Positions 1-64,000 of a DNA stretch of 64,000 nucleotides are shown here, one piece after another. The notes beneath the pieces were generated by a model that worked only from the letters and a program-made list of their open reading frames with translations, made no database searches and had not been told where the DNA came from. Each line of letters starts with the position of its first letter. Positions within the stretch are counted from its first letter, which is position 1. The stretch comes from an uncultured Bacteroidales bacterium (lineage in GTDB: Bacteria; Bacteroidota; Bacteroidia; Bacteroidales; ML635J-15): assembly GCA_937982115.1 (NCBI GenBank), contig CALJNE010000027.1, positions 462-64,461 on the forward strand, in the 5' to 3' direction. A program made the position numbers and the translations under genes.

Positions 1-636
1 ATTAGTTTTTTCTTTATTCAAAAGTTTAACATCTTCAATTAAAAGCTTTTCACCATCCTTAAAGAATAAAAATGCTCTATCCCCAACTCTGCCGGAAAAT
101 TTCTTGTAAAATACATCCCCTATACGTTCTCCAACATTAACAAATTTAAACTCCGTCAATCGGCTATCCGTAATGGAACACAAATTAACTTTCTGTAAAA
201 TTCTCTTACTTTTCCGAGTGGCTTGCTTACGTCCTTTTTCATTAAAATTAAAGCTAACTTTATTTGCAAGCGTTACCGACTCGTAATCTTGCTTAACTAA
301 TTGCAAAGATATAAAAATCTTATGACGCCAGTCAAAGGCGGTTAATATACTGATCCCAAACTTTTTTGAAATATTTTTTATCGTCAAAACTTCTCCACTA
401 TTAAACATATCAAACAATCTCAAAAATTTTTCTTTTTTATTTATATAGTGAATGCTACTCCCACTCGTAGGAATAAACGTACGACGACATACTTTGCATC
501 TATATCTCGAGACATTTACATACTTTCCAAACTTAACAAAATGTGAACTTCCACAATGAGGGCATTCCTTGATTGGCAGATTCACAATTTCTTTTGGGAA
601 AGGATTGCGTTTTGGTTTTTTAGGTTTTTGGTTCAT
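1..636 (-). CDS. IS1595-like zinc-ribbon/HTH transposase-related protein; only the N-terminal 212 codons are in the window
   Basis: My own minus-strand translation from the ATG at 636 gives MNQKPKKPKRNPFPKEIVNLPIKECPHCGSSHFVKFGKYVNVSRYRCKVCRRTFIPTSGSSIHYINKKEKF...LTAFDWRHKIF... and stays open to position 1. It is absent from the ORF track because no stop lies in the window. It shares the CxxC...CxxC ribbon, the RTFIP-SG-SIH block and the FDWRHKI block with ORF 46653-47696. Confidence 0.55.
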   Translation of the reverse strand, partial: MNQKPKKPKRNPFPKEIVNLPIKECPHCGSSHFVKFGKYVNVSRYRCKVCRRTFIPTSGSSIHYINKKEKFLRLFDMFNSGEVLTIKNISKKFGISILTAFDWRHKIFISLQLVKQDYESVTLANKVSFNFNEKGRKQATRKSKRILQKVNLCSITDSRLTEFKFVNVGERIGDVFYKKFSGRVGDRAFLFFKDGEKLLIEDVKLLNKEKTN

Positions 637-979
637 TTTTTTGAATGAGTTTGAATAAAAAAATTGAAATATCAACACATTTTTGTAATAATTTATTTTT
701 TTCATTTATCTTCCACCTAACTAAAACACTTTCGAATTTTAACATCATTTACTCTTAAACTATGTGAACATTACTTTTTTGATTGGTACGTTTCTTTCAC
801 TTTTAAGATTTGATTAAATCTCCTTATTTTTGATTCATTTTTTATCCGACTTACTCAATAGAAATTTTTACAAATTTAAATAAATTTTTTGTAATTATTT
901 AGTTCCCCTAAAAAAATAAAAAATTTTGACCCTCCATTATAGATATATCGCTGGTAATTTAATTTTTATATCTCTTTTT

Positions 980-2461
980 TCAAATTCTAAAAGCATAATA
1001 AGCAACAGTACCATTAGGATAAACGCCTTCAATGAATAATGATCCGTCGGACTCATTAATGGACTTTTCGATATCTTCCACAGTGTTAATAACTGTGTTA
1101 TTTATTTTGGTAATAATATATCCACGCCTTACACCATTAGCTGCAAATTTCCCTGGATAAATATCAACAATTTGAACACCATTTCGTAATCTTAGTCTTG
1201 TTCTTAAATTTTCTGGAACCGGTTCGAATTTTGCTCCCAAAACTTCTATATTTTTACAATGTACAAAATCAACCTCGCCATATTTATTCTGCAGTTGTAG
1301 TTCGAAGACTTTAGGGAATTTACCTCTTTTTGCAACAATTTTAACATTATCACCGGGGCGAAATCTGCTAATCTGCTCAAGCAATTCGGTAGTAGAATTT
1401 ATGCGAGCAGAGTTTACTCCTAATATAACATCGCCTTCTTTCATCCCGGCTTTATCGGCGGCACCATTTGGCAGAACTCTTGCTACATAAACTCCTTCAA
1501 CACCATCGAGGTTAAATTTACGAGCAATTTCGGAAGTTACGTCCACAATTTCAAAACCGGCATAGGCACGCTGAACTTCACCAAATTCAATTAAGTCTGC
1601 AACAACTTTACGCACAATACTAACAGGAATAGCAAAAGAATAACCCACAAAAGAACCTGTTCGTGAGGCTATGGCAGTATTTATCCCGATTAATTCGCCT
1701 TTTAAATTAACAAGAGCACCTCCGCTATTTCCGGGATTAACGGCTGCATCGGTTTGTATAAATGATTCTATGGCAAGATTATCTGATAAAATATTCAAAT
1801 TTCTTGCTCGCGCACTTACAATACCTGCAGTAGCAGTAGATGTCAGATTAAATGGATTACCAATAGCCAAAACCCACTCTCCCACTCTAATAGAATCGCT
1901 ATCTCCAATTGTAATTGCAGGTAGATTATTTGCATCTACTTTCAACAAAGCAATATCGGTTGTAGGATCACGACCAATAATTTTAGCAGGAAACTCTTTT
2001 CGATTATTTAAAATTACTTCTATTGTTTCAGCATTCTCAATAACGTGATTATTTGTAACAATATAACCATCTTGCGACAAAATTACTCCCGAACCTGATG
2101 AAATTACCGGAGTAAAATTTCTGGGAGGTGTTCCGAAAATAAAATCATACAAGGTATAATTCGGTTGATTAAATTGAGTTTTGATATGAACTACAGCCGG
2201 CAAAGCCCTTTCAGCTGCAATAGTGAAATCTGCAGGTGCACCGGCAATAGACATATTATCAAATAATACTTGTCTTGTACTTGTACTTAATTCTGTTTTA
2301 CTTTCAACATAATTCTTATAATCCTCAACTAACTCATGATTTCCTGTGGAAAATTTATCCCCGTAGATACCAAAAAATATCAGCAATACAACAAAAGCTC
2401 CAAGAACTCCACCAAAAAATGAGATAACCAAATTTTTAGAGATGACATTTTTCATTTTCAT
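980..2461 (-). CDS. htrA: HtrA/DegP-family periplasmic serine endopeptidase with two PDZ domains
   Basis: Trypsin-like triad context is present (TNNHVIENA, DIALLKV, GNSGGALVN), followed by two PDZ-like segments (GVYVARVLPNGAADKAGMKEGDVI; GVQIVDIYPGKFAANGV). An N-terminal TM/signal is present. I moved the start to the internal MKMKN methionine. Confidence 0.9.
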   Translation of the reverse strand: MKMKNVISKNLVISFFGGVLGAFVVLLIFFGIYGDKFSTGNHELVEDYKNYVESKTELSTSTRQVLFDNMSIAGAPADFTIAAERALPAVVHIKTQFNQPNYTLYDFIFGTPPRNFTPVISSGSGVILSQDGYIVTNNHVIENAETIEVILNNRKEFPAKIIGRDPTTDIALLKVDANNLPAITIGDSDSIRVGEWVLAIGNPFNLTSTATAGIVSARARNLNILSDNLAIESFIQTDAAVNPGNSGGALVNLKGELIGINTAIASRTGSFVGYSFAIPVSIVRKVVADLIEFGEVQRAYAGFEIVDVTSEIARKFNLDGVEGVYVARVLPNGAADKAGMKEGDVILGVNSARINSTTELLEQISRFRPGDNVKIVAKRGKFPKVFELQLQNKYGEVDFVHCKNIEVLGAKFEPVPENLRTRLRLRNGVQIVDIYPGKFAANGVRRGYIITKINNTVINTVEDIEKSINESDGSLFIEGVYPNGTVAYYAFRI

Positions 2462-2545
2462 ATTCCTTTTTTTTATAATTTTACACAAAATTAACGAAGA
2501 GTATATTTTTTTGTTCGATTAAGTTTTATATTTTAACATTTTTTT

Positions 2546-3325
2546 ATGTTAATAAAATTTGAAAAATATCACGGTGCGGGAAACGATTTCATAATAATTG
2601 ACAATCGCATCTATAATTTAAGTTTAACAACCGAACAAATAAGTTTCCTCTGCCACAGAAGATATGGAATTGGTGCTGACGGTCTGATGACAATCAACTT
2701 GCATCCGATTTTTGATTACGAAATGAAATATTATAATTCCGATGGCAAAGAAAGTACAATGTGTGGCAACGGTGGCCGATGTATTGCTGCTTATGCTTAT
2801 TCAAAAAAAATTGCCGACAAGAAACAAAACTTCTTAGCTAAAGACGGATTGCACCATGCTGAAATTATTGATTCAGAAGTGAGACTAAGCATGATAAATG
2901 TTGATAAAATTAACTATCTGGGAGATGGTTACTTTCTCAATACCGGTTCGCCACATTTTGTAATTATTACAGAAAATATTGACAAAGTTGATGTTTTCAA
3001 CGAAGGTAGAAAATTTGCAGATGACAAGCGTTTTACCCCCGAAAGAACTAATGTAAACTTTATTTCCCTAACTCCCCAAAAAAATACTATAAAAATTGCT
3101 ACTTATGAAAGAGGAGTTGAAGCGGAAACTCTTGCTTGCGGAACCGGTGCGGTTGCAGCTGCAATTATAGCTTATGACACAGGCCTCACAGATTCTGATG
3201 AAATAACTTTACTCGCTAAAGGTGGAACACTAAAAGTAAAATTCCGCCACAACGAGGGAATTTACTCTGATATTTTTTTGCAAGGACCAGCTGTAAAAGT
3301 TTTTAGCGGAGAAATTGAAGTGTAA
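2546..3325 (+). CDS. dapF: diaminopimelate epimerase
   Basis: N-terminal KYHGAGNDFIIID and both catalytic Cys motifs (MCGNGGRC, ACGTGAVAAA) are present; the length of 259 aa fits. Confidence 0.9.
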   Translation: MLIKFEKYHGAGNDFIIIDNRIYNLSLTTEQISFLCHRRYGIGADGLMTINLHPIFDYEMKYYNSDGKESTMCGNGGRCIAAYAYSKKIADKKQNFLAKDGLHHAEIIDSEVRLSMINVDKINYLGDGYFLNTGSPHFVIITENIDKVDVFNEGRKFADDKRFTPERTNVNFISLTPQKNTIKIATYERGVEAETLACGTGAVAAAIIAYDTGLTDSDEITLLAKGGTLKVKFRHNEGIYSDIFLQGPAVKVFSGEIEV

Positions 3326-3357
3326 AAAAAAAATCCCGATTTTTTTTCGGGATTTTT
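3324..3357. terminator. bidirectional rho-independent terminator between the convergent dapF and lipoprotein genes
   Basis: The sequence aaaaaaaaaATCCCGAttttttttTCGGGATtttt has a 7-bp stem flanked by an A-run and a T-run. Confidence 0.7.
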
Positions 3358-3373
3358 ACCAATTAACTTATAA

Positions 3374-4258
3374 TTATTCCAAAATATATGTTTCTGTAAC
3401 CCTATCAACAACGTTATTCTTAGTTACATTCAATTCCAGAACAATTCTGGCAATTGTTTTGGAATTACCAATATATTCAATTCTTGACAAAGGCACACCA
3501 TTAATATCTTCTACACCGGCTATATAAACTTTATAGTTTTCATTTCCTGTAGTGTCTAAATAATTTTGTGCAGGAATTTTAAGGTGTCTGAAAGTCAAAA
3601 TTGAATCAAAACCTTCCACATAGGTCATGTCTTTGAAAAACGGAACTGAAGGATTATTAGCACTTCCCATATATGCTATGCTTGGATCAGCACTGGTAGG
3701 CTGTCCGGGATTCCACAAATCTGCATTTACTCTGTAATAAATTTTTCTGCCGTCCCAGGTATGAGCATAAACTTTTGAAAATCTCAAACGACCTGGCACT
3801 CTTTGATCTGCAACTATTGTTGATTTATATGTTGTATCATTTGCAATTTGTGAATCACGACGAGTGATATATGAACCAATAAAAGGTTCGCTTATGTTTA
3901 CGACTCTTACAAGCCTTTTCTTTTTAGCAACATTTCCGGCAAGGTCGGTGGCAGTATAAGTAATTTCATATTCCCCTGTTCTATTGAGGTATCCTTCACT
4001 ATTTACTTTTAAAACTGCTTCAATATCAGAAGTTACAACAATATCTGCTGTTTTTGTTGCGTTATCTTCAACCCTTATACCAGGATCTACATATTTCGTA
4101 AAAAGCAACACTGTTGTATCAGTTTTACCGGTAGGCATTATTTTGCCTTGAGCATCAAGCAAATAAATTTTTGGTGCTTGTGCATCCTTTTGACAGGACG
4201 AAAACATTAACGATATTCCGATTATTGCAATTAAAATAATTCCTGACAGTTTTTTCAT
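3374..4258 (-). CDS. lipoprotein of unknown function with an Ig-like (DUF5011-type) segment
   Basis: Signal peptide plus lipobox (LMFSSC). The segment EITYTATDLAGNVAKKKRLVRVVN resembles bacterial Ig-like DUF5011 domains. This is a by-eye assignment. Confidence 0.4.
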   Translation of the reverse strand: MKKLSGIILIAIIGISLMFSSCQKDAQAPKIYLLDAQGKIMPTGKTDTTVLLFTKYVDPGIRVEDNATKTADIVVTSDIEAVLKVNSEGYLNRTGEYEITYTATDLAGNVAKKKRLVRVVNISEPFIGSYITRRDSQIANDTTYKSTIVADQRVPGRLRFSKVYAHTWDGRKIYYRVNADLWNPGQPTSADPSIAYMGSANNPSVPFFKDMTYVEGFDSILTFRHLKIPAQNYLDTTGNENYKVYIAGVEDINGVPLSRIEYIGNSKTIARIVLELNVTKNNVVDRVTETYILE

Positions 4259-4349
4259 AACAATAATTTTTTTGTAAAATTAAGAATATTTATCTTTTAT
4301 AACGCAAATATAAAAATATTTTATTGTGTTTTTCAAAATTTTTATTATT

Positions 4350-6944
4350 TTACTCAACAAAAAATTTAACAGCACAATTTAAAGTTTTAAAATAAGCAAA
4401 ATAAATCCCTGTTGAAAACCAAGAAATATCTATTGCGGTTTTCCCTATTTGACAGGTAAATTCACTAATTTTTCTACCGCTAATATCATAAATTTCTATG
4501 TTATCGCTAACAGATGTTTCAATAAACAAAATTTCTTTGGCCGGTGAGGGATAAATCTTTGGTTGTGAAATAATATTTTGACTAATATTTTGATTATTTA
4601 TCGAATTTAACTCGATTTTATCAATATAAATTAAAGAACCATTATCATTTTTAGCTACAAATCGAATTAATATATCCTGATTTTTAAAATTTGAAAGATC
4701 TATTGTTACGGTATCGAAATCGTCAGCTGAAAGCGGTTTGAAAACAGACGATAGTGAATTTCCCGGAACTGTAGCCATTGTCTCTCCTCCGTTTATATAC
4801 AATGTAAATGGAAAACTATCTCCGCAATCTTTACTTAACTCAACAAATAAGCTGTCTTTATAAACATAATTTACTCGTTTTTTATAGGAATAGGTAAAAC
4901 TCAAAGTTATACTGTCATAATCGGGAAGAATGATTTTTGGCAAATACAAATAATCTTTCTGTCCGGCACGTGGTAAATAGGTTTTAAAATTAACAGCAAT
5001 ACTTTTAAATTGATCTTCCGTTCCCCAATTTAATAAGGTCCAGGTATTTTTTAAATCCGGATTTGAAACATATAAATTTGCCTCATCAAGATCTTCAATG
5101 CTTTGAAAATCAGTATAATAAGAATTTTCTTGATAATTTAAAGCTATAATTTTTTTGTTTATTGCATTGTCAAACGCATCAAATTCCTGAACAGGAGTTA
5201 TTGGTTTTACCACAGCATGTAAATAATTTTTTCCGGGAATCAAACTAAGCTCCGGACATGTAACCACTGCAAAATCCCCGGAGTTAATACTTATGTTTAT
5301 TATACTGTCGAGAACAAATTCCTCGTTGAGATAAAGTTTAAATTGAAAATTCTCCAGAGGATTGTGTCCTGTATTATTAATATTAAAAACCGGAGAGTAT
5401 TTACTCTGGTTATCGCAAAGAAAATCAATTTCAAAATCATCAGCAATTGATAGAGATATATTATAATCATTATTTACTGGTTGTTGCGGTTCGTAAATTT
5501 GAGATAAAAATTCAAATGCAGCAGCTACATCAATCAAACCATTTCCATAAACATTATCTTCTCCCGCATCGCCAAGGTCTTTTGCAGTTTGATAAAGAGC
5601 GTTTTTTAGTTCAAATGCTGATGCCTGCGGAAAAGCCTCGGATAAAAGCAATAAAGCTCCTGAAACATGCGGGCAAGCCATTGATGTTCCTTGTAGGTAA
5701 GCATAAGAATCTGTTCCCGAAGCAGATCGAATATTTACACCGGGAGCAACAACTTCAGGTTTTATTTTCAATGATCCTTCACCGTCAAAACATAATGTTG
5801 GTCCTCGGCTCGAAAACGAAGCAATAGTATTATTTGAATTTACTGCTCCAACTGCCATTGGATTAACCTCGTTAAAAGCCAACATTGCAGGAAATCCTGT
5901 AGTAGAAACTCCCGGACCATCATTTCCGGCAGAAAAAGGAGAACATATACCGGCTGTCTCAATAACAATTAAAATATCTGTTTCGGGCATTTCGCAAGCT
6001 CCAAATTGCATTGCAAGAAGATAATCATAACCCCATGAATTATTAATTACTCTCGGAACATCATCTGTTGTCTCAGGATCTCCATCAGGATCGAGTACCC
6101 ATTGAAATACCTCCATAAAATCAACCGGTGACAATAGTTCATCATTGGAACTTGCTACAGGATCACTTGCTATCCACTTAGCGTTAAATGCTACTCCAAT
6201 GGTATCGTTGTTATTTCTATCCAAACCAAGTACTGTTCCGGTTGTATGTGTACCATGACTACTGGAAGCGTGATCAACAGGTTCCGGATTTCTTACTCCA
6301 TACCACACCTGACTTAGAGGATAATTCCTTCCCAAATAATTCTCACTGATTGCCGGATGATCAGGATATACTCCGGTATCCATACTTAAGAATATACGAT
6401 TGCGTCCGGTATATCCCATAGCCCAAAGTAAATGTGCATTTATGGCTTTTAGTCCCGGCTCTGCACCATTAACACTACGTGGAACATAGCCACTTACAAT
6501 TTCTGCTTTTATTTGCCTGTATCGTCCGGAATTAATTTCAATAAATTTAACATTATTACATTCCGCAATTTTAAAGATGCTTTCTTTATCTGCTTCTAAA
6601 TATGCAGAATTGCTAATCCAGAAATATTTAAGATTTTTTAATGATGAAATTTTTATTCCTCTGTCAAAGAGATAGTTTTCAAACTCAGTTTTACTGATTT
6701 CTAAATTTTTCTTTAAAAATTTTGTTACCTCTTTAACTCTTGTATCGAAACTAGCTTTTTCCAAATCTAACTTTTTTGAAAGATCAAAAATACTTTCAGT
6801 ACTAAAAAAGAAAACATTCACTTTGTAAACATTGCTTTTTTGCGGTTGATTAAATTGGTGAAGCAATTCCGGGCCAAATACTGCCTGACCGAAAACTGAG
6901 GAAAGCAATATCCCGGAAAGTAATAATAATATGATATTTTTCAT
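4350..6944 (-). CDS. secreted subtilisin-like S8 peptidase with a C-terminal T9SS sorting domain
   Basis: S8 triad motifs are present (MDTGV, HGTHTTG, GTSMACPHVSG) with an N-terminal signal peptide. The C-terminus (KIYPSPAKEILFIE...IEIYDISGRKI...GIYFAYF) is typical of a T9SS CTD. Confidence 0.85.
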   Translation of the reverse strand: MKNIILLLLSGILLSSVFGQAVFGPELLHQFNQPQKSNVYKVNVFFFSTESIFDLSKKLDLEKASFDTRVKEVTKFLKKNLEISKTEFENYLFDRGIKISSLKNLKYFWISNSAYLEADKESIFKIAECNNVKFIEINSGRYRQIKAEIVSGYVPRSVNGAEPGLKAINAHLLWAMGYTGRNRIFLSMDTGVYPDHPAISENYLGRNYPLSQVWYGVRNPEPVDHASSSHGTHTTGTVLGLDRNNNDTIGVAFNAKWIASDPVASSNDELLSPVDFMEVFQWVLDPDGDPETTDDVPRVINNSWGYDYLLAMQFGACEMPETDILIVIETAGICSPFSAGNDGPGVSTTGFPAMLAFNEVNPMAVGAVNSNNTIASFSSRGPTLCFDGEGSLKIKPEVVAPGVNIRSASGTDSYAYLQGTSMACPHVSGALLLLSEAFPQASAFELKNALYQTAKDLGDAGEDNVYGNGLIDVAAAFEFLSQIYEPQQPVNNDYNISLSIADDFEIDFLCDNQSKYSPVFNINNTGHNPLENFQFKLYLNEEFVLDSIINISINSGDFAVVTCPELSLIPGKNYLHAVVKPITPVQEFDAFDNAINKKIIALNYQENSYYTDFQSIEDLDEANLYVSNPDLKNTWTLLNWGTEDQFKSIAVNFKTYLPRAGQKDYLYLPKIILPDYDSITLSFTYSYKKRVNYVYKDSLFVELSKDCGDSFPFTLYINGGETMATVPGNSLSSVFKPLSADDFDTVTIDLSNFKNQDILIRFVAKNDNGSLIYIDKIELNSINNQNISQNIISQPKIYPSPAKEILFIETSVSDNIEIYDISGRKISEFTCQIGKTAIDISWFSTGIYFAYFKTLNCAVKFFVE

Positions 6945-6978
6945 TTTTGTAAATTTTTCGCAATATATGATTTTTTAC

Positions 6979-7008
6979 AAAAAAAAGGGCAATACTGAGT
7001 ACTGCCCT
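6979..7008 (-). terminator. rho-independent terminator downstream of ackA
   Basis: On the minus strand the sequence reads AGGGCAgtactcagtatTGCCCTtttttttt: a 6-bp stem followed by a T-run. Confidence 0.6.
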
Positions 7009-7030
7009 AAATAAATTTTATAAAATTTTA

Positions 7031-8236
7031 TTATTTACCATTAACAAGTCTGAGAGTATCCATAGCAATAACGAGTTCTTCGTTGGTTGTAATGGTCATG
7101 GCAATTACTTTTGACTCAGGTTTGCTGATAATTTCGTCTTTGCCTCTGAGATTTTTATTTTTTTCGTTATCAAAAACAAGACCGAGGAATTCCATATCGT
7201 TAAGAACTCGTCTGCGAGTATCACAAGAATTTTCACCAATACCGCCGGTCATGATAATCAAGTCAACGCCGTTCATTACAGCTGCATAAGCACCAATATA
7301 TTTACGAACACGATGAGCATACATTTGCAAGGTTAGTTCAGCTCTTTCGTTTCCTTTTTCAGCTTCGGCTTCAAGGTCTCTCATATCTGAAGAAATTTCA
7401 GAAAATCCGTTAGTGCCGCACTTTTTATTGATGAAAGAATTTGCATCGCTGACAGAGAGATTTTCTTTTTCCATGATGAATAATAAAGCACCAAGATCAA
7501 GGTCTCCGGTTCTTGTTCCCATCATCAAGCCTTCAACTGGAGTAAATCCCATTGAAGTATCAACAGATTTTCCATTTTTAATAGCTGTAATGGATGCACC
7601 ATTTCCAAGATGGCAGGTAATAATTTTCTTTTCTTCGATATTCCAACCCAATATTTTACAAGCTTTTTCAGCAACGAATTTATGACTTGTGCCATGGAAT
7701 CCGTAACGACGGATCTTGTATTGTTCATATAATCTGTAAGGAATTGGATACATATATGAACTTGCAGGCATTGATTGATGGAAAGAAGTATCGAAAACTG
7801 CTGTTTGCGGGATATTTGGCAGTACGTCCATAATTGCTCTCATACCCAATAAGTGAGCCGGATTATGTAAAGGAGCGAGATCGCAACATGCTTCAATTTT
7901 TGCAATAGCGTCAGCATCGAGCAAAACACTTTGAGTAAAATATTCTCCTCCGTGAGCGACTCTGTGACCAACTGCCTTAATTTCATCAAGAGAAGAAATA
8001 ACTCCATGATTTTTGTCTGTAAGAGCAGCTAAAACAAGTTGAATACCAACAGTATGATTTGGCACTGGTTGTTCTATTTCATATTTTTCATCTCTGTTGT
8101 TTTTGTGAGCAAGACAACCCATGCTCAAACCAATACGTTCAACAATACCTTTTGCGAGAACTTGTGGTTCTCCCGACATCTCGAGTAATTGATACTTTAT
8201 TGAAGAGCTTCCGCAATTTAAAACTAAAATGTACAT
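7031..8236 (-). CDS. ackA: acetate kinase
   Basis: Motifs LVLNCGSSSIKYQL, HRVAHGG, GFHGTSH and TGGIGENS are present; length 401 aa. Confidence 0.95.
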   Translation of the reverse strand: MYILVLNCGSSSIKYQLLEMSGEPQVLAKGIVERIGLSMGCLAHKNNRDEKYEIEQPVPNHTVGIQLVLAALTDKNHGVISSLDEIKAVGHRVAHGGEYFTQSVLLDADAIAKIEACCDLAPLHNPAHLLGMRAIMDVLPNIPQTAVFDTSFHQSMPASSYMYPIPYRLYEQYKIRRYGFHGTSHKFVAEKACKILGWNIEEKKIITCHLGNGASITAIKNGKSVDTSMGFTPVEGLMMGTRTGDLDLGALLFIMEKENLSVSDANSFINKKCGTNGFSEISSDMRDLEAEAEKGNERAELTLQMYAHRVRKYIGAYAAVMNGVDLIIMTGGIGENSCDTRRRVLNDMEFLGLVFDNEKNKNLRGKDEIISKPESKVIAMTITTNEELVIAMDTLRLVNGK

Positions 8237-8283
8237 TTTAAAAAGTTTTAGTGATTTGACATTATTTTAATTATTATTTTTCA

Positions 8284-8394
8284 TTACATAAGCCGATTTT
8301 GCAACTGTAATGTCCTGATTTCATATCCTTCAGGCAAAACAATTCTCATTCTGTTTTTTCTTGCACTCTGTTTTATCTGTTCCAACAATTCCAT
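8284..8394 (-). pseudogene. pta: 5' stub (36 codons) of phosphate acetyltransferase (pta)
   Basis: My own translation gives MELLEQIKQSARKNRMRIVLPEGYEIRTLQLQNRLM-stop. The RIVLPEG-E-RTL block is the conserved N-terminus of PTA_PTB-family Pta. The stub ends 48 nt upstream of the ackA start, where an intact pta normally sits. Confidence 0.6.
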
Positions 8395-8460
8395 AATAAT
8401 AATTTTAAATTAGTCCCGAAAAATAAATAAAAACCTGTATTAAAAACAGAATTTTTATCA

Positions 8461-9069
8461 TTATTTTATTTTTATTCTAAACATTTTTTTTTCTTCTATA
8501 AAACCTTCGAGTACATCCTCCTTAGTAACAGAAGCTACCCCTTCGGGAGTCCCAGTAAAGATAACATCTCCGATTTTTAAAGTCATATACTTAGAAACAT
8601 CTTCGATAATTTCATCAAATTTGAAAATCATATCTGCTGAATTACCAAGCTGAACTATTTCCCCATTTTTTCTCAGAGAAAAACTTAATGAATACAGATC
8701 TTTAAATTCATTTATTGGAATAAAATCCGATATTAAAGCAGAACCGTCAAAGGCTTTTGCTTTTTCCCAAGGCAATCCTTTATTTTTGCATTGCTGCTGA
8801 ATATCTCTTGCCGTAAAGTCTATGCCTAAAGCAATGGCATCATAATATCTGTGAGCAAACTTGCGATTTATACACTTTCCAAGTCTTGAAACCCTTAAAA
8901 CTAATTCAACTTCATAATGAATTTCATTAGAAAAATCGGGAATAAAAAAAACATTTCTCCTGAGCAATGCAGATTCAGGCTTTAAAAAAAAGACCAGGTC
9001 TTCGGGATATGCTGAATTTAATTCTTCTATGTGCTTTTTATAATTTCTTCCTACACAAATAATCTTCAT
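8461..9069 (-). CDS. fumarylacetoacetate hydrolase (FAH) family protein
   Basis: MKIICVGRNYKKHIEEL, HYEVELV and the C-terminal GDVIFTGTPEGV are typical of short FAH-family hydrolases/isomerases. Confidence 0.75.
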   Translation of the reverse strand: MKIICVGRNYKKHIEELNSAYPEDLVFFLKPESALLRRNVFFIPDFSNEIHYEVELVLRVSRLGKCINRKFAHRYYDAIALGIDFTARDIQQQCKNKGLPWEKAKAFDGSALISDFIPINEFKDLYSLSFSLRKNGEIVQLGNSADMIFKFDEIIEDVSKYMTLKIGDVIFTGTPEGVASVTKEDVLEGFIEEKKMFRIKIK

Positions 9070-9073
9070 ACGA

Positions 9074-9103
9074 TAAAAAAAAAGACTGCGTAATAAACGC
9101 AGC
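9074..9103 (-). terminator. rho-independent terminator downstream of gcvT
   Basis: On the minus strand the sequence reads GCTGCGtttattaCGCAGTCttttttttt. Confidence 0.6.
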
Positions 9104-9120
9104 CCTGATTAAAACTTATT

Positions 9121-10242
9121 TTATTTAACTTGAGGCATTTGATTTTTGAAAATCGGGAGTTTTACAACTTTAGCTTTGAGCTTTTTATCACGAATTCCGA
9201 TAAAGATTTCAGTACCTTCGGCCCAGAAGCCTTTGTTAAGATATGCCATTCCAATACCAACTTTCATCATTGGTGACATAGTGCCTGATGTAACTTCTCC
9301 AATTTCATTACCTTGAGCATCGTAAACTTTATAATGTTGACGAGGAATACCTCTGTCAATCATTTCAAAACCTTTCAGCATTTTTGACACACCTTCTTTT
9401 TTGAGCTTTTCGTGATATTCGCGATTAATGAAATTATTTCCGTCAACAAATTTTGTTATCCAACCAAGTCCGGCTTCAATTGGAGAAGTATGATCGTTGA
9501 TGTCGTTTCCGTAGAGGCAAAAGCCCATTTCGAGACGAAGAGTATCTCTTGCTCCCAATCCAACATTTTTCATTCCGAATTCTTGCCCTGCTTCCCAAAC
9601 TGCTTTATATATTTTTTCAGCATCCTTAACATCACAATAAATTTCGCAACCTCCTGCTCCGGTATAACCAGTGGTAGAAAATATTACATTATCAATACCT
9701 GCAAAATTAATAATTTTGCAAGTGTAATATTCCATATCAATAACGTTTTCGGAGGTGAGTTTTTGCATTGCTTTAAGTGCATAAGGACCTTGTACTGCAA
9801 GTTGTGCAATATTATCAGAAATATTTTTGATATCTTTTCCGATTTCGAGTCCCATTTCTTTAGCAAAACCTGTGCACCAGTTCCAGTCTTTTTCAATGTT
9901 TGCAGCATTTACAACCAGCAAATAAGTTTCGCTGTTAAATCTGTAAACCAACAAATCATCCACTATACCGCCGATTTCGTTAGGAAAACAAGAGTATTGT
10001 ACTTTTCCGTCATACAAATCGGCTAGGTTGTTTGAAGTAATTTTTTGAATAAAATCAAAAGCCTTTGGACCTGTTACCCAAAATTCTCCCATGTGTGATA
10101 CATCAAAAAGTCCAATTTTTTCACGGCAAGTAATATGTTCATCATTAATACCTGTAAATTCAATTGGCATGTTGTATCCGGCAAATTCTGCCATGCGTGC
10201 TCCATTGACAATGTGAAACTGAGTAAATGGTGTAGTTTTCAT
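9121..10242 (-). CDS. gcvT: glycine cleavage system T protein (aminomethyltransferase)
   Basis: MKTTPFTQFHIVNGARMAEFAGYNMP..., DVSHMGEF and GARDTLRLE are present. I moved the start to the internal Met, which matches the family N-terminus. Confidence 0.9.
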   Translation of the reverse strand: MKTTPFTQFHIVNGARMAEFAGYNMPIEFTGINDEHITCREKIGLFDVSHMGEFWVTGPKAFDFIQKITSNNLADLYDGKVQYSCFPNEIGGIVDDLLVYRFNSETYLLVVNAANIEKDWNWCTGFAKEMGLEIGKDIKNISDNIAQLAVQGPYALKAMQKLTSENVIDMEYYTCKIINFAGIDNVIFSTTGYTGAGGCEIYCDVKDAEKIYKAVWEAGQEFGMKNVGLGARDTLRLEMGFCLYGNDINDHTSPIEAGLGWITKFVDGNNFINREYHEKLKKEGVSKMLKGFEMIDRGIPRQHYKVYDAQGNEIGEVTSGTMSPMMKVGIGMAYLNKGFWAEGTEIFIGIRDKKLKAKVVKLPIFKNQMPQVK

Positions 10243-10374
10243 TTTAGAAAAAATTATAAATTGATAAATCCGTTTACTGAAAAATCGCAAACAAAAATAA
10301 AATTTTTAATCAAAATAAAAAATGTAAAAAATCTTGTTATAATTTTTTTATAAAAGTTTATAAAAAAGAAATTT

Positions 10375-10839
10375 TTATTCAGTACTGATGCACCCGGTAT
10401 CAATATTAAATTTATGAATGTAAAAGCGTTCGAGTTTTTTACCGAATAATTTAGGATATTCTTCAACTTTTATTTCGAGTTCCCATTCCGAAGCAGTAGA
10501 ATATGGATTTGAACAATAATTCACGACTAAGTCTTTTGTGAACTTTATTTGAAAATCTTTTTGATTTAAAATTCCTGTTATGATTACAGAATCGGCATTC
10601 TTACCCAATTCTACAGGAGGCGAAATCCAAAAGTCTGTTGATGTTTCATATATTTTAACATACCCTCCCGGTGCCGCTTTGAATGTTCGAGGAGTGATAC
10701 TCTGGCGGTAATAACGATATACCGTAAGGCTGTCGTTTGTGTTATTTTTAAAAGCAAGAGCATGATTTTCGTATTCATCATTGCATGATGCCAGACAGAC
10801 CAAAATTAAAATCAAAGGATAAAGAATTTTTTTACTCAT
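10375..10839 (-). CDS. hypothetical lipoprotein
   Basis: Signal peptide plus lipobox (LVCLASC). I recognised no family. Confidence 0.5.
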   Translation of the reverse strand: MSKKILYPLILILVCLASCNDEYENHALAFKNNTNDSLTVYRYYRQSITPRTFKAAPGGYVKIYETSTDFWISPPVELGKNADSVIITGILNQKDFQIKFTKDLVVNYCSNPYSTASEWELEIKVEEYPKLFGKKLERFYIHKFNIDTGCISTE

Positions 10840-12082
10840 AAATCAAATATTTTTTTCTGATTTGTTTAAAATTTTCAATGTCTTGTTTCCAAGTTTCACG
10901 AATTTCTTTTTCGCTTAACCCCGAAGTTATCTGCTTTCTAAACTCTGAATTTCCTGCCAATAATTCAAGGGAATTAGTCTTTTTAAAAAAATTGTCGTTA
11001 TCGGGAAAAAGATTATATGCCTTAATAATTACATCAAGATTTATCTGCCCCTTTTTAATGTCAAAAATTGAATTATTTTTTGAAAGATCAAAACCATAGC
11101 ATAGTTTTCCGTTTAAAACAGGATCTTTAGCTCCTTCTGTAGGTTTTGGAGTAAAAGTAAAATCCGCTCCTTCCACATCCTTATACAGTGGGTGACCAAA
11201 AATCTGAAATTGTTTGTCGGTACCTCGACCAACACTTAGAACTGTAGCTTCGAAAATACACAAGGTGGGATATAATTCAATTGAGCGATCGTTTGGTAAA
11301 TTCGGTGAAGGTTTAACCGGAAGTGAATAATGTTTGTTGTGATTATAATTTTTGCATGGAATAACAGTAAGCTTGCAATTAATTCCACCTTTGAGCCATT
11401 TTTCACCATTAATCATTTTTGCATATTCGCCAATTGTCATTCCATACACAATCGGAACAGGATGCATACCGATAAAAGATCTGTATTTTGAAGTATCCAG
11501 CACAGGGCCGTCAATGTAATAGGCATTTGGATTGGGACGATCAAGAACTATTACCGGAATGTCTTGTTCTGCACAGGCTTCCATTACGTAATGCAATGTT
11601 GAAATATAGGTATAGAATCGTGCTCCCACATCCTGAAGGTCGAAAACAACAATATCAACATTGTTCAATTGTTCGGGTGTAGGTTTTTTGTTTTTGCCAT
11701 AAAGTGAAACTATTGGTAACCCGGTTTTTTCATCAACTTCGTCGGAAATTTTAGCTCCTGCATCAACGGTACCTCTGAAACCATGTTCAGGACAAAATAC
11801 TTTTACTAGGTTAAATTCTCGGGAAAGAAGAGTGTCAACAAGATGAACAGAATTAATAATCCCCGTATGATTAGATACAACCGCAATTTTTTTACCGGTT
11901 AGCAAATTGAAATATTTATCTGTTTGATAAATTCCTGGATATATTAGAGTGTCAACTTTGGAAATGGATTCCGCTTTTTTTTCTTTTGTAGTATTATCAT
12001 TTATTGTAGAATTACGTCCGGAACATGAAAGTATTTCGGAACTTAACAATACCACGATTATTGCTATTCCAAATATTCGCAT
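10832..12082 (-). CDS. DUF1343 family protein (NamZ-like exo-beta-N-acetylmuramidase)
   Basis: The layout GKKIAVVSNHTGII..., PEHGFRG and VFDLQDVGARFYTYISTL is typical of DUF1343. I moved the start to MRIFGIAIIV (a signal peptide). Confidence 0.7.
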   Translation of the reverse strand: MRIFGIAIIVVLLSSEILSCSGRNSTINDNTTKEKKAESISKVDTLIYPGIYQTDKYFNLLTGKKIAVVSNHTGIINSVHLVDTLLSREFNLVKVFCPEHGFRGTVDAGAKISDEVDEKTGLPIVSLYGKNKKPTPEQLNNVDIVVFDLQDVGARFYTYISTLHYVMEACAEQDIPVIVLDRPNPNAYYIDGPVLDTSKYRSFIGMHPVPIVYGMTIGEYAKMINGEKWLKGGINCKLTVIPCKNYNHNKHYSLPVKPSPNLPNDRSIELYPTLCIFEATVLSVGRGTDKQFQIFGHPLYKDVEGADFTFTPKPTEGAKDPVLNGKLCYGFDLSKNNSIFDIKKGQINLDVIIKAYNLFPDNDNFFKKTNSLELLAGNSEFRKQITSGLSEKEIRETWKQDIENFKQIRKKYLIYE

Positions 12083-12241
12083 ACTTTTTTTATGGTAAAA
12101 ATAATTCAAATAAAAATCTCTATTTATTTTCTCACCAAAAAATAAAAACAAAGTTTTGTTAATAAATCCCCATAACGCATTAGAAAATAGAATTTACATT
12201 CTGACAGGCAAAGTTTCAAATTCTCAAAATGGGATAAGGTA

Positions 12242-13006
12242 CTATATTTTGCCGGTAATTTTATAAACTGCTAAGCCGCCAATTTCTCTGAAAAGAATAG
12301 CCCAGTATGATAAAATTTCGGCTTTTGGAACAAAAAGGTCAATGTTCCACCTTCTTTTGCCAGCATATCTATCGGTTACATAAACATCGAACGAATAACC
12401 TTGTTTTTTAAAGCAAGCAATAGTTCTTCGCATGTGAAAAGCCGATGTTATTAATAAAAATTTATATCCTTTGTCGGGAGGTAAAATATTTACAGATTCT
12501 CTGGCATTCTCGAAAGTGTTTCTGGAATTTGATTCAATAAGAATATCTTCTTCCGGAATACCTATTTTCATTAAGTAATCTTTTAAAATGATTGCTTCCT
12601 TATCTTTTTGATTAAAAATTTCACCCGAACCGCCAGTAATAAATATTTTTTTTACTCTGCCTTCATGATATAAATCAAGAGTTTGTAAGAGACGATCTGC
12701 AGAACGCTGAAAATTAATTCTGTCGTAATAATCATCATAAGTCAACATTCCGGATAAAAGAATAGCATAATCATAATTTTCGCGGAGTTCTTCTTTTTTA
12801 ACGGCATCAACTTCATAAGCCCGCATGGCTTCGTATAGTAGAAAAGGATTTGTAAAGAATATTAACATAGCAAAGGCCGTAATCATCATTTTTTTTGCCG
12901 ATTTAGGCTTCTTTTTGTGTATAATCACTGCCGGAATCAATAAAACTAAAATCCAGGTTAATGGTGAAAAAAGAAATTGAAATACCTTTGATAGTATAAA
13001 AAACAT
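12242..13006 (-). CDS. YdcF/ElyC/SanA (DUF218) family protein
   Basis: N-terminal TM helices, then IFITGGSG and the SAFHMRRT motif typical of DUF218. Confidence 0.7.
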   Translation of the reverse strand: MFFILSKVFQFLFSPLTWILVLLIPAVIIHKKKPKSAKKMMITAFAMLIFFTNPFLLYEAMRAYEVDAVKKEELRENYDYAILLSGMLTYDDYYDRINFQRSADRLLQTLDLYHEGRVKKIFITGGSGEIFNQKDKEAIILKDYLMKIGIPEEDILIESNSRNTFENARESVNILPPDKGYKFLLITSAFHMRRTIACFKKQGYSFDVYVTDRYAGKRRWNIDLFVPKAEILSYWAILFREIGGLAVYKITGKI

Positions 13007-13111
13007 AATTTGTTTAATTTGCTATAAAAATCATTAAATAAATTTGAGAAATTAAAATTAATATTTTAATTTGGACAAAATTATTATGAATAAACCATAA
13101 AACAAAAATAT

Positions 13112-14623
13112 ATGACAAAAAAAGATTGTTCTTTGAGTCCAAACTTGTTGGAAAGATATTTTAAAAAGCCTTCGAGCGAATTTACCAAAAATGATATTAT
13201 AGAATTTATCATTGCTAACTCCATAGAAATGGTAAATTTCAGGTATGTTGCTGATGACGGGCGATTGAAAACATTAAACTTTATAATCAACAGTTATGAT
13301 CATCTGGATCAGATATTAACAACAGGTGAACGCGTTGATGGATCAAGTTTATTCAAATTTATCGAAGCCGGATCAAGTGATTTATACGTTGTTCCGCGTT
13401 ACAGTACAGCTTTTGTTAATCCTTTTGAGTCAATCCCAAGTCTGGATATTTTATGTTCATACTACAACAATGAAGGAAAACCTTTAGAATCTTCGCCTCA
13501 ATACATTCTACGCAAAGCAAAAGAGCATTTCGAAAAAAATACCGGACTTAAATTTAAAGCTCTTGGAGAACTCGAGTATTACATTATCAGCGAGAAAGAT
13601 CAGGAAAATCTTTTCCCTGCAGTTGACCAAAAAGGCTACCATGCTTCCGATCCTTTTGCAAAATTTGAATTTATACGTAAAGAAGCTATGCGTCTGATTG
13701 CTCAATGTGGCGGAAAAATAAAATACGGACACAGCGAAGTTGGAAATTTTACCGACGACAAATACTATTACGAACAACAAGAAATCGAATTTTTACCATG
13801 CGACGTAGAAAGGGCTGCAGATGAATTGGTTATAGCTAAATGGATTTTACGAAAATTATGCAATGAATACGGAGTAAGAATAAGTTTTGCTCCAAAAATT
13901 ACTGTAGGTAAAGCCGGAAGTGGGTTACACGTACACATGCTGCTCGAAAAGAACGGCAAAAACATGATGGTAGAAAACGGCAAATTAAGCGACACTGCCA
14001 AAAAGATGATCGCTGGACTGCTGGAATCTGCAGATGCTCTTACTGCTTTCGGCAATACTATCCCAACATCATATTTGCGTCTTGTACCTCATCAGGAAGC
14101 TCCTACAAATATTTGCTGGGGCGACAGAAACCGAAGCGTGCTTATAAGAGTTCCTCTCGGTTGGTCAACAGGTGTTGATATGATTTACGATGCTAATCCA
14201 CAAGAAAGATCAAAACTCGAAATTTCGGAAAGTAAACAAACTATAGAAATTCGCAGTGCTGATGGTTCTGCAGACATTTATCTATTTATGGCAGGTTTGA
14301 TAGTAGCCACAGAATTAGGCTTAAATATGCCCGACGCTCTGGAAAAAGCCGAAAATTTATATGTTGGAGTAAATATTTTCAAAGACGAAAACAAAGAAAT
14401 TCTTAATCGTCTGAAATCACTCCCATATTCTTGTTACGAATCCGCTCTTGCTCTCGAAAATAAAAGACATATTTTCGAAAACAACGACATTTTTCCTGCA
14501 GGCTTGATTGACAGTATAATTGCAAAACTGAAAGTTTATAACGACGATAAATTAAGTGAAAAACTTTATGGAAAACACGACGAAATTTATAAACTCGTAA
14601 TGCAATATCTGCATTGTATGTAA
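13112..14623 (+). CDS. glnA: glutamine synthetase family protein (type-I-like, 503 aa)
   Basis: A beta-grasp N-terminal domain, then catalytic-domain blocks KYGHSEVG, GSGLHVHM and NICWGDRNRSVLIRVP. Confidence 0.75.
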   Translation: MTKKDCSLSPNLLERYFKKPSSEFTKNDIIEFIIANSIEMVNFRYVADDGRLKTLNFIINSYDHLDQILTTGERVDGSSLFKFIEAGSSDLYVVPRYSTAFVNPFESIPSLDILCSYYNNEGKPLESSPQYILRKAKEHFEKNTGLKFKALGELEYYIISEKDQENLFPAVDQKGYHASDPFAKFEFIRKEAMRLIAQCGGKIKYGHSEVGNFTDDKYYYEQQEIEFLPCDVERAADELVIAKWILRKLCNEYGVRISFAPKITVGKAGSGLHVHMLLEKNGKNMMVENGKLSDTAKKMIAGLLESADALTAFGNTIPTSYLRLVPHQEAPTNICWGDRNRSVLIRVPLGWSTGVDMIYDANPQERSKLEISESKQTIEIRSADGSADIYLFMAGLIVATELGLNMPDALEKAENLYVGVNIFKDENKEILNRLKSLPYSCYESALALENKRHIFENNDIFPAGLIDSIIAKLKVYNDDKLSEKLYGKHDEIYKLVMQYLHCM

Positions 14624-14629
14624 AAAAAA

Positions 14630-14662
14630 GGCTGCCTCAGAATTAAGGCGGCCTTTTTTTTT
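14630..14662 (+). terminator. rho-independent terminator of the glutamine synthetase gene
   Basis: GGCTGCCtcagaattaaGGCGGCCttttttttt: a 7-bp stem (one G-U pair) followed by a T9 run. Confidence 0.8.
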
Positions 14663-14666
14663 AATA

Positions 14667-14720
14667 TTAATTTTTCAATCGTATGGAACGACGGTGATGT
14701 TTTTTGGGATTGTATTTCAT
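14667..14720 (-). pseudogene. 17-codon 5' stub of a RayT/IS200-like (COG1943) tyrosine transposase
   Basis: My own translation gives MKYNPKKHHRRSIRLKN-stop. From memory, N-termini of this family read MKYNP..HHRRSIRLKGYDY. The rest of the gene is absent, and the stub abuts the glnA terminator. Confidence 0.4.
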
Positions 14721-15104
14721 TTTTTTCACCGGTTATATTATTCTTCAATTATCTCAATTTCTTCCTCTGTCGAAACATAATTCAGTCGTTTATCTCCTGA
14801 ACTTGATGGTAACTTGTTTATTCCCCCTTCTTTATTTCGCATTATTTCTATTTATTTATAAATAATTGCTACAAAGCAGCATTTTATTCTGCGTACGAAT
14901 GTATAAAAAAATCACAAATCATCAAATGATGAACAAATTTTCCACAAGCTTTTTTAGAAATTGCAACTACCAATCGTTGAACAATTGATATTTAAAAAAG
15001 ATTAAAATAAAGGTCTAACATCCGGCGTTTCGAGAACACCTCAAGTCCCGAATAGTTGTGTGCCATATTTTAGGACATGACACAACAAAAAACATCAGCT
15101 TTTT

Positions 15105-16760
15105 CTATTTAGAATTTCTTGCTTTTTGATTTTTAATTTCGATTTTTAGTCTTTTCCCTGAGTATCTTTTATTATGGAAAGCCTTTATAACAGCATCGGT
15201 GTAATCGGAGTCTATTTCAAAAAATGTATATCCCGGCAGAATTTCAATTTTTCCGATTTCAACACCTGCAAGATTATCATTAGCGTTTATCAATTCCATA
15301 AGTTTCTTTTTGCTTAAACCGTCCTTTTCGCCAAGTGTTAAAAAGAATTTTGTAAATTCAATTCCGTTACGGTTTCTTTTCTTGTTTTCTTTATTAAATC
15401 TGTCAGGTTTATTTTCTTCCCTAAGTTTAACATTCAAATCAGGAGCATTTTTATAATAAGTTAGAAATCTATTAAACTCAACAGATACAAAGCGTTTAAT
15501 CAATTCTTCTCTATCTAAACCTTCAAGACGATCGAAAATTAATCCTAAAAAATCTTCTATTTGATTATCTATGGTTTTTGTTTTTTTAATTTTATCAATA
15601 ATGCTCAACAATTGAACCTTACAAACTTCGTTACCGCTTGGCACAGGTTTTTGTTTTATTGGCAACTTAAGCTGTTTTTCTATTTCGCGAATTTTATGTA
15701 ATTCTTTGGTATGAACAATTGAAATGCACTCTCCTTTTTTACCGGCTCTTCCCGTACGACCGCTTCTATGGATATAAACTTCGTTTTCGTCGGGCAAATT
15801 GTAATTAATAATGTGTGATAAATTGTTTACATCGAGACCTCTTGCAGCAACATCAGTAGCAACAAGCAATTGAAGATGAGCATTTCTGAATTTTTGCATC
15901 ACATGATCGCGTTGAGCTTGTGATAAATCACCGTGTAAAGCATCCGCATCATAACCGTCTTCAATAAGTTTTTGAGCGACTTCCTGAGTTTCTTTTCGTG
16001 TGCGGCAAAAAACAATTCCGTAAATATCAGGATTTATGTCAACAATCCTTTTTAAAGCCAAATATCTATCTTTAGCAGCAACAACATAATAAAAATGGTC
16101 AATATTTTCAACGCCTGCATTTTTTTTCCCGACCGAAATTTCGTGAGGTTGCTTCATATACAAATTAGCTATTCGTAAAATATCATCCGGCATTGTTGCA
16201 GAAAAAAGTAAAGTTTGACGCTGTTTGGAGGTCGTTTCGAGAATCTGATCCAGATCATCCTTAAATCCCATGTTAAGCATTTCATCGGCTTCGTCGAGTA
16301 CCAACCATTTAATATCCTGCAGTTTTAAAATCTTTCTTTTGACCAAATCTAAAACTCTTCCCGGAGTTCCTACTATTATATCAGCTCCCCTGCGTATTTC
16401 CTTGATTTGATTTTCGACTGACGCTCCTCCGTAAACCGAAACGATATTTATCTGTGGTAAATACTTAGAGTAATTTAATAAATCTTTTGAAATCTGAACA
16501 CAAAGCTCACGAGTAGGACTTAAAATAATACACTGAATACCTTTATTGTTTTGGCTGCTCAAATGTTGAAGAATAGGTAATCCGAAAGCAGCAGTTTTTC
16601 CTGTTCCGGTTTGAGCTAATGCAACTAAATCCTGTTGAGAATTTAATAAAAATGGGATTACTTGTTTTTGTATTGGAGTTGGCGTTATAAAATTTATTTC
16701 CCGGATAGCTTTTATAATGTTTTCATGCAAACCAAACTCTTCAAATTCTGTTTTAATCAT
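15105..16760 (-). CDS. deaD: DEAD-box ATP-dependent RNA helicase with a C-terminal DbpA-like RNA-binding extension (DeaD/CsdA-like)
   Basis: Motifs AQTGTGKT, PTRELC, DEAD, SAT and HRSGRTGRAG are present, followed by a roughly 170 aa C-terminal extension. Confidence 0.85.
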   Translation of the reverse strand: MIKTEFEEFGLHENIIKAIREINFITPTPIQKQVIPFLLNSQQDLVALAQTGTGKTAAFGLPILQHLSSQNNKGIQCIILSPTRELCVQISKDLLNYSKYLPQINIVSVYGGASVENQIKEIRRGADIIVGTPGRVLDLVKRKILKLQDIKWLVLDEADEMLNMGFKDDLDQILETTSKQRQTLLFSATMPDDILRIANLYMKQPHEISVGKKNAGVENIDHFYYVVAAKDRYLALKRIVDINPDIYGIVFCRTRKETQEVAQKLIEDGYDADALHGDLSQAQRDHVMQKFRNAHLQLLVATDVAARGLDVNNLSHIINYNLPDENEVYIHRSGRTGRAGKKGECISIVHTKELHKIREIEKQLKLPIKQKPVPSGNEVCKVQLLSIIDKIKKTKTIDNQIEDFLGLIFDRLEGLDREELIKRFVSVEFNRFLTYYKNAPDLNVKLREENKPDRFNKENKKRNRNGIEFTKFFLTLGEKDGLSKKKLMELINANDNLAGVEIGKIEILPGYTFFEIDSDYTDAVIKAFHNKRYSGKRLKIEIKNQKARNSK

Positions 16761-17025
16761 AATAAAAATTTAGTCTGCAAAGATAGTGCTTTTATTATGA
16801 TTTTTTCAGTTTTATTTTTTAATCATAAAATATTTACATTCCGTAAATCTTTTTACTACCATTATTACATAATAATTCTTTAATGTTTATTTAATAATAA
16901 CTCTATTTTTAAAGGTTTAGGAATTTAAATTAAAAGTTAATAAATTTTATCTATGTATTAATATGTTTTAAGTATAATCATGTTATATAATTTTTTGATA
17001 TTTTTACAAGCATTATAAACTGTTT

Positions 17026-17619
17026 ATGATCAAAATATATAATATATATTTATCATTTGATGATAAAGTAATTTTTAAAAATTTTTCGGCAAAAATTTCT
17101 AAAAATGAGCATGTATGTTTCTCAGGACAATCCGGTAAAGGCAAGTCAACCCTTTTAAAAATTATTCAGGCTTATGTAATTCCACAAAATGGAGAAATAA
17201 AAATTAACGGAATAGCTCTCACTCCGGAAAATGTAAAATATCTAAGAGGATTAATGAGCTATGTCCCGCAAAATGTAAATTTACCCGTTGAAAACTTAAC
17301 TGATTTGATTAGCCTTATAGGTGCAAAAAATTATGAAAAAAATATTTTTGAGCTTCTTGAATTTTTAAAAATCAGCCATAAAGAAGCATTGAAGCCTTTT
17401 GATAAACTTTCAGGAGGCGAAAAACAAAGAATTATTATAGCCTGCTGCCTTTCTCTTAATAAACAAATAATACTAATGGATGAACCTACATCAGGACTTG
17501 ATAATGAAAGTTTAAATATAATTATTGATCTTGTAAAAAACTTAAAAAACAAAACGATAGTTTCTGTTTCACATAACCCAATTTGGTTAAAATCTTGCGA
17601 TAAAGTAATAGAGTTATGA
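17026..17619 (+). CDS. fetA: ABC transporter ATP-binding protein (FetA/YbbL-like)
   Basis: Walker A GQSGKGKST, signature LSGGEKQR and Walker B ILMDEPTSGLD are present. It overlaps the downstream permease by 4 nt. Confidence 0.7.
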   Translation: MIKIYNIYLSFDDKVIFKNFSAKISKNEHVCFSGQSGKGKSTLLKIIQAYVIPQNGEIKINGIALTPENVKYLRGLMSYVPQNVNLPVENLTDLISLIGAKNYEKNIFELLEFLKISHKEALKPFDKLSGGEKQRIIIACCLSLNKQIILMDEPTSGLDNESLNIIIDLVKNLKNKTIVSVSHNPIWLKSCDKVIEL

Positions 17620-18398
17620 ACCACGGAGCTCAGGATATATCAATAATAAGTTTAGCAATCGGATTTTTAATCTTGCTGATTCCAATCTTTATTTTAATAC
17701 ACTTTAAAATCAAAATAATTAAAGATTTGGCTATCAGTCTTTTAAGAATGACCCTCCAACTTAGCCTGGTGGGAATCTATCTTGAAGTTATTTTTAGAAT
17801 CAATAATCTGTGGATAAACTTAGTGTGGATTATTGCAATGATTTTAGTTACAGCCTGGACAAGTATAAAGCGAGTGAAATTGAATTTCAAGAAATACTTC
17901 TTTCCCATAAGTTTAGCTGTTTTAATTTCACTTTTTATAACAGATTTGTTTTTTATCGGAACAATCATCCGACCTACCTATCTTTTTGATGCTAGATATT
18001 TAATCCCTATATCCGGCATGATTCTCGGAAATTCTTTAAATCATAATATTGTAGGCATGAGTACATATCTGGATGCATTCAGAAATAAAAAAGAACTCTA
18101 TTATTTTATTTTAACAAATAGTGGAAGCCGAAAATTGGCTTTAGAGCCATTTATTCGAGAAGCAATAATTAAAGCACTCAACCCTCTTATTGCCGGAATG
18201 TCGGTAATGGGGCTAATTTCATTACCGGGAATGATGACCGGTCAGATACTTGGGGGATCATCCCCTGCCACTGCCATTAAATATCAAATTATGATAATGA
18301 TAGCTATTTTCACAGGATGTTTTTTCTCATTAATACTGAGTTTAGTATTTGCAAATAAAAGATTATTCGACAAATTTGGAAATTTATCACATAACTAA
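17616..18398 (+). CDS. fetB: ABC transporter permease, FetB/YbbM (UPF0014) family
   Basis: A 260 aa polytopic membrane protein coupled to the preceding ATPase; the GNSLN and SLPGMMTGQILGG blocks are typical of UPF0014. Confidence 0.65.
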   Translation: MNHGAQDISIISLAIGFLILLIPIFILIHFKIKIIKDLAISLLRMTLQLSLVGIYLEVIFRINNLWINLVWIIAMILVTAWTSIKRVKLNFKKYFFPISLAVLISLFITDLFFIGTIIRPTYLFDARYLIPISGMILGNSLNHNIVGMSTYLDAFRNKKELYYFILTNSGSRKLALEPFIREAIIKALNPLIAGMSVMGLISLPGMMTGQILGGSSPATAIKYQIMIMIAIFTGCFFSLILSLVFANKRLFDKFGNLSHN

Positions 18399-18509
18399 AA
18401 GAATTAATATTTAGAAATAGTGTTAGCACATTACTTGAATCAAAAAAATGCATTATATTAGACTTTTCGTAAAAAGCCTTTTCTTAGTAAAAATTTTGAA
18501 ATTATAATT

Positions 18510-19904
18510 TTACATATATCCCAAAATCTTTAACATTGACTTATAACTTTGTTCTTTTGAATATAATCTAGTATATACCTTACCGTTTTCGTCTCTGTTT
18601 ATGAGAATATGCTTAGGTGCAGGAATTAAACAGTGTTGAATACCTCCATAACCACCAATCGCTTCCTGATATGCTCCGGTGTTAAAAAATCCGATGTAAA
18701 GAGTTTCTTCAGGATCGTACTCAGGTAAGTAAATTGCATTTATATGTTGCTCACTATTGTAATAATCATCACTATCACAAGTTAGACCACCAAGAAAAAC
18801 TCTTTCATAAGGAGCTTCCCACCTATTTATAGGTAACATAATAAACCTTTTATTTATTGACCATGAGTCAGGTAAAGTAGTAATAAAAGAGGAGTCAATC
18901 ATATTCCACTTTTCTCTGTCGTTTTGCTGTTTCTGATAGACAACAGAGTAAATTGCCCCTCCACTTTCACCTACTGTAAATGAACCAAATTCAGTGTAAA
19001 TATCAGGCTCGGGAACTTTATTTGCATCACAAGCCATCTTAATTTGATTCACAATTTCTTCGGCCATGTATTCATAGTCGTAATCAAAATTCAAACTGTT
19101 CTTAATTGGAAAACCTCCGCCTATGTTTAGTGCTTCTAACTCAGGACAAACTTTCTTAAGTTCACAATAAACATTCAAACACTTATTGAGCTCATTCCAA
19201 TAATAAGCGGTATCTTTTATACCGGTATTTATAAAGAAATGCAACATTTTCAATTTCACTCTTGGATTATCCTGAATGAAGTCATAATAATACTGAACAA
19301 TATTTTTATAGCCTATACCAAGCCGGGAAGTATAAAATTCAAATTTTGGTTCTTCTTCGGAAGCAATACGAATTCCTACATTTAATTCGCCACTATAAGC
19401 CTCCAGCAATTGATCAAGTTCACCATAATTATCTAAAATCGGCAACACGTTTTTAAAGCCCTCATCCATCAATCTGGCGATATTTTCAATATATGACGGT
19501 AATTTAAACCCATTACAGACTATGTGCAAATTTTCATTCACTAGACCAATTTCTTTTAATGACCTTATAATATCTATATCAAATGATGAACTGGTCTCAA
19601 TGTGTATATCATTCTTAAGTGCCTCCTCCAGAACAAATGAAAAATGTGAGCTCTTAGTGCAGTAACATTGAACGTATTTACCTCTATAATTTGCCTTAGT
19701 TATTGCAACATTAAACCAAACTCTTGCTTTCTGGATATTCTCTGTTATCTTAGGTAAGTATGTAAATTTCAGAGGCGTTCCGTATTGTTTAATTATATCC
19801 ATTAAAGGAATATCATAATAATAAAGCTCTCCATCTTCAACATGAAATTCTTCAGTTGGAAATTCAAATGACTGTTCAATTAAATCTATGTATCTAATCT
19901 TCAT
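18510..19904 (-). CDS. type III PLP-dependent decarboxylase (Orn/DAP/Arg decarboxylase fold), probably arginine decarboxylase
   Basis: A TIM-barrel N-terminus (YGTPLKFTYLP...CYCTKS with a Lys), GGGFPI and a C-terminal beta domain with GLTCDSDD. The size (464 aa) matches short Bacteroidota arginine decarboxylases. Confidence 0.6.
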   Translation of the reverse strand: MKIRYIDLIEQSFEFPTEEFHVEDGELYYYDIPLMDIIKQYGTPLKFTYLPKITENIQKARVWFNVAITKANYRGKYVQCYCTKSSHFSFVLEEALKNDIHIETSSSFDIDIIRSLKEIGLVNENLHIVCNGFKLPSYIENIARLMDEGFKNVLPILDNYGELDQLLEAYSGELNVGIRIASEEEPKFEFYTSRLGIGYKNIVQYYYDFIQDNPRVKLKMLHFFINTGIKDTAYYWNELNKCLNVYCELKKVCPELEALNIGGGFPIKNSLNFDYDYEYMAEEIVNQIKMACDANKVPEPDIYTEFGSFTVGESGGAIYSVVYQKQQNDREKWNMIDSSFITTLPDSWSINKRFIMLPINRWEAPYERVFLGGLTCDSDDYYNSEQHINAIYLPEYDPEETLYIGFFNTGAYQEAIGGYGGIQHCLIPAPKHILINRDENGKVYTRLYSKEQSYKSMLKILGYM

Positions 19905-20064
19905 CTTACATTTAATATTTAATGTAACACAATTACTTTAAATTTTTATCTGCAAATGTAGATGATTTACTTTTATTATTTAATTTTTCATTTTAATAAA
20001 AATTATATTTTATATAAAAATAAAAAAAAACATGGCTATATATATTTTGAATTATAAAAATTGT

Positions 20065-20072
20065 TATTTTTG
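20065..20072 (+). promoter_or_regulatory. Bacteroidota -7 promoter motif (TAnnTTTG)
   Basis: TATTTTTG lies 18 nt upstream of the ATG at 20090. Confidence 0.45.
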
Positions 20073-20089
20073 TTTCAAACTTTTAAACT

Positions 20090-23000
20090 ATGAAAACTAT
20101 GAAAAAGAAAATCATTAACTTTTTAGGATTATTTTTAATCGGCTTATCTTTGTTCAGCCAACCCTATGCCTACATCGGCAACGGTACAGAGACAAATGAT
20201 AAATACGGATATCCTACTCCCTACGGAACTTTCTACAAAAACCAGAAAATGCAAATTATCTTAACAAAAAATGAATTGCTTTCTGCGGGATTAGTTTCGG
20301 GGAATATTACATCAATAGGATTTAATGTAGCCACAGTAAACAATTGCTCTTCGATGCCAAATTTCTCAATCAAAGCAGGTTTTTCAGATAAACAAAATTA
20401 TAATGACTCAGAATTTGTATTAGGATTATCAGAAGTTTATTTTAATTCAAATTATTTACCAACCCTTGGTTGGAATGAGCACATTTTCACAACACCCATT
20501 TATTGGGATGGAACAAAAAATCTAATCATCGAAACCTGTTTCGATATTATTCCGGGATATTACACTGAAAATGCCTCTGTGTTTATTACAAATAAATATA
20601 ATAACAGATCTTTAATGTTATCTTCTGATTATGAGCCTATTTGCAATTATAATACAGGAACCCCATATGAATATGTACCAAATGTAAGAATTTCGGGGAA
20701 TTTGGCTAGTTGTCTTCCACCAACTAATCTTATGGCAACAGAAATAACAAACAATTCAGCTAAAATCTCATGGGTACCTCAAAATGGTGAAATGCAATGG
20801 ATAATTGAATACGGACCTGCTGGATTTCAACCCGGAACAGGTTCCAGCATTATAATAAATACAATACAACCTTTCTATGTATTAACCGGATTATCATCAA
20901 ATACTAGTTATGATTATTATGTTAAAGCTATTTGTAATATATCCGACGAAAGTTATTATTCCGGACCTTATACATTTAAAACACTATGTGATAATTTAGA
21001 TTTAATATACAATAATAATTTTGAAAATGAAATTCCTTTTACTTCCCTTCCCGATTGTTGGAATTCTATTAAAATTAATTATGCGAATTCTATTATTTCT
21101 GATTTTTCGCCAATTTCAGGGAATAATTGTTTAAACATATATGCAGACATTAATTCAACTTTTATATTAATTTTACCAAAATTTAATCAAGATCTTCATA
21201 ATTTGTTTTTATCTTTTTACTCTTATCACTCTTGGGGAAATACAATTCTAGAAATAGGAACGATTTCAAATATTAATGATATTAATTCCTTTAACCATTT
21301 GTACAATATTAATTTAAATACAGATCAGATTGAAAACCAAATCTTATATTTTTCAAACAGTCCAATTACAGATGGACATATTGCATTAAAATATAGTTGC
21401 ACTAATATCTCAGGTAGTTTTTATATCGATGATGTTGTAGTTGATGTTTTACCATTATGCCCTCCACCAATAGCATTAGAAGTTAATAATATAACAGAAA
21501 CAACATGCGAATTATCATGGATTGATTCTGGATTAAGCTATAGCTGGGATATAGAATACGGTCAACAAGGTTTTAATCAAGGTGAAGGGATTTTAATCGA
21601 AAATATCAATACACTTAACTATGTACTCACAGATTTAGAACCTCAAACCTATTACGATGTATATGTACGGAGTCATTGTAGCGATGGTTATAGCAATTGG
21701 TCTAATAAAAAATCATTTAGAACGGATTGTTCTTATTTTGAAATTCCAATAATCGAAAATTTTGATCTTATTACGAATTTAATGATTCCTGAATGTTGGA
21801 CTACAGTTAATACTAATATGGGTTCTGCTTATATTGATTATTACAATTATTTTTCTGAACCATATTGTTTAGGAATGTATGATTATATGATGCCCAGCTA
21901 TCTTATTAGCCCGAAAATCAATGACCCAATTGAAAATTTACGAATTAGGTTTTTTGCAAAATCTTTTAATCCATATACAAGTATAAACGTAGGAACTATA
22001 TCCAACATTAGCGATACGAGTACCTATAATCCTTATGCTAATCTTACACTTTCAGAAGAATACCAATTATTCCAAATTATTTTTGATAATTATGCCGGAT
22101 TAGATAAAAACATCGCTATAAGATTAAATGCTAATTCTTTTTATAGTGTTTTTATTATTGACAACATAATAATTGATTATATACCAACATGTTTCGAACC
22201 AACCGATTTAACTTACTCCAACCCACAAATTAATTCTTGCTTACTATCATGGCAGGATATTAACGGAAGTTCTTTATTTGATATAGAATACGGATTAAAA
22301 GGATTTACTCCAGGCACAGGTATTTTAGTTGAAAATGTTACTAATCCATATCTTGTTGAAAATCTCGAAAGTGGAACTTATTATGATTTTTATGTAAGAG
22401 CCAAATGTTCTGATTTAGATTATAGCAATTGGAGCTTTAAAGGTGGGTTTAATACATTGTGTGATATATTAGATCTTCCTTATTTAGAAGACTTCGACTC
22501 CTCGTTTGAGTTACCATTATGTATCAATTTTTATAGTTTCTATCCCTATACTTTTCAGATAAACGATTATAATAGTGTATCACAACCAAATTCTTTAGTG
22601 GTTTATGCTGATTACCAAGAGGTTATGTTTTCATTGCCCAAGTTTTCAATTCCCGTTAATAACCTGTCCATTAAGTTATATGCATTAAAAAACTCATATG
22701 ATCCTGCTCAAATTGAAATCGGAACATGTTCTGATCCAAATAATATATCAACCTTCGAGGTTTTTTATTCAACTATTCTTGAAGAAAGCTACAATTTTAT
22801 TCCTTACACTACGAGCTTTAGTAATTACTCTGGTAATAATGAATACATAGCTGTAAAAATTGGTAATCCAAATTATTACGTCTATTTATTTATAGACGAT
22901 ATTAGTGTAACCCAATTACCAGTGATTGCACAAATAGACCCATATAATCAAATTCAACCTATTACAGTTTGCAAGTACACCGGAATGTCTACAGTTCTGC

Positions 23001-23458
23001 AAAATTTACCTGCAACAGTAAAAATAAAAGACAATTTGGATAACGAATATCTTTGTAACTTAAGCTGGACAGTTCCAACATACAATCCTAACATCGAAGG
23101 AGCTTATCCTGCTTATGGCACATTTAACCTACCGCAAGGAGTAGTGCAAAGTGATCCTCCTATGCAGCTTCAGGTAACTACAACTGTTAACGTTGTTGTA
23201 TGCAGTGCTATTGACGATGATATAATAAACGAAGAATTATTTACAATTTATCCAAATCCGAATAACGGCTCGTTCAGATTTTACGCCGATGCAGTTATGA
23301 AAATGGAAATAATTGATATAACGGGAGCAGTTATTGTTTCTAAAACAACCAAAATCGGAGAAAATTACATAGAACTTGGAAATATTTCTCAAGGACTTTA
23401 TCAGATTAGATTTACAGATGGAAATATTTTAAAAACCGTCAAGTTTATAATCCAATAA
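20090..23458 (+). CDS. large secreted T9SS cargo protein with three FN3 plus anchor-J/MAM-like modules
   Basis: Signal peptide; three repeats of C-PP-L...SW...EYG..GF..G.G...T.L...T.Y..YV...C (FN3-like), each followed by a roughly 150 aa domain ending in IDD. The C-terminus (FTIYPNPNNGSFRF...GLYQIRF) is a T9SS CTD. Confidence 0.8.
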   Translation: MKTMKKKIINFLGLFLIGLSLFSQPYAYIGNGTETNDKYGYPTPYGTFYKNQKMQIILTKNELLSAGLVSGNITSIGFNVATVNNCSSMPNFSIKAGFSDKQNYNDSEFVLGLSEVYFNSNYLPTLGWNEHIFTTPIYWDGTKNLIIETCFDIIPGYYTENASVFITNKYNNRSLMLSSDYEPICNYNTGTPYEYVPNVRISGNLASCLPPTNLMATEITNNSAKISWVPQNGEMQWIIEYGPAGFQPGTGSSIIINTIQPFYVLTGLSSNTSYDYYVKAICNISDESYYSGPYTFKTLCDNLDLIYNNNFENEIPFTSLPDCWNSIKINYANSIISDFSPISGNNCLNIYADINSTFILILPKFNQDLHNLFLSFYSYHSWGNTILEIGTISNINDINSFNHLYNINLNTDQIENQILYFSNSPITDGHIALKYSCTNISGSFYIDDVVVDVLPLCPPPIALEVNNITETTCELSWIDSGLSYSWDIEYGQQGFNQGEGILIENINTLNYVLTDLEPQTYYDVYVRSHCSDGYSNWSNKKSFRTDCSYFEIPIIENFDLITNLMIPECWTTVNTNMGSAYIDYYNYFSEPYCLGMYDYMMPSYLISPKINDPIENLRIRFFAKSFNPYTSINVGTISNISDTSTYNPYANLTLSEEYQLFQIIFDNYAGLDKNIAIRLNANSFYSVFIIDNIIIDYIPTCFEPTDLTYSNPQINSCLLSWQDINGSSLFDIEYGLKGFTPGTGILVENVTNPYLVENLESGTYYDFYVRAKCSDLDYSNWSFKGGFNTLCDILDLPYLEDFDSSFELPLCINFYSFYPYTFQINDYNSVSQPNSLVVYADYQEVMFSLPKFSIPVNNLSIKLYALKNSYDPAQIEIGTCSDPNNISTFEVFYSTILEESYNFIPYTTSFSNYSGNNEYIAVKIGNPNYYVYLFIDDISVTQLPVIAQIDPYNQIQPITVCKYTGMSTVLQNLPATVKIKDNLDNEYLCNLSWTVPTYNPNIEGAYPAYGTFNLPQGVVQSDPPMQLQVTTTVNVVVCSAIDDDIINEELFTIYPNPNNGSFRFYADAVMKMEIIDITGAVIVSKTTKIGENYIELGNISQGLYQIRFTDGNILKTVKFIIQ
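20711..22925 (+). repeat. three tandem, diverged coding modules of about 735-747 nt (about 245 aa) inside the CDS
   Basis: The modules start at the Cys codons at 20711, 21458 and 22190 (CLPPTNL..., CPPPIAL..., CFEPTDL...). The repeat is evident at protein level but is not nucleotide-identical. Confidence 0.75.
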
Positions 23459-23480
23459 CAAATTTGATTAACCTTAACTA

Positions 23481-23509
23481 AAAAAGCTGTCGGTAGACAG
23501 CTTTTTTTT
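23481..23509. terminator. bidirectional rho-independent terminator
   Basis: aaaaAGCTGTCggtaGACAGCTtttttttt lies between convergent genes. Confidence 0.75.
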
Positions 23510-24281
23510 ATTTTTTTGAAGCCTTAAATTTCAGATATTCTTCAGTAAATTTCTTTTTGGTATATAGAGGAAACTCTCCTTTTTGCACCCAGTCATAATA
23601 AGCAGGATCTTTTGCAAAAACATCAGTCAATTTTAACCCCTTATATTTACCAAAATTTACAATTACATTCTTTTCCTCATCATAAATTAAACGTCCGGCA
23701 AAATCAACATAATCACTATGGGATGAAAATTCAGAAATTTGAGAAATATCATTTCCAAGGTCTTCATATTTTTCTATTTGTTGTGCAAAAACTTCAAAAG
23801 TAGCCAGTGTATCGGCATTAGCAGAATGAGCATTTTCAAGCTCTTTATTGCAATAAAATTTATATGCAGCTTCGAGATTTCTGGGTTCTTTCTTCATAAA
23901 AATGACCATTACATCAATGATGTTTCTTTTTTTGAAGTCGAATTCCACATCGGCACGAAGAAACTCCTCTGCAAGCAAGGGAATATCGAATTTATTACAA
24001 TTATACCCCGCGATATCGGCATCACGTAGAATATTAACAAGTTCAGCAACTATCATTTTAAAACTGGGAGCATTCTTTACATCTTCATCGGTAATGCCGT
24101 GTACTTCAGTAGCCCGATGAGGTATAGGCATTTCAGGATTTATTCTGTAAGTTTTTAACTCCTGTTTTCCATTAGGCCATACCTTGAGTAAGCTAATTTC
24201 AACTATACGGTCTGTAGCAGGATTAATGCCTGTTGTTTCGAGGTCAAAAAAAACTATTGGCTTTTTTAAGTTTATTTTCAT
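23508..24281 (-). CDS. DnaQ-like 3'-5' exonuclease with a DUF3820-like C-terminal domain
   Basis: Exo I VFFDLETTG, Exo II AGYNCNKFDIPLL and Exo III HSANADT are present, with a C-terminal GKYKGLKLTDV...YYDWV. I moved the start to MKINLKK because the upstream codons lie inside the dnaN terminator hairpin. Confidence 0.8.
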   Translation of the reverse strand: MKINLKKPIVFFDLETTGINPATDRIVEISLLKVWPNGKQELKTYRINPEMPIPHRATEVHGITDEDVKNAPSFKMIVAELVNILRDADIAGYNCNKFDIPLLAEEFLRADVEFDFKKRNIIDVMVIFMKKEPRNLEAAYKFYCNKELENAHSANADTLATFEVFAQQIEKYEDLGNDISQISEFSSHSDYVDFAGRLIYDEEKNVIVNFGKYKGLKLTDVFAKDPAYYDWVQKGEFPLYTKKKFTEEYLKFKASKK

Positions 24282-24290
24282 ATTTATAAA

Positions 24291-24344
24291 ATAAAAAAGC
24301 CTGATTTTCAAACAATCAAAAAGCTATTATTGTGAAAATCAGGC
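24291..24344 (-). terminator. long-stem rho-independent terminator after dnaN
   Basis: On the minus strand the sequence reads GCCTGATTTTCA-(21 nt)-TGAAAATCAGGCtttttt: a 12-bp perfect stem. Confidence 0.65.
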
Positions 24345-24358
24345 AATTAAACAATATA

Positions 24359-25486
24359 TTAGCTAATCATCATTGGCATTAAAAGCATAAGAATTTCTTC
24401 GTTTTCGTCTTCGTTTTCTTTCGGAAAAATTAAACCTGCCCTACTCGGATCGGAAAGTTCAATAAGAACTTCGGTTGTATTCAGATTAGTAAGTATTTCC
24501 ATTAAAAATATTGATTTAAAGCCAATTAGCATATCATCACCTTCGTATTGACATTTAATTTCTTCTTCGCCTGAAATTGAATAATCAATATCCTGAGCAA
24601 AGATTTTCAGAGCATTACCGGTAATATTTAGTCCAACAAGACTTGAAGCCTGATTGGAGAAAATTGAGACACGTTTCAAAGCTGAAAACATTTCCAGACG
24701 GTCAACGACCAATTTATTTGGATTTTCTTGAGGAATTACAGAATTGTAATTTGGATAATTACCTTCGATTAGTCTGCAAATCATTTTGAAATTGTCGAAG
24801 CTGAGAATAGCATTTTTTTCGTCAAATTCGAGTGTTACGTCAACAGCTTCTTTTGGCAAAATACCTTTAACTATTGCAGCCGGCTTTTTAGGGAAGATAA
24901 ATGAAGCTTCTTGACCGGTTTTAATATCTTTACGAGTATATTTAACCAGCTTATGAGCATCAGTTGCAACAAAATTAACTTCAGAAGGCAATATTTCTAC
25001 GAAAATACCATTAAAAATCGGACGAACAGTATCATCGGCAGTAGCAAAAATTGATGAAGAAATAGCTTTTGTTAAAGTATTGCTCGGGAAAACAATACTT
25101 GTTGTTTTTTCTGCTCTTAGTACCGGAATTTGAGGAAAATCATCTCCGGGCTGCCCCATTAAAGAATATTTACCGGTTGCTGAGACAATCTCAACCTTTA
25201 AACTGTTCAGATCAATATTGAATGTTAATGGTTGCTCGGGAAGCTCCCTTATAATTTCCAGGATTTTTTTTGCATCAATGGCAATAATACCATCAGCATT
25301 ACTTGATTCTAAACTAAGTTTTGTTATTAAAGTTGTTTCCAAATCGCTACCGGTTATCTCGAGCATACCTGATTCGACTCTGAACAAAAAATTATCAAGT
25401 ATTGCAATTTTACTTTTACCTGAAATAACCTTACTTACAGCTTGAAGATGATGTAAAAGATTTGAACTTGAAACTATGAAATCCAT
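24359..25486 (-). CDS. dnaN: DNA polymerase III beta subunit (sliding clamp)
   Basis: A 375 aa protein with the three-domain clamp layout; the N-terminus MDFIVSSSNLLHHLQAVSKVI and the C-terminal LLMPMM are typical. Confidence 0.9.
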   Translation of the reverse strand: MDFIVSSSNLLHHLQAVSKVISGKSKIAILDNFLFRVESGMLEITGSDLETTLITKLSLESSNADGIIAIDAKKILEIIRELPEQPLTFNIDLNSLKVEIVSATGKYSLMGQPGDDFPQIPVLRAEKTTSIVFPSNTLTKAISSSIFATADDTVRPIFNGIFVEILPSEVNFVATDAHKLVKYTRKDIKTGQEASFIFPKKPAAIVKGILPKEAVDVTLEFDEKNAILSFDNFKMICRLIEGNYPNYNSVIPQENPNKLVVDRLEMFSALKRVSIFSNQASSLVGLNITGNALKIFAQDIDYSISGEEEIKCQYEGDDMLIGFKSIFLMEILTNLNTTEVLIELSDPSRAGLIFPKENEDENEEILMLLMPMMIS

Positions 25487-25554
25487 ATTTTATTTTTTTA
25501 GTTAGTCAATTAAAATTTTTATTTTCACAAAGATAAAAAAATATATTTTCAAAA

Positions 25555-26556
25555 TTATTTTTTAAAATAATCTTTTTTTACAGAGTATTGATCAACAACA
25601 TAAAACTGTATCAGCACAACCTCTTTATCGTCCACTACTGCATACATTCTATCAATATCAAAAGGATAAAGTTCACCATTGTCGTCCAATAATTTATCAA
25701 GATTTTGACGATAATACGCTTTAAAAGATTTTTTATTTTTATTAATGTCCACAACACTCATTTCAAAAACCATTGGTTGAGTTAATAAACTGTCTCGTTT
25801 AAATTGCTGCAAACTATCGAGAATAAAGGCTTCAAAACCAAAAAACTTAGCTCTTGAGATATAATCTTTTACTTTCAGAGTATCAAATTTGAAGTTTACA
25901 GAACTGCCATCGTAATTTAACAAGTCATAATTTGTAGCAGAATTTCTAACTGCGATAAAAGAATTTTCCGGCTGATCGGGATAGTGCATTTTAACCTGGT
26001 AAATATCTTCAATTTTATAGTTAAAAATAATTCTCTCACGCCATTCATTAATTTCAGTATTGTATCGTATCGTCAAAAATCCTGAAAATCCGGGTATGCT
26101 TACGACAAAAGGCACATCGCTTCCTTCGAGAATCATATATGTACCGATATTGTTTTCCGGTGCCCCACCCACATAATAAGTTTTTACCAATTTATTATTT
26201 TGATAAATTTCCGTTTTTATCCCGTAAGCAGCAATTGAACGTAGAACAAAGTCGAGTTTTGACTCAGGTACAGGCATTGTTACTTCTAAATTCTTGATGG
26301 TGGTCAATAAAACGTCTAACAAATCTCTGCGTGCTTTGTATTTATCATTTACCATCCAGTACCCGTCTTTTCTTTCCAGTGTAATATTATTGCCCTGTTT
26401 ATCGGCAAGAAAAATTTTATTTATTGAAGCAGTATCCTCAACGGCAAAATCGCGATAAACTCTCGCTGTGTCTTTGGTTTGAGTATAATACACTATCAAA
26501 GATATCAGCCCAACTAAAACAACAATAATCAATAAAATAATATTTGTCTTTTTCAT
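25555..26556 (-). CDS. DUF4340 domain protein (commonly follows gldG)
   Basis: An N-terminal TM anchor, then repeated beta-rich segments. Position downstream of gldFG supports the call. I moved the start to MKKTNIILL. Confidence 0.55.
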   Translation of the reverse strand: MKKTNIILLIIVVLVGLISLIVYYTQTKDTARVYRDFAVEDTASINKIFLADKQGNNITLERKDGYWMVNDKYKARRDLLDVLLTTIKNLEVTMPVPESKLDFVLRSIAAYGIKTEIYQNNKLVKTYYVGGAPENNIGTYMILEGSDVPFVVSIPGFSGFLTIRYNTEINEWRERIIFNYKIEDIYQVKMHYPDQPENSFIAVRNSATNYDLLNYDGSSVNFKFDTLKVKDYISRAKFFGFEAFILDSLQQFKRDSLLTQPMVFEMSVVDINKNKKSFKAYYRQNLDKLLDDNGELYPFDIDRMYAVVDDKEVVLIQFYVVDQYSVKKDYFKK

Positions 26557-26573
26557 ATCTGAAAATTTTAATT

Positions 26574-27773
26574 TTAGTAAATCCAAGCTACTCCATCAGA
26601 GAAACTCGAAGCGTAATTAAATATATCTCCGGTTACATAATTACCCTCATTATTTATATAACCCATTTTATCATTTATGGAAGAATAAGGCCAATATTTT
26701 CCGCCATCAGCAGGATAAATAAATTTTAAAAGGTTCTTTGAAAAAGGATAACCATTACAATTAAAGAAAAACTTATAAACTCCTTCAACTGTGGTAAAAA
26801 TACCGGCATCAGCACAATTACCGCTTATGTGATCAAATTTAATCGGCAACAATAAAGATCCGTCTTTCTTAATCACTCCGAATTTATTTCCAACACCAAC
26901 AATAGAGAACCCATTCACAAATTTCTCAACATAATCATAAATAGGTTCAATTACAATTTCTCCAGAAGTATTTAAGAAACCGAATTTTTTTTCATCTCCG
27001 TTTTTCGAAGAAAAAATTATCAAGCCTTCTGAATGATCATAAATGTCAAAATCTTTTGGAAGTGTTGTTATAATATTTCCGTCTTTTCCAATAACCACCT
27101 TATCTTTTTTAATTATCAGAACAGTAATCCCATCATAAAAATAGGCAGGATTTTGTTGTTGAAAAATGAAAGGATGAATAACATCTCCATTTTTATTTAG
27201 GAAACCATAAGCGGAATTTTCTTTCAAATCTTTAACACATACCAATCCTTCGGAAAATTCCTGAGCTCCTGAATATTTGCATTCAATCACTAATTCCCCT
27301 TTATTATTAACAAACCCCATAGCATCGTCCACAAAAACAGCACACAAACTATCCTTAAAATTACCTACACTTGTAAACAGAGTATTTGTTAGCACTTCAC
27401 CATTTTTATTTATCAATTTAAATCCTCCGGAAAAAGGATCTCTCACCCAACTTACCCCGTATTTGAAACCATAATAATTAGTATATTTACTATCATAAGT
27501 TGGCGGAATAATAACTTTTCCCTCTTTATCAATAAATCCTGTTCGCCAGACTTCTTTATTTTTTTTAGGATCAACGACTTTTGTTTTAAAAGCTGCAACT
27601 CCATCGCTAAAAGGCCATACAAAATGAGTTTCAAAAGAAAATAAAGTATCTAAATTTTCATTTATGCAATAATATGTTCTCTTTTGAGCTGAAACTTGAT
27701 TATTGAAACAAAAACCAAAAAAAATAACTAAAGTAGCTGCTAATGAAAAAGACCTTTGAAATTTGTTTTTCAT
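26574..27773 (-). CDS. WG-repeat (KWG-like) containing secreted protein
   Basis: At least six repeats of the type GFIDKEGKVIIPPTYD, GFVNNKGELVIECKY, GFLNKNGDVIHPFIF and GYINNEGNYVTGDIF. A signal peptide is present. The start codon directly abuts the gldG stop. Confidence 0.75.
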   Translation of the reverse strand: MKNKFQRSFSLAATLVIFFGFCFNNQVSAQKRTYYCINENLDTLFSFETHFVWPFSDGVAAFKTKVVDPKKNKEVWRTGFIDKEGKVIIPPTYDSKYTNYYGFKYGVSWVRDPFSGGFKLINKNGEVLTNTLFTSVGNFKDSLCAVFVDDAMGFVNNKGELVIECKYSGAQEFSEGLVCVKDLKENSAYGFLNKNGDVIHPFIFQQQNPAYFYDGITVLIIKKDKVVIGKDGNIITTLPKDFDIYDHSEGLIIFSSKNGDEKKFGFLNTSGEIVIEPIYDYVEKFVNGFSIVGVGNKFGVIKKDGSLLLPIKFDHISGNCADAGIFTTVEGVYKFFFNCNGYPFSKNLLKFIYPADGGKYWPYSSINDKMGYINNEGNYVTGDIFNYASSFSDGVAWIY

Positions 27774-29537
27774 CTATTTTTTAATGTTTCCGTTATTAAA
27801 TTTTATTCTTCTATATTTAATATTTCTTAAAAACAAAACCATCAATCCCAATGTAATAATTATTAAAACCGGCACAAAGGAATTAACATAAATCCACATC
27901 AACATTTTATTTTTTATTTTAGCTCTATCGAGGTTTCTGATTTTTATTTCCCTCATTCTTAATGAAATCAGTTCTTCGTCGGCACATAAATAGTTTATAC
28001 AATTAACTAAAAACTGTGTATTTCCCGGTGTATATTGCTCGGAGTAATACTTATCATAGCCTAAAGGATATGGTTGTTTTTTATCTCCTATTGAACGCAC
28101 TTCGTTTCTGATAAAATCGCCATCCGAAATAACAATCATTTTGGTAGGTTTACTTGTATCTAAAACAACAAAATTTGGATCGGTATAAAATTCATAAGAC
28201 AGTCTATTTTTAAATGCTGACTCAAAAGTACCTTCAAGTAAAACTGCTATTGGCAGATTAGGTTGATTAAATGTCAGCAACTCCGGTTTTTCTCTCATAA
28301 TTTCGAGGCTCACTTCTACCGGATGAATCATAGATTTAGAATACTGACTTGTTCGCAACAATATTGTTTTCTTTATTTTTGGATTTTCCCCAACAGTATC
28401 AATAGAGCTTACGAAATGAGTACGCATAGGTTCTACATTACGCAAAAGCGGGTGGTTAAGCAAAGTATCTGGTACAATTAACGGAAAATAATACCACGGA
28501 CGAGGTTCAAATTGAGGCTTACCATCAATAGTATTTACATAAACAGGAATATTCAAACATCTTAAATCCTGAATTAAATCGGGATTTATTCTTACTCCAT
28601 ATTTATATAGCTGATCATCGAGATTTATGTCTCTAATCATTGCCATCTCAGAAGATCTTTTCGAAAGGCTGTCCATATCAAAAACCATCCATTCCACAAG
28701 CCAAACTACTTTGCCGCCTTTCATGATGTATTGGTCAATGATAAATTTGTCTTTTTCGCTGAAACGAGCTTGAGGTTTTGCAATCACAACTGCAGCATAT
28801 TCATCAAGAGCGTTGAGCTGTTGATTCATTTTTACTCTGTCTATTTGATAATATTTAGACAAAGACAACATGATATCATAAGTCTGATATTCATTCAATT
28901 CATCATGCCCTTCGAGAAAAGCTATTTTACGAACTTTTTTATTTGATAGCAACCATATTGCATGCACAAAATCTCTTTCAAGCTCGGTTTCGGATAATCC
29001 AACCATAGAAGTGCCTTTGGAGGCATTATTGTTAATCAGGTTTACGGGAAATTCCCTTTCTTTGTATTTAACCAAAGCTCCGGCAAATATAAGTTTTTCG
29101 GAATAGCCTGATTCTTTGGCTTGACTTATATAGGTAGGATTTAAACCTTTATTGTATAATTCTAAATAAATTTTTCTGTTTAATTCAGGATCATCCTTCA
29201 CAAATGGGTTTTTAAAAGTAACCTCGATATTTTTATTATAATCCTGTAAATTGTTCAAAAATTCTTTTACCACTTTCCGATAACGCAACATTTCAGCCGG
29301 AAGATCTTCAGCCTCCAAAAAAACTTCTATATAAATTTTATCGTCGAGACCAGACAATATCATTCTCGAAACCGGACTAATAGTAAATTTCTTTTCTTTT
29401 GTAAGGTCGAATCTAAAAAATACGAGTGAAGATAAAATATTTATAAGTACAATTAAAACCAGAATCAATAAGGCTTGAATAATATTTTGCTTTTTTAAAA
29501 CCAATCTGGTGCGTTGTATTTTAACTTTCTTTTCCAT
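27774..29537 (-). CDS. gldG: gliding-motility-associated ABC transporter substrate-binding component GldG
   Basis: About 587 aa with N- and C-terminal TM helices, located immediately downstream of gldF. I moved the start to MEKKVKIQ; the track start is a TTG lying inside gldF. Confidence 0.75.
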   Translation of the reverse strand: MEKKVKIQRTRLVLKKQNIIQALLILVLIVLINILSSLVFFRFDLTKEKKFTISPVSRMILSGLDDKIYIEVFLEAEDLPAEMLRYRKVVKEFLNNLQDYNKNIEVTFKNPFVKDDPELNRKIYLELYNKGLNPTYISQAKESGYSEKLIFAGALVKYKEREFPVNLINNNASKGTSMVGLSETELERDFVHAIWLLSNKKVRKIAFLEGHDELNEYQTYDIMLSLSKYYQIDRVKMNQQLNALDEYAAVVIAKPQARFSEKDKFIIDQYIMKGGKVVWLVEWMVFDMDSLSKRSSEMAMIRDINLDDQLYKYGVRINPDLIQDLRCLNIPVYVNTIDGKPQFEPRPWYYFPLIVPDTLLNHPLLRNVEPMRTHFVSSIDTVGENPKIKKTILLRTSQYSKSMIHPVEVSLEIMREKPELLTFNQPNLPIAVLLEGTFESAFKNRLSYEFYTDPNFVVLDTSKPTKMIVISDGDFIRNEVRSIGDKKQPYPLGYDKYYSEQYTPGNTQFLVNCINYLCADEELISLRMREIKIRNLDRAKIKNKMLMWIYVNSFVPVLIIITLGLMVLFLRNIKYRRIKFNNGNIKK

Positions 29538-29541
29538 TTTT

Positions 29542-30273
29542 TTACCATTTACGACTTTCGAGTCTGAGTTTTGTTGCAAAAATAAATACTGCTATAACAC
29601 TTAAGAAATAAACCACATCCCTTGAATCAACCACACCTCTGCTTATAGAACCATAATGGTCGTTGATGCCCAGAGAAATAATAAAATTAGCAAGTTTTCC
29701 CGAAGATACTAAAAGACCAAGATAATCAAAGCCAAGGAAAAATATAAAACATAAAAGAACGCTTAACAAAAATGATATTATTGAGTTTTTAAATAAAGAG
29801 CTTGCAAAAATTCCTATAGCGGAATATCCGGCAGCCAGAAAAAACAAACCTATATAAGAACCTGCAATTGCTCCAAAATCAACATTCCCGACAGGGTCAG
29901 CAAGTGAATTTATAGAAATCAGATAAAATAGTGTCGGGATTAAAGCTATTAATACCAAACTTACAGCAGCAAGATATTTAGCAAAAACTATCTGAAAATC
30001 AGTTAATGGACGGGTAAGTAATAATTCCATGGTACCGGATTTGTATTCGCCCGCAAACATATTCATAGTGATTGCCGGAACAAGAAATAAAAATACCCAT
30101 GGAGAAATAATAAATAAAGTATCAATATTAGCCATTCCCATGTCGAAAACATTAAGGCTTCCTTTAAAAATCCACATAAACATGCTGTTTATCAGCAAAT
30201 AAATAACAACCACCAAATACCCGGTAATCGAGCTGAAAAATTCTTTTATTTCTTTGAGCAATAATGTAATCAT
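29542..30273 (-). CDS. gldF: gliding-motility-associated ABC transporter permease GldF (ABC-2 type)
   Basis: The N-terminus MITLLLKEIKEFFSSITGYLVVV matches the GldF-type start. It is a six-TM ABC-2 permease. Confidence 0.75.
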   Translation of the reverse strand: MITLLLKEIKEFFSSITGYLVVVIYLLINSMFMWIFKGSLNVFDMGMANIDTLFIISPWVFLFLVPAITMNMFAGEYKSGTMELLLTRPLTDFQIVFAKYLAAVSLVLIALIPTLFYLISINSLADPVGNVDFGAIAGSYIGLFFLAAGYSAIGIFASSLFKNSIISFLLSVLLCFIFFLGFDYLGLLVSSGKLANFIISLGINDHYGSISRGVVDSRDVVYFLSVIAVFIFATKLRLESRKW

Positions 30274-30421
30274 TGTTAAAAAATTATTTGCCGCCAAATT
30301 TAATATTTTTTACGATAATACGTGAATTTTTATTAAACGCATGTTGTTAAATAAATTTTAAAGAATATAAAAATTTTATTGCTGCTAAAAATAATTTTGT
30401 GCATAAGAACTTTAATTTAGA

Positions 30422-31543
30422 ATGAGAAAGAAAATATCACTAATTGCAATATTTTTCACACTGCTGTTTAACTATTCATTTTCGCAAAGTTATAATTCAA
30501 ACTTTAATCAATTTGAAATTAAAACTCACTATGGATTTACTTTGCCTCATCATTCATTGATGCGGTATTTCATTCAAAAAAATGTTGCAATTATAGAATT
30601 AAACTATTCCATAAAAACCGACGGCAGTAAACCATGGCAACACGCATGGCGTTTTCCCGAAATGGGTGGCGGCTACTTGATTGGAGGTCTGGGGAATATT
30701 AATGTTCTTGGTTTTTCTCAATCTTTATTTTGGTTTTTTGGAGTTCCGATTATTGAAAAAGACAATTTTATCTTTAAATATCGTATTGGTGGAGGAATCG
30801 CTTATTTATCCGAAAAATTTGACTATCGGGCAAATTATTACAATGTTGCAATAGGTTCGCATTTTAATGCTCACCTTCATTTTTCAATTATTTCAGAATA
30901 TAAAATTTATGATGAATTTCCGTTATATCTTACATCCGGATTAAGTTACAATCATTTTTCAAACGGAGCCATCGAAACTCCAAATCTCGGATTAAATCAA
31001 TTCAGTTTTAATATCGGGTTAAAATATCTTTACTCAAAATTTACGTATAATTTACCAAAACGAACAGTACCTTATGTTTACAATAAAATTCCCGAGTTTT
31101 CAGTATACCTGGCATCAGGTATAAAAGAGAACTCTACATACGAAAACAAGAAATTTCCGTTTTTCTCACTTGTTGCCGACTATGGCTACAGAGTCAGTGC
31201 CATAAGAACGCTTGGACTGGGAATTAATATAATATCAGATTTTTCGCTAAAATCACAAATCGCCGAACAAGGGCTGCAACCACATAATGTTGATGTACTT
31301 AGATTTGGGATACACGGTTTTCAGGAATTATATTTCACTCCCGATTTATCTATGCTCTTGCAAGTAGGGACTTATGCTTTTAACAAATTCAAACCGGAGG
31401 ATAAAGCATTTTTGGTTTATAGTAAACTCGGACTGAGATATACATTTTTGGAAAGATATTTTGTAAATATTGTATTAAAGACCCATACCACAACTGCTGA
31501 CTATATAGAAATTGGAGCAGGAATAAAAATTATTTCGGATTAA
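30422..31543 (+). CDS. acyloxyacyl hydrolase / PagL-like outer-membrane beta-barrel
   Basis: Signal peptide, alternating beta-strand pattern, and an HFSNGAIETPNLGLN block resembling the PagL His/Ser region. This is a by-eye assignment. Confidence 0.5.
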   Translation: MRKKISLIAIFFTLLFNYSFSQSYNSNFNQFEIKTHYGFTLPHHSLMRYFIQKNVAIIELNYSIKTDGSKPWQHAWRFPEMGGGYLIGGLGNINVLGFSQSLFWFFGVPIIEKDNFIFKYRIGGGIAYLSEKFDYRANYYNVAIGSHFNAHLHFSIISEYKIYDEFPLYLTSGLSYNHFSNGAIETPNLGLNQFSFNIGLKYLYSKFTYNLPKRTVPYVYNKIPEFSVYLASGIKENSTYENKKFPFFSLVADYGYRVSAIRTLGLGINIISDFSLKSQIAEQGLQPHNVDVLRFGIHGFQELYFTPDLSMLLQVGTYAFNKFKPEDKAFLVYSKLGLRYTFLERYFVNIVLKTHTTTADYIEIGAGIKIISD

Positions 31544-31972
31544 TTCTCAAATCAGCATGGTTCGAATATATAATCATTTCTGATAAAATTATATTCATTA
31601 CGCAAAATTTCGTTTATTTGTTCAATATTTATTTTATGAAAGAAAGTTTAAAAAACTATAACATAAGATCATAATTTTATACAATGAAAACAAAACCATA
31701 ATTCTTTTTCTGCTAAGAGTTTTTATTATTTATCTAAGCTGGAAAATATAACTGTTTATTTTAAGTGAAGAAAAAACTCCAATAGAAGAAATATATTGCC
31801 ATGGCTATCAAAGTCGAATTTTAAAATTGTAAAGATTACAAACAACAGTTTATTTTCCCAGATAAACTTCAAAACGAACATTAGATTAGATTCATTTAGT
31901 ACTCGGATGTGTTGAAAAATGTAGAAAGGAAAAGGCAATGACGAGCTTTTTTTTTTGGTGTTTTCTATTCAG

Positions 31973-32061
31973 CGGAGAGAGGGGGATTCGAACCCCCGGT
32001 CCCGAGTTATCAGGACAACGGTTTTCGAGACCGCCCCGTTCGACCACTCCGGCATCTCTCC
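31973..32061 (-). tRNA. tRNA-Ser (anticodon CGA), type II with a long variable arm, no encoded CCA
   Basis: The reverse complement is GGAGAGATGCCGGAGTGGTCGAACGGGGCGGTCTCGAAAACCGTTGTCCTGATAACTCGGGACCGGGGGTTCGAATCCCCCTCTCTCCG. It folds as a cloverleaf with anticodon loop CT-CGA-AA. Confidence 0.9.
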
Positions 32062-32072
32062 TGTTTACATTG

Positions 32073-32080
32073 CAAAATTA
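32073..32080 (-). promoter_or_regulatory. Bacteroidota -7 promoter motif for tRNA-Ser(CGA)
   Basis: TAATTTTG on the minus strand, 12 nt upstream of the tRNA 5' end. Confidence 0.5.
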
Positions 32081-32296
32081 TTATTTTGTTCAATAGAAAA
32101 AAATTTTATTTTTGATTTTTAGCGAACTTTTTTAAATGTTAGAACCAAAATACAAATTAGAAAATGTAAAATTTGCATTTAGTCAGGCAAAATCAGTTTA
32201 TCGCAAGACTCAGCATAAAAGTTTTTCTATATTCTTTTTAATGAATAATAAATTTGTTTAAAATTTTAATTTTAAGTCAATTATCAATTATTTTTA

Positions 32297-32304
32297 TAAT
32301 TTTG
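32297..32304 (+). promoter_or_regulatory. Bacteroidota -7 promoter motif for the GT2 gene
   Basis: TAATTTTG lies 16 nt upstream of the ATG at 32320. Confidence 0.45.
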
Positions 32305-32319
32305 ACCAAACTGCTTTTT

Positions 32320-33051
32320 ATGAACAATAATGATTTTAAAAGAACATTATCCATAGTAATCCCGGTTTATAATGAGGAACACACAATTTCTTTGATTTTA
32401 GAACGTATAAAGTTGGCTCAAATAAGTGATATCAAATTCGAAATTATAATTGTAAACGATGCCTCTACAGATAATAGTGATAAATTAATAAATGAGTTTA
32501 TAGTTAAAAATCAGGAACTTAACATAAAATATTACAGTCATGAAATAAACAAAGGAAAAGGAGCTGCATTGCATACCGGATTTGCAAATGTTACCGGCGA
32601 CTTTGTTATTATACAGGATGCTGATCTCGAGTATGATCCGCAAGAATACAAAGATATGCTAAAACCCGTATTAGATGGGCATGCTGATGTTGTTTACAGT
32701 TCTCGTTTTATGGGCAGCAAACCGCACAGGATTTTGTTTTTCTGGCACACAATAGGTAACAAATTCCTAACATTTCTCTCAAACTTGTTCACAAATCTAA
32801 ACCTCACCGACATGGAATCTTGTTACAAACTTTTCAGGACTGATATTATTAAACAAATAAAATTAGAAGAAAAACGGTTTGGCTTTGAACCCGAAGTAAC
32901 AGCCAAAATCTCCAGAATCCCAGGAATTAGAATTTACGAAATTGGCATTTCTTATTATGGCAGGACTTATGAAGAAGGCAAAAAAATCAGGTGGGAAGAT
33001 GGCTTTAGAGCAATATACTGCATATTGAAATACAATATATGGAAACGATAA
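32320..33051 (+). CDS. family 2 glycosyltransferase (polyprenol-phosphate glycosyltransferase-like)
   Basis: LSIVIPVYNEE, NDASTDNS and IIQDADLEYDP (the DxD motif) are present. I moved the start to MNNNDFKR because the upstream TTG-initiated extension covers the promoter motif. Confidence 0.85.
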   Translation: MNNNDFKRTLSIVIPVYNEEHTISLILERIKLAQISDIKFEIIIVNDASTDNSDKLINEFIVKNQELNIKYYSHEINKGKGAALHTGFANVTGDFVIIQDADLEYDPQEYKDMLKPVLDGHADVVYSSRFMGSKPHRILFFWHTIGNKFLTFLSNLFTNLNLTDMESCYKLFRTDIIKQIKLEEKRFGFEPEVTAKISRIPGIRIYEIGISYYGRTYEEGKKIRWEDGFRAIYCILKYNIWKR

Positions 33052-33100
33052 AATAGTTGTATTCCAAATCCCAGTTTAGAAAACGTAAAGTTTTCCAGAA

Positions 33101-33200
33101 AGCCGAATTTTCCGGTGAGTTCGGCTTCGATGAAAACGGTGGTTTCGACGCCGCTCAACCACCGTGTATATACAGGGGACTGAGCAGAGCCGAAGTCCCT
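33101..33200. ncRNA. candidate structured RNA or foreign remnant: GC-rich island with three consecutive hairpins (identity unknown)
   Basis: The three stems are AGCCGAA/TTCGGCT (33101-33126), CGGTGG/CCACCG (33137-33164) and GGGGACT/AGTCCCT (33175-33200). Local GC is about 50% against a roughly 30% background. No plausible CDS covers it. Confidence 0.25.
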
Positions 33201-33310
33201 GAACATTAGAGAACATTAGACAAGTACACTCTTGGTGTTAATTTTTATTAACAGAAAATCGTATTGTTCCTATTAATTCTTAATTCCAAATATCTCAATA
33301 GATTTAAAAC

Positions 33311-33338
33311 AAAAAAAGTCATCAAACTGCTGATGACT
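33311..33338 (-). terminator. rho-independent terminator after tRNA-Ser(TGA)
   Basis: On the minus strand the sequence reads AGTCATCAgcagttTGATGACTttttttt. Confidence 0.7.
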
Positions 33339-33344
33339 TTTCGC

Positions 33345-33434
33345 TGGCGGAGAAAGAGGGATTCGAACCCCCGGAGCCCTCGCGAGCTCAACGGTTTTCA
33401 AGACCGCCGCATTCGACCACTCTGCCATTTCTCC
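33345..33434 (-). tRNA. tRNA-Ser (anticodon TGA), type II, CCA encoded
   Basis: The reverse complement is GGAGAAATGGCAGAGTGGTCGAATGCGGCGGTCTTGAAAACCGTTGAGCTCGCGAGGGCTCCGGGGGTTCGAATCCCTCTTTCTCCGCCA, with anticodon loop CT-TGA-AA. Confidence 0.9.
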
Positions 33435-33438
33435 GCTG

Positions 33439-33446
33439 CAAAGATA
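33439..33446 (-). promoter_or_regulatory. Bacteroidota -7 promoter motif for tRNA-Ser(TGA)
   Basis: TATCTTTG on the minus strand, 4-5 nt upstream of the mature tRNA 5' end. Confidence 0.45.
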
Positions 33447-33757
33447 TATAAAATTTCTTTTCTGCAAAAACTGAATTGATTTTTTTTAAGTTATTTTTTG
33501 ATATCATTTTAGATTTTTACAAATCAAAAACATTTTTATAAAATTACCTGATTTTTGATTAAAACACTTATTAATTAATAATATTATGTGACTTGCTAAT
33601 AAAAAGATTAAAATAAAAAACAAATTAAAACGATTTTTTTGTCTAATTTTTAAATCTTTTTTTATTAGACAAAACTCTAAAAACCTTGCAAAATCACAAT
33701 CGCAATTAACAATTACAACAATTTTTCAACAATTTGCAAAAAAATTTGCTTAAAAAC

Positions 33758-33787
33758 TTGACAAATACTTGATTATAGCTATATTTG
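33758..33787 (+). promoter_or_regulatory. promoter of hup (-33 TTG element plus -7 TAnnTTTG)
   Basis: TTGACA at 33758 and TATATTTG at 33780-33787 have Bacteroidota-typical spacing. The ATG is at 33829. Confidence 0.55.
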
Positions 33788-33828
33788 TCATGAAAATTAT
33801 TATTTACTAACCATTAAATTTAAGAAAA

Positions 33829-34104
33829 ATGAACAAAGCACAATTAATTGACGCAATTGCAAAAAAAGCTAATTTAACTAAAGCAGATGCAAAAAAAGCT
33901 TTAGATGCTTTCATCGAAGCTACAACTGAAACTTTAAAAGCTGGAGACAAAATCGCTTTAGTAGGTTTTGGAACATTTGGTGTTGCTCAAAGAGCTGCTA
34001 GAAAAGGCCGCAACCCACAAAAACCTTCACAGGTTATTAACATTCCGGCAAAAAAAGTTGTTAAATTCACAGTTGGCAGCGAATTAAAAAATGCTGTTAA
34101 GTAA
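33829..34104 (+). CDS. hup: DNA-binding protein HU
   Basis: MNKAQLIDAIAKKANLTKADAKKALDAF...GFGTF...RKGRNPQ; length 91 aa. Confidence 0.95.
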   Translation: MNKAQLIDAIAKKANLTKADAKKALDAFIEATTETLKAGDKIALVGFGTFGVAQRAARKGRNPQKPSQVINIPAKKVVKFTVGSELKNAVK

Positions 34105-34126
34105 TTTCGTCAATTGAGAATTTTCT

Positions 34127-34151
34127 AAGGGAGTTTCGGCTCCCTTTTTTT
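34127..34151 (+). terminator. rho-independent terminator of hup
   Basis: AAGGGAGtttcggCTCCCTTttttt. Confidence 0.8.
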
Positions 34152-34158
34152 ATTTTTG
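34151..34158 (+). promoter_or_regulatory. Bacteroidota -7 promoter motif for trmH
   Basis: TATTTTTG lies 19 nt upstream of the ATG at 34177. The ORF-track TTG start at 34156 is the TTG of this motif. Confidence 0.5.
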
Positions 34159-34176
34159 CACAAAATTTTAATTAAA

Positions 34177-34842
34177 ATGACAGAAGCAAAGCTTATCGAG
34201 ATTCTTTCGGGAATGGTTACTGAAAATCGTTTTAATAAATTTAATGAAGTTCTAAATAACCGAACCAGATACATTACCGTTGTTCTCGAAGATTTATTTC
34301 AATCACACAATGCCTCTGCCGTATTAAGATCTTGTGATTGTTTTGGAATTCAGGATGTTCATTTTATAGAAAATAATTTTCAATATCAAGAAAATCCTGA
34401 AGTCTCTATGGGATCTTCGCAGTGGTTGAATATTCATAGGTACAATCAAAATTCAAATAATACAGAAACAGCATTACTTGAATTAAAAAAACAAGGCTAC
34501 CGTATTATTGCTACAACCCCTCATACAAACGAAAATTCACTGCAAAACCTCGATATCGAAAAAGGAAAGATTGCTTTGATTTTCGGAGCCGAACTTCCCG
34601 GCTTATCTCAAATTGCTCTTAATCTTGCAGATGAATATGTAAAAATACCAATGTTCGGCTTCACTGAAAGTTTTAACATCTCAGTTTCAGCGGCAATTTT
34701 CCTTTATGAACTCAGAAATAAGTTAAACAATTCAAATATAGATTGGCATCTGTCAAAAAAAGAAAGAGATATTATTCTTGCAGAATGGTTGAAAAAATCT
34801 GTTAAAGATTCCGAAATTATTTTGAAAAATATTCTCGGTTAA
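34177..34842 (+). CDS. trmH: SpoU/TrmH-family RNA 2'-O-methyltransferase
   Basis: The SpoU methylase layout is present: VVLEDLFQSHNASAVLRSCDCFG, IFGAELPGLS and IPMFGFTESFNISVSAA. Confidence 0.8.
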   Translation: MTEAKLIEILSGMVTENRFNKFNEVLNNRTRYITVVLEDLFQSHNASAVLRSCDCFGIQDVHFIENNFQYQENPEVSMGSSQWLNIHRYNQNSNNTETALLELKKQGYRIIATTPHTNENSLQNLDIEKGKIALIFGAELPGLSQIALNLADEYVKIPMFGFTESFNISVSAAIFLYELRNKLNNSNIDWHLSKKERDIILAEWLKKSVKDSEIILKNILG

Positions 34843-34855
34843 AAATCTATTTCGT

Positions 34856-37576
34856 TTAATACTTTATAAATTTTGTTTTCACTATTCGTTGTTCATCACT
34901 GCAAATTTCAAGAAAATAAATTCCTGAATTTAATGAGCTTATATTAATAGAATAGTTAATTAATTCTCCATTTAAAGCAGTTTTTCCAAAAATATCATAA
35001 ATTGCAAATTTAGAATTGGTACAAGATTTACAATCAACAAATAATTTATCAGCAGCAGGATTTGGGAAAATTCTTAACTGTATAACCTGGTCATTAGCGA
35101 TGTATTGCGGATACAACTCGTTAAAATATAGATTCTGACATTGAGTCAAAGCATTGTTTAAATCGAACAAATTGTCGGCAGCAACAAAAGCCATTCCGAT
35201 TGTTACAGTATCGCCTGCCAACAAATTAAAAGGACCTACAGAGGTTACCCCTACAATATCCGAACTTCCCGTATATGAAAAAGATTGATTACTAATCAAA
35301 TAAAACCTTTCGAGGTCTTCAAGTCCGTTTGTTAAATCAACAACTCCGTCTCCACCTGAAATTTGAGGGATATAGTAATTTTTCACATTTTGAGAATTTA
35401 ACACTTTTATTCCTGCATAAAGATTTTGATTAACGTCAGAACTACAATAAACAAAATTATGTTCAGGCATGCTTCCAATGCTGTTTCGGGAAGGATTTAT
35501 CAAATCCCAATCCGTAAAAATTCCGAAATAGAAATTATTTTGATCGTATAAACCTTTATTTACCAATTTAAAATCGGCAATAATAAAATTTTTATTTTGC
35601 TCTCCTTCCCATGCATAATAATCACCAATAATCTCGAGACCAATTGGCGATACATCGAGGCTGTCGTTCACAACCATACGACATTGAATGCGGTCTCCGT
35701 CACTAATAATATAAGGATAACTAATATTTTTAAAATCGGTAGATTGACGTACGGAAGATTTTAGATTTGTAGCTGAATTTCCTGTAATGATGCCACAATC
35801 ATAAAACAAAGAAAAGAGATTGTCGTAAATCATTCCGTTTCCAACTCGTCCGGATAAGTCCGAATATCCCACACGTCCATTTGAAGTTACGGATAATAAT
35901 ATTTTATCAGTATTAATATTTTTATATCCGGGATTTATTCGGATTTTAACAAATTGCACATCGCTGTAGTTATCGCCGACATATTCAAATTTAACGGTAA
36001 TTTCATAATCATAAGGTAAATTTTGGTCTTTCTGTATGACTATCTCGTTTTCTGAAACATATATTTGAGAGGCTTCAAGATTGCCAATTTCCAAAAGATC
36101 ATTAACAACTTCACAATAATCACCTATTAAACTAATATTAACCTTAAGATTTTCAATCGGAGCGAGGAAGTTCTGAAAATTTCCATTTAGTGTAACGTAA
36201 TTAGCTATTTCGTTTACATTTAAATTCCTGAATTTTACCGAAGGTAAAAAATCCTCGCTTAAAGCTCTGTAAAGATTTAAACGCCCCTTCCCTAATTTGT
36301 TTGCATAAGGAATATTAAAACTTATGGTATCAATATTGTCCGCTGTATTTTTCAAATGTTCAATAATTTCGAGAGCATTTAGTTGAGGATAATAAGATCT
36401 TACAATTGCCGCTGCTCCAGATACTATAGGAGCAGCAAAGGATGTTCCTCCCCACATCAGAGTATAGCCACCACCATTATCTGTACTTTTAAACATTGCC
36501 GAAGGAGCGGAAATGTCAACCGAGTAGGAATAAGACGAACCGGCTCCTGTAGGAGTATTTTCCGGCGACCATTTTTCATCAAGTGAAGTAGTTCCTGCAA
36601 CCGACATTACATAATCATAAGAAGCCGGGTAAAATTCAACTTCACTGTTTGTATTACCTGCCGCTGCAACAATTAATAAGTCGTGAACCAGCGTGGCGTA
36701 AGTAACGACCTCCTGCCCCATTTGCTGATAAAATTTAGAACCCCAGGAACAGTTTATAACGTCAACGCCATGAATGGCTGCATAAATTATTGATTGATAA
36801 GCATTATCTATTACACCTTGAGAATTCATGATTTTCAGAGGGAGAATTTTACATTTAAAGCCGGCTCCCGAAACTCCAATGCCATTATCGGTTGAAGCTC
36901 CGGCTATTCCCGAAACATAAGTACCGTGAGGATTTTCCGATGCCTGAACATTATTATTATTTTCTCCAAAATTCCAACCTCGAAAATTATCAATATAACC
37001 GTCATTATCGTTATCAACACCATCAATAGGATCAAGATAGTTGTATTTTATGTTATAAATAAGGTCAGGATGAGCAAGGTCAATTCCGGTATCCGAAATT
37101 CCTATAACTTTGTTAGTATCACCTTTATGAATATCCCAGGCTTCAAAGGCTTTAATATTTTGTAACCAATATTGATCGCTTGCATTCATCGGGTCATTTG
37201 GAACATATAGTAATTCTATTTTATATAAAGGTTCGCAATATTCGACAAAGTCAAGTTTTGACAATTTTTGAGAAAGCTTTAAAGCATCATAGTCTGATTT
37301 ATAATTCAGTCTGTAAATATTACTAATATCAGGAATTATATTACCATACTTTATTTTAGCTTCTTCGAGTTTGTTTTTGTAGTCTGGAGGGAGAATAAAT
37401 TCGGGTTCAAGGAAAATTTCATTTTTCCGGCATCCGAGAATTTCACTAACATTGCTTTTTACAGCATCGGAATCTTTTGTTTTAATGATTAAAACGCCAT
37501 CGTGATAGTTTTTTTGAGAGAAACTAAACTCAGTAATTCCGATAAAAACTAAAAATACAAGAAAAATTTTTCTCAT
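34856..37576 (-). CDS. secreted subtilisin-like S8 peptidase with a T9SS C-terminal sorting domain
   Basis: SDTGIDLAHPDL, HGTYVSGIAGA and GTSFAAPIVSGAAA are present, with a signal peptide. The C-terminus (LRIFPNPAADKLFV...AIYDIFGKT...GIYFLEI) is a T9SS CTD. Confidence 0.85.
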   Translation of the reverse strand: MRKIFLVFLVFIGITEFSFSQKNYHDGVLIIKTKDSDAVKSNVSEILGCRKNEIFLEPEFILPPDYKNKLEEAKIKYGNIIPDISNIYRLNYKSDYDALKLSQKLSKLDFVEYCEPLYKIELLYVPNDPMNASDQYWLQNIKAFEAWDIHKGDTNKVIGISDTGIDLAHPDLIYNIKYNYLDPIDGVDNDNDGYIDNFRGWNFGENNNNVQASENPHGTYVSGIAGASTDNGIGVSGAGFKCKILPLKIMNSQGVIDNAYQSIIYAAIHGVDVINCSWGSKFYQQMGQEVVTYATLVHDLLIVAAAGNTNSEVEFYPASYDYVMSVAGTTSLDEKWSPENTPTGAGSSYSYSVDISAPSAMFKSTDNGGGYTLMWGGTSFAAPIVSGAAAIVRSYYPQLNALEIIEHLKNTADNIDTISFNIPYANKLGKGRLNLYRALSEDFLPSVKFRNLNVNEIANYVTLNGNFQNFLAPIENLKVNISLIGDYCEVVNDLLEIGNLEASQIYVSENEIVIQKDQNLPYDYEITVKFEYVGDNYSDVQFVKIRINPGYKNINTDKILLSVTSNGRVGYSDLSGRVGNGMIYDNLFSLFYDCGIITGNSATNLKSSVRQSTDFKNISYPYIISDGDRIQCRMVVNDSLDVSPIGLEIIGDYYAWEGEQNKNFIIADFKLVNKGLYDQNNFYFGIFTDWDLINPSRNSIGSMPEHNFVYCSSDVNQNLYAGIKVLNSQNVKNYYIPQISGGDGVVDLTNGLEDLERFYLISNQSFSYTGSSDIVGVTSVGPFNLLAGDTVTIGMAFVAADNLFDLNNALTQCQNLYFNELYPQYIANDQVIQLRIFPNPAADKLFVDCKSCTNSKFAIYDIFGKTALNGELINYSINISSLNSGIYFLEICSDEQRIVKTKFIKY

Positions 37577-37658
37577 GTTTTTTTATTTGCAAGTTAAAAA
37601 AAAATCTTTTAGGAGTTCATTCCTAAAAGATTTAAATTAAAATAAAAGTTAAATTTTA

Positions 37659-38756
37659 TTATTCAACGTTTCCGCTAATCTTTAAAGTTATGGAAGATTG
37701 TTTTGGATCGTTAGTGATTACTGTAATAGTTTTGCTTTGTTTACCTTTTCTGCCGCTTGAGTTAAAAGTAGCAGTGATATGGCTGGATTCTCCAGGTTTG
37801 ATAACCATTTTTTCGGGATTTGTAGCTGTACAACCGCAAGAGGCTTTGATTTTACGTATTATCAAATCGCTTTTTCCGGTATTTTTAAACACATAGTTAT
37901 AAGAAACTTTATCGCCTTCCTTAATTGTTCCGAAGTCATAATCAATTGTTTCAAATTCTATTTTTGGAGCATTAGCAAGTTCTTCGGGAGTAAGATGTCT
38001 AAAGTCTTCTTCAATAGTGGCACTTATAGAGATACGATTTTGGTCAACTTTTTTACCATTGATTACAAGATCAATTCTATCCATTATAAAACCATAATCG
38101 TTACGTTTCTTTGCATCGTAGGTAATTTTAATAACACCTTTTTGGCCATAAAGTTCGTTAGGTTTTTTACCGGCGAGTTTTTTGGGTTCTACAGTAATTG
38201 TAATATGAGGCGGAACGTTTTCAAACGTTATTTCCATTGGTTCGGAGCTCATATTAACAATGCCGATAGTATCTGATTTTGTTTCGGTATTATAAATGGT
38301 TGTGAAAGCGAGGTGTGAAGTAGTTAGTCTCAAGTCTCCGATATTTCGTGGATAAAAATCTTCAATACCTTTTTCTCTTGGGATAACTTCACCTTCGATT
38401 CTCAACATAGAAGTTGCTATATCGGCATTAGAGGACACGGTGATAGATTTATTGAATTTACCGGGTCTGTTTTTAGGATCATAGGTTGCTTTGACAAAAC
38501 CTTTTTCTCCTGGTTTTACTGGTTCTTTGGTCCATTCGGGGGTAGTACATCCGCAAGAGGCTTTAACGTCTGTAATGTAAAGCACTTCGTTACCTGTATT
38601 AGTAAACGTAAAAGTACAGGTTTGTGGGCCGGCTTCTTCCTTAAAAGTTCCGAAATTATGTACTGTTTTATCCCAACTTATGGAGGCTTGTTTTGTCTGT
38701 GGAAATACAATTAATGAAATTGACATCAAACAAAACAAAAATATTATTTTTTTCAT
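37659..38756 (-). CDS. DUF1573 domain protein: two CGC-motif DUF1573 domains flanking a degenerate middle domain
   Basis: Signal peptide. Domains 1 and 3 each carry KASCGCT plus the HNFGT/YDFGT start. Domain 1 is about 70% identical to the neighbouring 133 aa protein. Confidence 0.8.
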   Translation of the reverse strand: MKKIIFLFCLMSISLIVFPQTKQASISWDKTVHNFGTFKEEAGPQTCTFTFTNTGNEVLYITDVKASCGCTTPEWTKEPVKPGEKGFVKATYDPKNRPGKFNKSITVSSNADIATSMLRIEGEVIPREKGIEDFYPRNIGDLRLTTSHLAFTTIYNTETKSDTIGIVNMSSEPMEITFENVPPHITITVEPKKLAGKKPNELYGQKGVIKITYDAKKRNDYGFIMDRIDLVINGKKVDQNRISISATIEEDFRHLTPEELANAPKIEFETIDYDFGTIKEGDKVSYNYVFKNTGKSDLIIRKIKASCGCTATNPEKMVIKPGESSHITATFNSSGRKGKQSKTITVITNDPKQSSITLKISGNVE

Positions 38757-38780
38757 AGCTATAAATTTAAAGGTTAGTTA

Positions 38781-39182
38781 TTAGTTAACTTGTTGTTCTT
38801 TTGGTATAACTTCTCCTTTAATATAAAGTACAGATGTTGGCTGAGTTGTTTCGTTTGTTGTTACAGTAATTGACTTATTGAATTTTCCCGGGCGATTAGC
38901 AGGATTGTAAGCAGCTTTAACATAACCTTTTCCACCGGGTTGAATTGGTTCTTTACTCCATTCCGGCGTAGTGCATCCACAAGATGCTTTTACATTTGTC
39001 AGATAAAGAGGAGCATTCCCTGTGTTTACAAATTCAAACGTTGCAGTTTGAATTCCCGCTTCTTCTTTAAAAGTTCCAAAATCATGTACTGTAGTTTTCC
39101 ATGAAATTGCCGGACCTTCTTGTTGTGCATAAATAATACCGGCAAAAGCCACCGCAAAAATCAAAAACATAAACTTTTTCAT
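38781..39182 (-). CDS. single-domain DUF1573 protein
   Basis: Signal peptide, then HDFGTFKEEAG...VKASCGCTTPEWSKEP...NRPGKFNKSITV. Confidence 0.8.
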   Translation of the reverse strand: MKKFMFLIFAVAFAGIIYAQQEGPAISWKTTVHDFGTFKEEAGIQTATFEFVNTGNAPLYLTNVKASCGCTTPEWSKEPIQPGGKGYVKAAYNPANRPGKFNKSITVTTNETTQPTSVLYIKGEVIPKEQQVN

Positions 39183-39253
39183 AACATTAAATTTTAAAAA
39201 TTTTTAGATAGCTCAAAATTAAGCAAAATTTATACCAAACAATTATTTTTTTG

Positions 39254-40273
39254 TTAAAAATTTAATTTTGCTTCTGTACTTACATCAAGAGAATCGTAAT
39301 TGCCTTCAAGAAATCGGTGATAGCCCACAAGAGCAATCATGGCAGCATTATCGGTAGTATATTTTAATTTTGGCAAATGCAGATTCCATGATTTTTTTTC
39401 TGCCAGATTTGATAAGTGCGTTCGTAATCCACTGTTTGCAGATACTCCACCAGAAATAGCTATTTCTTTTATTCCTGTGATTTTAACAGCTTTAGTAAGT
39501 TTATCGGCCAAAATTTCCACTATAGTTTTTTGGAGAGAAGCACACAAGTTTTCGAGATTTTTACTAATATATTCCGGATCTTTTTGTATTTCGTCTCTAA
39601 TATGATATAGAAAAGATGTTTTCAGTCCGCTAAAGCTAAAGTCCAAATTCGGAATCTGAGGTTTTGAAAATTTTATTGAATCAGGATTTCCTTTTTGAGC
39701 CAACTTATCAATCACCGGACCTCCCGGATATCCGAGTCCCATAACTTTAGCACATTTGTCAAAAGCTTCTCCGGCAGCATCATCAATAGTTTCACCTATA
39801 ATTTCATAATTAAGAGCACTTTTAACCACAATAATTTGCGTATGGCCGCCCGATACTAACAAACACAAAAATGGATATTTTGGAACAAATTCAGGTTCGT
39901 TTTTTTCGCGTAAGAAATGTGCCAATAAATGACCATGCAGATGATTTACTCCAATAATTTTTTTTCCTCCTGCAATTGCAAGACCTTTAGCAAAAGAAGA
40001 TCCCACAAGCAAAGATCCTAACAAACCGGGGCCTCTTGTAAAAGCAATCAAATCTATATCGGCAAAACTTAACTCTGCTAATTCGAGAGCTTCTTTAACA
40101 ACCAGTACAATATTTTGCTGGTGAGCTCGGCTTGCTAACTCCGGTACAACTCCTCCATATTTTTGATGAATTGACTGAGAATTTATTACATTTGAATATA
40201 ACTTTCCATCTACCAGAACAGCGGCAGAAGTGTCATCACATGAAGATTCTATTCCCAAAACCTTTACACTCAT
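39254..40273 (-). CDS. tsaD: tRNA N6-adenosine threonylcarbamoyltransferase
   Basis: LGIESSCDDTSAAV, NHLHGHLLA, VSGGHTQ and ISGGVSANS are present. Confidence 0.95.
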   Translation of the reverse strand: MSVKVLGIESSCDDTSAAVLVDGKLYSNVINSQSIHQKYGGVVPELASRAHQQNIVLVVKEALELAELSFADIDLIAFTRGPGLLGSLLVGSSFAKGLAIAGGKKIIGVNHLHGHLLAHFLREKNEPEFVPKYPFLCLLVSGGHTQIIVVKSALNYEIIGETIDDAAGEAFDKCAKVMGLGYPGGPVIDKLAQKGNPDSIKFSKPQIPNLDFSFSGLKTSFLYHIRDEIQKDPEYISKNLENLCASLQKTIVEILADKLTKAVKITGIKEIAISGGVSANSGLRTHLSNLAEKKSWNLHLPKLKYTTDNAAMIALVGYHRFLEGNYDSLDVSTEAKLNF

Positions 40274-40365
40274 TTTTTTAACAAAATTTCGTTCACAAAA
40301 CTAATTCTTTTTCTGTATAGATTAATTTTTTTTCATAATATTTGCATTGTAAATAAAAAAAAATT

Positions 40366-43300
40366 TTGAATAGGATTAGGATAAAGAGAGTATTTTTATT
40401 CTTGTTTTTGATTTTTGTCAAAAACATAATATTGTTTTACATTCTGGCTATTTCGCCTCCTATTCAAAGTTTTTTGACAAAAAAAATCATAAATTTTGTT
40501 GCAAAATACTATGAAATAGATTTAACACTCGACAGAGTATATTTAAGTTTTCCCGATAAACTTGTTCTGGAAAACATCAGAATAAACGACACAATTGGGG
40601 ATACATTACTTTTTGTTAAAGAAATAAATTTACAGATTTCTAAAATCAAAGTTCTGGATCGCAAAGTTCATATTGATAAATTTATTTTTAATGAAGCTTT
40701 TGCAAAAGTTTGGATTGATTCAACCGGAACAGCAAATTATGATTACATATTAAATAAATTCAGTTCAGAAACAACTGACACAACAAAAGAATCAAAACCG
40801 ATAACTATTATTTGTAATAATTTTGAATTTAGAAATTCTTCTTTCAAGTTTAGAGATGAATTAGGAGCAAAAAACAATGATTTATTTGATGCTTCGAACC
40901 TCCACATTACAGGAATAAACCTTGCAATAGAAAATATCAGGTATCAATCGGATTCCATTCTTCTCACAATTAAAAACTTTACTTTAAATGAAAATTCAGG
41001 AATTAACATTATTAAATTGAATGCTGACTTTGTGTTTCATCCAAAAGGTATTGAATTAAATAATTTTTTATTTAAAACATTTAATTCCACTTTAAAATGT
41101 AATCAAATAGCAATAGAAGGAAGCGACGAAAACTATTTGGATGATATAATGAGTAAGTCGAAATTTGTTCTGGATATTGATACATTGATTTTTGATTTTG
41201 CAGATTTGGCTCCATTTATGCCGGAATATATACACTGGCATGACAAAATACATATCTCAGGAATTTTTAAAGGAAGATTATCAAAATTCAGGTTTAATAA
41301 TTTCAGTTTAAGATACGGCGAAAGCTCAAGCTTATTGGCGGATCTTTCGATTGACGGACTGCCGGATATTGATTTAGCCTTTATTTTTGGAAATATATCT
41401 GAACTTCAAGTTAGCACAAAAGATATTCAAAGACTTCTTAATACTTTAAATCCAAAAGAACCTACAATTTTACCCCAGTCGGTAAAAGATATAGAAAACA
41501 TCAGTTTCTCGGGTAATTTAACCGGTATGCTGAATGACCTTGTTGCTTACGGTAGTTTTTATTCATCAGTTGGTTCAATAAATACCGACCTTTCTATAAA
41601 AAGTGATTTCGATAGTTTCTTTATAAGATTTAAAGGAAAAATCAAAGGAACTGATATAGACCTTGGCAGAATTACGGGGGACGCCGCCACTTTTGGTAAA
41701 ATAAACTTTATTACTGAAATAGATGGAAATACAGATTCTTCAGGAAATTACTCTGCAAAAATAAAAGCGGATATTTTAAATTTAGATATTCTGGGATATA
41801 ATTACAATAGTATAAATGTTCAAAGTGAAATTTCTAACGATTTTTACAAAGGCGAAATTTTAATCTATGATCCCAACCTGCACGTTGAATTATATGGACA
41901 ATACGATGATCGTGGGAAAACTCCTGTAATTGATCTAAGAGCGGATTTAAAAGCAAATTTAAGCAAGATTAATATTGTGCCGGATTCTCTTAATTCGGAG
42001 TTGCGATTTAATGTTTTTGCTGATGTTAAAGGTGACGTATTCACTTTCCCTGAAAGTAATATTAATTTAAGTGATTTCTACTATTCACAAAACAATAATT
42101 CAATCAAAGCCGGAAATTTCTCCATAAGTTCTTTTATTGATGAAACTACTTCAGATCAAAACTTAAGAGTTAGATCTGATTTTCTTGATGCCAATTTCAG
42201 CGGTAAGTTTTTATTTAATGAAATGTTTATTGCAATAAATGATTTGCTTGCAAACTATTTACCTTCGTTTGTAAAACATGAAGAACACGATGTTTTTAAA
42301 TCAGAGAACACATTAAATTTTGACATTACTCTTAAAAACACAAATCAATTAACAGAAACATTTTTACCACATTTATCAATTAATAAGGATATTATTGGAG
42401 AAGGCTTCATTTCTGTCCCCGACAAAAAAATAAATATAGTTTTTTCTCTTCCGGAAATAAAATATGACAGCATTTACTTCTGGGGTTCTCAAATTGATAT
42501 AAATAGTTATGAAGATTCGTTGAATTTGGTTTTAGCAATACAAGAAATAAGTACCAATACTTTTCCAGTTTTTGAGAACTTTATTTTAACAACTTCAACA
42601 CAAAACGACAGTATCAATTTAAGGCTATTATGGAATAATAATGATATTAAGAGAAATAATTCTGGGAATATCTTTTTCCGAACAAAAATTCAATTAGACG
42701 AAAACACAGCTTCTCCAAATTTTTATGGAGCACTTGAAAATTCATGGTTTATTGTTGAGAACAGACTTTGGGAAATTCGAAGGACGCCTCTGAAATTCAC
42801 AAATAATATTTTCAGTATTGATAAGTTTATGATTTCTCATAACAATCAATCTTTATCTATAGATGGAGAGGTTGGTCCAGAGAGTAATAATGTTTTACGT
42901 TTTCTTATAAATAATGTAGATGTTGCTAACTTTAACAATTATATCGAAGATTCGGGGTTTAAATTTAATGGAATACTTTCAGGAAACGGAAGACTATCCG
43001 GTGTTTTAGGAGATCCCAACTTCAGAGCTTCGGTAAGTATTGCAGATTTTAAAATAAATGAACAAGATTTTGGTAGATTCGACATTAGCGGAGCATATAC
43101 TGATGATGAAAATGGTATCAGGATTGAAGGTGCTAACAAGTTAATGAAACTAAGAACAAATTATTATCCTAAAAAAGACAGTATAGATTTCAACCTGAAT
43201 GTTAATAATTTATACTTAAACATGTTCGAAGATTTTTTACATGACCTTGAAATTAGCAATATAAAAGGTTACATGGATTTAATATTAACTATAAATGGAA

Positions 43301-44832
43301 ATATTAATGATCCGGAAATTCAAGGTTTTATAAAATTTGAAAAAACAGAATTAACTTATGATTATTTAAATCTTAGGTTAAGCACAGATGATAAAATTAC
43401 ATTTAGCAATAATGCCATAGTATTTAATAATTTTAAGCTTTTTGATGTAAATAAAAATCCGGCAACGGTAAGTGGCTCTATTTTACATAATAACTTTAGC
43501 AATTTCAGGTTTGATATAACTGCTGTTTTTGATAATCTGAAAGCTATGAACACGTCCGAAAAAGACAATGATTTATTTTATGGTAACGTTTATGCTTCAG
43601 GATCAATAAGATTCAGAGGAGATTTAGACAATTATGGAATAGATGTTTTTGGGAAAACGATGCCATTTACGAGATTTTTCTTACCCATGACATCCACATA
43701 CGAAACTTCTTCTGTAGATTTTATTACCTTTATTCAACCAGCTGTGGATTCTTCAGAATTAAACACATCCGTCAATCCTTCACAAAGCTCAAAATATTAT
43801 TTTAAAATGGATGTTGAAATTACTCCTGATGCTGAGGTGCAAATTGTTTTTGATCCAAAAGTAGGCGATGTTATCAGAGGATTTGCAAAAGGAAACTTAA
43901 AAATGGAGTACACTTCCGACGAAGATTTCTACATGTATGGCGAAGTTGAAATTGTCGAAGGTGATTACTTATTCACACTACAAAATATTATTAACAAAAG
44001 ATTCCGAATTCAACCCGGTGGTACTATTACTTGGTATGGAGATCCATACGAAGCAATTTTAAACCTGAATGCGGTTTATTATACTAAAGCCCCTTTAAGG
44101 GAATTGATGGCCGGATTTGATATTGATTCATCGGAAGTATATAATAAACCGACCAACATAGAATGTTACATGAAAATGACAGGTAATTTGATGTCGCCTG
44201 AAATTGTTTTTGACATTAAAATTCCAAATGCAAACGAAAAAGTCAAGAGTCAGTTAGCAAGCATGACGCAAGACGAAATAAATAAACAGATGCTATATCT
44301 TTTGATAACCAACAGGTTTAGTCAGGCTATGCCCGGAATGGAGCCAGCCTCTCAAATAGGTACTACTACAACAGCATTAGGTACAACATCTTCTGAACTT
44401 TTGTCTAACCAAATTAGTAATTGGTTATCGCAGATAAGCAGAGATTTCGACATTGGTTTTAAGTACAATCCGGGGGCAACAGATATTTCGGGACAAGAAG
44501 TAGAACTTGCTCTTTCTACACAGCTTCTTAATGACAGAATCCTGATAAACGGGAATATGGCTTACGGCGAAGGACGAACACAAAATAATGCCTTTGTCGG
44601 GGATATTGAAGTTCAGTTAAAAGTTAATAGATCTGGCAACTTTAGAATTAAAGGTTTTACCAGAAAGAACGATGAATTAGAAGCCGAATTCGGACCATAC
44701 ACTTCCGGAGTTGGGGTATTCTACACAAAAGACTTTAACACATTTGGCGAACTAATCAGAGATGTTATTGATAAGATAACTTTTAAAGAAGCTCGTACAC
44801 GTAGAAAAAAACTTAGTTCTGAATATTATTGA
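40366..44832 (+). CDS. tamB: translocation and assembly module protein TamB (DUF490 C-terminus)
   Basis: A 1488 aa protein with an N-terminal TM anchor, a long beta-rich body and a C-terminal DUF490-like region. It is divergent from tsaD, as is common in Bacteroidota. It appears to start at TTG because no in-frame ATG lies nearby. Confidence 0.75.
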   Translation: MNRIRIKRVFLFLFLIFVKNIILFYILAISPPIQSFLTKKIINFVAKYYEIDLTLDRVYLSFPDKLVLENIRINDTIGDTLLFVKEINLQISKIKVLDRKVHIDKFIFNEAFAKVWIDSTGTANYDYILNKFSSETTDTTKESKPITIICNNFEFRNSSFKFRDELGAKNNDLFDASNLHITGINLAIENIRYQSDSILLTIKNFTLNENSGINIIKLNADFVFHPKGIELNNFLFKTFNSTLKCNQIAIEGSDENYLDDIMSKSKFVLDIDTLIFDFADLAPFMPEYIHWHDKIHISGIFKGRLSKFRFNNFSLRYGESSSLLADLSIDGLPDIDLAFIFGNISELQVSTKDIQRLLNTLNPKEPTILPQSVKDIENISFSGNLTGMLNDLVAYGSFYSSVGSINTDLSIKSDFDSFFIRFKGKIKGTDIDLGRITGDAATFGKINFITEIDGNTDSSGNYSAKIKADILNLDILGYNYNSINVQSEISNDFYKGEILIYDPNLHVELYGQYDDRGKTPVIDLRADLKANLSKINIVPDSLNSELRFNVFADVKGDVFTFPESNINLSDFYYSQNNNSIKAGNFSISSFIDETTSDQNLRVRSDFLDANFSGKFLFNEMFIAINDLLANYLPSFVKHEEHDVFKSENTLNFDITLKNTNQLTETFLPHLSINKDIIGEGFISVPDKKINIVFSLPEIKYDSIYFWGSQIDINSYEDSLNLVLAIQEISTNTFPVFENFILTTSTQNDSINLRLLWNNNDIKRNNSGNIFFRTKIQLDENTASPNFYGALENSWFIVENRLWEIRRTPLKFTNNIFSIDKFMISHNNQSLSIDGEVGPESNNVLRFLINNVDVANFNNYIEDSGFKFNGILSGNGRLSGVLGDPNFRASVSIADFKINEQDFGRFDISGAYTDDENGIRIEGANKLMKLRTNYYPKKDSIDFNLNVNNLYLNMFEDFLHDLEISNIKGYMDLILTINGNINDPEIQGFIKFEKTELTYDYLNLRLSTDDKITFSNNAIVFNNFKLFDVNKNPATVSGSILHNNFSNFRFDITAVFDNLKAMNTSEKDNDLFYGNVYASGSIRFRGDLDNYGIDVFGKTMPFTRFFLPMTSTYETSSVDFITFIQPAVDSSELNTSVNPSQSSKYYFKMDVEITPDAEVQIVFDPKVGDVIRGFAKGNLKMEYTSDEDFYMYGEVEIVEGDYLFTLQNIINKRFRIQPGGTITWYGDPYEAILNLNAVYYTKAPLRELMAGFDIDSSEVYNKPTNIECYMKMTGNLMSPEIVFDIKIPNANEKVKSQLASMTQDEINKQMLYLLITNRFSQAMPGMEPASQIGTTTTALGTTSSELLSNQISNWLSQISRDFDIGFKYNPGATDISGQEVELALSTQLLNDRILINGNMAYGEGRTQNNAFVGDIEVQLKVNRSGNFRIKGFTRKNDELEAEFGPYTSGVGVFYTKDFNTFGELIRDVIDKITFKEARTRRKKLSSEYY

Positions 44833-46028
44833 TTTTTTCTTTTAAAAGTTCGTCTTTTATAATTCTGCCTAAGTTTGCGGACTATTTCATAAACCGGAGA
44901 ATTACCAATATCTTCGGGGCATAAGAATTTTTCAACAGTTTTGTTCATAAATTTCTCAATACGTTGGAAATTAAGAAATTCAGACGGTTGTATTAAACTA
45001 ATTGCCAATCCTGTTTTCCCGGCTCGTGCTGTTCTTCCTATTCTATGAACATAATCTTCTACTTTTTCCGGAATTTCATAATTAATTATCAATTCCACAT
45101 CTTCAATATCAACCCCGCGTGATAATAAATTTGTCGAAACAAGAATTATGTTTTCTTGAGATTTAAACTTGCGAATTGCCTCAATTCTTTCTAATTGATT
45201 ATAGGAAGAATCTATTGCTATAACACTGTAATTACTTTCCTTTAATTTTTTATAGATATTTCCGGCAGATGTTTTTGTAGAGGCAAAAACAATAGCTCTT
45301 TTATATTGATAATTATTCAAAACATAAAACAACAACTTTAATTTGTTTTCCGGATATACCAAGTATGCCAATTGATTAATCTCCTCAGCAGGTTTTGAAT
45401 TATTCAAATCAATAATTACCGGTTCTTTTAGAATTTTTTCTGCAAGAACTTTTATTTTTTGTGGCATAGTTGCTGAAAACATTAAAGTCTGTCGGGTCGG
45501 AAGGTAAGATAGGATTTTAATTATATCATCATAAAATCCCATGTCGAGCATCTCATCAGCTTCATCCAAAACCAAAAAGCTCAATTTTTCACAATTCATA
45601 TATCCAAGTGCCATGTGAGATAACAATCTTCCCGGAGTTGCAACAACAATATTAACTCCTTTACTTAAAGCATTTTTTTGTCTAACAAAACTGTCTTGAT
45701 CATTCCCTCCATAAATTGATATATATGATATTTTTTCATAAAAATAAGCTAATCCTGCAATTTGTTCTTCAATTTGAATACAAATTTCTCGAGTTGGACA
45801 AATTATTATTGCCCTAATTCCATCTGTAAAATTCTCCGAAAGCGATTTTATTATCGGTAATATATATGCAGCTGTTTTTCCGCTGCCTGTCTTTGAACAG
45901 GCAAGAATGTCTTTACTTTCAAGTATTGAGGGAATTACTTTTTCTTGAATTTCGGTTAACTCTTCATAACCAAATGATTCAACAGCTTCTAAAATTTTTT
46001 TATCGGAGAAAAGTTCTCTGAAAATCAT
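44826..46028 (-). CDS. DEAD-box ATP-dependent RNA helicase (RhlE-like core, 400 aa)
   Basis: SKTGSGKT, PTREIC, DEAD, SAT and HRIGRTARAG are present. Confidence 0.85.
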   Translation of the reverse strand: MIFRELFSDKKILEAVESFGYEELTEIQEKVIPSILESKDILACSKTGSGKTAAYILPIIKSLSENFTDGIRAIIICPTREICIQIEEQIAGLAYFYEKISYISIYGGNDQDSFVRQKNALSKGVNIVVATPGRLLSHMALGYMNCEKLSFLVLDEADEMLDMGFYDDIIKILSYLPTRQTLMFSATMPQKIKVLAEKILKEPVIIDLNNSKPAEEINQLAYLVYPENKLKLLFYVLNNYQYKRAIVFASTKTSAGNIYKKLKESNYSVIAIDSSYNQLERIEAIRKFKSQENIILVSTNLLSRGVDIEDVELIINYEIPEKVEDYVHRIGRTARAGKTGLAISLIQPSEFLNFQRIEKFMNKTVEKFLCPEDIGNSPVYEIVRKLRQNYKRRTFKRKNQ

Positions 46029-46031
46029 ATT

Positions 46032-46598
46032 CTACTTTCCCTTTCTGCGAAATATTCCCATTTTATCTTTATTAGACTGGGCAAACACTCCTTTGTTAAC
46101 CATTCTTATATCTTCTATTGTATAGAAGGCTCCTGGATTGTATTCGTTTATCAACTTTATAAGTTCATTTAGTTTTTTTCTGCTTAACGTTATATACAAT
46201 ACATGCACAGACCCTCGCATTCCATGAGCATCCATATAAGTTAATCCATAACCTTCTTCTTCCAATTTTTTCATTAACTCAGTCGCCGGTTTTGCAGTAA
46301 CCAATCTTAATCCTACTATTCCTAAAGCAATTCTTTCCTCTATAACCATACCTATATAATTACCTGTTGCAAACCCGGCTGCATAAAACACATAACATAC
46401 CCAGTTACTGAGATTTCCCATTATTTGCCCAATCACAACAATCCAGATCAACACTTCAATAAATCCCAATATTGGAGCAAGTAACTTATTTCCCTTTGCT
46501 ACAACAATAATTCTGATTGTACCTATTGTAACATCAAAAATTCTTGCTACAAATATCAATAATGGTAACACTACATAAGAAAAAACATCAAATTCCAT
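46032..46598 (-). CDS. UPF0316 / DUF2179 family membrane protein
   Basis: Three N-terminal TM helices plus a C-terminal soluble DUF2179-like domain (GLTYMDAHGMRG...YTIEDI). Confidence 0.65.
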   Translation of the reverse strand: MEFDVFSYVVLPLLIFVARIFDVTIGTIRIIVVAKGNKLLAPILGFIEVLIWIVVIGQIMGNLSNWVCYVFYAAGFATGNYIGMVIEERIALGIVGLRLVTAKPATELMKKLEEEGYGLTYMDAHGMRGSVHVLYITLSRKKLNELIKLINEYNPGAFYTIEDIRMVNKGVFAQSNKDKMGIFRRKGK

Positions 46599-46652
46599 AA
46601 AACTAAAATTTTTGCAAAAATATTAAATTTAACCACATCTTGATACTTTAAT

Positions 46653-47696
46653 TTAATAAGAGATCTTTTTTGATTCAATATAATACATTCCCGAAGTCTT
46701 CCAATTCCTTTTTATTGGAGCGGTATATGCAATTTCTGAATAATTTGTTAAAAAGGATTTATAAATATTCTCCATACTTGTAAAAATGCTCCAAATATAT
46801 TTTTTCTTAAATACACTTATAGTCAACGGGTTATAGATTTTTCTTCGACAATAAGAATAAAAATTTGCATAAAGTTGAATATATTTTGTTGCAACACCTC
46901 TGAATGAATAATTTATCCAATGCCTGAAATCTTCATTAATGCTAAAGAATTTTCTTAGCCTTATTTCGTTAGGTTTTATAAATTCTGATTTTATTTTTTT
47001 GTGTTCAATTTTTAAGTTTTTAGCAAAATCATTAAAGATTTTGTTTTCTGCAGTAATTATTCTTCTTGTTCCCTTAATTTTCATGTCCAAAACTCTTTTA
47101 ATATCATTTACTCCAAGACTCCCAACCTTTGCCAGTTTTATGGAATATCCGGAATTTCCATCTGCAGCAACTAATTTAGACGTTTTCTTATCCAGATCTT
47201 TTAAATTTTTTATAAACATTTTATTATCAAATCCGATACCTTTCCTCCCCTTTAAATTGTATAGAAACCATACATCTTTACATAAAGCTTCTTCCCCTAA
47301 ACTTTTATCATTATATGAAACTGAGGCTAAAATTTTATGTCGCCAATCAAATGACGTTAGCGGTGCTATGCCAACTCTTTTACACATTTTTCTTAAAGTC
47401 AGTATTCCATCAGTTTTTAATATCTCAGCATACTTTAAAAAAACCTTTTTCTTTTTTAAATGGTGAATAGAAGTTCCTGTACTTGGAATAAACGTTCTAT
47501 TACATTCCCTGCATTTATAACGATATGTAAACTTATATTTCCCGTGCCTGTAATAACTACTGCTGTTGCAATAAGGACATTTGTTTACTTTAATAGTAGA
47601 ATTATAAAATTTAACCAATATTGGATCAAAATCAGTTTTAACAGCAGCGTTTTTCATGAGATGAAAATTTTTAGCAAAGATAAAATTTTTCCACAT
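46653..47696 (-). CDS. IS1595-like transposase-related protein (zinc ribbon, HTH and a degenerate DDE-like region)
   Basis: CPYCNSSSYYRHGKYKFTYRYKCRECNRTFIPSTGTSIH, then an HTH ending in SFDWRHKI, then a region collinear with the ISXO2-like domain (KGRKG..., ...RGVATKYIQLY). By eye, the first and second DDE acidic residues appear substituted. It is a paralog of the ORF at 1-636. Confidence 0.55.
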   Translation of the reverse strand: MWKNFIFAKNFHLMKNAAVKTDFDPILVKFYNSTIKVNKCPYCNSSSYYRHGKYKFTYRYKCRECNRTFIPSTGTSIHHLKKKKVFLKYAEILKTDGILTLRKMCKRVGIAPLTSFDWRHKILASVSYNDKSLGEEALCKDVWFLYNLKGRKGIGFDNKMFIKNLKDLDKKTSKLVAADGNSGYSIKLAKVGSLGVNDIKRVLDMKIKGTRRIITAENKIFNDFAKNLKIEHKKIKSEFIKPNEIRLRKFFSINEDFRHWINYSFRGVATKYIQLYANFYSYCRRKIYNPLTISVFKKKYIWSIFTSMENIYKSFLTNYSEIAYTAPIKRNWKTSGMYYIESKKISY

Positions 47697-47807
47697 TGTT
47701 TTGTATCAGATAAAAATTTTTTATAAAATTTTGTTCAATTTTTTACCCCCTATCCTAAACATTTTCATTATTTTTATGTTTTATTTTTAAACTAAAATTT
47801 ATTTAAT

Positions 47808-48224
47808 ATGGATATTTTATATGTAGCTAAAGTTAGCGTTGAAGGTGGCAGAAACGGCCACGTTAAAAGTGATGATGGTGTTATTGATATGGATGTTAGA
47901 ATGCCCAAGGGACTTGGAGGCGATGGAGGTAATTACACGAATCCTGAACAACTTTTTGCAGCAGCTTATTCGGCTTGTTATGATGGAGCTTTAAATCTCG
48001 TTGCAAGAATGGAAAGAATAAAACATGAAGGAACTAAAGTAACTGCTAATGTAGCTATTGGCAAAGAAACTGACGGTGGATTAGGGTTATCTGTTGTTCT
48101 CGATATTGAGGTTAAAGGGGTTGACAAAGCTGTTGCTGAAGAATTAGCTCAGAAGGCTCATCAGGTGTGCCCATACTCTAAGGCTACGCGTAACAACATT
48201 GACGTTAAGTTAAATGTATTATAA
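47808..48224 (+). CDS. ohr: organic hydroperoxide resistance protein (Ohr, OsmC family)
   Basis: NPEQLFAAAYSACY and HQVCPYSKATRNNI (both catalytic Cys) are present; length 138 aa. Confidence 0.9.
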   Translation: MDILYVAKVSVEGGRNGHVKSDDGVIDMDVRMPKGLGGDGGNYTNPEQLFAAAYSACYDGALNLVARMERIKHEGTKVTANVAIGKETDGGLGLSVVLDIEVKGVDKAVAEELAQKAHQVCPYSKATRNNIDVKLNVL

Positions 48225-48251
48225 AAAAAAACCGCTTTAAGCGGTTTTTTT
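48223..48251. terminator. bidirectional rho-independent terminator between ohr and tRNA-Pro
   Basis: aaaaaaaaACCGCtttaaGCGGTttttttt. Confidence 0.75.
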
Positions 48252-48252
48252 G

Positions 48253-48326
48253 TCGGGGTGAGTAGACTCGAACTACCGACCCCGCGCCCCCCAGACGCGT
48301 ACTCTAACCAACTGAGCTACACCCCG
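48253..48326 (-). tRNA. tRNA-Pro (anticodon GGG), no encoded CCA
   Basis: The reverse complement is CGGGGTGTAGCTCAGTTGGTTAGAGTACGCGTCTGGGGGGCGCGGGGTCGGTAGTTCGAGTCTACTCACCCCGA. It has the C1-G72 pair typical of bacterial tRNA-Pro and anticodon loop CT-GGG-GG. Confidence 0.85.
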
Positions 48327-48336
48327 AATTCGCCGA

Positions 48337-48344
48337 CAAAATTA
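48337..48344 (-). promoter_or_regulatory. Bacteroidota -7 promoter motif for tRNA-Pro
   Basis: TAATTTTG on the minus strand, 10 nt upstream of the tRNA 5' end. Confidence 0.5.
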
Positions 48345-48474
48345 ATATTTTTTTGAATAATAAAAATAATAACATAAAAAATATGTTGATTTACCGATTT
48401 TTTTAACTTTTATTTAATACTGTTTCATAGTTTTGAAACTTATTAAAAAATAATTTTGTACAAAAATTAGCAAT

Positions 48475-50850
48475 ATGAAAAAGCTATTATTCTTACCTAT
48501 ATGTACTTTATTAACAATTTTCTCCTTTAGTCAAAAGTACACAATTAGCGGGTATATTAAAGATAAAAATACTGGCGAAGAAATTATAGGTGCTAATATT
48601 TTCGTAAAAGATTTGAATACAGGCACTACGACTAATGCTTATGGATTTTATTCTCTGTCTTTACCAAAAGGTAAATATAATATTGTTTTTTCATTCCTTG
48701 GTTATAAGGAAGAAGAACTAAATATAGACTTAAACACAAATAAAAGTTTAAATATTTCTCTTGAAAGTACTGCAATTATAACCACTGAAGTTGTCGTTAC
48801 CGGTGAAAAAAAACAAAATATTGAAAGTAGTAAAATGTCTGTTATAAAATTACCTGTAGAGACTATAAAATCCTTACCTGCTTTCATGGGAGAAGTGGAT
48901 ATTATGAAGACCATTCAGCTTTTACCCGGAATTCAAGCTGCAGGTGAAGGAAACTCGGGTTTTTATGTACGTGGTGGAGGTCCTGATCAAAATCTTATTA
49001 TTCTTGATGAAGCAACTATTTATAATGCAGCGCATTTATTTGGCTTTTTCTCGGTTTTTAATGCCGATGCAATAAAAGATATGGAAATTTACAAAGGTGG
49101 AATGCCGGCAGAGTATGGGGGGCGGATTAGTTCAGTTCTCGACATTTCCATGAAAAACGGAAATATGAAAGATTATGAATTCGAGGGAGGTATTGGCACC
49201 ATTGCAACAAGATTGACTGCTCAAGGCCCGATAAAAAAAGACACGGCTTCCTTCCTTGTTTCTGCAAGGCGAACTTATCTAGATTTACTGATTAATCCTT
49301 TTATCAGTGATTCATCGAGGTTCAAAGGATCAGGATATCACTTTTACGATTTAAACCTAAAACTGAATTATAGATTTTCCGACAAAAATCGTCTTTTTCT
49401 GAGTGCATATTATGGCGAAGATGTTTTTTCTTTTAAAAGCAAGGAAGCCGGGTTCGATATGAATATACCCTGGGGAAACGGAATGTTAAGCCTCAGATGG
49501 AACCACCTATATAGTTCTCGTTTTTTCTCTAACACTACATTAGTTGCCTCTGATTACAAATTTAGAACAAGTGTTAAAATGGCTGATGAGAACAACCAAA
49601 ACGGAGGATTTCAATTCATACAAAATTCAGGAATAAGAGACTATTATCTAAAACAAGATTTTACCTTTATTCCCAATCCAAAACATACCATCAAATTTGG
49701 AGGTTCATATATTTTTCACATTTTTACTCCTAATTCAGTAAGTGCAAAATTTAATGACATTGTTTATGATTTGAATACAAAAGCAAAACAGTATGCACAT
49801 GAAACTGCTATTTATCTGGGAGATGATTTTAAAATTAATAAGAAAATTACCCTATACGGTGGAATTCGTGCTGCAAATTTTAATCAAATTGGCCCATTTA
49901 CGAGATATGTAAAAGATGAATTTCTTTTAACTAACATTGACACAATTGTATATGTTAAAGGTGAATCTGTTGCTTTTTACTGGTCATTTGAACCTCGTGT
50001 ATCTATGAAAATCAGTCTGGATCAAAATTCAAGCATTAAAGCCAGTTTTATGCAAAACAAACAATTCATACATTTAGCTTCATTATCCGCATCTACTTTA
50101 CCTACAGATTTATGGGTTCCATGCAGTGATATTGTTAAACCACAAATGGGAAGACAATATGCTGTCGGATATTTCAGAAATTTCTTTAAAGATCATTATG
50201 AAACCTCTGTAGAAGCATATTATAAAAAACTGTTCAATTTAATTGAGTATGCCGATGGAGCACTTCCGGGAGACGATGTCGCTGATAATGCCGACAACTA
50301 TTTTATTTTTGGTGACGGATATTCTTATGGATTGGAATTTTTCCTGAAAAAACGTACCGGAAGATTTACAGGTTGGATTGGATATACCTGGTCAAAAACT
50401 GAGAGAACTTTCCCTGATGTTGATAACGGCGATCCTTTCCCTGCAAAATACGACAGAAGACATGATTTATCCTTTACATCTTCCTATCAAATTAATGAAA
50501 AATGGTCTGCTTCATTGGTATTTGTTTACGCTACCGGCAATACAACTACTCTTCCTATCGGAAGATATATGATCGACGGTGAAATAATCAATGAATATGG
50601 ACGCAGAAATTCATACAGAATGGATCCTTATCATCGTCTTGATCTTTCAGTAACTTACATTAATAAAAAAACAGACAGGTGGGAATCATCCTGGAATTTT
50701 TCTGTTTATAATGTTTACAACAGGAAAAATCCTTTCTTCATTTACTTTTATCGTTCCGGAACTGTTTCGGATGGAACATATATAAATTATGCAAAACAAG
50801 TTTCTTTATTCCCAGTTTTACCGGCAATAACCTGGAATTTTAAATTTTAA
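48475..50850 (+). CDS. TonB-dependent receptor with an N-terminal carboxypeptidase-regulatory-like domain
   Basis: Signal peptide, YTISGYIKDKNTGEEIIGANIFV (CarboxypepD_reg-like), a plug region, a roughly 550 aa barrel, and a C-terminal aromatic residue (...ITWNFKF). Confidence 0.85.
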   Translation: MKKLLFLPICTLLTIFSFSQKYTISGYIKDKNTGEEIIGANIFVKDLNTGTTTNAYGFYSLSLPKGKYNIVFSFLGYKEEELNIDLNTNKSLNISLESTAIITTEVVVTGEKKQNIESSKMSVIKLPVETIKSLPAFMGEVDIMKTIQLLPGIQAAGEGNSGFYVRGGGPDQNLIILDEATIYNAAHLFGFFSVFNADAIKDMEIYKGGMPAEYGGRISSVLDISMKNGNMKDYEFEGGIGTIATRLTAQGPIKKDTASFLVSARRTYLDLLINPFISDSSRFKGSGYHFYDLNLKLNYRFSDKNRLFLSAYYGEDVFSFKSKEAGFDMNIPWGNGMLSLRWNHLYSSRFFSNTTLVASDYKFRTSVKMADENNQNGGFQFIQNSGIRDYYLKQDFTFIPNPKHTIKFGGSYIFHIFTPNSVSAKFNDIVYDLNTKAKQYAHETAIYLGDDFKINKKITLYGGIRAANFNQIGPFTRYVKDEFLLTNIDTIVYVKGESVAFYWSFEPRVSMKISLDQNSSIKASFMQNKQFIHLASLSASTLPTDLWVPCSDIVKPQMGRQYAVGYFRNFFKDHYETSVEAYYKKLFNLIEYADGALPGDDVADNADNYFIFGDGYSYGLEFFLKKRTGRFTGWIGYTWSKTERTFPDVDNGDPFPAKYDRRHDLSFTSSYQINEKWSASLVFVYATGNTTTLPIGRYMIDGEIINEYGRRNSYRMDPYHRLDLSVTYINKKTDRWESSWNFSVYNVYNRKNPFFIYFYRSGTVSDGTYINYAKQVSLFPVLPAITWNFKF

Positions 50851-50855
50851 ATGCC

Positions 50856-51809
50856 ATGAAAAGATTAAAAAGATTAATAAGTTATTCGACGTTAATAGTA
50901 ATTATATCATTTCTAATATTGATTTGGGGATGCGAAAAAGACATTAGTGTTGATTTGCCGCGTGCCGATGAAAAAATTGCTGTGGAAGCTTTTATTGAGC
51001 CGGATAGTTTTGCTGTAGTTTTCATAACTAAAAATGCTTCTTATTTCGATCCTGTTGATACTATTGCTGTTGCAAATTCTATTATTAAAGGGGATCAAGC
51101 AGTTGTAATAGTTGATGACGGTAATAATATTGACACTTTAATTCCGGCAACATTTCCAAGATGGCCTTATCATGGTTATAAAGGTACAAAAATTAAAGGT
51201 CAAGAAAATGGCATCTATAATTTAAAAATTATATGGAACAATCACGAGTATTTTTCAACAACTTCAATACCCAAAATAATCCCGATAGATTCAATAAAAT
51301 TTGATAAACTGAGTTTTAATGATTCGCTGGGATTTTTCAATATTTTTTGGAAAGATCCGATTGAAATTGGGAATTATTATGCCGTAACTGTTCGTAATCA
51401 CAAGCGTCATCAATGGTTTTACAGACCGTTTTTTGGAATTCATATTTTAGACGATAAAATAGACAATAACACAACAATGTTTTACGGACCAATTTCACAA
51501 GGATATGAAAGAAATGATTATTACAATGATTTCATGGGAAATTTTGAAGACATGGAATTCATTGACATTCTGGCATATAGGATCGGGGATACAGTTTCGA
51601 TTAAGCTTTCAACAATGGACAAAATGTCATTTCAATTCTGGAGTTCTTGGTACAGAAATCTAATAACAGCAGGAAATCCTTTTGCTAATCCGGCATCCGT
51701 AAAGTCGAATATTCAGGGCGACCCTGCTAATGGATATTGGATTGGCTATGGATCATACATTTCTAAAATTCATATAATTTCTAAAGACAGTATTGAAATT
51801 TTGCCATAA
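50856..51809 (+). CDS. DUF4249 family lipoprotein (usual partner of this TBDR type)
   Basis: Lipobox (IWGC), a 5-nt gap after the TBDR, and size and position typical of DUF4249. Confidence 0.55.
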   Translation: MKRLKRLISYSTLIVIISFLILIWGCEKDISVDLPRADEKIAVEAFIEPDSFAVVFITKNASYFDPVDTIAVANSIIKGDQAVVIVDDGNNIDTLIPATFPRWPYHGYKGTKIKGQENGIYNLKIIWNNHEYFSTTSIPKIIPIDSIKFDKLSFNDSLGFFNIFWKDPIEIGNYYAVTVRNHKRHQWFYRPFFGIHILDDKIDNNTTMFYGPISQGYERNDYYNDFMGNFEDMEFIDILAYRIGDTVSIKLSTMDKMSFQFWSSWYRNLITAGNPFANPASVKSNIQGDPANGYWIGYGSYISKIHIISKDSIEILP

Positions 51810-51941
51810 TTTATAATTTCAATTTACATACTATTGATTTTCAACATTTTAGCACCTTTCAGTATTTAAACTAAAAAAAATTCTTTTGTTTTTAGGCAAA
51901 CATTTTGTTATATTTACGGTTTAAATCAAAATTTTTAAATT

Positions 51942-52385
51942 ATGCTAAGGAATATCATTATTATTTTCAGTTTACTTATCAGCCTGCAAACTTTTTCACA
52001 AGAAGTACAAACCAAATGGTTTTATTCTATTAACAGAGCTGATGACGGTGCATATATTTTGAACATTAAAACTGAAATTCCGGATATATATTATATGTAT
52101 GGAATGAATATTAAAGAAGGTCCGCTACCATTGGAATTTAGTTTTGAAAATGCAGAAAATTTCCTTATAGAATACAATTTTTCAGAAATTACAGTTCCCG
52201 AAAAAGTTTTTGATGATGTATTTGGGATTGAAGTAAGTACTTATCATGGTTTAGCCGAATTCCAGTGTAAATTTATTCCAAAGGAAAATATTAGTTCTTT
52301 GAATCTGATAATTGATGGACAACTATGTAACAAGAAAGATGGCTCATGTTTTCCTTTGCGAAAAGAAATTAAAGTAAACTTTTAA
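51942..52385 (+). CDS. secreted protein resembling the DsbD N-terminal (DsbC-type, PF11412-like) domain
   Basis: Signal peptide, a beta-rich fold, and a C-terminal DGQLCNKKDGSCFPL pattern like the Cys...C.PP end of DsbD-alpha-like domains. This is a by-eye assignment. Confidence 0.35.
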   Translation: MLRNIIIIFSLLISLQTFSQEVQTKWFYSINRADDGAYILNIKTEIPDIYYMYGMNIKEGPLPLEFSFENAENFLIEYNFSEITVPEKVFDDVFGIEVSTYHGLAEFQCKFIPKENISSLNLIIDGQLCNKKDGSCFPLRKEIKVNF

Positions 52386-52399
52386 ATTGATATATTAAG

Positions 52400-53332
52400 A
52401 TGAGTGAAAAGGTAAAATGTTTGATTATTGGCAGTGGTCCCGCAGGATATACAGCTGCCATTTATGCTGCAAGAGCTAACCTAAATCCTGTTGTTTACGA
52501 AGGATTACAACCCGGCGGACAACTTACAACAACAACTGAAATTGAGAATTTTCCTGGTTTTCCCGAAGGAATTACCGGCCCCGAGTTGATGGACAGGATG
52601 AAAGCTCAAGCTCAAAGATTTGGTACTGATGTTCGTTTTGGATACATTACCAAAGTTGATTTTTCCGGATATCCGTTAAAAGTAATAGCAGACCACACTC
52701 ACGAAATTGAAGCCGAATCTGTTATTATTGCGACCGGAGCTACAGCTAAATATTTAGGCCTCGAATCAGAAGAAAAATTTAGGGGATTAGGTGTTTCGGC
52801 ATGCGCCACTTGCGATGGATTTTTCTATCGCGGTAAAGATGTTGCTGTTGTTGGTGGAGGAGATACTGCTTGCGAAGAAGCTTCGTATCTGGCCGGATTG
52901 TGTAACAAAGTTTACATGATTGTTCGTCGAGATGAATTGAGAGCATCTAAGGTAATGCAAAAAAGAGTCTTAAACAATCCCAAAATAGAAATTCTCTGGA
53001 ATCACAATACAGTTGAAATTCTCGGAGATAATAGCGGAGTTACAGGTGCAAAAATAATAAACAATAAAACCAAAGAAGAAAAAATCATCAATATTCATGG
53101 ATTTTTCCTTGCTATCGGACATACTCCCAATACTGATATTTTCAAAGAGTATCTGCAAACAGACGAAAACGGGTACATAATTACCGAAAAAGGAAGCACT
53201 AAAACTAACATCCCTGGAGTATTTGCCGCAGGTGATGTTCAGGATCCGAAATACAGGCAAGGAGTAACTGCTGCCGGTTCTGGTTGCATGGCAGCAAAAG
53301 ACGCAGAAACATTTCTAGCTGAAAAAGAATAA
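52400..53332 (+). CDS. trxB: thioredoxin-disulfide reductase
   Basis: GSGPAGYTAAIYAARA, the redox-active CATCDG, GGGDTACEEA and GDVQD are present. Confidence 0.95.
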   Translation: MSEKVKCLIIGSGPAGYTAAIYAARANLNPVVYEGLQPGGQLTTTTEIENFPGFPEGITGPELMDRMKAQAQRFGTDVRFGYITKVDFSGYPLKVIADHTHEIEAESVIIATGATAKYLGLESEEKFRGLGVSACATCDGFFYRGKDVAVVGGGDTACEEASYLAGLCNKVYMIVRRDELRASKVMQKRVLNNPKIEILWNHNTVEILGDNSGVTGAKIINNKTKEEKIINIHGFFLAIGHTPNTDIFKEYLQTDENGYIITEKGSTKTNIPGVFAAGDVQDPKYRQGVTAAGSGCMAAKDAETFLAEKE

Positions 53333-53337
53333 TAAAA

Positions 53338-53365
53338 GCCGGAATTTTTCCGGTTTTTCTTTTTA
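53338..53365 (+). terminator. rho-independent terminator of trxB
   Basis: GCCGGAatttTTCCGGTttttctttt. Confidence 0.65.
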
Positions 53366-53367
53366 TT

Positions 53368-54009
53368 ATGGAAAAAAAAGAAAGATACCGAAAAGTATTG
53401 GATTGGTTCAGCAAAAATATCTTAATTGCTGAAACAGAATTGATGTTTGAAAATCCTTTCCAACTGCTTGTGGCAGTAATTTTATCAGCTCAATGTACTG
53501 ACAAAAGAGTAAATCAAATTACCAGAGAACTATTCAGAATTTATCCTGATGCAAAATCAATGAGTTTGGCAAGTGTTGAAGAAATTTTTGAGCTAATAAA
53601 ATCTTGCTCCTATCCTAACAACAAAGCAAAATATCTTGCCGAAACATCCAAACTTATTTTTGAAAAATATAATGGAACAGTTCCTAACAACTATGACGAA
53701 TTAAGAAAATTACCCGGAGTTGGAAGAAAAACGGCTCACGTTATTCAGGCAGTTTTATTCAATGAGCCAAAAATGCCGGTTGACACACATGTTTTCCGGG
53801 TGGCAAATAGAATTGGTCTAACAACCAATGCAAAAACTCCTCTTCAGGTAGAAAAGCAACTTGTTAAATTCATTCCAAAAGAAGATATTCCTAAAGCTCA
53901 TCACTGGTTAATCCTGCATGGAAGATATATTTGTACTGCCCGAAATCCTAAATGTTTAAAGTGCGGGATTTCAGAATTTTGTAAATTTTATCAACAAAAT
54001 GATAAATGA
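53368..54009 (+). CDS. nth: endonuclease III
   Basis: HhH-GPD (LPGVGRKTAHV), the catalytic region, and the 4Fe-4S cluster loop CTARNPKCLKCGISEFC are present. Confidence 0.9.
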   Translation: MEKKERYRKVLDWFSKNILIAETELMFENPFQLLVAVILSAQCTDKRVNQITRELFRIYPDAKSMSLASVEEIFELIKSCSYPNNKAKYLAETSKLIFEKYNGTVPNNYDELRKLPGVGRKTAHVIQAVLFNEPKMPVDTHVFRVANRIGLTTNAKTPLQVEKQLVKFIPKEDIPKAHHWLILHGRYICTARNPKCLKCGISEFCKFYQQNDK

Positions 54010-54034
54010 TAGTAAATTTTTAACTATCAGCATT

Positions 54035-54042
54035 TATTTTTG
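54035..54042 (+). promoter_or_regulatory. Bacteroidota -7 promoter motif for argS
   Basis: TATTTTTG lies 19 nt upstream of the ATG at 54061. The ORF-track TTG start at 54040 is part of this motif. Confidence 0.5.
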
Positions 54043-54060
54043 CACACGAAAATAAATTGT

Positions 54061-55836
54061 ATGGAAAAGAGTATTAAGGTTCACGTAAAGGATGCACTTC
54101 AAAAACTTTACAATGTTGATCCTGATGATTTGAATATTGAGATTGAAAAAACTCGTGAAGGTTTTGAAGGAGATTTTACTCTGGTAGTTTTTCCTTTCCT
54201 CAAATACAGTAAAAAAGCTCCAGAACAAACAGCAAAAGAAATTGGAGCATATCTGCGATCCAAAATGCCTGAAATTGCTTCATATAATGTTATTAAAGGT
54301 TTTTTGAACCTTGTGATGACACAAGAATATTGGATTGACAAACTAAATTATCTCATTTCTACCGATTTTTCATTTTTCAAAAACACCGGTAAAAATATAA
54401 TGATAGAATTTTCATCTCCAAATACAAATAAACCGCTTCATCTTGGGCATATTAGAAACAATTTATTGGGGGACAGCATTTCGAGATTAATTGCAGAAAC
54501 AGGAAACAATGTAATTAAAGTTAATCTTATAAATGACAGGGGGATACATATTTGTAAGTCAATGTTAGCCTGGCAAAAGTGGAAAAAAGATTTGAATCCC
54601 GAAAATACAGGCAAAAAAGGAGATAAACTTGTTGGAGATTTTTATGTACTTTTCGAAAAGGAAAATAAAAAGCAAATTCAGGAATTAATAGACCAGGGCT
54701 TAACAAAAGAAGAAGCGGAAAATACTCCTTTAATGCAAGAGACCCGCGAAATGCTTCGTAAATGGGAAAGTAACGACCCCGAAATTATGAAAATTTGGAA
54801 AATGATGAATTCGTGGGTTTATGCAGGATTTGAAAAAACATATTCGAATCTGGGAATTACTTTCGATAAGATTTATTACGAATCACAAACATATTTACTA
54901 GGTAAAGAAATCGTTGAAAAAGGACTTGAAAAGGGAATTTTTTATCGCGAAGCTGATAATTCTGTTTGGATAGATTTAACAAATGAGGGTCTGGATAAAA
55001 AATTATTGTTACGTAGCGACGGTACCACGGTTTACATGACTCAAGATCTCGGAACAGCAGTCCAGAGATTTCAGGAGTTTAACCCCTACTTAATAATTTA
55101 TGTTGTTGGTAACGAACAAGAATATCACTTTAAAGTACTTAAAAAAATACTAGAAAAGCTTTATCCAGAGTATGCAGAGAGAATTTTTCATTTATCTTAC
55201 GGGATGGTAGAACTTCCGGAAGGGAAAATGAAATCACGTGAAGGAAAAGTTGTAGATGCAGATGATTTAATAGAAGAGATGATTCAAACTGCTACCGAAA
55301 TTGCTAACGAAAACGGTAAAGTTAACAATCTCCCTGAGGAAGAAAAATCAAGAATCTTAAAAATTATTGCATTAGGAGCTCTTAAATATTACATTTTAAA
55401 AGTAGATCCCAAAAAACAAATAGTCTTTAACCCAGCCGAGTCTATTGATTTTGCCGGAAATACAGGACCTTTCATTCAATATACCCATGCCAGAATTTAT
55501 TCCATCTTGCGAAAAGCAGATGAAATGAAGATAAAATTTAAAGGCAAAATAAATTCAGAAACAGAAATTGTTACCAAAGAAATAAATTTAATTTCCTTAC
55601 TTTCAGAATATGAATCTGTAGTAGCAAAAGCTGCCAAAAATTTCGATCCGGGTTCGATTGCTAATTATGTTTATAATTTGGCAAAGGAATTTAATCAATA
55701 TTATCACGATTACACAATTCTCAAAGAACAAGATCCAAAAGTTTTGCAATTGCGTTTAATGCTTTGTAAGCAAATAGCTGCAACTATCGGAAAATCAATG
55801 AATCTTTTGGGTATAGAAGTTCCTGAGATTATGTAA
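54061..55836 (+). CDS. argS: arginine--tRNA ligase
   Basis: The class I HIGH-type motif (SSPNTNKPLHLGHIRN), an Add-1-like N-terminal domain and the DALR anticodon-binding C-terminus are present. Confidence 0.95.
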   Translation: MEKSIKVHVKDALQKLYNVDPDDLNIEIEKTREGFEGDFTLVVFPFLKYSKKAPEQTAKEIGAYLRSKMPEIASYNVIKGFLNLVMTQEYWIDKLNYLISTDFSFFKNTGKNIMIEFSSPNTNKPLHLGHIRNNLLGDSISRLIAETGNNVIKVNLINDRGIHICKSMLAWQKWKKDLNPENTGKKGDKLVGDFYVLFEKENKKQIQELIDQGLTKEEAENTPLMQETREMLRKWESNDPEIMKIWKMMNSWVYAGFEKTYSNLGITFDKIYYESQTYLLGKEIVEKGLEKGIFYREADNSVWIDLTNEGLDKKLLLRSDGTTVYMTQDLGTAVQRFQEFNPYLIIYVVGNEQEYHFKVLKKILEKLYPEYAERIFHLSYGMVELPEGKMKSREGKVVDADDLIEEMIQTATEIANENGKVNNLPEEEKSRILKIIALGALKYYILKVDPKKQIVFNPAESIDFAGNTGPFIQYTHARIYSILRKADEMKIKFKGKINSETEIVTKEINLISLLSEYESVVAKAAKNFDPGSIANYVYNLAKEFNQYYHDYTILKEQDPKVLQLRLMLCKQIAATIGKSMNLLGIEVPEIM

Positions 55837-55839
55837 TTT

Positions 55840-56379
55840 TTATTTTTCTTTTATTCTTGTCAGGAAAAATTCGTCCTTTTGTTCTTTACCAAATTTATCT
55901 TTACCCGAAATGAATGCTTTTATACTATCCTTTGAGATATACTGATATACAATATATTGTGGATAATCATTGGCGGCATTGTGAAAATAATAAGTGCGAT
56001 TTTCGGATTTCACCAATTCAAAATTTACAGATCCTACAGTAACAACATCTTCTGCAAAACTGACAATGTAAAAAATTTTCCCTTCGCTATTTATTGAAAT
56101 ACGCAAAAATTCTTCAAACACAGTATCATTATCAGCAATCATATAACCCCTGCCTTTAAGACTTCCATCCTTATCCTGCCACCAAGATTCATAATAAAAA
56201 AATTCAGGATTTATATCCTGCCAGTCTCCTATTAACCAGGTCAAAGAATCAATGATAAAACTTGAAATCTTTATTTCATCTTGATTTTGATTTAAAGTCT
56301 CTTTTTTCCCGAAAAAATTACAGGACAAAACTAAAAACGAAATAAAAACAAAAACAAGATATCTAAATTTGAACTTCAT
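55840..56379 (-). CDS. DUF6265-like lipoprotein
   Basis: I moved the start to MKFKFRYLVFVFISFLVLSC (lipobox). The blocks WLIGDWQ and NDYPQYIVYQYISKDSIKAFISG resemble DUF6265 conserved blocks. Confidence 0.45.
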   Translation of the reverse strand: MKFKFRYLVFVFISFLVLSCNFFGKKETLNQNQDEIKISSFIIDSLTWLIGDWQDINPEFFYYESWWQDKDGSLKGRGYMIADNDTVFEEFLRISINSEGKIFYIVSFAEDVVTVGSVNFELVKSENRTYYFHNAANDYPQYIVYQYISKDSIKAFISGKDKFGKEQKDEFFLTRIKEK

Positions 56380-57763
56380 AACCTTTAAGAGGAATCTCAA
56401 TATTAGAAAAGCCTTCATTTTCGAGATAATTTTTGAAAAACTCAGCAGAAATTTGTTCTCCGTGAACAAGAAAAATTTTTTGCAATTTATCTTTATCCTG
56501 ACATTTAATATATTCTGTCATTTCTTCATAATCTGCATGACCGCTAAAAGATTCCAATTTTTTAATATCTGCCCGGATAATATGCTCTTCACCAAAGATG
56601 GAAATTTTATCTAAGCCTTGTTGCAAGCGGGCACCTAAGGTAGTTGGAGCACAATAACCTACAAAAAGAATTGTATTTTTAGGATTATCTATGCTATTGG
56701 CAATATGATGTTTTACCCTACCGGCTTCAGCCATACCGCTGGCAGAAATTATTACACAAGGTGAGTTTCTGTCATTTAACCTTTTTGATTCTACAATATC
56801 ACGCACATAATGCAATGTCGGGAAATTAAATGGATAGGGGTCTTCCTTAAGGCTTTCGGTTAGTTCCTCATTAAAGCATTCGGGATGCATCTTAAAAACT
56901 TCGGTAATATTAACAGAAAGCGGGCTATCAACAAAAATATCAATTTGAGGTAGAATCCCTTGATTATACCAATTGTTCAAAGTATTTACAATTTCTTGAG
57001 TTCGTCCAACACTAAAAGAAGGGATTATTAATTTGCCTTGTTTTTCAACGCAGGTATATTTCACAATATCTAAAAGAGCAAATTCTGATTCATGCTGAGT
57101 TTCGTGTTTCCGATCTCCGTAAGTAGATTCACAAATTAAAACATCAGCTTGTGGAAAAGCTGCCGGTGGTTTTAAAATTTTATTTTTAGGACGTCCGACA
57201 TCTCCTGTATAAGCAATATTTATCAGTCTGTCGTCTTCTTTTATAGTGATATATGCAACAGCACTGCCCAACATGTGTCCACTGTTGATAAACTTAACAG
57301 TAATATTTTGATCTATTTTAAATTTTCTGTCGTAGGCCACACCTATAAACAACTTCATGGCTTTTATAGCATCGTCGGCGGTGTATATTGGTTTTACAGG
57401 AGGGAGTCCTTTTTTTGCCAGTTTTTTGTTAAACCATTTTGTATCGTGTTCTTGTATATAACCACTATCTGCCAGCATCAAAGAACACAAATTTCGTGTT
57501 GCATCGGTACAAATTACAGAACCTTCAAAACCTTGCTTAAAAACGTAAGGAATAAGTCCTGAATGATCAATATGAGCATGTGTTAAAATTATATGATCAA
57601 TTTCTTTTGGGTCGAAACCTAAATCACGGTTTGCTTTATCAGTTTCCATTCCTTTGCCCTGAAACATTCCGCAATCTAGAAGAATTTTTTTTCCAAAAGA
57701 AGTTTCAATCAAGTGCTTACTTCCGGTTACTTCACCTGCTGCACCCAAAAAAGTGATTTTCAT
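56363..57763 (-). CDS. MBL-fold / beta-CASP RNA-metabolising hydrolase
   Basis: The N-terminus MKITFLGAAGEVTGSKHL, HAHIDHSG, a beta-CASP region and a C-terminal RMMBL-like end (SGHADYEE...VHGE) are present. Confidence 0.8.
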   Translation of the reverse strand: MKITFLGAAGEVTGSKHLIETSFGKKILLDCGMFQGKGMETDKANRDLGFDPKEIDHIILTHAHIDHSGLIPYVFKQGFEGSVICTDATRNLCSLMLADSGYIQEHDTKWFNKKLAKKGLPPVKPIYTADDAIKAMKLFIGVAYDRKFKIDQNITVKFINSGHMLGSAVAYITIKEDDRLINIAYTGDVGRPKNKILKPPAAFPQADVLICESTYGDRKHETQHESEFALLDIVKYTCVEKQGKLIIPSFSVGRTQEIVNTLNNWYNQGILPQIDIFVDSPLSVNITEVFKMHPECFNEELTESLKEDPYPFNFPTLHYVRDIVESKRLNDRNSPCVIISASGMAEAGRVKHHIANSIDNPKNTILFVGYCAPTTLGARLQQGLDKISIFGEEHIIRADIKKLESFSGHADYEEMTEYIKCQDKDKLQKIFLVHGEQISAEFFKNYLENEGFSNIEIPLKGYEVQI

Positions 57764-57774
57764 AAAAAAGATTT

Positions 57775-58149
57775 TTAGTTTTTATTTGATTTTAGTCTTT
57801 CCTGAAGGACCTGTAAAATATCAGAATTATTTGTCATTTCAAAAATCAGCTTTCGTCCATCTTTGCTTTCAATCTCAAATTTCAAATTTTTAAAACGATC
57901 CGTTTTATTAGTATGTGGTAATGGTTTTAAATTTGAAATATCTTTAAAAAGTAAATTTGATACTTTTCGAGCAGATGATATTTTAAATTTAAGCTTCGAG
58001 TTAATAAACGATAATGGTTTGAGATAAGTATTTTTAAATTCAATAAACAATTCATTTTCAGTTACATAAATATCAGAATCTCTTTCAACAAAACTATTTT
58101 TTTGCAAACTTGCCTTCTTTTGAATAATAACTTTTTCAAATCTTTCCAT
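57775..58149 (-). CDS. hypothetical protein (124 aa), divergent from the cytochrome operon
   Basis: I recognised no motif. I moved the start to the ATG (MERFEKV). Confidence 0.4.
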   Translation of the reverse strand: MERFEKVIIQKKASLQKNSFVERDSDIYVTENELFIEFKNTYLKPLSFINSKLKFKISSARKVSNLLFKDISNLKPLPHTNKTDRFKNLKFEIESKDGRKLIFEMTNNSDILQVLQERLKSNKN

Positions 58150-58229
58150 AACCCGAAAATGAGTTGACAAACTTATAAAATTATTTTTTCATAATTGCAA
58201 ATTTTGTTTTGAAAAATTCTAATTATTTT

Positions 58230-58243
58230 ATGATATAAATCAA
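58230..58243 (+). promoter_or_regulatory. candidate Crp/Fnr-type operator (ATGAT-N4-ATCAA)
   Basis: ATGATATAAATCAA matches the TTGAT-N4-ATCAA consensus at 9 of 10 positions and lies about 95 nt upstream of the cytochrome ATG. AT-rich background makes chance matches likely. Confidence 0.25.
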
Positions 58244-58330
58244 TATTTCACTTTTTTTAGAATTAGAATTGTTTTTTTGCTTAATTTCGCATTGTTAGTT
58301 ATTTAACAGCAATTTTGTAATTACAAGAAT

Positions 58331-59923
58331 ATGGAAATATTTGAAAGTTTTAAAAAGACATTTCTCTTCATTTTTATTGTTATTTTCCCGCTAACCATTA
58401 TTACTTTAGGGTTTAGTAATTTCTTTGAAAAAGAGGGTAATTTAGGAGAGTTAAAAGAAAAATACTCCAGGAAGAAGATTTCATCTGTGGATCATTCAAA
58501 GTTTGAAATTTTACAAAAAGACTTCAAGGATCCTCATGAAGTTACTGAAGCTTGTTTAAGTTGCCATACAGAGAGAGGAAAGGAATTAATGAGTACAGCA
58601 CATTGGAATTGGGAAAGAGAAGAATATATCGAAGGCAGAGGCATCACCTATTTAGGTAAAAAGAATTTGATAAATAATTTCTGCACAGGAATAATGACAA
58701 ATGAACGTTCGTGTAATAAATGTCATGCAGGATTGGGATGGACAGATAAAAGTTTTGATTTCAACAATCAATTAAATATAGATTGTTTGGTTTGTCATGA
58801 TAAAACCGGCACTTACGAAAAAGCTACGGGTATGGGCGGACATCCACCGGTAGGAGAAGATGCTCCGGATTATAAAAATATAGTGGCAAACGTTGGAAGG
58901 CCAATGAAACATAATTGCGGATATTGTCATTTTAACGGAGGTGGAGGGAACAATGTTAAACATGGCGATCTTGAAACAGCTTTACTTAATTGCGACCGAA
59001 ATGTGGATGTTCACATGGCAAAAGATGGTCTTGATATGAACTGTGTTGATTGCCATCCTGCTGAAAATCATCAAATTAAAGGAAAATATTATGCAGTATC
59101 TTCAAGTAATAAGAATCGAGCATATTGCACAGATTGTCATAATCCTGCACCACACAAACAGCAAATTTTAAACGAACATACCATAAAAGTTGATTGTCGC
59201 ACTTGCCATATTCCGCATTATGCAAAAGTAAATCCGACAAAACTTTATTGGGACTGGTCAACTGCCGGAGCAATAAAAGATGGTGAAGGATACTCCGTAA
59301 CAGACAGTTTAGGCAGAGAAGTTTATACTTCAAAAAAAGGCACTTTCATTTGGGGGACAAATGTTCAGCCCGAATATGTATGGTTTAACGGAACTGCTGA
59401 TCATTTTTTGATTACAGACAAAATAGAAACCGACACCATTAATATTAATACTCTATTTGGGTCATACGTTGATCCTAATTCAAAGATTATACCCATAAAA
59501 ATTCATAAAGGAAAACAGCCTTACGATTTAAAATATAAAACGTTATTACAAGCCAAATTGTGGGCTCCCGAAAAAGGAGAAGGGGCATTTTGGATGGATT
59601 TGAATTGGGATATTGCATTAAAATTAGGAATGGAATACGTTGGTTTACCTTTTAGCGGGCAATACGGATTTATAAATACAAGAGCATATCTACCTGTAAG
59701 CCACATGGTATCAAAATCCGAAGACGCAGTTTCTTGTAAAGAATGTCATAATCGTAAAAACAGCCGACTTAAAAACGTACCCGGAGTTTACATCCCAGCT
59801 ACAAGCTATAATAAAAACATAAATATGGCCGGAACTGCCCTAATGTTATTATCATTACTAGGAGTTTTAGGACATGCCGCTCTAAGAATAAGAGCTTCAT
59901 ACAAAAAAAAAACATCAATTTAA
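58331..59923 (+). CDS. octaheme c-type cytochrome, tetrathionate-reductase (OTR) family-like
   Basis: Eight CxxCH motifs are present (CLSCH, CNKCH, CLVCH, CGYCH, CVDCH, CTDCH, CRTCH, CKECH), with no CxxCK. Size is 530 aa. There is an N-terminal hydrophobic anchor or signal and a C-terminal hydrophobic helix (AGTALMLLSLLGVLGHAAL). Multiheme status is certain; OTR-family membership is a by-eye call. Confidence 0.7.
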   Translation: MEIFESFKKTFLFIFIVIFPLTIITLGFSNFFEKEGNLGELKEKYSRKKISSVDHSKFEILQKDFKDPHEVTEACLSCHTERGKELMSTAHWNWEREEYIEGRGITYLGKKNLINNFCTGIMTNERSCNKCHAGLGWTDKSFDFNNQLNIDCLVCHDKTGTYEKATGMGGHPPVGEDAPDYKNIVANVGRPMKHNCGYCHFNGGGGNNVKHGDLETALLNCDRNVDVHMAKDGLDMNCVDCHPAENHQIKGKYYAVSSSNKNRAYCTDCHNPAPHKQQILNEHTIKVDCRTCHIPHYAKVNPTKLYWDWSTAGAIKDGEGYSVTDSLGREVYTSKKGTFIWGTNVQPEYVWFNGTADHFLITDKIETDTININTLFGSYVDPNSKIIPIKIHKGKQPYDLKYKTLLQAKLWAPEKGEGAFWMDLNWDIALKLGMEYVGLPFSGQYGFINTRAYLPVSHMVSKSEDAVSCKECHNRKNSRLKNVPGVYIPATSYNKNINMAGTALMLLSLLGVLGHAALRIRASYKKKTSI

Positions 59924-59934
59924 TTTTATAAGTC

Positions 59935-60603
59935 ATGAAAAAAGTATATATTTATAAAGTATTCGAAAGATTTTGGCACTGGACACAATCAATTTTGATA
60001 TTCACATTGGCATTAACCGGATTTGAAGTTAACGGAGCCTATGAAGTGTTAGGATACGAAACAGCAGTAAATGTTCATAATTTCTCAGCAATTTCACTTA
60101 TCATTCTGATAATTTTTGCGATATTCTGGCATTTTACCACAGGAGAATGGAGACAATACATTCCTACAAAGAAAAACATGAAAGCTCAGATAGAATATTA
60201 CATTACAGGAATTTTCCGCAATGCTCCTCACCCAACCAGAAAAACAATACTCAGTAAACTTAATCCTTTGCAAAGATTAACTTATCTGGCATTGAAAATT
60301 ATTTTGATACCTCTGATGGTAATAACCGGAATTTTATATATGCTATACAGATACGGTATGAATGGGGAGATTCATTCTTTAAAAATCGGTTCACTTGAGC
60401 CAATTGCACTATTGCATACTATAGGAGCATTTTTAATTTTGGCTTTTGTTATTGCCCATATATATCTAACCACAACCGGACATACTCCAACAAGTAATAT
60501 CAAAGCAATGCTTACAGGATGGGAAGAATTGGAAGACGATGATGATGAAAAAAAAGAAAATAATGTTAATACGGAAAAAAACGAAAAAAATGAAAATGAA
60601 TAA
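59935..60603 (+). CDS. membrane di-heme b-type cytochrome (PhsC/FdnI/HydC-like quinol-interacting subunit)
   Basis: The ERFWHWTQ start is typical of this family. It has four TM helices with conserved His (WHW, VHNF, WHF, LLHT, AHIY). The C-terminal tail DDDDEKKENNVNTEKNEKNENE is acidic and low-complexity. Confidence 0.75.
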   Translation: MKKVYIYKVFERFWHWTQSILIFTLALTGFEVNGAYEVLGYETAVNVHNFSAISLIILIIFAIFWHFTTGEWRQYIPTKKNMKAQIEYYITGIFRNAPHPTRKTILSKLNPLQRLTYLALKIILIPLMVITGILYMLYRYGMNGEIHSLKIGSLEPIALLHTIGAFLILAFVIAHIYLTTTGHTPTSNIKAMLTGWEELEDDDDEKKENNVNTEKNEKNENE

Positions 60604-61648
60604 ATTTTGGTTTGTTCTGGCACTTTTGCCGATTATGTTTTTTTCGAGTTGCAAAAATAAACCCGAAGAACAAGTAAAAGCTTCAGATAAATTTGAAGTT
60701 TTAATTAAATTTCTTGAAGAAAATAAAGATATTGTAAATTCTGAAGATGTACCTTTTTACGTGCATTCTGATGTTGTTTTTTCGGGACTGAAAAAGAATT
60801 TTTTGATAATTGACTTAAGAGATTCTGCTGATTTTACAAGCGGACATATAAATAATTCAATAAATGTTCTTCCTGAAAATATTCTTGATTATTTTGAAAA
60901 TAGGATAAATCCCCCGGTATTTGATACAATAGTTCTTGTGTGTAATACAGGGTTTAAATCAGGTTTTACAGCAATGTGTCTTAGATATTTAGGTTACAAT
61001 AATGTTTTCCCTTTAAAATACGGTCTAAGTGAATGGAATAAATCAATTGCAGAAACATATTGGTTACCTAATTTTAAAGACATTCCTTCTGAAGAAATAG
61101 ATACAGTAACTCATCCAAAAAATTCTCCCGGCAAATATCCGGAAATTATTTCATCTTTATCACAGCCCGAAGACATTCTATATGAAAGGGTAAGTCAATT
61201 ATTAAAAGGGAATTTTGAGGATTACTTTATTTCTTTAAAAGATATTTTAGGGAATGAAGATAATTATTATCTATTGTGTTATTGGCCACAAGAAAGATAT
61301 AACAAAGGACATCTTAAAGGTTCAGTGCAATATGAGCAAAAAAAATCATTAAGAACTAATGAATTCCTAAATACTTTACCAATTGAAAAAACTATTGTAG
61401 TTTATTGTTACTCAGGATTTCATTCAAGTCAGGTTACAGCATTTTTAAGAATTATCGGCTATAATGCAAAAGCATTAAGATACGGGAGTAATTCGTTTAT
61501 GTATAGTAAAATAAAAGAAGAAGAACCTTCGGGGCGATATTTTTCGGAAGATAATATTTTTGATTTTCCATTAAAAAGTAATGTTAAAACAGAACCGACG
61601 GGACCTGTTGAGCAAGGCAAAAAGACTAAACCAAAAGGAGGATGTTAA
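60590..61648 (+). CDS. lipoprotein with two rhodanese domains and a C-terminal ...KPKGGC tail
   Basis: MKMNKFWFVLALLPIMFFSSC (lipobox). There are two rhodanese modules with active-site loops VCNTGFKS and YCYSGFHSS, then a flexible linker ending GKKTKPKGGC-stop. The start overlaps the cytochrome b stop by 14 nt. Confidence 0.8.
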   Translation: MKMNKFWFVLALLPIMFFSSCKNKPEEQVKASDKFEVLIKFLEENKDIVNSEDVPFYVHSDVVFSGLKKNFLIIDLRDSADFTSGHINNSINVLPENILDYFENRINPPVFDTIVLVCNTGFKSGFTAMCLRYLGYNNVFPLKYGLSEWNKSIAETYWLPNFKDIPSEEIDTVTHPKNSPGKYPEIISSLSQPEDILYERVSQLLKGNFEDYFISLKDILGNEDNYYLLCYWPQERYNKGHLKGSVQYEQKKSLRTNEFLNTLPIEKTIVVYCYSGFHSSQVTAFLRIIGYNAKALRYGSNSFMYSKIKEEEPSGRYFSEDNIFDFPLKSNVKTEPTGPVEQGKKTKPKGGC

Positions 61649-62181
61649 AACTAAAATCAAACAATATGAATCAGCATGATAAAGAAATAAAACCTTACAT
61701 GAATCCTTATCTGGCAGGATTCTTACTTGGAGTATTACTATTGTTAACAATTTTTATTTCCGGACGAGGTCTTGGAGCAAGCGGAGCAGTAAAATCAGCC
61801 GTAATTGCGGCTGCTAACGTGATAAATAAGAATGCCCCTCAAATTTCTGATTTTTTCAAAACACAGGAAAACCCACTAAAATCCTGGTTAGTTTTTGAAG
61901 TGTTGGGAGTTATGTTTGGAGCTTTTCTATCCGGTTTTATATCCAACAGATTAACATGGAAAATTGATAAAGGGCCAGGAATAAAGAACCATACAAGAAT
62001 TATTTTTGCAGTTGTTGGTGGAGCTCTTTTTGGAATAGGTTCGCAATTCGGAAGGGGTTGTACATCAGGCGCTGCGTTAAGCGGAATGGCCGTTTTCTCT
62101 GCCGGAGGATTTCTAACAATGATGGCAATATTTGGAACCGGTTATGTTCTTGCATACTTTTTTAGAAAATTATGGTTATAA
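61642..62181 (+). CDS. YeeE/YedE family sulfur-compound transporter, half-size subunit
   Basis: NPYLAGFLLGVLLLLTIFISGRGLGASGA and the conserved FGRGCTSGAALSG motif are present, with about four TM helices. The true start may be the Met at 61666. Confidence 0.8.
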   Translation: MLKLKSNNMNQHDKEIKPYMNPYLAGFLLGVLLLLTIFISGRGLGASGAVKSAVIAAANVINKNAPQISDFFKTQENPLKSWLVFEVLGVMFGAFLSGFISNRLTWKIDKGPGIKNHTRIIFAVVGGALFGIGSQFGRGCTSGAALSGMAVFSAGGFLTMMAIFGTGYVLAYFFRKLWL

Positions 62182-62198
62182 TTTAAATTTTTAAAGAA

Positions 62199-63416
62199 AT
62201 GGGACCACTAATACCTCAAAATATTATAAGCGGAGATTTAAACTTTTTCTTTGCTTTTCTCATAGGCGTAGCGTTCGGGTATATTCTCGAACAGTCCGGA
62301 TTTTCTTCCTCACGTAAACTTGCTGGAGTTTTTTATGGATATGATTTTGTTGTTCTTAAAGTATTTTTTACAGCCGGAATAACAGCAGCAACAGGAGTTT
62401 TCTTCTTTAGTTATTTGGGTTGGCTTGATATGGATATGGTTTACGTAAATCCTCTATATGTTAACTCCGCGATTATTGGTGGAGTTATTATGGGTTTTGG
62501 TTTTATTATGGGAGGATTTTGCCCGGGAACAGGAATTGTTGGTGCTGTAATCGGAAAAATTGATGCCATATTTTTTGTTATAGGAATTTTTATCGGAGTC
62601 TTTATTTTTGGTTATTTCTTTAACTCTTTTGAACCAATATATCATGCAAATTATAAAGGCAGCATGTTTGTTCACGATGCTTTAGGAATGTCGCAATCCT
62701 GGTTTTTATTTGTGCTTGTAATTGTGGCAATTATAGCATTTATCATAACTCAAAAAATTCAAGACAAATCAACCCGTTTTAAAGAATTAATTTCAAACAC
62801 TCAAAGTTTAAAAGCAACATGGACTGCAGCATTTATCATAATTTTAGCTTTTATTGCTATTTTCTTACCAAAAGAAAGAGTTAGTTATCTTTCGGAAATA
62901 AGCTCTGAAAAACTTGCAGAAGAAATTCGCAATCCAAACCGAAAATTACCCCCTGAACGTATCGCATACAGCATAATACACAATCTTAACGACCTTGTCC
63001 TTGTTGATGTTCGTTCGCCTCAAGAATATTCAGAATTTCATTTTCCGGGAGCAATAAACGTTCCTGTCAATCAAATTTTAAAACCCGAATTTAAAGATAT
63101 TGCTTTTGCTGAAAATAAAAAAACAGTATTCTACTCAAATGGAGGACAACTTTCTGAAATAGCATGGTTAGCCGCTGCAAGAGCAGGAAAGAAAAATGTT
63201 TATGTTTTGGCAGGTGGTTTAAATAATTTTATTAAAGTTATTTTTGGAGATGTTCCGAAATCAGAAGTTAAAGATATAATGGAATTAAGCGACAGAAAAT
63301 TCATTGAATCAGCCAGAACATTTTTTATGGAAGGTGAATTATCAAAACGTCAGATAATTTCTTCTAAACCGGCATCAAACCCGGGAATAACAAAAAAAGC
63401 TAAAGGTGGATGTTAA
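62199..63416 (+). CDS. YeeE/YedE half-transporter fused to a Cys-less rhodanese domain, with a C-terminal ...KAKGGC tail
   Basis: The N-terminal half carries the GGFCPGTG motif and TM helices. The C-terminal half has a rhodanese fold (LVLVDVRSPQEYSEFHFPGAINVP...VFYSNGGQLS...LAGGLNNF) in which Ser replaces the catalytic Cys. The final residues are ITKKAKGGC-stop, and this is the only Cys in the soluble part. Confidence 0.8.
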   Translation: MGPLIPQNIISGDLNFFFAFLIGVAFGYILEQSGFSSSRKLAGVFYGYDFVVLKVFFTAGITAATGVFFFSYLGWLDMDMVYVNPLYVNSAIIGGVIMGFGFIMGGFCPGTGIVGAVIGKIDAIFFVIGIFIGVFIFGYFFNSFEPIYHANYKGSMFVHDALGMSQSWFLFVLVIVAIIAFIITQKIQDKSTRFKELISNTQSLKATWTAAFIIILAFIAIFLPKERVSYLSEISSEKLAEEIRNPNRKLPPERIAYSIIHNLNDLVLVDVRSPQEYSEFHFPGAINVPVNQILKPEFKDIAFAENKKTVFYSNGGQLSEIAWLAAARAGKKNVYVLAGGLNNFIKVIFGDVPKSEVKDIMELSDRKFIESARTFFMEGELSKRQIISSKPASNPGITKKAKGGC

Positions 63417-63428
63417 AATTTTACAAAT

Positions 63429-64000
63429 ATGAAAGACAATCAATTATTTAACGGATCACTCATATTTTTTGTTATAATTATTGGTGCTCTGCTTATTAGT
63501 GCCATTAACAAAAATTATAAAGGATATAAAATTTCAAATAATGAATTTATAAATCATTTTAGTTCTCCGGACCTTGTTATCAACTGTAAAGAATTAAACA
63601 AAATTCTGGATACAAAATCTGATGATTATTTAATTGTTGATATTCGCAATCAAAATCTTTATAAAGCTATAAATATTCCCGGCTCTGTAAATATTATACC
63701 AGAAAAAGCCTTTGAAAAAGAAACTATTAGATTCCTTAAAAAATCAAATAAAAACATCTTAATAACATCCGATTCTCAAGAACAAGCTACTATTTATGCA
63801 GCATATTTTACTAACCTTGGCATTAAAGGGCTGAAAATTATTTCCGGTTCACCAGAATTGTATATTCAACAAAAAAATAATCCATCTTACTCTTTCTATA
63901 ACTCTGAAAAACAATCCTTCTCATATAGAAACTTTATCAAACTTGAAGAAAAAGACGAATCAAAAGACCTTAACCCGATTATGCAAAGAGCCAAAGGCGG
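63429..64000 (+). CDS. membrane-anchored rhodanese-like protein, truncated by the window end at ...MQRAKGG
   Basis: My own translation gives MKDNQLFNGSLIFFVIIIGALLISAI (TM)...YLIVDIRNQNLYKAINIPGSVNI...NILITSDSQEQATIYAAYF..., open to position 64000. Ser occupies the active-site position. The last readable residues are A-K-G-G. Confidence 0.7.
   Translation, partial: MKDNQLFNGSLIFFVIIIGALLISAINKNYKGYKISNNEFINHFSSPDLVINCKELNKILDTKSDDYLIVDIRNQNLYKAINIPGSVNIIPEKAFEKETIRFLKKSNKNILITSDSQEQATIYAAYFTNLGIKGLKIISGSPELYIQQKNNPSYSFYNSEKQSFSYRNFIKLEEKDESKDLNPIMQRAKG

Follow-up and report, generated by a model that had tools for sequence, protein, structure and literature searches.

What does an OTR-family octaheme cytochrome do in the cell, and why should one lie in an operon with rhodanese-fold proteins and a split YeeE channel? 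The question of its physiological role is still unsettled in the literature (PMC12949373): in vitro, nitrite and hydroxylamine are better substrates for OTR than tetrathionate, and Shewanella ANA-3 does not need it for tetrathionate respiration (PMC12949373). The operon described here lies in a window (the whole stretch of DNA that was analysed) of 64,000 nt from an uncultured Bacteroidales bacterium, and offers a testable, sulfur-based answer to the cellular role of OTR, unknown since 2004. From sequence and by analogy, we propose that its six genes probably form one membrane-bound, periplasm-facing respiratory module in which an inorganic sulfur compound would be reduced with menaquinol electrons. 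We found no paper or curated family that describes an OTR operon with sulfur-carrier arms.

The ORF listing and translation yielded six consecutive genes on the + strand, from 58331 to 64000, as the initial annotation had it. The gaps between them are of -14 to +17 nt when the later start codons are used, the same choice made by gene callers on 96%-identical contigs, and profile matches confirmed the domain calls for all six. After a divergent gene, a 160-nt AT-rich intergenic region (58171..58330, + strand) precedes the cluster and presumably contains the operon promoter; a sigma-70 scan of this region gave matches no more frequent than in shuffled sequence, and the exact Bacteroidota TAnnTTTG motif is absent from it. 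No convincing + strand terminator was found inside the six-gene cluster.

Gene 1 (58331-59923, + strand, 530 aa) encodes a membrane-anchored octaheme cytochrome c with an N-terminal signal/anchor, a periplasmic heme domain and eight CxxCH motifs. The initial annotation had called it OTR-like, and it is a genuine member of that family rather than of the epsilon-HAO/ONR clade: it scores 560.5 bits against TIGR04315 (cutoff 375) and 206 bits against PF11783, and matches 1SP3 (OTR) over residues 59-479 with an E value of 1e-118. A homologue with 96% identity was present on at least 21 contigs. The active-site segment GKKNLINNFC (58658..58684, + strand) carries Lys110 and Cys118, neither of which varies across the 241 family members compared (121 FCB-type and 120 proteobacterial OTRs). 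In the alignment, Lys110 falls on Lys56 of Shewanella OTR, the heme-2 ligand reported by Mowat et al. (2004), and we infer a role for Cys118, an invariant cysteine that does not bind heme. An extra C-terminal TM helix (residues 499-521; 59825..59893, + strand), with His515 and Arg519, is found in all 121 FCB-type OTRs and in 0/120 of the proteobacterial ones, which are 445-486 aa long; it is presumed to be a docking helix for cytochrome b. Proteobacterial OTRs, in contrast to the FCB-type ones, are also devoid of any accessory genes, so the sulfur link may hold for the FCB-type clade only.

Gene 2 (59935-60603, + strand, 222 aa) is a di-heme-type cytochrome b of the PhsC/FdnI/HyaC type, presumed to act as menaquinol dehydrogenase and membrane anchor. 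It scores 89.9 bits against PF01292, its best NCBIfam match is PhsC (98 bits, under the cutoff of 204 for that model), and across 78 homologues His15, 48, 66, 99, 161 and 175 show 95-100% conservation. All 69 species-level genome loci, drawn from the closest 80 relatives per scan, have a cytochrome b directly after OTR. The order OTR-CytB-(Rhd2)-YeeE half-YeeE::Rhd was kept in 65 of these loci and rhodaneses were present in all 69; L064, a variant without YeeE, still has periplasmic rhodaneses after OTR-CytB. Among metagenome genes for the fused YeeE-rhodanese, OTR was found in 26/26 cases with at least 2.9 kb of upstream sequence, and CytB in 42/43 with at least 1.3 kb. The synteny spans Bacteroidota, Ignavibacteriota, one Chlorobiota MAG and LCP-89, and most of its carriers are fermentative anaerobes (Bacteroidales, Ignavibacteria and Prolixibacteraceae) of digesters, sediments and sulfidic springs. 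The arrangement is hence not unique to this contig, and its recurrence across dozens of species-level genomes, and on metagenome contigs as well, is far beyond chance.

This conservation bears on another reading of the operon, in which OTR and cytochrome b would be a quinol:nitrite or hydroxylamine reductase serving ammonification or detoxification, and the sulfur genes mere neighbours with a separate function. The OTR fold is indeed related to NrfA/HAO, and with the purified enzyme the reduction of nitrite and hydroxylamine is much faster than that of tetrathionate (Atkinson 2007, summarised in PMC12949373). We nevertheless consider this reading very unlikely, since the sulfur genes are packed tightly with OTR, are kept in 65/69 species (the rhodaneses in every one) and have OTR upstream in all 26 fusions with sufficient upstream sequence, while nitrogen-cycle genes are not recurrent in the flanks.

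The rhodanese folds reported by the initial annotation are present in genes 3, 5 and 6, but the catalytic cysteine is missing in two of the three classes (genes 5 and 6), and for this reason their products are not classical sulfurtransferases. The conserved thiol in these rhodanese proteins is that of a C-terminal GGC tail. Gene 3 (60539/60590-61648, + strand, 369/352 aa), found in about 30/69 loci, chiefly in Bacteroidales and Lentimicrobium, encodes a periplasmic double-rhodanese lipoprotein that PF00581 matches twice, with the catalytic motifs CNTGFKS in one domain and CYSGFHS in the other. In 34 homologues its lipobox Cys38 is conserved at 100%, the catalytic Cys at 79% (domain 1) and 91% (domain 2), and the terminal Cys, which closes a KGGC tail (codons 61637-61645, + strand), at 97%. 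The rhodanese domain of gene 5 matches PF00581, although its active-site position is occupied by S, A or G in 67/68 fusions; it is modelled by AF2 with pLDDT above 90, and its top Foldseek matches are single-domain rhodaneses. The tail that follows (residues 383-405, pLDDT 36-44) is disordered and ends in KGGC (63405-63413, + strand), a terminal GGC being found in 67/68 fusions. Gene 6 (63429->64000, + strand), a TM-anchored rhodanese-fold protein with an N-terminal TM helix, scores 37.6 bits against PF00581 and is cut by the window end about 8 nt short of its stop; in locus L001 it has 192 aa and the C-terminus QRAKGGC. In its class the active-site position is G, A or S in 29/29 members, and 26-27 of 28 end in a Cys. 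Like the gene 3 lipoprotein, this protein is an optional addition to the module. In total, GGC-COOH ends were found in 33/37 double-rhodanese lipoproteins, 67/68 fusions and 26/28 TM-rhodaneses. Only 6 of 546 flanking proteins had GGC-type ends, five of them from the same family and one unrelated. The best 149 library representatives included 93 proteins of 161-260 aa, 88 of which bear a terminal (G)GC-type Cys.

Genes 4 and 5 contain the two halves of a YeeE channel. Gene 4 (61642/61666-62181, + strand, 179/171 aa), a half-size, PmpA-like YeeE, aligns with PF04143 at profile positions 169-309 only, that is, the C-terminal half, and falls far under the cutoffs of the TsuA and YedE equivalog models. 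Gene 5 (62199-63416, + strand, 405 aa) matches positions 6-196, the PmpB-like N-terminal half, which is followed by an extra TM helix, the periplasmic rhodanese-fold domain and the disordered tail. The pore cysteines, Cys140 of gene 4 (62059-62061, + strand; 72 homologues) and Cys108 of gene 5 (62520-62522, + strand), are conserved at 100%. The K/R distribution of gene 5 indicates six TM helices, N-out and C-out, which places the rhodanese domain and tail outside and agrees with the N-out topology of YeeE (PMC7449682). Unfused YeeE' and TM-Rhd gene pairs also exist, and their fusion requires an N-in/C-out rhodanese anchor, in agreement with this topology. Charge alone leaves the topology of gene 6 ambiguous, and AF2 models the YeeE half with low confidence. 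The two halves resemble the half-size PmpA and PmpB, for which a heterodimer similar to YeeE has been proposed; relatives import zero-valent sulfur (PMC11582611).

A YedE-like channel with rhodanese-like proteins might also traffic selenium (or tellurium), OTR then reducing selenite or other selenium species. YedE is linked to selenium metabolism, and NCBIfam models for selenium-related rhodanese and YedE proteins gave weak matches. All of these matches, however, fall far short of their cutoffs, for instance 26 bits for YedE/FdhT (cutoff 350) and 15-23 bits for TsoB (cutoff 805); neither the L001-L004 gene tables around the cluster nor the recurrent flanking genes showed selD, selA or SECIS-type features, and a paralogous module has Psr/Phs-type enzymes as partners. 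We found no support for this alternative, which the initial annotation had raised, and regard it as extremely improbable.

This paralogous module, with its own YeeE pair and GGC tails, follows Psr/Phs-type molybdopterin reductase operons. PsrA-like, PsrB and PsrC (NrfD) genes lie directly 5′ of it in 8 complete and 5 partial metagenome loci, as well as in L013 and L057; the PsrA-like protein has a TAT signal and a molybdopterin, with PhsA as best match (466-486 bits). Two genomes have the paralogous module immediately 5′ of the OTR operon itself. In its operon, OTR-cytochrome b hence holds the position that PsrABC has in the paralogous clusters, which strengthens the idea, already put forward in the initial annotation, of a quinol-driven reduction of tetrathionate, thiosulfate or polysulfide coupled to sulfur handling. 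The module, the GGC tails and the C-terminal helix of OTR were absent from that annotation.

Electrons could, on the other hand, flow in the opposite direction, OTR-cytochrome b oxidising sulfide or thiosulfate and passing electrons to menaquinone, with the GGC arms trapping the product (zero-valent sulfur or thiosulfonate) for import through YeeE. FdnI/HyaC-type cytochromes b do act as quinone-reducing subunits in formate dehydrogenase and hydrogenase. SoxY-type arms and YeeE-like SoxT importers are parts of oxidative pathways (PMC11582611, PMC11237559), and in lucinid symbionts an otr gene adjoins soxY-S3/soxZ (PMC11237559). Yet the enzymes accompanying the paralogous module are best known as reductases, the cytochrome b is nearest to PhsC, the carriers are mostly anaerobic fermenters, and the thiosulfate/tetrathionate couple (+198 mV, PMC8528874) is unable to reduce menaquinone. 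Cytoplasmic sulfur-oxidation genes were not found nearby in near-identical contigs or recurrent flanks, and the oxidative direction appears distinctly unlikely.

For the reductive module, the substrate, the direction of electron flow and the import of sulfur are what we infer. Polysulfide or thiosulfate-type sulfane sulfur would most likely be the physiological substrate class, tetrathionate being possible. Cytochrome b would oxidise menaquinol, and electrons would reach the Lys-ligated active-site heme by way of the eight hemes. The terminal GGC cysteines may serve as swinging-arm carriers, in the manner of SoxY or DsrC, with polysulfide or S0 as the source of sulfane sulfur, or tetrathionate or thiosulfate as that of a thiosulfonate group, and with loading either spontaneous or through the active lipoprotein rhodanese of gene 3. 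The sulfur species, whether bound or free, would then be reduced by OTR to sulfide (or thiosulfate), and the YeeE heterodimer could carry sulfur species across the inner membrane by a Cys relay, from the tail Cys to Cys140 and on to Cys108. As the standard potentials of polysulfide/persulfide lie below that of menaquinone, the reduction would need low product levels or help from the proton-motive force, as is also the case for Psr/Phs.

Import could alternatively be the main purpose of the module, which would draw on external polysulfide, thiosulfate, tetrathionate or organic polysulfanes, free sulfide or sulfane sulfur from them and bring it in through YeeE for cysteine synthesis, OTR-cytochrome b merely supplying the reducing equivalents for unloading the carrier arm. 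YeeE/TsuA imports thiosulfate for assimilation and PmpAB relatives increase the sulfane sulfur content of cells (PMC7449682, PMC11582611), and of all the accessories the channel shows the strongest conservation (65/69 loci). A cysH-PHO4-cysD-cysN cluster, seen on the opposite strand about 1.5 kb downstream in contigs near-identical to the window, also speaks for assimilation, but an insertion-like ORF separates it from the operon and cys genes are not among the recurrent flanking genes elsewhere. What lies beyond 64000, a point left by the initial annotation for checking, could be read from the same contigs: gene 6 is the last gene of the operon, and no TusA/DsrE gene follows it, nor is any cytoplasmic acceptor (TusA/YeeD/DsrE) encoded. 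An assimilatory role is unlikely in our view, given that YeeE is wholly absent from some loci, that an eight-heme enzyme with a quinol dehydrogenase is costly for sulfur assimilation, and that the same module accompanies Psr/Phs-type respiratory reductases.

Our analysis points to the cluster at 58331-64000 of the window as the operon of a probable menaquinol-driven periplasmic reductase of a sulfur compound, served by cysteine-arm carriers and a cysteine-lined channel. The initial annotation had read six consecutive plus-strand genes with gaps of −14 to +17 nt, and this layout was borne out with start codons called on near-identical contigs; its domain assignments for all six genes were each confirmed by Pfam and NCBIfam. 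Gene 1 (58331-59923, +) encodes an octaheme cytochrome matched by PF11783 (206 bits) and by TIGR04315, the octaheme tetrathionate reductase (OTR) family (560.5 bits, cutoff 375). It is followed on the same strand by a PF01292 cytochrome b (gene 2, 59935-60603), a lipoprotein with two rhodanese domains (gene 3, 60590-61648), a half-size YeeE that covers only the C-terminal half of the profile (gene 4, 61642-62181; positions 169-309), a fusion of the YeeE N-terminal half (positions 6-196) with a rhodanese domain (gene 5, 62199-63416), and a protein of one TM helix and a rhodanese domain that runs past the end of the window (gene 6, 63429->64000). An exact-sequence lookup of the window proteins in the contig index, including the fusion protein, gave no match; an OTR 96% identical to that of the window occurs, in an unchanged gene order, on over 20 contigs (40-118 kb in length), and the downstream context beyond the window end was read from these. 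Gene 6 encodes 192 aa on one of them (L001) and ends in QRAKGGC. The operon ends after this gene, and the TusA/DsrE-like gene that the initial annotation had suggested looking for downstream is absent, none following gene 6 on the near-identical contigs.

The cytochrome had been called OTR-like, and a place in the epsilon-HAO/ONR clade would have spoken against a sulfur role. Its TIGR04315 match spans profile positions 1-440 of 440, well above the cutoff, and its residues 59-479 align to the OTR of Shewanella oneidensis (1SP3) with an E value of 1e-118; the cytochrome thus belongs to the OTR family proper and is no epsilon-HAO/ONR protein. The likeness to the Shewanella protein extends to the heme-binding motifs, since eight CxxCH are present in the window OTR and in 240 of the 241 family members, and to the active-site residues: Lys110, which aligns with the lysine of the GKKN motif of 1SP3, is invariant (241/241), and so is the nearby Cys118 (241/241), which does not bind heme. 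According to Mowat and colleagues in 2004, Lys56 of 1SP3, remote from any CxxCH, reportedly ligates the active-site heme; our literature search on Lys56/Cys64 of OTR returned nothing usable. With 530 aa, however, the window OTR is ~65 residues longer than its Shewanella counterpart and ends in a hydrophobic TM helix (residues 499-521) bearing His515 and Arg519. The helix and both residues are found in all 121 relatives of the window OTR and in none of the 120 relatives of the Shewanella OTR, the latter being soluble proteins of 445-486 aa without a C-terminal TM helix. The window protein is thus not a soluble, unanchored OTR of ~460 aa but belongs to a distinct membrane-anchored subclass of the family, which we refer to as FCB-type OTR (Bacteroidota, Ignavibacteriota and relatives).

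The protein encoded by gene 2 scores 89.9 bits with PF01292 (gathering threshold 30.1). Six of its histidines (His15, 48, 66, 99, 161 and 175) are 95-100% conserved and are candidate ligands of two hemes b. Its best NCBIfam match is the PhsC equivalog NF011582, of which it is not a member (98 bits, cutoff 204). The C-terminus of this protein (60520-60603) encodes an acidic low-complexity tail, EELEDDDDEKKENNVNTEKNEKNENE, whose sequence is not conserved among homologues, yet is usually acidic.

Conservation of the gene order was assessed by a species scan, one genome being taken per species; the best 80 of ~600+ genome hits are the closest relatives, so that the counts hold for this clade only. 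These 80 loci come from Bacteroidota, Ignavibacteriota, one Chlorobiota MAG and LCP-89, and include Bacteroidales, Lentimicrobiaceae, Prolixibacteraceae, Salinivirgaceae and Rikenellaceae. ORFs called in them were searched with the six window proteins, and the 69 non-redundant loci with at least 4.2 kb 3′ of the OTR were counted. Among these closest relatives, cytochrome b directly follows OTR in every locus (69/69) and the half YeeE followed by the YeeE::rhodanese fusion is present in 65 of 69, so the synteny is not peculiar to this contig, the case in which the initial annotation would have given up its proposal. The full six-gene order was found in at least 26 of the 69 loci, with two more having a divergent sixth gene, and a minimal four-gene core in 33. 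OTR-cytochrome b is retained in the other four as well (from Carboxylicivirga, Saccharicrinis and a Cytophagales MAG). One cluster without YeeE, that of Carboxylicivirga sp. RSCT41 (L064 7857-13746; L054, L076 and L079 are similar), continues after these two genes with several periplasmic rhodaneses and a porin-like protein: first a lipoprotein rhodanese of 169 aa that has an active Cys and ends in GGGC, then a double rhodanese of 330 aa, the porin-like protein (339 aa) and a second double rhodanese (279 aa). Cultured carriers of the operon include Mariniphaga anaerophila DSM 26910, Roseimarinus sediminis DSM 28824 and Saccharicrinis sp. FJH54.

The association was also read in reverse, through a scan of metagenomes for which aligned fusion proteins served as the seed; it gave 80 further loci, 58 of the fused type and 22 of an unfused type. 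For the fused type, OTR lies upstream in all 26 loci with at least 2.9 kb of upstream DNA, and cytochrome b in 42 of the 43 with at least 1.3 kb. This obligate linkage to sulfur genes speaks against a role as nitrite or hydroxylamine reductase; the in-vitro reduction of either compound has support from Shewanella OTR (PMC12949373), and we nonetheless consider this role very unlikely for the window enzyme.

A sulfur-compound reductase would be in keeping with the remaining proteins of the cluster. All three rhodanese-bearing proteins finish in K-G-G-C-COOH. Among homologues the usual ending is K-x-V-x-GGC, occasionally GGCGG or GGCS, and a terminal GGC, in some cases with 1-3 further residues, was found in 33/37 lipoproteins, 67/68 fusions and 26/28 TM-anchored rhodaneses; only 6 of 546 flanking proteins have such a terminus, and 5 of these 6 are further members of the same family. 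Where the rhodanese loop would normally begin with its catalytic Cys, 67 of 68 fusions have S/A/G and all 29 TM-rhodaneses have G/A/S. Genes 5 and 6 encode the rhodanese fold (PF00581; Foldseek) without the Cys at the start of the active-site loop, and apart from its terminal Cys the fusion conserves just one cysteine, Cys108 of the channel. Gene 3 alone retains catalytic loops (CNTGFKS and CYSGFHS): in the lipoprotein the lipobox Cys is conserved in 100%, the loop cysteines in 79% and 91%, and the terminal Cys in 97%.

A census of this tail family by exhaustive HMMER search of 1.84 billion cluster representatives, with the rhodanese-plus-tail part of gene 5 as query, yielded 2293 proteins at E≤1e-3 and 201 at E≤1e-10. 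The best 149 include 93 single-domain proteins with lengths of 161-260 aa, 88 of which end in GGC, GGC plus 1-3 residues, or a similar xGC. NCBIfam has no model that reaches its cutoff on the cluster rhodaneses or on the tail-family proteins. A few members end in GGCGG or GGCGS (QGGCGG in the fusion of L133, QGGCGS in L137, SSGGCGG in P0446), which we take to be the form of the SoxY carrier arm; one GGCGG-ending protein is among the best 149. The census also returned giant proteins of 4-16 tandem rhodanese domains with no Cys end, among them P0361 (2327 aa), P0367, P0369 and P0373.

As in SoxYZ and DsrC, a single conserved Cys ends a flexible C-terminal peptide here and is preceded by Gly-Gly; SoxYZ, too, is periplasmic and partners with sulfur redox enzymes. 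Unlike SoxY, the putative carriers are rhodanese-fold proteins, membrane-tethered or fused to a channel half. Searching all cluster proteins with the SoxY and SoxZ Pfam models gave no match, and the resemblance would be one of function rather than of membership, the arm-like GGC terminus being all that is shared; by analogy, an arm-like working would have been set on a rhodanese scaffold. Neither GGC-tailed rhodaneses nor such an operon was found described in a full-text search that covered few subscription-journal papers, so that absence from it is no proof.

Genes 4 and 5 encode the two parts of a split YeeE. In full-length YeeE the N-terminus lies outside and the C-terminus inside, the topology being inverted by helix 7, which lies between two halves of four TM helices each, and Cys91 and Cys293 are essential (PMC7449682). 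Gene 4 is of the C-terminal-half type, whereas gene 5 comprises the N-terminal half, helix 7 and one further TM helix. Both share PF04143 with YeeE/TsuA and PmpA/PmpB, and their pore cysteines, Cys140 of the half-size YeeE and Cys108 of the fusion (each 100% conserved), are the equivalents of Cys293 and Cys91 (PMC7449682, PMC11582611). Of the half-size proteins, PmpB corresponds to the N-terminal and PmpA to the C-terminal half of YeeE; each contains one Cys, and the two have been proposed to form a heterodimer (PMC11582611). By that description genes 4 and 5 are of the PmpA/PmpB type, being, like pmpAB, two adjacent genes for YeeE halves with one conserved Cys each, although the window halves are larger (179 and ~225 aa versus ~130 aa). 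A full-length YeeE/TsuA thiosulfate transporter would be one chain of ~330-350 aa with nine TM helices and three conserved Cys; two chains are found here, and the scores with the TsuA models are 35 bits (cutoff 400) and 16.5 bits (cutoff 645). The YedE/FdhT model NF033796 gives 26.2 and 20.6 bits against a cutoff of 350. The channel is accordingly classed by sequence as PmpAB-like rather than as TsuA or YedE. Selenium handling, raised in the initial annotation through the link of YedE to selenium metabolism, was rejected on the NCBIfam scores: with no model above cutoff, we regard it as highly improbable.

Counting Lys/Arg per loop in 49 six-TM fusion homologues gave 0.08, 0.10 and 1.08 for loops 0, 2 and 4, and 1.96, 0.43 and 3.96 for loops 1, 3 and 5. 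This pattern predicts a periplasmic location for the N-terminus, the rhodanese domain and the tail of the fusion. The unfused pairs give the same answer: fusing the two, a chain that ends inside and a TM-anchored rhodanese, would demand an anchor running N-in/C-out. The arrangement differs from YeeE/TsuA-YeeD in that there is no cytoplasmic YeeD/TusA partner, the partner domain being predicted periplasmic and fused to the channel. AlphaFold2 modelled the fusion from 72 aligned sequences with a mean pLDDT of 76. The rhodanese domain exceeds pLDDT 90, with single-domain rhodaneses as best PDB matches in Foldseek, and tail residues 383-405 are disordered (pLDDT 36-44), as would be expected of a flexible arm. 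The channel half is of low confidence (pLDDT ~50-75), as would be expected of half a heterodimer, and Foldseek with this model retrieved matches to the rhodanese domain only and not YeeE (6LEO). Because the half-transporter part is uninformative, the topology rests on Pfam coordinates, the published YeeE topology and the positive-inside count.

The unfused type bears most directly on the substrate. Its 22 loci contain a half YeeE, a 196-aa N-terminal-half YeeE and one or two TM-anchored rhodanese-fold proteins (~205 aa) whose loop Cys is missing and whose C-terminus is a basic stretch followed by GGC. Nine unfused loci have at least 4.3 kb of upstream DNA, and in eight of them the three genes immediately 5′, on the same strand, form a Psr/Phs-type operon: a ~748-aa molybdopterin subunit with a TAT signal, a four-cluster FeS protein and an NrfD-type membrane subunit. 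PhsA is the best NCBIfam match of the molybdopterin subunit, at 466-486 bits (cutoff 694, not reached), and scores far above all others. Five shorter unfused contigs show the end of the same operon; it is absent in L148, and the shorter L135 has no trace of it. In two loci, one of a Bacteroidales MAG (L013 2010-13753) and one of a Draconibacterium MAG (L057 1191-12055), a PsrABC-like operon with the unfused YeeE pair and GGC-tailed rhodaneses lies directly 5′ of, and on the same strand as, an OTR-type operon, so the two versions can occur in tandem in a single organism.

Since a Psr/Phs-type operon precedes the unfused module and OTR-cytochrome b the fused one, the YeeE pair with its GGC arms is a portable accessory, serving either a Psr/Phs-like reductase with an NrfD anchor or OTR with cytochrome b. 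The two reductases represent a non-homologous displacement at a fixed operon position, and this is the strongest available evidence that OTR-cytochrome b would, by analogy, be a quinol-linked reductase of the same sulfur-substrate class. The window itself has no molybdopterin, FeS and membrane subunits of the Psr/Phs/Ttr kind, which are confined to the paralogous clusters (L013, L057, L095, L099 and others). Like the polysulfide reductase PsrABC with the periplasmic sulfur carrier Sud of Wolinella succinogenes and the thiosulfate reductase PhsABC of Salmonella, the cluster would combine a periplasmic catalytic subunit, a membrane quinol dehydrogenase and sulfur-presenting periplasmic rhodanese-like proteins; its cytochrome b is closest to PhsC, and the Psr/Phs-like operons have a paralogue of its YeeE/GGC-tail module directly 3′. 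Unlike PsrABC and PhsABC, the catalytic subunit is an octaheme cytochrome c instead of a molybdopterin protein, there is neither an FeS subunit nor an NrfD-type anchor, and the carriers have their conserved thiol at the end of a C-terminal tail, not in the active-site loop of the rhodanese fold. The working would be the same, with a heme enzyme in place of the molybdoenzyme. An oxidative direction of OTR-cytochrome b is improbable, as it fits poorly with the organisms, with the PhsC-like cytochrome b and with the redox potentials.

For the reductive direction, we infer the following mechanism from the parts list, the conservation, the predicted sidedness and the Psr/Phs parallel. Cytochrome b would oxidise menaquinol, with the C-terminal OTR helix docked on it; the C-terminal helices of FdnH and of hydrogenase small subunits dock likewise. 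Electrons would reach the Lys-ligated heme by way of the eight c-hemes. The terminal cysteines would take up sulfane sulfur or a thiosulfonate group: polysulfide, S8 and tetrathionate each react with thiols spontaneously, and loading the arms from thiosulfate could be the work of the lipoprotein's active rhodanese. OTR would then reduce the sulfur species, a step for which the invariant Cys118 beside the active site would suit thiol/persulfide exchange, and a sulfur species would cross the membrane through the YeeE heterodimer along Cys140 and Cys108. As to the substrate, polysulfide/S0, thiosulfate, tetrathionate and sulfite are all candidates, the last being only a recent suggestion for OTR (PMC12949373); the parallel with Psr/Phs favours polysulfide/S0 and thiosulfate. 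A further possibility, which we hold only tentatively, is that GGC-tailed rhodanese-fold proteins are an unrecognised, widespread class of periplasmic swinging-arm carriers analogous to SoxY and DsrC, that the Cys-bound persulfide, polysulfide or thiosulfonate is the true substrate of FCB-type OTR and of the paralogous Psr/Phs-like enzymes, and that the same arm feeds the split YeeE. If so, OTR would be a quinol:carrier-protein-persulfide (or thiosulfonate) reductase, sulfur biochemistry would gain a new carrier family, and it would be explained why free-tetrathionate assays and Shewanella genetics missed the role of OTR.

That role has been an open question since the 2004 structure. It is stated as unestablished in a recent study, in which 2026 genetics again found OTR unnecessary for tetrathionate respiration (PMC12949373), and metagenomic sulfur-cycle surveys routinely score otr as tetrathionate reduction potential (for example PMC9040765 and PMC8528874). 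Our results tie a large OTR clade of Bacteroidota, Ignavibacteriota and relatives to an operon with a cytochrome b, a sulfur channel and Cys-arm carriers, and make experiments feasible in cultured strains. As the accessory set is common to this operon and to Psr/Phs-type reductases, the operon makes the most compelling genomic case to date for sulfur, and not nitrogen, compounds as the substrates of these OTRs; it also sets a heme-based counterpart beside the molybdenum polysulfide/thiosulfate reductases and points to a new family of periplasmic sulfur carriers. MccA/SirA is likewise an octaheme cytochrome c that acts as terminal reductase of a sulfur oxyanion and is connected to the quinol pool by dedicated membrane subunits (SirCD, an FeS/NrfD quinol dehydrogenase), but it belongs to another cytochrome family, with another membrane module and no rhodanese/YeeE accessories.

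The association does not extend to all OTRs. In Shewanella algae (L085 3814-7401) and Marinobacter (L086 3900-7383), OTR is preceded by a 108-aa monoheme cytochrome c and a DUF3373 protein of ~570 aa, the Shewanella algae trio adjoining a divergent psrABC-like operon; the otr gene of Malonomonas, unlike that of the window, stands alone. No cytochrome b, YeeE, rhodanese or SoxYZ genes were found at these three OTR loci, so we dropped the idea that all OTRs pair with carrier proteins and limit the association to the membrane-anchored FCB-type clade. In lucinid symbionts otr adjoins a divergent soxY-S3/soxZ pair (PMC11237559), an independent hint that OTRs meet swinging-arm carriers.

Downstream of the operon, on the L001 contig (15708-21596, from about 64040 of the window onward), there is an ORF of 330 aa in convergent orientation; its N-terminus is rich in Cys, and it may be an insertion element or transposase. 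Beyond it, on the minus strand, follow HD, CysN-like (GTP_EFTU), CysD-like (PAPS_reduct), PHO4 permease and CysH-like genes; the CysN/CysD/PHO4/CysH-like set is an assimilatory sulfate-activation cluster. Assimilatory sulfur scavenging would account for these neighbouring cys genes and for the importer, yet it leaves the respiratory-type hardware and the Psr/Phs parallel poorly explained, and we judge it unlikely beside a respiratory sulfur reductase.

The flanks of the loci revealed no recurrent extra gene with the cluster, except regulators in subsets of loci. A scan for sigma-70-like promoters gave matches no commoner than in shuffled sequence, and the exact motif TAnnTTTG was not found upstream of the operon; a terminator scan likewise showed no convincing plus-strand terminator within the six genes. 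The gene 5′ of it in the window (57775-58170, minus strand) has no Pfam match. Three tRNAs, all on the minus strand, are the only RNA families that an Rfam scan of the window detected: tRNA-Ser(CGA) at 31972-32061, tRNA-Ser(UGA) at 33345-33434 and tRNA-Pro(GGG) at 48252-48326. In 16 loci, mostly of Ignavibacteriota type (for example L045 7495-7959), OTR is directly preceded on the same strand by the gene of a MerR-family regulator (~154 aa, C-terminal domain rich in Cys) that may sense redox state or sulfur; it is absent from the window. Finally, some 5 kb 5′ of the operon, a TonB-dependent receptor/DUF4249 pair is followed by genes for a DsbD_N-domain protein and a thioredoxin-reductase-like flavoprotein (at ~51943-53332, a position transferred from L001 3612-5001), whose products may supply periplasmic thiol redox power.

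Follow-up and report, generated by a model that had tools for sequence, protein, structure and literature searches.

Rhodanese-like proteins encoded beside a split YeeE-type channel and periplasmic reductases share a terminal Gly-Gly-Cys, a candidate sulfur-carrier arm

Introduction

By what route do S8, polysulfide and thiosulfate, which are poorly soluble or unstable, get to reductases in the periplasm and pass through the cytoplasmic membrane? This issue of anaerobic sulfur cycling is raised by an operon at the end of the window (the whole 64,000-nt stretch of DNA analyzed here, from an uncultured Bacteroidales bacterium), in which three genes encode rhodanese-domain proteins. The original prediction, made from the window sequence, was that the three proteins share a Lys-Gly-Gly-Cys tail that acts as a mobile carrier of persulfide or polysulfide sulfur. 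We examined the genes of the operon, the conservation and specificity of the tail, its predicted structure and its genomic context, and weighed the carrier function against four alternatives.

Results and Discussion

Gene organization of the operon

Six genes, all on the + strand, were distinguished. The first (58331..59923) encodes an octaheme c-type cytochrome of the Otr (tetrathionate reductase) family; its translation contains eight CxxCH motifs, matches Pfam Cytochrome_cB and reaches 560.5 bits against TIGR04315 in an NCBIfam profile search, above the curated cut-off of 375. We regard this protein as the candidate for the module's periplasmic reductase. The second gene (59935..60603) encodes a membrane cytochrome b (b561/PhsC-like; PF01292 Ni_hydr_CYTB, 2.3e-25), whose top NCBIfam match is the thiosulfate reductase cytochrome b subunit, with a score under the cut-off of that model. 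A cytochrome b gene lies immediately 3′ of the Otr gene in nearly all Otr-type loci fetched, and its product presumably connects quinol with the octaheme cytochrome.

The third gene (60590..61648) encodes a lipoprotein with two rhodanese domains (two PF00581 stretches) and a tail at approximately 61580-61645, which ends ...KTKPKGGC (codons GGA GGA TGT TAA; the GGC codons occupy 61637-61645). It is followed by a gene for a PmpA-like C-terminal half of a YeeE/YedE sulfur channel (61642..62181; PF04143 profile positions 169-309), for which a possible alternative start, at 61666, is indicated by the gene call on metagenome contig L001. The fifth gene (62199..63416) encodes a fusion of a PmpB-like N-terminal YeeE half (PF04143 positions 6-196) with a rhodanese domain (PF00581). 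In this protein the half-channel is succeeded by two more transmembrane helices, a Cys-less rhodanese domain, a conserved helix and a disordered tail (63348-63413) with the ending ...TKKAKGGC (codons GGT GGA TGT TAA; GGC at 63405-63413). The equivalent of YeeE Cys293 is present in the PmpA-like half (GRGCTSG) and that of Cys91 in the channel half of the fusion (FCPGT, Cys108). A PF04143 channel divided between two genes and retaining both cysteines corresponds to the two-gene PmpA/PmpB form, according to the published half-size scheme and Cys equivalences (PMC11582611).

The last gene, for a small rhodanese protein with an N-terminal membrane anchor but without a catalytic Cys (PF00581), starts at 63429, not 63430, and is cut by the window edge (63429..64000) at ...MQRAKG(G). 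The expectation that it also ends in Cys-stop was borne out by a 192-aa metagenome protein (P0001), which is identical to it at each of the 190 residues that can be read from the window and has the ending ...MQRAKGGC. On contig L001, which encodes P0001, the final codons are GGC GGT TGC TAA, and the window gene would end at 64007, 7 nt beyond the edge. As had been noted for the window, the Gly codons differ among the three copies (GGA GGA, GGT GGA and GGC GGT). The PF00581 matches of the lipoprotein, the fusion and the small anchored protein are 1.4e-26, 5.6e-17 and 3.2e-9, respectively, and AlphaFold2 models match solved rhodanese structures.

Conservation and specificity of the terminal motif

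Relatives of the fusion are encoded at no fewer than 582 genome loci, and the C-terminal tail, whose conservation in orthologs had been anticipated, is kept in distant homologues of all three proteins. A GGC end was found in 117 of 120 YeeE-rhodanese fusions (44-94% identity), in all 120 stand-alone anchored rhodaneses, in 29 of 32 proteins of the type encoded by the last window gene (hereafter third-type proteins) and in 30 of 34 lipoproteins. Within the tandem-rhodanese lipoprotein family, the terminus is GGC in 50 of 150 representatives and GGC followed by a single small residue in about 10 others; the remaining representatives have no linker at all. Since these untailed relatives lack the entire linker, the tail can be regarded as a modular add-on.

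In the fusion family (116 sequences) C108, G404 and C405 are invariant, and G403 is at least 90% conserved. The residue preceding Gly-Gly is variable among homologues (I, K, S, R, A, G, Q, T, D or E). The tail as originally described was therefore confirmed as GGC-stop in all three window proteins, but its Lys is not conserved in homologues, and the conserved motif is G-G-C-COOH. The linker ahead of it varies freely in sequence and has a length of approximately 20 to 55 residues; the tail is enriched in K, P and E. This pattern points to strong selection on the terminal motif, preceded by a variable linker.

The possibility that the motif is equally common at unrelated C-termini was not supported. 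In a set of 1278 ORFs drawn from 85 sources, of which 81 are independent, the 146 with a GGC end all encode rhodanese proteins, and none of the 918 unrelated ORFs of the same loci has this ending. Given the amino-acid composition of the window, the expected fraction of proteins with a GGC ending is about 4.5e-5, and the lipoprotein and the fusion are the only two of 889 stop-to-stop segments of the window (at least 30 aa) that end in this way. With so low an expected frequency, chance does not explain the window tails. No Pfam or NCBIfam model matches the tail, and no earlier description was found in these databases or in the searched literature (open-access papers and bioRxiv, where a report may have been missed); all tailed proteins are annotated merely as "rhodanese-like domain-containing protein".

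Loss of the active-site cysteine

A Cys at the start of the active-site loop, the criterion for a catalytically active rhodanese, is found among the window proteins in the lipoprotein alone, where it is present in both domains. Of the sequences in the lipoprotein family, 77% retain the active-site Cys of domain 1, 87% that of domain 2 and 90% the terminal Cys, and the lipobox Cys21 is invariant. The catalytic position of the fusion is occupied by Ser or Gly, never Cys (23-sequence alignment), and the same holds for the third-type and stand-alone families; none of these three families has a conserved Cys within the rhodanese domain. As the active-site Cys is missing, the terminal Cys is the only conserved Cys of two of them: it is so in the third-type family (28/28), and in 117 of 120 stand-alone proteins the last residue is the sole Cys. 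The reactive thiol appears to have moved from the rhodanese domain to the tail. The original prediction had not recorded that the rhodanese domains of two of the three window proteins are Cys-less.

Predicted structure and topology

In the AlphaFold2 model of the fusion, pLDDT exceeds 90 in the rhodanese domain and is below 50 at residues 393-405; disorder is predicted for 384-405, behind a conserved helix (360-383). The lipoprotein model has a mean pLDDT of 91, with values of 51 or less and no secondary structure at residues ~331-352. The tail is thus modelled as a disordered stretch of about 20 residues beside confidently folded rhodanese domains, which is shorter than the 40-60 aa unstructured linker first proposed. 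Neither model docks the tail into a pocket, an outcome that is compatible with a mobile arm but names no partner.

These features bear on a first alternative, in which the terminal Cys folds into the Cys-less pocket of its own or a neighbouring protein, forming a split active site for short-range sulfurtransferase activity rather than a long-range shuttle. The Cys-less domains do retain the rhodanese fold and pocket residues (D270, R272, R328, G330 and the GGLN motif), and the sole thiol sits on the tail. However, AlphaFold2 left the fusion tail outside the pocket when provided with 116 sequences, the lipoprotein is tailed despite having both catalytic cysteines intact, and a linker so variable in length and sequence suits reach better than a fixed intramolecular contact. 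We consider a split active site unlikely.

The side of the membrane on which such an arm would operate was predicted from topology. The N terminus of YeeE lies outside, and the topology is reversed by helix H7 of the protein (PMC7449682). In the fusion the half-channel is followed by two added helices, which are joined by a basic loop. The charge bias of the anchor is N-in, C-out in 39 stand-alone proteins vs 1 and in 21 third-type proteins vs 4; the window's own small anchored protein does not have the N-in bias common in its family. The tailed domains and their tails are predicted to face the periplasm, alongside the lipoprotein and the reductases.

Gene neighbourhoods

The loci combine a split PmpA/PmpB-type YeeE channel with one to three tailed rhodaneses. 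In 71 of the 81 independent loci a reductase is encoded directly upstream: Otr with cytochrome b in 41, and a PhsA/PsrA-like type in 32. The latter is a PsrABC/PhsABC-like molybdoenzyme with 4Fe-4S and NrfD subunits. Both types occur on some contigs, each with its own channel and arm, and upstream sequence is missing for most loci outside the 71. The minimal conserved module is a reductase, the channel and one arm.

Replacement of the cytochrome by a Psr/Phs-type molybdoenzyme was not foreseen in the original prediction. One locus type has no reductase, and one tailed lipoprotein is encoded far from any reductase, adjoining an outer-membrane barrel. According to the source names of the metagenome-assembled genomes, the organisms are mostly from anoxic, sulfidic habitats.

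The same exposed thiol is found on up to three proteins per operon, and the channel halves retain cysteines near the periplasmic mouth. The terminal cysteines might accordingly pair between proteins or gate the channel, as a disulfide tether or redox switch that carries no sulfur. We regard this as quite improbable, for three reasons. Many Psr-type operons encode only one tailed protein, so tail-to-tail pairing cannot be general. A structural disulfide does not need a strict Gly-Gly ahead of the terminal Cys, a feature typical of arms that enter narrow active sites, such as that of SoxY. Finally, anoxic and sulfidic surroundings would probably disfavour periplasmic disulfides.

A processing, sorting or attachment signal is very improbable. 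Here GGC would be read by a protease, a sortase-like enzyme or a lipid transferase, by analogy with double-glycine cleavage, GlyGly-CTERM or the ubiquitin-like GG terminus. Gly-Gly is indeed a common protease and conjugation motif, and approximately 10% of lipoprotein-family tails have one extra residue past the Cys (GGCS, GGCG, GGCE). However, the 81 loci have only reductase, channel and rhodanese genes in common and share no gene for a protease, sortase or transferase, and the tail, besides having no model in Pfam or NCBIfam, shows no hydrophobic segment or other known feature of a C-terminal sorting domain. Ubiquitin-like activation, moreover, needs ATP, which to our knowledge is absent from the periplasm.

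Least likely of all, the terminal thiolate might ligate the haem iron, copper or molybdenum of a partner, or serve as a metallochaperone: haem is ligated by Cys thiolates and persulfides in SoxAX and TsdA, and the window operon encodes an octaheme cytochrome, but 32 loci pair the tail with a molybdoenzyme and no cytochrome c, and no His, Met or Cys is conserved near the tail end as a second ligand.

A putative sulfur-carrier arm

We favour the view that the GGC-COOH ending is a flexible periplasmic sulfur-carrier arm, akin to the GGCGG arm of SoxY, the DsrC arm or Sud, and consider it probable. Sulfane sulfur would be attached covalently to the thiol of the last residue (as a persulfide, polysulfide or thiosulfonate) and moved among three periplasmic sites by the disordered arm, which is about 20 or more residues long. 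At the first, the catalytically intact rhodanese domains of the lipoprotein may load the arm, e.g. from thiosulfate. The second would be the active site of the quinol-linked periplasmic reductase (Otr with cytochrome b here, a PsrABC/PhsABC-like molybdoenzyme in other genomes), and the third the periplasmic mouth of the two-piece PmpA/PmpB channel, which has one arm-bearing rhodanese fused to it or next to it. Rhodanese domains without the catalytic Cys may serve as scaffolds or docking modules. Transfer of sulfane sulfur from SoxYZ into a YeeE-like transporter has already been proposed (PMC11582611).

The carrier function originally suggested is thereby supported in part. Conservation, specificity, the lone thiol, the predicted disorder and periplasmic location, and linkage to two unrelated reductases speak for it; the motif had to be restricted to GGC-COOH and the linker shortened. 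All of these observations are comparative or predictive; what we infer from them is covalent sulfur loading, the proteins that the arm would serve and the way in which sulfur would flow, be it in respiratory reduction, import or export.

Relationship to known sulfur carriers

Several known systems resemble the tailed proteins in one respect or another. SoxY, also periplasmic, has a mobile C-terminal peptide with Gly-Gly-Cys at its end, and this GGCGG arm serves the haem enzyme SoxAX, the molybdoenzyme SoxCD and SoxB. The tailed proteins differ in their rhodanese scaffold, in having Cys as the last residue with no trailing Gly-Gly (a minority have GGC plus one residue) and in their context of quinol-linked reductases instead of the Sox oxidation system. 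None of the six window proteins matched SoxY in Pfam or NCBIfam, and inspection of the gene neighbourhoods of the loci revealed no SoxZ-like or other small conserved ORF.

Sud, a periplasmic polysulfide-sulfur transferase of Wolinella succinogenes, passes polysulfide sulfur to polysulfide reductase; Psr-like enzymes are genetically linked to tailed proteins in 32 loci, where a similar substrate and transfer may apply. The single essential Cys of Sud is located in the rhodanese active-site loop and the protein is soluble, whereas in two of the tailed families this loop is Cys-less and the Cys lies at a disordered C-terminal tip; the tailed proteins are membrane-anchored, lipid-anchored or channel-fused. 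In sequence they match Sud (PDB 1qxn) only marginally (E = 0.22).

In DsrC/TusE the sulfur-carrying Cys lies near the end of a flexible C-terminal arm, at a mobile tip that enters the reductase active site. The likeness is confined to this arm design: DsrC is cytoplasmic, has another fold and two cysteines, and no window protein matched the DsrC/TusE family in Pfam or NCBIfam. Compared with YeeE/TsuA and YeeD/TsuB, the loci share the PF04143 channel family, in the PmpA/PmpB form, and a small single-Cys partner, adjacent or fused, which here would likewise bind sulfur. YeeD, however, has a cytoplasmic TusA fold, while the partner here has a rhodanese fold, a terminal Cys and a predicted periplasmic location, and the equivalent of YeeE Cys22 is Ser.

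ThiS, MoaD and CysO also carry sulfur at a flexible C-terminus ending in Gly-Gly, but as a thiocarboxylate on a beta-grasp fold, with ATP-dependent activation in the cytoplasm; the tailed proteins have a rhodanese fold, an added terminal Cys and a predicted extracytoplasmic location. No beta-grasp domain was found in the window proteins with Pfam, and no E1-like gene in the loci. The tailed rhodaneses fall outside the SoxY, DsrC and Sud families.

Wider implications

A broader proposal, which we put forward as possible though doubtful, is that Bacteroidota, Ignavibacteriota, Calditrichota and their relatives run a carrier-bound sulfur reduction mirroring Sox. Psr/Phs-type and Otr reductases would then act on sulfur held by GGC-COOH arms of Cys-less rhodanese scaffolds tied to the PmpA/PmpB channel, and not on free polysulfide or thiosulfate; the arm would itself be the true substrate of these enzymes, and would gate the movement of sulfur through the cytoplasmic membrane.

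If the carrier function is correct, the swinging-arm cysteine extends from SoxY in sulfur oxidation and DsrC in sulfite reduction to a third, rhodanese-based scaffold, which would also account for many "rhodanese-like" proteins without a catalytic cysteine. The terminal motif is a recognizable and mutable handle. Hundreds of operons each encode between one and three proteins that bear it, and it connects a YeeE-type channel with reductases of two unrelated types. Annotation would gain from a rule based on this motif, as would efforts to predict which Bacteroidota of sediments, soda lakes and digesters respire sulfur. Cultured carriers include Carboxylicivirga, Marinifilum and Labilibaculum, and the presence of the system in several cultured Marinilabiliales makes experiments feasible.

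Operon organization and the tails within the window

Pfam and NCBIfam profile searches revealed a single co-directional string of six genes at the 3′ end of the window. The first gene product is an octaheme cytochrome c with eight CxxCH motifs, assigned to the tetrathionate reductase family (Otr) by TIGR04315 at 560 bits (cut-off 375). Next come genes for a membrane cytochrome b and for a lipoprotein (60590-61648) containing two rhodanese domains, then those for a YeeE/YedE protein of half size that aligns with the C-terminal half of the Pfam profile, a protein in which the N-terminal YeeE half is joined to a rhodanese domain (62199-63416, hereafter the fusion), and a small membrane-anchored rhodanese (starting at 63429). 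Distribution of the YeeE halves over two genes is the PmpA/PmpB arrangement described for this channel family (PMC11582611). The window channel halves keep the equivalents of YeeE Cys293 and Cys91, and the Cys22 equivalent is Ser.

The original prediction assigned a Lys-Gly-Gly-Cys tail to all three rhodanese proteins of this string. The lipoprotein ends with ...KTKPKGGC (codons GGA GGA TGT TAA) and the fusion with ...TKKAKGGC (GGT GGA TGT TAA), while the window ends within the third ORF, at ...MQRAKG(G). The Cys-stop expected for the latter was found in a 192-aa metagenome protein, identical to it at each of the 190 residues that the window covers and ending with ...MQRAKGGC. The 91-kb contig encoding this protein has the same gene order as the window and the tail codons GGC GGT TGC TAA; therefore the third window gene would stop 7 nt past the window. 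An exact database look-up of the fusion protein gave no match, whereas the third protein did have one. Recent nucleotide duplication, already doubted because of the unlike glycine codons, was rejected: the codons differ among the copies, and the three proteins represent separate families, each keeping the tail.

Several minor features of the locus were also recorded. The lipoprotein start (60590) overlaps the 3′ end of the cytochrome b gene (stop at 60603), which is acidic and Lys/Glu/Asn-rich. The next gene may start within its last codons, at an ATG at 61642 inside GGA TGT TAA (window 61637-61668); the contig annotation places this start at ATG 61666 instead. Upstream of the operon, the minus strand (55840-58170) encodes a DUF6265 protein, an RNase J-like beta-CASP metallo-beta-lactamase with a weak Anti-Pycsar Apyc1 match in the contig annotation, and a 131-aa ORF without a family (called as 124 aa on the contig). 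None of these three is linked to the sulfur module in the other loci.

Conservation and specificity of the terminal motif

The tail proved to be conserved in homologues of all three proteins, as anticipated. Gly-Gly-Cys ends were present in 117 of the best 120 matches of the fusion (44-94% identity), in all of the best 120 matches of a fourth family, the stand-alone anchored rhodaneses, and, within the fetched loci, in 29/32 anchored rhodaneses of the third type and 30/34 lipoproteins. Among 150 representatives of the tandem-rhodanese lipoprotein family (50% clustering), 50 end in this way and about 10 more carry one additional residue. Lipoprotein relatives devoid of the motif have neither linker nor tail, so the tail is a modular addition. 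The top-scoring lipoprotein relatives, P0125 (2327 aa), P0126 (1654 aa), P0128, P0133 and P0143, are membrane-anchored giants in which the rhodanese domain is repeated up to 13 times and the Gly-Gly-Cys tail is absent.

The lysine of the predicted motif did not hold: the residue preceding Gly-Gly in the fusion family may be I, K, S, R, A, G, Q, T, D or E, and Lys is thus not part of the motif. In the fusion alignment (116 sequences) G404 and C405 are invariant and G403 is conserved in at least 90%, while the preceding 20 residues are not conserved. Elsewhere, 285 distinct tails share just two preferences, for V/A/G/I at -5 and for P/K/A at -6, and their linkers are enriched in K, P and E.

Scanning of one genome per species for the fusion family revealed at least 582 loci with a relative, of which the best 80 were fetched. 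These 80 originate from Bacteroidales, Lentimicrobiaceae, Prolixibacteraceae, Ignavibacteriales, Kapaibacterium, Chlorobiota, Calditrichota and candidate division LCP-89, and one is that of a cultured strain (Carboxylicivirga caseinilyticus). The 85 sources examined contain 1278 ORFs of 80 aa or more; 146 of these end with Gly-Gly-Cys, and all 146 encode rhodanese proteins of the four families; none of the 918 ORFs unrelated to the locus proteins has such an end. All three outcomes named beforehand as refuting the original idea were thereby absent. Given the amino-acid composition of the window, this ending is expected in approximately 4.5e-5 of proteins, and chance or composition was rejected as the source of the motif. 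Within the window itself, two of 889 stop-to-stop segments end in this manner, and these are the two complete tailed proteins. Exceptions within the tailed families comprise GGCS or GGCG ends, one GAC end, and truncated or tail-less proteins. Selenocysteine variants (GG-TGA) were also considered and rejected, as no in-frame candidate was found past the stops of tail-less rhodanese ORFs in the loci.

Distribution of cysteines

The lipoprotein family keeps the lipobox Cys, both rhodanese active-site Cys residues (77% for one domain, 87% for the other) and, in 90%, the terminal Cys. The terminal residue is the only conserved Cys in the third-type (28/28) and stand-alone (41/42) families, and 117 of 120 stand-alone proteins contain exactly one Cys, placed at the last residue. 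Fusion proteins have Ser or Gly at the catalytic position, and outside the membrane domain their last residue is the only conserved Cys. Judging from these alignments, the three window proteins are rhodanese-domain proteins, two of them catalytically dead, and the families lacking the catalytic Cys are rhodanese scaffolds whose sole thiol has moved to the tail end.

Gene context

Two operon types share an accessory module composed of the channel and a tailed rhodanese. Type A, found in the window, contains Otr, cytochrome b, an optional lipoprotein, a PmpA-like half, the PmpB-like half-rhodanese fusion and an optional third rhodanese. In type B (e.g. L082 5609-11230; also L031-L062 and other loci) a PsrABC/PhsABC-like molybdoenzyme occupies the place of the octaheme cytochrome: its large subunit is a TAT-signal molybdopterin oxidoreductase (~745 aa) that matches thiosulfate reductase PhsA best, although the 468 bits fall short of the equivalog cut-off. 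Behind it lie the genes for a 4Fe-4S subunit and a membrane subunit of NrfD type, the two halves of the channel, anchored rhodaneses (one or two) and in some cases a lipoprotein. Both types lie side by side in L014, L020 and L078. A reductase is located directly upstream in 71 of 81 independent loci (Otr type in 41, Psr/Phs type in 32, both in 2), and most of the remaining 10 have no upstream sequence. At its smallest, the conserved unit consists of a quinol-linked reductase of the periplasm, a YeeE channel in two pieces and a single rhodanese with an arm.

In translations of locus L082, genes resembling those of molybdenum cofactor biosynthesis appear to flank the type B operon. In a third context, without a reductase (L012 3407-11122, and L013), genes for a TetR regulator, an MMPL transporter, a LolA-like protein and a DUF1302 barrel precede a tail-less lipoprotein, the channel halves with a truncated fusion (...DGGVKR-TAG), and a tailed third rhodanese. 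Some Otr-type operons carry an outer-membrane beta-barrel gene (Pfam Alginate_exp) just before the tailed lipoprotein, and such a barrel also follows the orphan tailed lipoprotein P0158, with no reductase nearby; these cases come from L008 21-1268, L015 4017-5351, L010 and L087 8001-10467. This pairing suggests that the tailed lipoprotein may work with an outer-membrane pore, and the Geobacter cluster of ExtH rhodanese and ExtI porin (PMC5877670) may be a parallel.

Predicted structure and topology

AlphaFold2 models of the fusion and the lipoprotein were built with family alignments. The rhodanese domain of the fusion is predicted with pLDDT >90 and is followed by a conserved helix (360-383) and coil, with residues 393-405 at pLDDT <50. 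The lipoprotein has a mean pLDDT of 91, and its residues ~331-352 are at ≤51 and lack secondary structure. Disorder of the linker is therefore predicted, as proposed originally, but its length is ~20 residues in both models rather than 40-60. The fusion helix 360-383, located between the rhodanese domain and the tail, is amphipathic (RFxxxARxxFxEG; F368 invariant; A372, F376 and G379 conserved in at least 90%) and may be a docking element.

Lipoproteins and cytochromes c are extracytoplasmic by nature. In YeeE the N terminus is external and the topology is inverted by the central helix (PMC7449682). The fusion comprises a four-helix half, a fifth helix equivalent to this central helix, a basic loop and a sixth helix; the extra helices should return the chain to the periplasm. 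Where the half-channel and rhodanese are encoded separately, the break falls within the basic loop and the rhodanese gene begins with its own anchor helix. Charge bias around the anchor points to N-in, C-out (39 vs 1 stand-alone and 21 vs 4 third-type proteins). Taken together, the YeeE topology, the anchor charges and the extracytoplasmic nature of the lipoprotein and cytochrome c place all arms, by prediction, in the periplasm.

Proposed function of the tail

The tail is probably a sulfur-carrier arm, which best explains a Gly-Gly-Cys end kept strictly while the disordered linker before it varies, a scaffold that has lost its catalytic Cys, the predicted periplasmic location and linkage to two reductases that have only their substrate class in common. 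The terminal thiol would bind sulfane sulfur, and the arm would move it among active rhodanese domains, the reductase active site and the channel mouth. Conservation, specificity, predicted disorder and gene linkage agree with the mobile carrier arms envisaged in the original prediction, whereas their loading, partners and direction of sulfur flow are what we infer. In the window operon, speculatively, active rhodanese domains of the lipoprotein could shift sulfane sulfur from thiosulfate, which Otr perhaps produces out of tetrathionate, to the arm cysteines, to be released as sulfide by the reductase or imported by the channel.

Alternatively, the tail could fold back and stand in for the lost catalytic Cys, forming a split active site. 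This is unlikely: no docking site for the tail was found in either AlphaFold2 model, as tail confidence is low in both, so the models lend the idea no support, and the lipoprotein, whose catalytic cysteines remain, would not need it. A structural or regulatory disulfide is also doubtful, since it leaves unexplained both the Gly-Gly requirement and the operons with a single tailed protein. A processing or sorting signal is very improbable, given that the loci contain no conserved processing enzyme, and a metal or haem ligand, at odds with the alternation of haem and molybdenum enzymes, is hardly credible.

A carrier arm has precedents. The SoxY GGCGG arm serves haem and molybdenum enzymes alike, and the DsrC arm enters a reductase. 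Transfer of sulfane sulfur from SoxYZ to a YeeE-like transporter has been proposed (PMC11582611), and the single Cys of Sud is required for its polysulfide-sulfur transferase function, according to a reference cited in PMC6378623. By analogy, the tailed rhodaneses would work like SoxY, DsrC, Sud and ThiS/MoaD carriers without belonging to these families. No SoxY, DsrC or ThiS/MoaD domains were detected in the locus proteins with Pfam and NCBIfam, orthology with Sud was rejected (match only at E = 0.22), and, unlike SoxY, the tails have no Gly-Gly after the Cys.

No model in Pfam or NCBIfam release 20 (June 2026) covers the tail, and the names supplied by the sources are all generic, mostly "rhodanese-like domain-containing protein" or "rhodanese-related sulfurtransferase". 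Searches of open-access papers and bioRxiv turned up no account of a naturally occurring Gly-Gly-Cys C terminus, either for rhodaneses or within these operons; matches for "C-terminal GGC" were engineered tags. The novelty would thus lie in the scaffold and context of a cysteine-arm sulfur carrier, the kind of carrier itself being known.

In the stand-alone rhodaneses of Psr-type operons a strongly basic run precedes the motif, e.g. ...IKKRKKKKRVAGGC (L082 10601-11230, from Carboxylicivirga caseinilyticus, and its family), whereas the window tails are only mildly basic. This run might attract anionic polysulfide, or bind to an acidic surface or the membrane.

Follow-up and report, generated by a model that had tools for sequence, protein, structure and literature searches.

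The DNA that we analysed, hereafter the window, is a stretch of 64,000 nt from contig CALJNE010000027.1 of assembly GCA_937982115.1, the 2.7-Mb genome of an uncultured Bacteroidales bacterium. It contains an operon (Table 1) whose first gene encodes an octaheme c-type cytochrome, a protein whose two termini both carry hydrophobic helices. This cytochrome scores 560 bits against TIGR04315 (curated cutoff, 375) and thus belongs, by sequence, to the Otr family. The best NCBIfam match of the membrane cytochrome b that follows is the thiosulfate reductase cytochrome b subunit, at a score under the cutoff of that model, and the protein is presumed to be the quinol-oxidising partner of the octaheme cytochrome. 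A lipoprotein with two rhodanese domains comes next, then the two halves of a split YeeE/YedE channel, the second of which is fused to a rhodanese fold, and finally a third rhodanese-fold protein. The ORFs were as an earlier sequence-only reading of this DNA had described them. Current annotation names these genes just "YeeE/YedE family protein" or "rhodanese-like domain-containing protein."

Table 1. Features of the operon, with the evidence for each
Feature	Coordinates	Strand	Evidence
Otr-family octaheme c-type cytochrome	58331..59923	+	TIGR04315, PF11783
Membrane cytochrome b, PhsC/FdnI-like	59935..60603	+	PF01292, E = 2e-25
Lipoprotein, two rhodanese domains	60590..61648	+	PF00581 (twice), signal peptide, lipobox
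Split YeeE/YedE channel, C-terminal half	61642..62181	+	PF04143 profile positions 169-309
Fusion: split YeeE/YedE channel N-terminal half and two extra transmembrane helices	62199..62870	+	PF04143 profile positions 6-196
Fusion: rhodanese-fold domain, residues 225-383	62871..63347	+	PF00581, E = 6e-17
Fusion: flexible C-terminal arm ending KAKGGC	63348..63416	+	Low pLDDT, conserved terminal Cys
Third protein: N-terminal transmembrane helix, Cys-less rhodanese fold, tail	63429..64000, past window to 64004	+	PF00581, contig read

Rhodaneses are defined by a Cys in the active-site loop, and domains that lack this residue are usually dismissed as inactive. Both the fusion protein (62199-63416, 405 amino acids, with the PF04143 N-terminal half preceding PF00581) and the third protein exceed the gathering score of PF00581 (E values of 6e-17 and 3e-9, respectively) and hence contain rhodanese homology domains. 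The sequence-only reading had placed a Ser at the position of the catalytic Cys in both, and this placement held in alignments with solved structures and between profiles. In phmmer alignments, the Ser of the fusion loop VFY-S-NGGQLS (Ser313, 63135-63137) matched the catalytic Cys of 6mxv (both domains), 3d1p, and 2k0z; with hhalign, Ser114 of the third protein (LIT-S-DSQEQA, 63768-63770, with no Cys near the loop) aligned with Ser313 of the fusion at a probability of 99.8% and with C135 and C290 of the lipoprotein at 98-99.4%. Ser313, too, falls opposite the catalytic Cys of the lipoprotein. Ser313 and Ser114 are each the first residue past the central beta strand, ahead of a helix, in the AlphaFold models, and Foldseek searches with these models returned rhodaneses as every top match, for the third protein with TM-scores of up to 0.81. 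A misplaced active-site column is excluded by four independent alignments together with the secondary structure of the models.

The replacement of the loop Cys extends throughout the family. Among about 250 orthologues, the loop Cys is present in none, Ser, Gly, Ala, or, rarely, Asp standing in its place, and nearly all end in GGC. The loop column of the fusion family (n = 121) holds Ser in 85 sequences, Gly in 33, and Ala in 3; the terminal residue is Cys in 120 of the 121, and 117 of 120 tails end in GGC. The fused set derived from genomic loci (n = 55) has Ser in 25, Gly in 14, Ala in 13, and Asp in 3, and none of the 50 members of the locus-derived standalone set has a loop Cys. Used as a query, the third protein recovered only four close relatives, and its family was therefore gathered from neighbouring genes in related loci; the 30 members have Ala (14), Ser (10), or Gly (6) in the loop and, without exception, a terminal Cys. 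This family evolves fast: across 26 orthologues at 19 to 34% identity, invariance is confined to L6, G190, G191, and C192. The proposal of the sequence-only reading would have failed had a proper alignment shown a Cys in the loop column or had orthologues kept that Cys and lacked the tail. Neither was seen: the column is free of Cys, and in orthologues Gly and Ala as well as Ser accompany the GGC ending.

The fusion has just two cysteines: Cys108 (GGFCPG, codon 62520-62522, present in 121 of 121 fusion-family sequences), which sits in the membrane, and the final residue, Cys405 (GGC, 63405-63413; stop codon, 63414-63416), so that its soluble portion has, as had been claimed, no Cys other than the last residue. 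The window stops 7 nt short of the end of the third gene; on the contig beyond it, the protein ends in MQRAKGGC (stop codon, 64005-64007), and all three proteins therefore carry the tail. The one further Cys of the third protein, C53, was considered as an alternative functional residue and rejected, as it is absent from all of the more distant orthologues. In the AlphaFold models, pLDDT is mostly above 90 over the rhodanese domain of the fusion but falls to 63, 47, and 39 in the last three 10-residue blocks, with residues 393 to 405 below 50; for the third protein it is 85 to 96 over the fold and 43 to 62 over residues 155 to 192, a tail of about 40 residues. These results support the view that the tail Cys is the sole conserved soluble cysteine of the fusion and of the third protein and that it is borne on a disordered arm. 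Three ORFs in the 2.7-Mb genome end in GGC, all of them in this operon, whereas 0.12 would be expected among the 2742 ORFs of at least 100 codons. This excess and the conservation of the tail down to 19% identity rule out chance and gene decay; on the comparison of orthologous sequences, the Cys-less rhodanese folds are conserved genes and not decayed ones. Selenocysteine at the tip was also rejected: a GG directly before the stop codon is seen in none of the orthologue ORFs, and every tail has a Cys codon. The rare tails that end in GGCS or GGCG indicate that a free carboxylate is dispensable, as it is in the GGCGG of SoxY. We suggest that the fusion and the third protein are membrane-tethered dead rhodaneses equipped with a SoxY-like sulfur-carrier arm, a reading to which we assign a probability of roughly 0.55.

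The family is large and spans no fewer than 532 species, from Bacteroidota, Ignavibacteriota, Kapaibacteria, and other groups. We surveyed gene context at 80 genome-contig loci from several phyla; the fused form lies behind Otr and cytochrome b in 38, and in 27 the unfused form comes after a PhsA-like molybdoenzyme that has FeS and NrfD subunits, this enzyme scoring 461 to 476 bits, under the equivalog cutoff of 694, and the partner in the window itself being Otr. The module, a split YeeE channel with a Cys-less GGC-rhodanese, is found behind one or other of two unrelated reductases, an Otr-type octaheme cytochrome or a Psr/Phs-type molybdoenzyme. Searches for Otr homologues returned members of the same subfamily only, at identities of at least 54%, and no TIGR04315 member was found in 14 control genomes; the link of Otr to GGC carriers in other phyla comes from lucinid symbionts, in which a divergent soxY-soxZ pair adjoins otr (PMC11237559). 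Operons that combine Psr with YeeE and with rhodanese lipoproteins of the periplasm are on record (PMC12142623), and a search of the literature on rhodaneses with C-terminal Cys residues or swinging arms and on octaheme cytochromes with YeeE found no published description of the present family.

The arms themselves vary with the reductase. Over the 12 residues preceding GGC, arms linked to Psr have a net charge of +3.9 and those linked to Otr one of +1.1 (Mann-Whitney p = 1e-8, uncorrected for phylogeny), a contrast that coincides with that between unfused and fused architectures; genomes with both cassettes hold the two types of arm side by side. The polybasic run ahead of GGC in the Psr-linked arms superficially resembles the polybasic-plus-Cys ends that target proteins to membranes, and a short invariant C-terminal motif of this kind might be a processing, sorting, or lipidation signal or might supply a cofactor or metal ligand during maturation of the reductase. 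We regard such roles as very improbable: a transmembrane helix or a lipobox already anchors each of the three proteins in the membrane, tails exist in which a residue follows the Cys, the same tail is found with reductases as different as a haem enzyme and a molybdenum enzyme, which have no cofactor in common, and no candidate modifying enzyme is conserved across the clusters.

The lipoprotein (signal peptide; lipobox, MKMNKFWFVLALLPIMFFSS-C) differs from its two neighbours in the loop. Both of its domains have the Cys typical of catalytic rhodaneses such as GlpE, PspE, and Sud, which the fusion and third protein lack: C135 (LV-C-NTGFKS, 60941-60943) and C290 (VY-C-YSGFHS, 61406-61408), numbered from the ORF start at 60539, align with the catalytic column, in agreement with the sequence-only reading, and C135 aligns with the catalytic Cys of 6mxv. 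That reading had proposed a division of labour, which in its obligatory form would have the lipoprotein loops strip sulfane sulfur off the substrate while the Cys-less proteins serve as passive scaffolds whose tails merely receive it. The window does encode both kinds of protein together, and the lipoprotein loops are canonical and conserved (domain-1 Cys in 23 of 29 orthologues, domain-2 Cys in 26 of 29). The part of the proposal that concerns the Cys-less folds survived, in that these are conserved together with the tail Cys, but the genes do not divide into catalysts and carriers, because the Cys-bearing lipoprotein has the same tail, ending in KPKGGC (GGC at 61637-61645; GGC tail in 24 to 25 of 29 orthologues). 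It is also dispensable: no lipoprotein gene lies nearby in 18 of the 38 Otr-type and 26 of the 27 Psr-type clusters, and among five such genomes, a search of the whole genome found no homologue in three, a fourth has a weak single-domain match only (E value of 7.6e-7), and the fifth has a homologue that is sited elsewhere and lacks the GGC tail. An obligatory division of labour consequently appears improbable to us, and since the lipoprotein is so often missing, we take the Cys-less rhodanese and its arm to be central to the system, with the lipoprotein as an optional addition.

The channel genes encode complementary halves of the PF04143 profile, each with one conserved Cys loop. Cys140 of the C-terminal half (GRGCTSG, 62059-62061), present in 82 of 82 orthologues, is equivalent to the periplasm-side Cys293 in the structure of YeeE (PMC7449682), and the split YedE1E2 channel imports zero-valent sulfur with two essential Cys residues (PMC10812762). 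With exactly two invariant cysteines in the channel, an arm joined to one half of that channel, three arms encoded by a single operon that could pair mutually, and a Cys-Cys disulfide seen in YeeE crystals (PMC7449682), the tail Cys might instead be a thiol-disulfide redox or gating residue, forming a mixed disulfide with Cys140 or with another arm and so opening, closing, or regenerating the channel. Such gating would leave unexplained both the constant position of the module behind a reductase of sulfur compounds and the change in tail charge with the reductase while the channel stays constant, and the GGC context fits a known carrier arm; we consider it unlikely.

YeeE has its N terminus outside and its C terminus inside, with four transmembrane helices per half plus a reversing helix (PMC7449682). 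The AlphaFold model of the fusion has six transmembrane helices, the five of the YeeE half and one more, and a Lys/Arg-rich loop precedes the last of these. Taken together, the N-out topology of YeeE, the extra helix, and this loop place the rhodanese domain outside, so that the question raised by the earlier reading, periplasm or cytoplasm, is answered by a YeeE-based prediction: the domain probably faces the periplasm. We infer a periplasmic location strongly for the fusion and the lipoprotein and weakly for the third protein. Unfused versions begin with a Lys-rich N terminus followed by a transmembrane helix. In the third family, Lys and Arg residues number 1.4 on the N-terminal side of the helix and 2.1 on the C-terminal side, which slightly favours a cytoplasmic domain. 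A two-sided relay can accordingly be envisaged, in which the third protein is N-out/C-in and its arm, cytoplasmic and YeeD/TusA-like, is fed with sulfur by the periplasmic arm of the fusion via the two channel cysteines. The excess of Lys plus Arg past the helix is found in 16 of 30 orthologues (for the protein in the window, 1 versus 3; hand tally), and YeeE is reported (Ikei et al., 2024) to require a cytoplasmic Cys partner. The net-charge difference, in contrast, favours the N-terminal side in about 17 of 28 comparisons (hand tally), indicating an N-in protein with a periplasmic domain; the second standalone copies in Psr-type loci were N-in in all three inspected, and the third protein is missing from many Otr-type clusters. 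We therefore think the relay a poor candidate.

According to the carrier reading, the working residue would have left the rhodanese loop for the end of a disordered C-terminal extension, hydrophobic-x-Gly-Gly-Cys, and this extension would behave as the GGC(GG) swinging arm does in SoxY. The tail thiolate would bind sulfur covalently, with polysulfide, elemental sulfur, thiosulfate, or tetrathionate as the source and a persulfide, polysulfide, or S-thiosulfonate adduct as the product, and the arm would ferry this sulfur across tens of angstroms within the periplasm. The sulfur might then go to two places. One is the catalytic site of the quinol-driven reductase whose genes lie upstream, which is Otr with its cytochrome b in the window and a molybdoenzyme of the Psr/Phs type in relatives; the other is Cys140, on the periplasmic side of the split YeeE/YedE channel, a channel that has one arm fused to it. 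The Cys-less rhodanese fold would anchor the arm and set its orientation, and its intact, Cys-free loop may cradle the anionic adduct; the two-Cys lipoprotein, which bears an arm of its own, would be an optional extra collector. The covalent loading of the tail Cys and the direction of transfer are what we infer from this arrangement. More tentatively, and with the odds in our view against it, the Otr and Psr/Phs-type enzymes might reduce arm-held persulfide, polysulfide, or thiosulfonate and not the free ions, in which case the operon would be a reductive mirror image of Sox and the loaded arm the natural substrate of Otr.

If the arm does carry sulfur, it would be a second, independently evolved swinging-arm sulfur carrier next to SoxY and would account for how sulfur species that are insoluble or in short supply get to reductases in the periplasm and to a channel of the YeeE type. 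The neighbouring enzymes belong to anaerobic sulfur respiration, which is relevant to sediments, guts, and soda lakes. Reportedly, the structure of Otr was solved in 2004 and its cellular role has been unsettled since; a sulfur-bearing arm would be a testable physiological substrate for it. The family also bears on annotation, given the generic names that these genes now have.

Comparison with known systems shows a resemblance to SoxY in motif and to the rhodaneses in fold. SoxY is periplasmic, as the arms described here probably are, with a single carrier Cys on a flexible C-terminal Gly-Gly-Cys after a hydrophobic residue, and it works with the c-type cytochrome enzyme SoxAX; the function of its arm has been assigned to the motif "GGC" (PMC11237559), all three tails of the window end in KGGC, and the SoxY terminus GGCGG runs beyond the Cys, as do the rare GGCG and GGCS tails of the rhodanese arms. 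The likeness is limited to the three-residue motif, however: SoxY is a beta-sandwich, whereas the window's proteins have the rhodanese alpha/beta fold, they are membrane tethered or fused to a channel, and their context is reductive (Otr, Psr/Phs) where that of Sox is oxidative. None of the window's proteins matches the SoxY family PF13501, no SoxZ partner accompanies them, and the neighbouring genes listed for six related loci include neither a SoxY nor a SoxZ family; the arm protein would thus be a functional analogue of SoxY and is not a member of its family. Sud, the polysulfide-sulfur transferase of Wolinella succinogenes, is a periplasmic rhodanese fold that is encoded with, or acts with, polysulfide reductase, to which it passes the sulfane sulfur bound on its one Cys, but Sud, like the single-domain rhodaneses Str, PspE, and GlpE, has the canonical loop Cys. 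Members of the present family have Ser, Gly, or Ala in the loop, and their Cys lies 20 to 40 residues from it, on a disordered tail; they are also tethered to the membrane, whereas Sud is soluble. PmpAB/YedE1E2 and YeeE(TsuA)-YeeD(TsuB) resemble the present system in the two-gene pair of half channels with one essential Cys per half, in their implication in the passage of thiosulfate or zero-valent sulfur through the inner membrane, and in the need for a Cys-bearing partner; the TusA-like partner YeeD differs in being cytoplasmic with a loop Cys, and the known split channels have neither a rhodanese domain nor a GGC arm. Finally, inactive rhodanese domains, such as the N-terminal domains of tandem rhodaneses and the CH2 domains of MAP-kinase phosphatases, share the replacement of the catalytic Cys and are thought to be docking or regulatory modules, but they have no compensating Cys elsewhere, whereas the family described here keeps an invariant Cys on the same polypeptide.

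The window ends in a compactly arranged plus-strand operon of six genes, the last of which, encoding the third rhodanese protein, is truncated 7 nt early by the window edge (63996-64000); on the contig, this protein runs to its full length of 192 residues, ending MQRAKGGC, and no further open reading frame (ORF) was found in the approximately 300 nt between its gene and the contig end. The Otr-family cytochrome of this operon has a hydrophobic helix at each end, an N-terminal anchor and the C-terminal ...LMLLSLLGVLGHAALRIRASYKKK, and a C-terminal helix of the same kind is present in the Otr cytochromes of three translated related loci (L001, L002, and L035); the solved Shewanella Otr is soluble. 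The C-terminal tail of cytochrome b is a low-complexity stretch of acidic, Asn, and Lys residues, and its coding region overlaps the upstream part of the lipoprotein reading frame; the ATG at 60590 is likely to be the true start of the lipoprotein gene. The divergent ORF that precedes the operon matches no Pfam family and adjoins an RNase J-like gene.

Features of the operon and its surroundings (window coordinates)
Feature	Position	Strand	Description
RNase J-like gene	56363-57763		beta-CASP/MBL
Divergent ORF	57775-58170	-	131 aa
Gene 1	58331-59923	+	Otr-family octaheme cytochrome c; TIGR04315, 560 bits (cutoff, 375)
Gene 2		+	membrane cytochrome b
Cytochrome b C-terminal tail	60484-60603	+	low complexity
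Gene 3	60590-61648	+	lipoprotein, two rhodanese domains
Gene 4		+	split YeeE/YedE channel, C-terminal half
Gene 5	62199-63416	+	fusion, N-terminal channel half joined to rhodanese domain
Gene 6	63429 to stop codon at 64005-64007	+	third protein, small, one transmembrane helix and rhodanese domain

The sequence-only reading held that two of the three rhodanese proteins lack the catalytic Cys, and this was borne out by structure-based, profile-profile, and model evidence, all of which places a Ser in the active-site column with no shift to a Cys. In alignments to solved rhodaneses, the fusion loop VFY-S-NGGQLS has its Ser at the catalytic Cys position of 6mxv (both domains), 3d1p, and 2k0z, and the lipoprotein loop LV-C-NTGFKS has its Cys at this position. 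Because the third protein gave only a gapped pairwise alignment, family alignments were built and compared profile to profile; its Ser114 (LIT-S-DSQEQA) pairs with Ser313 of the fusion at a probability of 99.8% and, at 98 to 99.4%, with the lipoprotein residues Cys135 and Cys290. Both lipoprotein domains keep the loop Cys, as had been claimed. In AlphaFold models, Ser313 and Ser114 are each the first residue past the central beta strand, ahead of the next helix, which is the canonical active-site place, and the PDB matches of both models were rhodaneses only. The only cysteines of the fusion are Cys108, within the membrane motif GGFCPG, and Cys405 at the C terminus, so that its soluble part is indeed devoid of Cys except at the tail end. 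The coordinates of all named residues were checked by retranslation.

The 2.69-Mb genome has 2,742 ORFs that are 100 codons or longer; three of them end in GGC, against 0.12 expected, and these are the neighboring lipoprotein, fusion, and third-protein genes. The expected pairing of an altered loop with the tail was also found in orthologues: relatives occurred in at least 532 species (one genome scanned per species), 117 of the 120 top-ranked fusion homologues end in GGC, and across 121 sequences, the loop column is Ser in 85, Gly in 33, and Ala in 3, with Cys108 invariant. The third-protein family (n = 30) has Ala in 14, Ser in 10, and Gly in 6 at this column and a terminal Cys in all 30; Cys53 is absent from all more distant orthologues, and in a 26-sequence alignment (19 to 34% identity), only L6, G190, G191, and C192 are invariant. 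A few orthologues have one extra residue past the tail Cys, either GGCS (L014, L020, L048, L059, and L073) or GGCG (L066), and this Cys therefore need not be the last residue; the GGCGG of SoxY likewise extends beyond its Cys. The tails are predicted to be disordered, with a mean pLDDT of 63, 47, and 39 over the last three 10-residue blocks of the fusion and a pLDDT of 43 to 62 over residues 155 to 192 of the third protein. Alternative readings are that the tail Cys is a redox or gating residue or that the GGC end is a sorting or cofactor signal.

In YeeE, the N terminus is outside, each half contributes four transmembrane helices, and the topology is reversed by a ninth helix that separates the halves (PMC7449682). 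Sequence and model give the fusion all four first-half helices, then the reversing helix, and, after a loop rich in Lys and Arg, a further helix, an order that, set against the YeeE topology, puts its rhodanese domain, on prediction, in the periplasm. The unfused rhodanese proteins have a Lys-rich N terminus followed by a transmembrane helix, which suggests the same placement, and a signal peptide and lipobox are present in the lipoprotein. For the third protein, the orientation signals conflict, Lys-plus-Arg counts favoring one side and net charge the opposite one; an alternative reading is that this protein is cytoplasmic and part of a two-sided relay.

Neighboring genes, taken from 80 loci, revealed a core module of split channel and Cys-less GGC-tailed rhodanese in two forms, across both of which the channel cysteines are invariant. 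The fused form lies downstream of Otr and cytochrome b (Otr type) in 38 loci, of which 20 include the lipoprotein and 18 lack it, and the unfused form lies downstream of a PhsA-like molybdoenzyme with FeS and NrfD subunits (Psr type) in 27 loci, 26 of which lack the lipoprotein. Five Otr-type genomes without a linked lipoprotein were searched genome-wide for a homologue; three had none, the fourth had a weak single-domain match, and the fifth had a homologue at another site, without the tail. These counts and this search indicate that a GGC tail shows a protein to belong to this system, not to a particular rhodanese subfamily, and that the Cys-bearing lipoprotein is an optional part. They argue against an obligatory division of labor between a catalytic lipoprotein and Cys-less scaffolds; of that earlier proposal, the Cys-less folds with a conserved tail Cys stand, but the lipoprotein is dispensable and itself carries the GGC tail in 24 to 25 of 29 family members (domain 1 Cys in 23 and domain 2 Cys in 26). 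The 12 residues preceding GGC are polybasic in Psr-linked arms (net charge, +3.9) and near neutral in Otr-linked arms (+1.1; P = 1e-8, with kinship of the sequences ignored), and the two kinds of arm occur together in genomes that carry both cassettes. In L014, L020, and L073, a Psr-type cassette with a polybasic GGCS arm lies immediately upstream of an Otr-type cassette with near-neutral arms on the same contig. In one related cluster, the gene for an alginate-export-like outer-membrane beta-barrel (PF13372; L002:4781-6028) lies between the cytochrome b and lipoprotein genes, and this barrel could let the sulfur substrate in across the outer membrane; in a Cyclonatronaceae relative, the third rhodanese gene is followed immediately by System II cytochrome c maturation genes (CcsA-like PF01578 and ResB-like; L004:2727-4817 and L005:1973-4036); and in a Kapaibacterium genome (L089:1441-3855, minus strand), a two-Cys dirhodanese lipoprotein without the GGC tail adjoins another multiheme cytochrome of 456 aa, which may be a separate rhodanese-cytochrome pairing.

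Full-text searches showed that octaheme cytochromes or Psr are known to be associated in a general way with rhodaneses and YeeE but returned no description of Cys-less rhodaneses with a GGC tail, and no NCBIfam model is specific for the GGC-tailed proteins of the operon. From the likeness of the tail to the SoxY arm, the link between otr and soxY, and the parallels with Sud, Psr operons, and YedE1E2, we interpret the two Cys-less proteins as sulfur carriers with a swinging arm on a rhodanese scaffold, which would serve both reductase and channel. The SoxY arm as described, a single invariant Cys in Gly-Gly-Cys at a flexible peptide end, in the periplasm and beside a cytochrome enzyme of sulfur metabolism, matches what is seen or predicted here; "GGC" is the functional motif of SoxY, and in lucinid symbionts, a divergent soxY-soxZ pair adjoins otr (PMC11237559). 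That adjacency ties Otr to an arm carrier on independent grounds. Beside SoxY, the other half of the analogy is provided by Sud, the periplasmic rhodanese that feeds polysulfide reductase, and by certain Psr operons. The latter include rhodanese lipoproteins and YeeE (PMC12142623), and split YedE1E2 channels import zero-valent sulfur and have two essential cysteines (PMC10812762).
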